Shown here piece by piece: positions 1 to 12,401 of a stretch of DNA of 12,401 bases. Numbering within the stretch: the first letter of the stretch is position 1; each line of letters begins with the position of its first letter. The notes below the pieces were generated by a model. It was not told the origin of the DNA, did no database searches, and saw only the letters and a list, made by a program, of their open reading frames with translations. The DNA comes from Promethearchaeota archaeon (lineage in GTDB: Archaea > Asgardarchaeota > Lokiarchaeia > Sigyniarchaeales > SOKP01). Location: the NCBI GenBank assembly GCA_008080735.1, contig SHMW01000103.1:1-12401 (forward strand). The letters run 5' to 3'. Position numbers and translations under genes: made by a program.

Positions 1-30
1 GGAAAAAATAATAGAAAAGAGGAGGAATTC

Positions 31-1530
31 TCATCTAATTTCTTTTAGAAGTGTTTTCAAAAAATTCCAAGATTTTTCGACACTATTTACCTTCAATTTT
101 TCATCGGGAGAATGGCATGCTTCAATCGTGGGTCCTATCGTAATTATTTCTAGCTCAGGACACTTATTTTTAAAAATACCGCATTCCAAGACCGCATGAA
201 CAGATCTTATCTCAGGTTCCTTGCCATATAGAGTTTTATAAATTAATTGAGAAAATGTTAGGAATTCAGTATCTAGCTCTGGATTCCATACGCCGAATTC
301 TCCTGCTTCGTTGATTTTGTATCTCAAATTTGATAATTCCAATAATGAGTCAATACCCATAGAAATCTCTAAAATATTTTGCTGATCAAAACTTCTATGA
401 TACATTTCAATCTGAATTTTGTTCTTTCTCGTTTCAAGTGTTCCTAAATTAGTAGAGGTATGTACGAGATTTTCAAGCTGAGGGTGCCAATAAATTGGTC
501 CGAACGGTAATAGATAAAGTATGTTTAGGATTTTTGTTTGGATTTCTTTTTGCAAAACATCATATTTAGGGGTATTTTTCTGAAGCTCTTCATAAGTGAT
601 TTGAATATCCTCTTCAAATCCTTCATACCTTTTTTTAAAACGCTTCTCTGTTTGAGTTAAAAGCGTTTTTAGCTGGTTTAAATCCATTTCTTTTATATAA
701 AAACTTGCTGAAGCCTCTCGTGGAATCGCGTTGAAGCTTTCCCCTCCTTCCACGGATAGAAGATACAACCCAATATCTTTATCGATCTTTTTTAAGATCT
801 CTACAACCAGCTTTATCGCATTTGCTCTCCCCTTATCTATATCAATACCAGAATGCCCTCCCAATAAACCTTTAACAGAAACAGCCACTGGTGTGAAATC
901 ATCATCAATTGGAGTATTATTATCTCGTTTAATCTTTATATTAAAAACAGAATATCGACAATCCGTACTCCCAACTATAATGCTCTCTGCTTCCATACAA
1001 TCTAAATTAATTAAATAATCTCCATCAATAAGTTCTTTATCAATATGGAGTGCCCCGGTGAGTCCCGCTTCTTCATTCACCGTAAATATTATTCTGAGGT
1101 TAATCTTATCAAATTCTAATTCTTCCTCATATATTTTTTCCATAAGAGCTAATGAAAGTGCTAAACCTACCCCGTTGTCAGCACCCAATGAAGTCCCTTC
1201 GGCGGTAACCCAAGCTTCACTGTCAATTTCCACAGTTTTAAGCTTTAATGGATCTTGAGAAAAATCATGATCGACATTTTCATTCTTTTCACATACCATA
1301 TCCATATGACTCTGAAGTATCAGTAGATGTGCGTCTGGATCACTTGAAGGAATATTTATTATAAGATTACCCGCTGTATCAATTTCATTCTCGAATCCAA
1401 ATCGATTTGCTTCATTTTTAATATATTCGCGGATTTGTTCTTCTTTTCCAGAACATCGAGGTATCTGCGAAATAGCTTGGAAGTATTTCCAAAATTCTTC
1501 TGGATGACCTAAATTTTTTCCCTCTAACAT
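31..1530 (-). CDS. pepD: M20C family metallopeptidase, aminoacyl-histidine (beta-Ala-His) dipeptidase PepD-like
   Basis: 499 aa ORF with PepD motifs: ISQIPRCSGKE, LQSHMDMVCEK, GTSLGADNG, VNEEAGL, LINLD, GLLGGHSG, GRANAIK, NAIPREA, TSTNLG, HAVLECG, HSPDE. Confidence 0.92.
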   Translation of the reverse strand: MLEGKNLGHPEEFWKYFQAISQIPRCSGKEEQIREYIKNEANRFGFENEIDTAGNLIINIPSSDPDAHLLILQSHMDMVCEKNENVDHDFSQDPLKLKTVEIDSEAWVTAEGTSLGADNGVGLALSLALMEKIYEEELEFDKINLRIIFTVNEEAGLTGALHIDKELIDGDYLINLDCMEAESIIVGSTDCRYSVFNIKIKRDNNTPIDDDFTPVAVSVKGLLGGHSGIDIDKGRANAIKLVVEILKKIDKDIGLYLLSVEGGESFNAIPREASASFYIKEMDLNQLKTLLTQTEKRFKKRYEGFEEDIQITYEELQKNTPKYDVLQKEIQTKILNILYLLPFGPIYWHPQLENLVHTSTNLGTLETRKNKIQIEMYHRSFDQQNILEISMGIDSLLELSNLRYKINEAGEFGVWNPELDTEFLTFSQLIYKTLYGKEPEIRSVHAVLECGIFKNKCPELEIITIGPTIEACHSPDEKLKVNSVEKSWNFLKTLLKEIR

Positions 1531-1785
1531 TATAATCTAATTTAGAATGCATTTTAAAAACATAAATATTTTTCTGCTTTATATTTAATCTCTCAATGTT
1601 CTTTAAAAAAAATTCTTACTCGGGATTCAGACCATTTTAAATTACTTCTTTTCTTGAATTTAAATAATTGTTTAAATCTTTTTATGGAGTAATTTAACTA
1701 AAGTTAAAATGGTGTTAGAAAAAAGCTAGACTACATAAAAATGTAAAATGAACCTAAATTGGGTTCTATTTTAGAAAAATATAAT

Positions 1786-1798
1786 AAAGATTTATAAA
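1786..1798 (+). promoter_or_regulatory. Candidate archaeal BRE/TATA box for aIF1
   Basis: AAAGA followed by TTTATAAA (1791-1798), about 80 nt upstream of the proposed start. The region is very AT-rich and has other TATA-like words, so the assignment is weak. Confidence 0.3.
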
Positions 1799-1878
1799 AA
1801 ATGTTAATGTTATAATATAGTGTTAATGCAATTTTTATCGATAATATACAATTAACAAAAAAGTTGTGAAAATTTAAA

Positions 1879-2202
1879 ATTAGCGAAGATAGAGATATCT
1901 GTCCTGTTTGTTCGTTGCCGAAAGAGCTCTGTGTTTGTTCAGATTTATCGGCTGACGAGCAAGAAATCGTAATTTCCAATGATCGAAGAAAATGGGGAAA
2001 AGTGGTCACTCTCATCTCATTTAAAGGAAACACCGACGCTGATTTAGATAATATGCTCACAAAAGCCAAGAAAAAAGTGGGTGCAGGAGGGACTCTACGC
2101 GGAAAAAATGTGTTAGAATTACAAGGAGAACATAAATTTCGCATGAAGAAATTCCTAATAGACCATGGATACGATGAGGACAGGATCAGAATTAAAATGT
2201 AA
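1879..2202 (+). CDS. sui1: Archaeal translation initiation factor aIF1 (SUI1/eIF1/YciH family) with N-terminal Cys4 zinc-binding motif; probable ATT start, 107 aa
   Basis: SUI1 motifs DRRKWGKVVT, GAGGT and VLELQGEH. The frame of the 1915 ORF stays open upstream as ATT AGC GAA GAT AGA GAT ATC TGT CCT GTT TGT TCG TTG CCG (ISEDRDICPVCSLP), completing CPVCSLPKELCVC. In-frame TGA at 1867-1869. The family call is strong; the exact start is inferred. Confidence 0.9.
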   Translation: MSEDRDICPVCSLPKELCVCSDLSADEQEIVISNDRRKWGKVVTLISFKGNTDADLDNMLTKAKKKVGAGGTLRGKNVLELQGEHKFRMKKFLIDHGYDEDRIRIKM

Positions 2203-2227
2203 GTGAATTTTCCAATTAGAAGTAATC

Positions 2228-2264
2228 TTTTTAATATCTATTTTTTTTATTCATCCATTTTTTT
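2228..2264 (+). terminator. Oligo-T tracts downstream of aIF1 (archaeal-type intrinsic terminator candidate)
   Basis: Three T runs within about 60 nt of the aIF1 stop, in a convergent intergenic region. Confidence 0.45.
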
Positions 2265-2322
2265 ATATATTTTCAAGAAGATAGTCCCGATGAGAGTAGA
2301 AATCTATTCTTAAAAGACCACT

Positions 2323-2340
2323 AAAAAAAAGGAAGAGAAG
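2323..2340 (-). terminator. Pyrimidine/oligo-T tract downstream of the 7TM gene
   Basis: The minus strand reads CTTCTCTTCC followed by T8, starting 20 nt after the stop at 2360. Confidence 0.4.
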
Positions 2341-2359
2341 TATGATTATTTTTAATTTT

Positions 2360-3094
2360 CTAAACATCTTTTATTAAAAGATTAGCTAACTTTTTAGGAA
2401 GGAAAAATCCAAAATAATAACTTATCACGCTAATTATCAAGAGTATTTTAATAAAAATCACCAAAAAAAGAGAAGTCCAGCTGAATGAATCCAAGATCGC
2501 TCCAATAGTAAAAAATATAAACGCGATTAATAGAAACCGTCCTTTCCACTGAATCTTGGGTTCTGTGGAGCGCAAAGCATCATAACTTAGGATAGAACCA
2601 GTGATCAATGCAATAAGGGCTGCTATAATCGCAAACAATAGAGTTATAACTGATCGAGATACGATATAATTCGCTCCAATTGTTCCAACCAAGCTTGGTT
2701 CAACAAAAAGGAAAATTATCAATAAAACTTCATAAGCACCGAATACTATAATGAAAGGAATTAATATTTCGTTCTTTTTATTTTCATAAAGGAGCATCGT
2801 AAAGGAATATATCCAACATAAAATCGCTGGAGCTATAAGTCCATTAACTATGAATAGTGTTGCATATGTGTTTATTGGCATATCTAAGAGCCAGAGTGAT
2901 AAAAAGTTAAACGCTGATTGCCACCATGAACTTGTTAGGAAAATATAGGCAAGTCCGACGGTTATAAAAGTCTTATTTTTACTCCTAAAATATTTCAGGA
3001 TTATCCTAATTCCAATTATTACTGTTATTACTACAAAGAGTAAACTGAAAATACCTCTAATTAATTCTAGATCTGATAAATCTTGAAAAGCCAT
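2360..3094 (-). CDS. Uncharacterised polytopic membrane protein (about 7 TM helices), paralog of 11849..12133
   Basis: 244 aa with about seven hydrophobic segments by eye, separated by short charged loops (KYFRSKNK, YENKKNE, RSTEPKIQWKGR). Its N-terminus aligns with the ORF at 11849. Confidence 0.85.
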   Translation of the reverse strand: MAFQDLSDLELIRGIFSLLFVVITVIIGIRIILKYFRSKNKTFITVGLAYIFLTSSWWQSAFNFLSLWLLDMPINTYATLFIVNGLIAPAILCWIYSFTMLLYENKKNEILIPFIIVFGAYEVLLIIFLFVEPSLVGTIGANYIVSRSVITLLFAIIAALIALITGSILSYDALRSTEPKIQWKGRFLLIAFIFFTIGAILDSFSWTSLFLVIFIKILLIISVISYYFGFFLPKKLANLLIKDV

Positions 3095-3588
3095 TTTTTC
3101 ACGATAGAGTGAGATTTACTTATTAAATATATTCTTAAGAGAATATAATTAAGGAGAAATTAAAATTATTTGCATACAAAAATTCTCTATGTCCCCATGC
3201 TCAGTTAGGTAAATTTGGAGAAATGGAATATTTGCCTATTTATTTACCTATTTATTAAGAACATTAATATTCATTTGGGATAAAAGAATTTTTTTGAAAG
3301 AAGTGGAATTCATCCAATTCTTTTTAAAACTCCAGTAAATTTGATGAGCTTGATTTTAAGTTTTAATCCGAATTTTAATTTGACAAAATTAATTATTAGG
3401 CAAAACGTCAAATATGTGAATTGAAAAATGCAAAAAAGTCCAGAAGAACCCTATTTGGATTATAGTTTTGATTCTGAAACCAATTTTATTGCTCACTTTA
3501 AGGTCTTAATATGAAAAAATCGAATGAAAAGAATTTAGATCGCAACATAAAGAAATTAGATAATCTTGCTTTCTTCGGAATAGGTTTA

Positions 3589-3858
3589 CTATTTTAAAGG
3601 TGTATTTCCAAGATGTGTTTTATAGTACCTCTTGATTCGAAGATATTTCTGAAAATAATCTTTATATTTCATTTCATTCAAGTTAATTGAAAGAATTAAC
3701 CTTTCTAATTTTTTAAATTTAAGTGGAAAAAAATCTGTTACTGTGTCTGTTTCGATTGCCAGTATCATATTCTCAATTAGCTTTCTTAATTGTGTTTTTC
3801 TTATGGTCCCACTACAAGTATCCTTAATAACATCATAAACCTCCTTTAAAATACCCAT
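3589..3858 (-). CDS. Hypothetical small basic protein (89 aa)
   Basis: ATG start preceded by a strong SD (AAGAGGTGAATT-ATG on the minus strand). No motif recognised. Confidence 0.65.
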   Translation of the reverse strand: MGILKEVYDVIKDTCSGTIRKTQLRKLIENMILAIETDTVTDFFPLKFKKLERLILSINLNEMKYKDYFQKYLRIKRYYKTHLGNTPLK

Positions 3859-3861
3859 AAT

Positions 3862-3868
3862 TCACCTC
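3862..3868 (-). promoter_or_regulatory. Shine-Dalgarno site GAGGTGA
   Basis: Plus strand TCACCTC at 3862-3868, 3 nt from the ATG at 3858. Confidence 0.6.
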
Positions 3869-4024
3869 TTTATTTATAATTTAAAATTTTTAAAATGGTA
3901 AGGATAAATAATTTTGGTCATATTTAAATCACTAGAGGGGTCATTGAAAGTAGAATTATGAAAAAGAAAGATTCTAGTCTTGAAAAACGGATATTTAGAA
4001 CAATTGAAATTTACTACGGTAATT

Positions 4025-4687
4025 TCACGGCTTATTTGAGTCCATGTAATTTTTTATATATCTTTTCACTTCATCTGCTGGTTTTATTATCCCAAAATGC
4101 CCCTCGCATAAAATATCGGGTTCTAAATCAAGTAATCTCTGCATCGAGTTTTGGTATTCGTTTAAATTGGATCCGAAACTTTCATAAAAAGGCCCATGGA
4201 TGTCTTGACCAAATAAAATTTTTTTTCCTGCCTTCTCTACCAAGACAGAAATTGAACCTGGAGTATGTCCGGGCGTATGAATTATTCTTAATTCTAAATC
4301 ACCTAAATTTAGTGTTTCTATCTCTTTAGTAAATTTTTTATAGAGTTTCACTGGGTTATATTTTGTTCCATACCACGATGCGGCAGTTTGTTGATCATGC
4401 CCTTGCTCTTCTATTGCTTGTGCATCTGCCTCATGAGCATAAAATTTAACATCAGGATTTAGTTCCTTGAGATGGTAACATGCTTCGATATGATCTATAT
4501 GGCAATGTGTTATAATGCAGTGATTTATTTGTTTGGGATCAAATCCCTCATCAGAGATATCCATTATCATATCAATATCCATTCCACAATCAATCAAAAC
4601 CAATCCATTCTCAGCCATCGTGTCGATTAGATATACTTGACAGCCTGAGAGTCCTATGTAATAAATACCATCTACTATTTTTTTCAT
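4025..4687 (-). CDS. MBL-fold metallo-hydrolase (glyoxalase II-like)
   Basis: LIDCG, THCHIDH (HxHxDH), HTPGHTPGS, LFGQDIHG and LCEGH motifs. Confidence 0.93.
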   Translation of the reverse strand: MKKIVDGIYYIGLSGCQVYLIDTMAENGLVLIDCGMDIDMIMDISDEGFDPKQINHCIITHCHIDHIEACYHLKELNPDVKFYAHEADAQAIEEQGHDQQTAASWYGTKYNPVKLYKKFTKEIETLNLGDLELRIIHTPGHTPGSISVLVEKAGKKILFGQDIHGPFYESFGSNLNEYQNSMQRLLDLEPDILCEGHFGIIKPADEVKRYIKNYMDSNKP

Positions 4688-4748
4688 ATTTTTGTTATAG
4701 TGTTATTCTATTAATTTTTGTGAATTGTATTAAATCATCAAAGCAATT

Positions 4749-5576
4749 TTATAATAGTTTTTTTTTATTGTGAATATAATTAATTATTAGAACTGTGAGC
4801 ATGAGCGACATTTCTGCTGAAAAGAGAATATCAGACGCGAAATGTGCTCCTATTAAAACTCTTGATATTGCTACAAAGAACGCCCATCCGATAATGATAA
4901 AGGACAATATGCAGTGATATAGCTTCTTAATTTTTAACCTATTGATAATTAGAATTAAGGGAATGGTTATAAACCCCATAGCTGAATGCCCTGAGGGGAA
5001 GGATTTATTACCCGTAGGACCTCTTGGAATAAACCAAGGAGTATAATTTTCAAAACCTGGTAAAAGATCTCTGTACCGAACACGTCCCCACACAATTTTA
5101 GTTATTTGGACAAATAAGATAACATTTAAAATCGTCACTATAAAAATAACCCAAGCGAATGTCTTATAGTCATTCCAATCTTTCTTAATAGTTATAAGGA
5201 AAAACAAAATAAATATAGTAATTATACTAAGACTATCTATTATTCCTTTTAAGGAATTCGAGCTTATTGCTACAAACAAATATATTAATCCAATTATTAG
5301 TGGAGCTATTAATCCAAGTTTTTGTTTTCTTAAATCTTTATAATTCTTTCCTATTAATATCGCGATACTAATCCCAATTAATCCATATCCGGGTGCTTCT
5401 CCAAAATCTCTACCAAACTCTCCAGCTATAGAATCCGAATTCACGATGAATTGAGAAATCTGTAAATCAAATAAACCAAAAATTATTGCTAAACTAATCC
5501 AACTTACTATAATTAAGAAAAAGAGTAATTTATATTTTCGACTTATCCATTTCATTTCAAATTTCAAATCAGCCAC
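4749..5576 (-). CDS. PAP2-family membrane phosphatase (lipid/polyprenyl phosphate phosphatase-like)
   Basis: C1 KIVWGRVRY, C2 SFPSGH, C3 SRVLIGAHFASD, with multiple TM segments. The start may be the GTG at 5576 or the downstream ATG (MKWISRK). Confidence 0.92.
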   Translation of the reverse strand: MADLKFEMKWISRKYKLLFFLIIVSWISLAIIFGLFDLQISQFIVNSDSIAGEFGRDFGEAPGYGLIGISIAILIGKNYKDLRKQKLGLIAPLIIGLIYLFVAISSNSLKGIIDSLSIITIFILFFLITIKKDWNDYKTFAWVIFIVTILNVILFVQITKIVWGRVRYRDLLPGFENYTPWFIPRGPTGNKSFPSGHSAMGFITIPLILIINRLKIKKLYHCILSFIIIGWAFFVAISRVLIGAHFASDILFSAEMSLMLTVLIINYIHNKKKLL

Positions 5577-5601
5577 TCTAATAAAATAGATTATATTTTT
5601 A

Positions 5602-6339
5602 TTATATTTTTGAGCTCATTCTATTTAATTTATCGGGATAATCTGTATAAACTGCATCAACCATTTGGCCATTTTCTCTCATCCTTAGAATCTTTTTCAT
5701 TCGGATCCGCGTATTTACCCCCCAAATAAAGCATTTAAAGTCTTTTTTGATTATAAAATGAAAATTCTCGTTCATATATCTGTTTGCTTTAATATTTAAA
5801 GTCTTTATGCTTAGATCTCTTAGTAATTCAAAATCAATATCATTGTCTTCTATTTTAGGTATATTATGAGGAACTGTATGAACTAATTTTACGCTTTTAT
5901 TATATTTTCTTAGTTTTTTTAGATTCTTTATCTGTGTTTCTGTGATTATAATGTTAGGAAGAAGATTTTCCTCATTTGCTAATTTAATTATTCCAATTCC
6001 TGCATCAATACTGCCGATATCGAAACTATAAAGAAGATTATTATAACAATCGTGATTAAAGTACTCAAATACTTCTTTAAGATGAGGGATTTGACGCTGA
6101 TCACCGAATTTAATTTTTCTTAGCTCTTCAAACGTGATATTACTGATTTTGTACCATTGGTTCTTAATTTTAAATCCTGGATCATGAAAACATACCAAAA
6201 CATTATCTCTTGTCAATCTAATATCCGTTTCTATGTTTGCGTTCATTTCGACTGCTTTTCTAAACGAAGAGATAGTATTTTCTACACAATACCCCGAAGC
6301 TCCTCTGTGCCCGAATATGATTGGGTTTTTCATTTTCAC
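5602..6339 (-). CDS. Glycerophosphodiester phosphodiesterase (GDPD, GlpQ/UgpQ family), cytoplasmic
   Basis: IFGHRGASGY..ENT, IETDIRLTRD, VCFHD, WGVN and VDAVYTDYPD motifs. The true start may be the ATG at 6333. Confidence 0.93.
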   Translation of the reverse strand: MKMKNPIIFGHRGASGYCVENTISSFRKAVEMNANIETDIRLTRDNVLVCFHDPGFKIKNQWYKISNITFEELRKIKFGDQRQIPHLKEVFEYFNHDCYNNLLYSFDIGSIDAGIGIIKLANEENLLPNIIITETQIKNLKKLRKYNKSVKLVHTVPHNIPKIEDNDIDFELLRDLSIKTLNIKANRYMNENFHFIIKKDFKCFIWGVNTRIRMKKILRMRENGQMVDAVYTDYPDKLNRMSSKI

Positions 6340-6559
6340 ATATGTATGATTTTTCTTTTATGTTTTTTTAGATAACACTCCTTTTCTCTACCTACCCCTA
6401 TTACTAAGAATAATGATGCATTCTTAATATAAAAATTTATAATCTGAGTTCTCAAAATGAATATCCCAATTGATTGAGTTTTCCTTTTCTCTTATTTATA
6501 AACATTAGGTTTAAATTCACATTCTTCCTAATTTTGCTCTAAGAAAAAAATTACTCGAG

Positions 6560-7303
6560 TTGATAACCGTTATCGAAATAAGAAAACCGAACGAAATTTA
6601 TCACGCACATGGTAGAATCAAGCATGGGACATTTGACGGTCGGTGGCACTTTTCCTTTGGACAGAACTATGATCCCGAAAATATTCACTTTGGCACACTT
6701 CGAGTTTTCAATGATGATACATTATCCCCTGGGGCTATATGGCCACTCCATCATCATACCAAAAACGAGGTGGTTACCTATTGCGCTGAGGGAGAATTTA
6801 AACACGCAGATGAAAATGGAGAAGGGGGAATCTTGAAGAAAGGTTGGGTTCAACATACAACTATTGGAAAAGGAATGGATCATTCGGAAATTAATAATAA
6901 TCCCGATAAACCTATGAGATTCATTCAGATGTGGTTTTATCCCGAGCAATTAGGCTTAACACCTTCAGTTGAACAAATGAAAGTAAATAAACAAGACAGA
7001 ACAAATAAATACTTACCTCTTGTCTCAAATTTACATGATGATGCGCTGCCTATTCGATCTGATGCTATGGTGTGCTCTTGTTTTTTAGAAAAAGACAATA
7101 GTCTCTCTTATAATATTCGGGATAATTGGGGGGTCTATCTTTATATTCTTGAAGGGGGTCCCATAAAACTGGAAGAGAAAGAGATGATTGCCCTTTCTGC
7201 CGCAAAAGTAAAGGAAGAGGCTACAATAAAAGTTCAAGCCGAATCTGATGTAGAAATACTTCTGGTTGAATGTAGTTTAGTTGCTCCTTATATTGGTAGA
7301 TAA
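6560..7303 (+). CDS. Pirin family bicupin protein (YhhW-like)
   Basis: WHFSFGQNYDP, FGTLRVFNDD, PLHHH..NEVVTY, HADENG, GKGMDHSE and FIQMWFYP motifs. TTG start. Confidence 0.92.
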   Translation: MITVIEIRKPNEIYHAHGRIKHGTFDGRWHFSFGQNYDPENIHFGTLRVFNDDTLSPGAIWPLHHHTKNEVVTYCAEGEFKHADENGEGGILKKGWVQHTTIGKGMDHSEINNNPDKPMRFIQMWFYPEQLGLTPSVEQMKVNKQDRTNKYLPLVSNLHDDALPIRSDAMVCSCFLEKDNSLSYNIRDNWGVYLYILEGGPIKLEEKEMIALSAAKVKEEATIKVQAESDVEILLVECSLVAPYIGR

Positions 7304-7429
7304 TATTTAGAAAAGTTTATTCTACTTATAAAGTCATAAAAATTATTTTTATCAAGACTTTAATATAATTATCTCTATTAATTTTAAGAAACATTAGGAA
7401 ATTACACATCTCTTCACTGCTAAGGAAAA

Positions 7430-7966
7430 ATGTCAAAACCAAAAATCTCGATGAAGCTAGTGGTTATCGGTGATGGATCAGTTGGGAAAACAACTCTCTT
7501 ACACAGATATATCAACAGGGAATTTATAGACACTACTACCATGACTATAGGAGTAGATTTTTACGTAAAGGAAATTGAGATTGATGAAACTATTTGTCAG
7601 TTGAACCTCTGGGACATAAGTGGACAAGACCGTTTCTTTTTTATGGTTGATAAGTATATGCGAGGAGCAAGTGGGGCTCTTTTATTGTATGATATTACCA
7701 GTATGACGAGTTTTGTAAATTTGGATAAATGGGTAAAAATATTAAGAGAGAAGAACACCTCGAATTCGGAAATTCCCATTATTCTAATTGCCGCAAAATA
7801 TGATTTAGAAGAATATTCAATTGTTGGAGACCTCTACGCTAACAAAAAGCAAACTAAATTGGGTCTTATTGATTATATAAAAACCTCTTCTAAAACGGGC
7901 AAAAATGTGGATTTAGCCTTTGAATCTATTGCTAAATATATTTTGGAACAGAAAAAATCAGATTAA
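7430..7966 (+). CDS. Ras-superfamily (Rab-like) small GTPase, a eukaryotic signature protein of Asgard archaea
   Basis: G1 GDGSVGKT, G2/RabF1 TIGVDF, G3 LWDISGQDRF, YMRGASGALLLYDIT, G4 AAKYD, G5 TSSKTG. No C-terminal Cys prenylation motif. Confidence 0.95.
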   Translation: MSKPKISMKLVVIGDGSVGKTTLLHRYINREFIDTTTMTIGVDFYVKEIEIDETICQLNLWDISGQDRFFFMVDKYMRGASGALLLYDITSMTSFVNLDKWVKILREKNTSNSEIPIILIAAKYDLEEYSIVGDLYANKKQTKLGLIDYIKTSSKTGKNVDLAFESIAKYILEQKKSD

Positions 7967-7977
7967 TCCTACTAATT

Positions 7978-8053
7978 CTTCTGAGAATTGAAATATCCAA
8001 TTTTTTAGAATGTGTGAAGTGTGAATTTAATAAATAGCTATTCAATTCAGAAG
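7978..8053. repeat. Imperfect inverted repeat enclosing a 7-bp tandem repeat
   Basis: CTTCT(GA)GAATTGAA at 7978-7992 pairs with TTCAATTCAGAAG at 8041-8053 (13 bp, 2-nt bulge). GTGTGAA x2 at 8012-8025. Confidence 0.55.
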
Positions 8054-8130
8054 ACTGTCGAAATCTATTAGTTTTAATAGCAAAAAACATTTACACTATT
8101 ACCTAATTTAATATTGAATTTGTGATATGA

Positions 8131-8967
8131 ATGAATGAAACAACAGAAAAAGACGCAAGTGAAGAGAACCGATCATTTTTTGAGAAAGTAAAAGATTATT
8201 TTAAGAATTTAGTGGATTTCTCGTCATATGATACGAAAACGATTCTATTTATGATTTTAGTGGTGATATTAGTAGGTGTCTCTCTATACCTCGTATATAT
8301 TCTCGTTTTTGAAGATTCAACGATACTCTATAAAATAGTTATCGACTGGTTTGTAAATCCTATTCACCTTATAGGTATCTGGGGAATATTTTTATTTGTC
8401 GGTGTGATGGCCATCCAAGGGCTTATTATACCAATCCCTTCCGAAATAGTGTTATTTGCCTCAGGAATGATTTGGGGGATATGGGTTGGAGGTGTAATGG
8501 GTATAATCGGTTCTGTGGCGGCTGGAATTCTCTGCTTTTATATCAGTAGGAGAGGTGGAAGACCACTAGCCGAAAAATTTGTAGGTACGACTGCAATTGA
8601 TATGGCGGATAATTTCATCCATAAATATGGTATTGGAGCCATCATATTCGCTCGTTTTCTTCCCTTTATCGCGTTCGACCCGATTAGTTATGCCAGTGGT
8701 ATCGTCGATTTGGATTCGAAAAAATATACATTAGCAACCTTTATCGGAAGTATTCCGCGAGCCTTTTTCTATTCCTTTTTGGGATCCACTTTAAGCGCCG
8801 GACTTTCATTACCTGTAGATCTCTCCGAACTCCCCCTCGCTGAGATCGAAGCACAAGCTAATTCATTTAACTTGATTCTCGTAATAATCGCGCTTGTTTT
8901 GGGTGTAATGTTTATCGCGTATTATGTAGTAAGTAAATATTGGAGTAAAAAACTAGAAAAAGAATAG
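8131..8967 (+). CDS. DedA-superfamily TVP38/TMEM64 (VTT, SNARE-associated) membrane protein
   Basis: IQGLIIPIPSE, ASGMIWG, FYISRRGGRP, FARFLPFIAFDPISYASG and ATFIGSIP motifs, plus an extra N-terminal TM segment. Confidence 0.92.
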   Translation: MNETTEKDASEENRSFFEKVKDYFKNLVDFSSYDTKTILFMILVVILVGVSLYLVYILVFEDSTILYKIVIDWFVNPIHLIGIWGIFLFVGVMAIQGLIIPIPSEIVLFASGMIWGIWVGGVMGIIGSVAAGILCFYISRRGGRPLAEKFVGTTAIDMADNFIHKYGIGAIIFARFLPFIAFDPISYASGIVDLDSKKYTLATFIGSIPRAFFYSFLGSTLSAGLSLPVDLSELPLAEIEAQANSFNLILVIIALVLGVMFIAYYVVSKYWSKKLEKE

Positions 8968-8989
8968 CTTTAGAATGAGAGTAATTGGT

Positions 8990-8997
8990 GGAGGTGA
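8990..8997 (+). promoter_or_regulatory. Shine-Dalgarno site GGAGGTGA for the EamA gene
   Basis: Full archaeal consensus SD, 7 nt upstream of the TTG at 9005. Confidence 0.75.
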
Positions 8998-9004
8998 AAG
9001 GTAA

Positions 9005-9937
9005 TTGGAAAAAAATGATCAATATCAAGGATATCTGATAATGATTTTAGCTGTATTTTCTTGGAGTTTTAGTGAGATTATCGTAAAATTAATTCATGGC
9101 GCTGTGGGAGCCTTAACTCTATCATTTTTCCGATTTACTATCGGCGGACTTTTCCTATTTCTTGTTTTAGTAGCAAAACGAGATTTTTCCGGATTAATCT
9201 CAATTATTAAAAACAATCTCGGACTTTTTCTAATTTCGAGCTGTTTTGCGTTTGGATTTTCAAATATTATTTATTTTATTGGTGTGACCTTCACCCAAGC
9301 AAATATCGCAGCTACGATATATACTACATATCCCATTTGGATAACTATTTATTCTATTTTTCTTTTAAATGAAAGAAAAAACCTCAAATTTAAGTTTCTT
9401 GGCATTTCCATCGGAGTTGTGGGTGTCACAATTTTAATGACACATTTCAATTTTACTGGATTATTCTCTCTTGAATATTTATTAGGAAACCTATTAGTTT
9501 TAATTGGGTCAATCATGTGGAGCCTGTATTCTGTCTTAGGGAAAAAGATTCAGCAAAAAGAACCAGAGATCTCAAATTCTGCGTTAAAATATAGCACTTT
9601 ATCATCTTTATTCGCTGCTATACCTGTAATCATCATTCTACCCTTTACATCAGAGTTTCAGACGTTTTTAATATATAGCGCATATGAATGGTTTTGGATT
9701 ATATTTTTAGGGGTCGTCTCTACAGGATTAGGGATATGGCTCTTATTTGAAGGAATCAGTAGAATGGAAGTTTCGAAAGGTATGTCGCTGGCCTTTTTTA
9801 AACCGATATTTGCCACCATTCTCAGCTTTTTTATTCTTTCTGAGACTCCCACAATAACCCTATTAATTTCTATTTTACTGGTAGTTATTTCCATCATTTT
9901 AATAAATCAAAACCCAAAATCTCTCCTAAAGAATTAG
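9005..9937 (+). CDS. EamA/DMT-family transporter (about 10 TM, two EamA repeats)
   Basis: SWSFSEIIVK, FFRFTIGG, TTYPIW, LLNER, GNLLVLIGSIMWSLYSVLGKK, FFKPIFATILSFFILSE. TTG start with a strong SD; 37 nt from DedA, so probably co-transcribed. Confidence 0.92.
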   Translation: MEKNDQYQGYLIMILAVFSWSFSEIIVKLIHGAVGALTLSFFRFTIGGLFLFLVLVAKRDFSGLISIIKNNLGLFLISSCFAFGFSNIIYFIGVTFTQANIAATIYTTYPIWITIYSIFLLNERKNLKFKFLGISIGVVGVTILMTHFNFTGLFSLEYLLGNLLVLIGSIMWSLYSVLGKKIQQKEPEISNSALKYSTLSSLFAAIPVIIILPFTSEFQTFLIYSAYEWFWIIFLGVVSTGLGIWLLFEGISRMEVSKGMSLAFFKPIFATILSFFILSETPTITLLISILLVVISIILINQNPKSLLKN

Positions 9938-10115
9938 ATAAAAACGACATAGTGGGTCTAACTTTAAATCGATATTGAGATTGGGTTTATTTACTTTTCA
10001 ATGGTGTAAAGTTTGTTCGTGTTATTTGATATAAAATGAACATTTTTGTCATTATTTTTAAGATGGTGATTTTATCATATTGATAGAATAAATTATAAAA
10101 TACCTACAAATTCAA

Positions 10116-10364
10116 ATGAAAATATCTGTTAATTTTTCCCACCTTCTTTTAAAAAATTCACTCGAAGAATTGAATTGGTTGAAAAATGAATTCGTGATTT
10201 TATTTGGGAAAAAAGAATTATATGAAGAGGATATCATTCTCGCAAGAAATGTTTTGGATTACTTTATTGAAAATCTAATGCTCCATCAAGATGGGGTTTT
10301 TCTAGAAAGGCTTTCTGAAACATTAAAAGAACTACAATCAAATTATCCAAACCTATTTAATTAA
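10116..10364 (+). CDS. Hypothetical small acidic helical protein (82 aa)
   Basis: ATG-started ORF filling an intergenic gap, with amphipathic helical periodicity and a TATA-like AATTATAAAA at 10091-10100. No family recognised. Confidence 0.65.
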   Translation: MKISVNFSHLLLKNSLEELNWLKNEFVILFGKKELYEEDIILARNVLDYFIENLMLHQDGVFLERLSETLKELQSNYPNLFN

Positions 10365-10516
10365 TTATTCTGCTATCTAGCTTTAAGGGAATTGTCAAAA
10401 TTTTTTTAAAAAGATATTTCGGCTTAGCTTTACAGTTTTAACATAAATCTAAAACATAAAACTCTCTAAATTTTTAAGCGATACCACAATTCTTACTATT
10501 CTAAATAAAATTGAAA

Positions 10517-10532
10517 TAAAAGTTTTTATAAG
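10517..10532 (+). promoter_or_regulatory. Candidate BRE/TATA for the 10595 gene
   Basis: TAAAAG followed by TTTTTATAAG (10523-10532), about 60 nt upstream of the ATG. Confidence 0.3.
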
Positions 10533-10594
10533 AGAGTTAGATATAAGATTATAAGCATATATGAATAAACATATCAAAGATTTATCCTTTTTTC

Positions 10595-11695
10595 ATGGAA
10601 CGAATAGCAATAATATATTGGAATAAGAGCAGTGGGCCAGAATCTGTTTTACAATATCCTCCAGAAGAGGACTCCTTGTCAAAGGACCTCCTGTTGAAGA
10701 TATGGGCGAAACACGAACTTAGCAAAGAAGAAAAAATGGTTGATTTTATTCCAGAAAATTCAGATAAGCGTTATATTTCCATCATCCAGAAATATGAAGG
10801 GGAAATCTATTTTCTAGTTTTGGTTTACCAAAAGACAGATAGCATAGATACAATAATTACCGAATATCCTGACATTTTAGCCAATATATCTAAAAATCTT
10901 ATTCAACTAATTAATACAAATAAGATAACCAGAGCAATTTCAGAAGCCTTCAACACCATAAAAAACTATTCAAAATTGGATAAGGAACAAAATTATCTTA
11001 ATTTTTTTAAAGATAAAATTAAATTTACCATTCTAAAGATTTTAAGAAATGGCGTTATATCCAAGAGTAAACTAAAAGACATTCTAAAACATGATTATGG
11101 TTTTAGCACGATAAATATTGATTTAATCTTGATGTCGTTTATTCGAGAGAATCTAATAGTTAAACGAAACGTTCCTGGGAGTGTTGATTGTTATTTTCTC
11201 ATAAATGACCTTACTTGTACTCGATTACCTCCACAAAATGTATCAAAGTTTTTCGAAAACATCGATCATCCCAATAAAAATGAAATAGTCTATAAATATA
11301 AAAAAGCTTTAGTTAGCTTCTTTAATAATTATAACTGCACTCAAGATAATAATTTAACGATCATATTAAATCTTCTAAGTGATAAATCCGTTCTCCCCTT
11401 AGTTAAATCACTGCGAGAAACGTATCTTACAGTTAAAAAAACTTTAAATACACTGAATAACAACGAAGGGCTTTTTAATGAATTATTGGACCAAAAATTC
11501 ATTTTCGAATCAAATGGTATGGTTTTTCTCTTAACTGACATACGTTTTATAAAATTTATACCTTCTTTTATTATTAAACAATTAATTTCAAAGTATGAAG
11601 AACGTGAAATTTCTCTAAATGAATATCTTTCACATGTTGAAATTTTACTGAAATTGTTGCAAGAAACTAAAGACATTCGCTATGAAATCGTATAA
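10595..11695 (+). CDS. Uncharacterised protein with probable N-terminal longin/uDENN-like domain and possible winged-helix domain(s)
   Basis: The N-terminus IAIIYWNKSSGPESVLQYPP fits the beta1-turn-GP-beta2-P pattern of longin/uDENN starts, followed by helix, three strands and helix. The middle segment ILKILRNGVISKSKLKDIL...IDLILMSFIRENLIVK...CYFL has a wHTH-like pattern. The CDS is certain; the domain calls are inference. Confidence 0.7.
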   Translation: MERIAIIYWNKSSGPESVLQYPPEEDSLSKDLLLKIWAKHELSKEEKMVDFIPENSDKRYISIIQKYEGEIYFLVLVYQKTDSIDTIITEYPDILANISKNLIQLINTNKITRAISEAFNTIKNYSKLDKEQNYLNFFKDKIKFTILKILRNGVISKSKLKDILKHDYGFSTINIDLILMSFIRENLIVKRNVPGSVDCYFLINDLTCTRLPPQNVSKFFENIDHPNKNEIVYKYKKALVSFFNNYNCTQDNNLTIILNLLSDKSVLPLVKSLRETYLTVKKTLNTLNNNEGLFNELLDQKFIFESNGMVFLLTDIRFIKFIPSFIIKQLISKYEEREISLNEYLSHVEILLKLLQETKDIRYEIV

Positions 11696-11784
11696 AAAGT
11701 AAAGGAAAATTAATGATTCAGAAACTTACACGGGATTCATTTTGGATTATTTACACTCCTGTCTAATCCCAGACTTAATATGAA

Positions 11785-11797
11785 GAAAGTTATAAAT
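11785..11797 (+). promoter_or_regulatory. Candidate BRE/TATA for the truncated 7TM paralog
   Basis: GAAAG followed by TTATAAAT, about 50 nt upstream of the ATG at 11849. Confidence 0.4.
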
Positions 11798-11848
11798 ACT
11801 TTTTAAAATAAGCTATATGCAATAAAAATACTAAACTATGTGAAAGAA

Positions 11849-12133
11849 ATGGCTGAAACGTTAGAAATTGTTGATTATATTCAAGGTACATTTAGCTTAC
11901 TATTTGTAATTATATCATTGATCATTGGCATTACGATTCTTCTGAAATTTTTTAATTATAAAAGGCGAATCTATATCCTAATGGGCTTATCTTGGATTGG
12001 ACTTGCGAGTCCTTGGTTTCCGGATTCAATAAGTTACATAATTATTTTATTTGGTGGTGCTAGACTGCCAATTGGGATTTATCTTATCTTATCCTCTCCC
12101 CAAGGGCAAAAATCTAGCCTTTTTTGTGCGTAG
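11849..12133 (+). pseudogene. 3'-truncated paralog of the 7TM membrane protein (about first 2.5 helices)
   Basis: MAETLEIVDYIQGTFSLLFVIISLIIGITILLKFF aligns with MAFQDLSDLELIRGIFSLLFVVITVIIGIRIILKYF. Similarity and hydrophobicity end at GIYLIL (about 12090). The tail SSPQGQKSSLFCA is simply antisense of the neighbouring gene. Confidence 0.75.
12079..12093. repeat. TTATC x3 tandem microrepeat at the junction of two truncated genes
   Basis: TTATC TTATC TTATC at 12079-12093, read directly from the sequence. Confidence 0.85.
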
Positions 12134-12261
12134 GCTAATAAATCTGAACACTCTTCACATAACTCATCTTCCTTATTGTGAAATTTTCCACAATACATGT
12201 TAATCATTATTCTAATTGATTTTCTCTCTTTTCTTAAAATATTCTTATTTCCTTCACTCAT
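12079..12261 (-). pseudogene. ygbA: 3'-truncated YgbA / nitrous-oxide-stimulated promoter family Cys-rich protein
   Basis: ERKSIRIMINMYCGKFH..LCEECSDLLAYAQKRLDFCPWGEDK matches the family N-terminal half. The usual continuation (KPxCxxCxxHCY...MRxSGPRM) is absent and replaced by IR-stop. Confidence 0.8.
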
Positions 12262-12267
12262 ATATTA

Positions 12268-12401
12268 TCACTGCGATTTTGTAATTAATTTAAGTTTCTT
12301 ATCTTCTAGTTTCCATATAATATTACTATTACGTAGAGTAGATGGACGATGGGAAACCATTAATACAGTATTTTTATTAAATTGTTCAGAAAGTGTATCT
12401 A
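12268..12401 (-). CDS. C-terminal end of an ABC transporter ATP-binding domain (exporter type), partial, runs off the window
   Basis: Not in the ORF track. The minus frame from 12399 translates as DTLSEQFNKNTVLMVSHRPSTLRNSNIIWKLEDKKLKLITKSQ-stop, which contains the ABC H-loop pattern TVxxxSHRxST. The stop is 6 nt upstream of the ygbA ATG. Confidence 0.8.
   Translation of the reverse strand, partial: DTLSEQFNKNTVLMVSHRPSTLRNSNIIWKLEDKKLKLITKSQ

Follow-up and report, generated by a model that had tools for sequence, protein, structure and literature searches.

The aIF1 gene and its upstream region

The window, by which we mean the whole 12,401-nt stretch of DNA that was analyzed, carries on its forward strand a gene for the archaeal translation initiation factor aIF1, a member of the SUI1 family. 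The features assigned at this locus are listed below with their coordinates, strand and supporting evidence.

1731-2144, reverse strand: antisense ORF of 137 codons beginning with ATG, without a family match and probably spurious
1787-1800, forward strand: putative archaeal promoter, a purine-rich BRE-like AAAG followed by TTTATAAAAA (read from the sequence)
1862-1869, forward strand: Shine-Dalgarno (SD)-like motif AGTTGTGA, which reads GGTTGTGA in most relatives
1866-1877, forward strand: out-of-frame mini-ORF GTG AAA ATT TAA, ending 1 nt before ATT, its GTG forming part of the conserved motif
1867-1869, forward strand: in-frame TGA, the upstream boundary of the aIF1 frame (sequence and family comparison)
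1879-1881, forward strand: ATT, the proposed aIF1 start codon (conservation, onset of codon periodicity, homologous ATG elsewhere)
1879-2202, forward strand: aIF1/SUI1 coding sequence, 107 codons and then TAA at 2200-2202 (profile matches, alignment with M. jannaschii aIF1)
1900-1938, forward strand: N-terminal zinc knuckle CPVC-x6-CVC (translation, alignment with PDB 4MO0)
1915-1917, forward strand: TTG within the zinc knuckle, start of the 95-aa ORF in the mechanical ORF list
1957-2172, forward strand: SUI1 domain, match to PF01253 (profile search)

The aIF1 frame scores 48 bits against PF01253 (cut-off 25.5) and 98.8 against the NCBIfam model NF002096 (cut-off 98). Its translation aligns over the full length, zinc knuckle included, with M. 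jannaschii aIF1 (PDB 4MO0, residues 3-101 against query residues 6-105, E 1e-19). The alignment begins at residue 3 of 4MO0, where EICPRCGLPKELCVC is paired with window residues DICPVCSLPKELCVC; since the N-terminus of 4MO0 aligns before TTG 1915, the coding sequence extends upstream of this codon. The zinc-knuckle cysteines (C2, C5, C12 and C14 in alignment numbering) are invariant among 13 diverse relatives. A single SUI1-domain match was found in the 4.1-Mb genome, a draft metagenome bin of 93% completeness and 7% contamination, and the gene at 1879-2202 is the organism's initiation factor rather than a spare paralogue. By homology, its product is assumed to bind the 30S subunit near the P site and to destabilize non-cognate initiation complexes, activities that passages of PMC6237735 and PMC4705826 describe for aIF1 of S. 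solfataricus and P. abyssi. Elsewhere on its forward strand the window encodes a Ras-family small GTPase of a kind typical of Asgard genomes (7430-7966; PF00071, 155 bits) and a tRNA-Arg(CCG) (11986-12077).

Read in the aIF1 frame, the in-frame TGA (1867-1869) is followed by AAA TTT AAA, ATT (1879-1881), AGC GAA GAT AGA GAT and ATC (1897-1899), and then by TGT 1900, CCT GTT, TGT 1909, TCG, TTG (1915-1917), CCG AAA GAG CTC, TGT 1930, GTT and TGT 1936. The original prediction gave this series of codons, and it agrees letter by letter with the window sequence. Two claims built on it also hold: no ATG, GTG or TTG occurs in frame at 1870-1899, that is, between the TGA stop and the first Cys, and TTG 1915 lies inside the zinc motif, so that a start there deletes two of the four Cys ligands.

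Conservation of the ATT codon within the family

To compare the start region among close relatives, we used 57 aIF1 loci from 55 genomes and 12 genera of the same family, two second copies included. The codon homologous to ATT 1879 is ATT in 50 loci, ATC in two, ATA in four and GTG in one. Conservation of ATT, ATC, ATA or CTG at a codon that is ATG in relatives had been proposed as the feature to look for; one of the first three is present in 56 of the 57 family loci, ATG occurs in none of them, and ATA and CTG are found in other Asgard families (see below).

In 48 of the 57 loci the frame has no canonical start (ATG, GTG or TTG) from the upstream stop up to the first Cys, and in 47 an in-frame TGA, TAA or TAG lies only one to three codons upstream. 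Recurrence of this arrangement in 48 loci is explained neither by chance nor by sequencing error. The first in-frame canonical start of the relatives is found 34-72 codons past the first Cys, and in two loci (L012 and L020) the whole aIF1 ORF is devoid of one; with canonical starts lying this deep or missing altogether, synthesis of a functional aIF1 from a canonical start is impossible. The position of the window TTG 1915 reads TTT, CTC or TTA in relatives, and thus it is not kept as a start. In-frame GTG codons are present in the nine remaining loci, eight of them within the SD-like motif and one (L005) at the start position itself.

An entropy profile of the 38 distinct family sequences places the onset of three-periodic variation exactly at ATT, the region upstream showing no periodicity. 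After ATT, the entropy of third codon positions is 0.9-2.0 bits and that of first and second positions 0-0.5, and yet the third base of the ATT codon is nearly invariant (T in 36 sequences, C in two and A in none).

Second aIF1 copies in some family genomes (L144 in G135, L145 in G085 and L017 in G023) carry a strong GAGGTGA motif. The GTG of this motif is in frame, four codons before ATT or ATA, which leaves the start of these copies ambiguous.

Shine-Dalgarno-like motif, putative promoter and search for RNA elements

The weak SD-like GTGA pointed out in the original prediction is present at 1866-1869 and leaves 9 nt to ATT. It is the core of the most conserved upstream block among the 38 distinct family sequences, GGTTGTGA, which occupies positions -17 to -10 from ATT. 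Confident starts in this genome show an excess of GGAGGTGAT-type motifs 4-10 nt ahead of them, and a GGTGA with a 9-nt spacer falls in the normal range; on these grounds we read the upstream block as a Shine-Dalgarno element. The window motif retains only the intact GTGA core, that is, an SD of 4 nt. Use of SD elements was deduced here from motif enrichment, as the bin has no 16S from which to take an anti-SD sequence. The more specific pattern GGT[TCA]GTGA is not enriched genome-wide (129 occurrences against ~200 expected). According to a review (PMC12993045), SD sequences are rare in Lokiarchaea; in agreement with this, a minority of genes in our genome carry one, and all near-cognate starts that we found do so.

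A aaAGaTTTTTAtAAG element similar to that of the putative promoter lies ~75-90 nt upstream of ATT in many relatives. From the promoter-like element at 1787-1800 we infer a leader of ~50 nt for the aIF1 transcript. A search for conserved RNA structure around the start found none (single-sequence z-scores from -1.9 to +1.5; nothing from alifold), and no RNA family was found by an Rfam search of the window. In a search for a special initiator tRNA, ARAGORN reported 12-26 tRNAs and no tRNA-Met, its calls here being broken by introns.

aIF1 start codons in other archaea

In other archaeal lineages, all 66 sampled aIF1 loci have ATG two to six codons before the first Cys. This outgroup includes Methanosarcina, Methanomicrobiales, Thermoplasmata, Thermoproteota, Bathyarchaeia, Korarchaeia, Jordarchaeia, Aenigmatarchaeota and Nanoarchaeia. 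Because most archaea use ATG on aIF1, a weak start is no general requirement for this factor. Closer to the window, the homologous codon is ATG, TTG or GTG in the sister families of the same order, one of which includes a single-contig 4.36-Mb genome.

Outside this family, near-cognate codons at the aIF1 start recur among Asgard archaea. ATA is found in genus g17 of family f2 (L024/L025) and in families f5 (L192), f12 (L149) and f18 (L158/L159), and CTG in family f7 (L157) and several genera of f10 (L177/L180/L181/L186). The ATA of f12 and f18 sits behind AGGAGG, and each of the ATA and CTG starts follows an SD (AGGAGG, AGGAG or AGGTG). In f10, the sisters of the CTG genera carry GTG here, preceded by AGGAG, and across these families the homologous codon of sister genera is ATG or GTG. 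In total, aIF1 is without a canonical start in about seven of the 28 sampled Asgard families, and ATA or CTG appears to have arisen on aIF1 independently in the families other than that of the window.

The conservation of ATT, the tight upstream stop, the SD spacing, the onset of codon periodicity and the ATG at the homologous codon of other archaea together strongly support an AUU start. Comparative evidence thus supports the AUU start put forward in the original prediction, and translation of aIF1 very probably begins at ATT 1879.

Annotation of aIF1 in databases

NCBI protein records of relatives begin with MSEDRDICPVC, MKDDDICPIC or MTEDEICPLC, that is, at ATT, which means that annotation has silently used the ATT start. 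These records are named YciH-like through the NF002096 model. The aIF1 calls of JGI, ENA and Logan are truncated to 84-100 residues. The view that gene callers hide the start is therefore correct for these three resources and for the TTG call in the window, but not for the NCBI records of relatives.

Apparent near-cognate starts in other genes

As controls, we inspected the starts of other genes of the translation apparatus. The genes for aIF1A, aIF2-alpha and aIF2-beta start at ATG in this genome, as does the uS4 gene in all 21 genomes sampled from the order; with ATG throughout, uS4 is usable as a control and not for co-variation with the aIF1 start.

The wider occurrence of near-cognate starts was assessed by a scan of stop-to-stop ORFs with 100 codons or more, in which 800 kb of two family members were compared with this genome (368 pairs) and identical residues lying before the first canonical start were counted. 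An initial set of flags obtained with a 2-codon tolerance (39 of 128 pairs) was discarded as an artefact of BLAST alignments entering short AT-rich leaders, and shadow ORFs or a Sec-TGA accounted for most flags of the identity-based scan. After these removals, aIF1 and an Arf-like GTPase were the only genes among the 368 pairs with conserved N-terminal residues and no canonical start in either genome. A more permissive comparison of starts, anchored on SD 5-mers, which has low sensitivity (27 of the 368 pairs were scorable), added two cases specific to this genome (G000), with canonical codons in the orthologues; three other SD-anchored candidates were dropped, because ATG or TTG follows within two codons. 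The three genes that join aIF1 are the following.

G000:C106:1021-2910, forward strand (locus L241/L245): Arf/Roc small-GTPase-domain protein of 630 aa with a conserved N-terminal (M)LRQVYIYK domain
G000:C118:246-752, forward strand (locus L297): E2 ubiquitin-conjugating enzyme (PF00179), ATT 6 nt after GGTGA
G000:C38:9546-9962, reverse strand (locus L296): Lrp/AsnC regulator, CTG 7 nt after GAGGT, ATG in the orthologue

Near-cognate-looking starts therefore occur in at least four of the 368 genes, or ~1%, a figure obtained for this genome at limited sensitivity. The Arf-like GTPase gene lacks a canonical start over 29 codons, and GGTGA precedes its ATT by 6 nt. The codon homologous to this ATT is near-cognate in 19 of 22 family genomes (ATT in 13, ATA in four, ATC and ACG in one each) and ATG in the other three, while the f2/f3 outgroups have ATG (six) or GTG (one). 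In the E2 enzyme orthologue of G232, the codon that aligns with the ATT is TTG, and an ATG lies two codons upstream.

In G004, the sole family genome with GTG in place of ATT on aIF1 (L005), the GTPase orthologue (L265) has ATG in place of ATT. In G017, the motif GTG of aIF1 (L015) is in frame and the GTPase (L254) has ATG. From these two cases, start-codon usage may co-vary at the lineage level. The genome also encodes a selenophosphate-synthetase-like protein with AIRS and AIRS_C domains (G000:C63:15064-16160, reverse strand, locus L298), the gene of which contains an in-frame TGA in the context HG-U-SCKLGP. This TGA is shared with a family member and is likely a selenocysteine codon.

Alternative explanations

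Several other readings of the aIF1 start were considered. That 1879-1881 contains a sequencing error, that the gene is a pseudogene or that TTG 1915 is the true start could be suspected from the draft nature and contamination of the metagenome bin and from the choice of TTG 1915 by ORF callers; however, ATT is present in 50 loci of independent assemblies, the aIF1 ORF is intact and conserved whereas TTG 1915 is not, and we regard the probability of such an artefact as close to negligible. Initiation at the second near-cognate codon, ATC 1897, would give M-CPVC. In agreement with such a start, the first Cys is always preceded by ATC, ATT or ATA, the NCBI record of one relative begins there (P0030, MCPICSFP), and Methanosarcina has ATG at this position plus another upstream. 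On the other hand, ATC 1897 is 27 nt away from the SD-like motif, and archaea with an upstream ATG have an internal Ile at the corresponding residue. In addition, the five codons from ATT to ATC vary mainly at third positions, keeping K/S-D/E-D/E-D/E, which shows that these codons are translated; a start at ATC 1897 is very improbable. Slightly less remote, but still improbable, is a start at the conserved GTG 1866 with translation of a mini-ORF of 4-6 codons, followed by reinitiation at AUU or a +1 shift into the aIF1 frame. The motif GTG is indeed nearly invariant, 13 nt before ATT in most loci, and in many loci the frame of the mini-ORF ends in a TAA or TAG that overlaps ATT or lies within 1 nt of it (e.g. 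TAT TAA A). The position of this end is nevertheless not conserved, being 1 nt before ATT in the window and L020, whereas in genus g5, which has ATC, the mini-ORF runs for 14 codons; given this variation among relatives, a reinitiation role, though possible, is unsupported. Moreover, the putative shift site has no slippery sequence, the motif GTG has no SD of its own and is in frame instead in L015, L017, L021 and L022, and the GTPase gene shares the layout of GGTGA, spacer and ATT with a GTG at -10, as expected if GTGA is the SD. Two related candidates were rejected: a programmed +1 frameshift of the prfB or antizyme type, because the mini-ORF end differs among loci, no codon is competent for re-pairing and g5 has no stop, and a start at TTG 1864 with readthrough of TGA 1867, because relatives have TCG or TAG for the TTG and genus g11 has TGA TAA. 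The aIF1 gene of S. solfataricus P2 is listed as interrupted and possibly expressed by -1 frameshifting (PMC8211752); a frameshift signal was looked for at the aIF1 start of the window and was not found.

The alternative with most weight, which we consider a real possibility although somewhat on the doubtful side, accepts AUU 1879 as the start and denies it any special regulation: the family would tolerate AUU, AUA, AUC and CUG behind an SD, perhaps at low output, and aIF1 would be one of dozens of such genes. The four near-cognate-looking genes of G000 speak for it, as do the Arf-like GTPase, the near-cognate start of which is about as conserved as that of aIF1, and the SD-like motif that precedes every near-cognate start found. 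Against it, the genes for uS4, aIF1A and aIF2-alpha/beta keep ATG, and the GTPase start is near-cognate in this family alone, whereas that of aIF1 is so in about seven of the 28 sampled Asgard families. At a per-gene rate of 1-2%, chance would produce seven of 28 families with a binomial probability of ~1e-6, a value to be read with the reservation that the families are related and that a single family supplied the rate. Reversion to ATG likewise separates the two genes (0 of 57 loci for aIF1 versus 3 of 22 for the GTPase). Finally, any discrimination of aIF1 against AUU would automatically bring feedback with it.

Proposed autoregulation of aIF1

Taking these points together, we consider an AUU start combined with negative feedback by aIF1 the best explanation of the locus, a judgement in which we have about even confidence. 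According to this proposal, the single aIF1 would be translated from AUU 1879, placed by the SD-like GTGA on a leadered mRNA, and AUU would presumably be decoded by the initiator Met-tRNA. The AUU has become fixed across this family of Promethearchaeia (Loki-type Asgard archaea). Since aIF1 is expected to destabilize near-cognate initiation complexes, an AUU start would couple its synthesis inversely to its activity: synthesis would drop at high aIF1 activity and climb at low activity. Such negative feedback would keep start-codon stringency at a set point, in the manner of bacterial infC and eukaryotic eIF1.

The bacterial infC gene, which encodes IF3, reportedly has an AUU start with translational autorepression, as found by Butler, Springer, Grunberg-Manago and co-workers. 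Both infC and the aIF1 gene described here encode a factor that rejects, or would reject, non-canonical starts, and appear themselves to begin with AUU behind an SD, kept over a wide clade; the logic of the negative feedback would be identical. However, IF3 and aIF1 are unrelated proteins, and the feedback is proven for infC and inferred for aIF1. Furthermore, AUU starts in E. coli are, to our knowledge, nearly confined to infC and pcnB, whereas at least ~1% of the genes tested here look near-cognate.

Eukaryotic eIF1, an orthologue of aIF1, has the SUI1 fold as well and occupies the corresponding site of the small subunit. The eIF1 mRNA has a weak initiation site, and high eIF1 lowers its own translation; this autoregulation through a poor AUG context was described by Ivanov et al. 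2010 and Martin-Marcos et al. 2011, as cited in a passage of PMC6237735. The means are different, as eukaryotes weaken the context of a scanned AUG, whereas in the window the codon itself is near-cognate and appears to be placed by an SD. The aIF1 proteins of M. jannaschii, P. abyssi and S. solfataricus (PDB 4MO0 and 5ZCY; PMC6237735) are of the same family and length and have the same zinc knuckle and basic loop, and differ from the aIF1 of the window in the start codon, which is ATG in the sampled loci of other archaeal lineages and very probably AUU here. In S. solfataricus, aIF1 causes 30S complexes to reject an mRNA with AUU (Hasenohrl 2009, in the summary given by PMC4705826).

The idea of feedback thus draws on the AUU-rejection biochemistry of Sulfolobus, on the parallels with infC and eIF1, and on the recurrent near-cognate aIF1 starts across Asgard families. 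At the same time, the other near-cognate-started genes suggest that AUU may be a habit of the whole lineage rather than a device private to aIF1. If AUU works for ~1% of genes, the aIF1 of this lineage may be a poor discriminator against it, and any feedback would then be weaker.

Implications for start-codon stringency in Asgard archaea

Self-controlling fidelity factors with weak starts are textbook cases in bacteria (IF3) and in eukaryotes (eIF1), and our literature search found no archaeal counterpart; specifically, a full-text search returned no paper on a near-cognate start of archaeal aIF1 or on aIF1 autoregulation. What appears to be new here is an infC-like layout on an eIF1 orthologue in the third domain. 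If the proposal is true, its occurrence on the eIF1 orthologue of Asgard archaea, the closest known relatives of eukaryotes, would link both known systems and would provide a testable handle on how archaeal start-codon stringency is set. Truncation of aIF1 and other near-cognate-started proteins by most gene callers, in turn, distorts the Asgard proteomes used in studies of eukaryogenesis.

It can further be speculated, as a tentative and rather unlikely extension, that the AUU of aIF1 acts as a stringency-stat, which ties the output of the gene to the efficiency of near-cognate initiation and thus keeps AUU, AUA and CUG starts behind an SD usable. Such a device would explain how the lineage affords near-cognate starts on ~1% or more of its genes. 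Given the repeated ATT, ATA and CTG on Asgard aIF1 and the poor eIF1 start in eukaryotes, self-control of e/aIF1 through a weak start would in that case be older than eukaryotes, and all three domains would have this principle in common.
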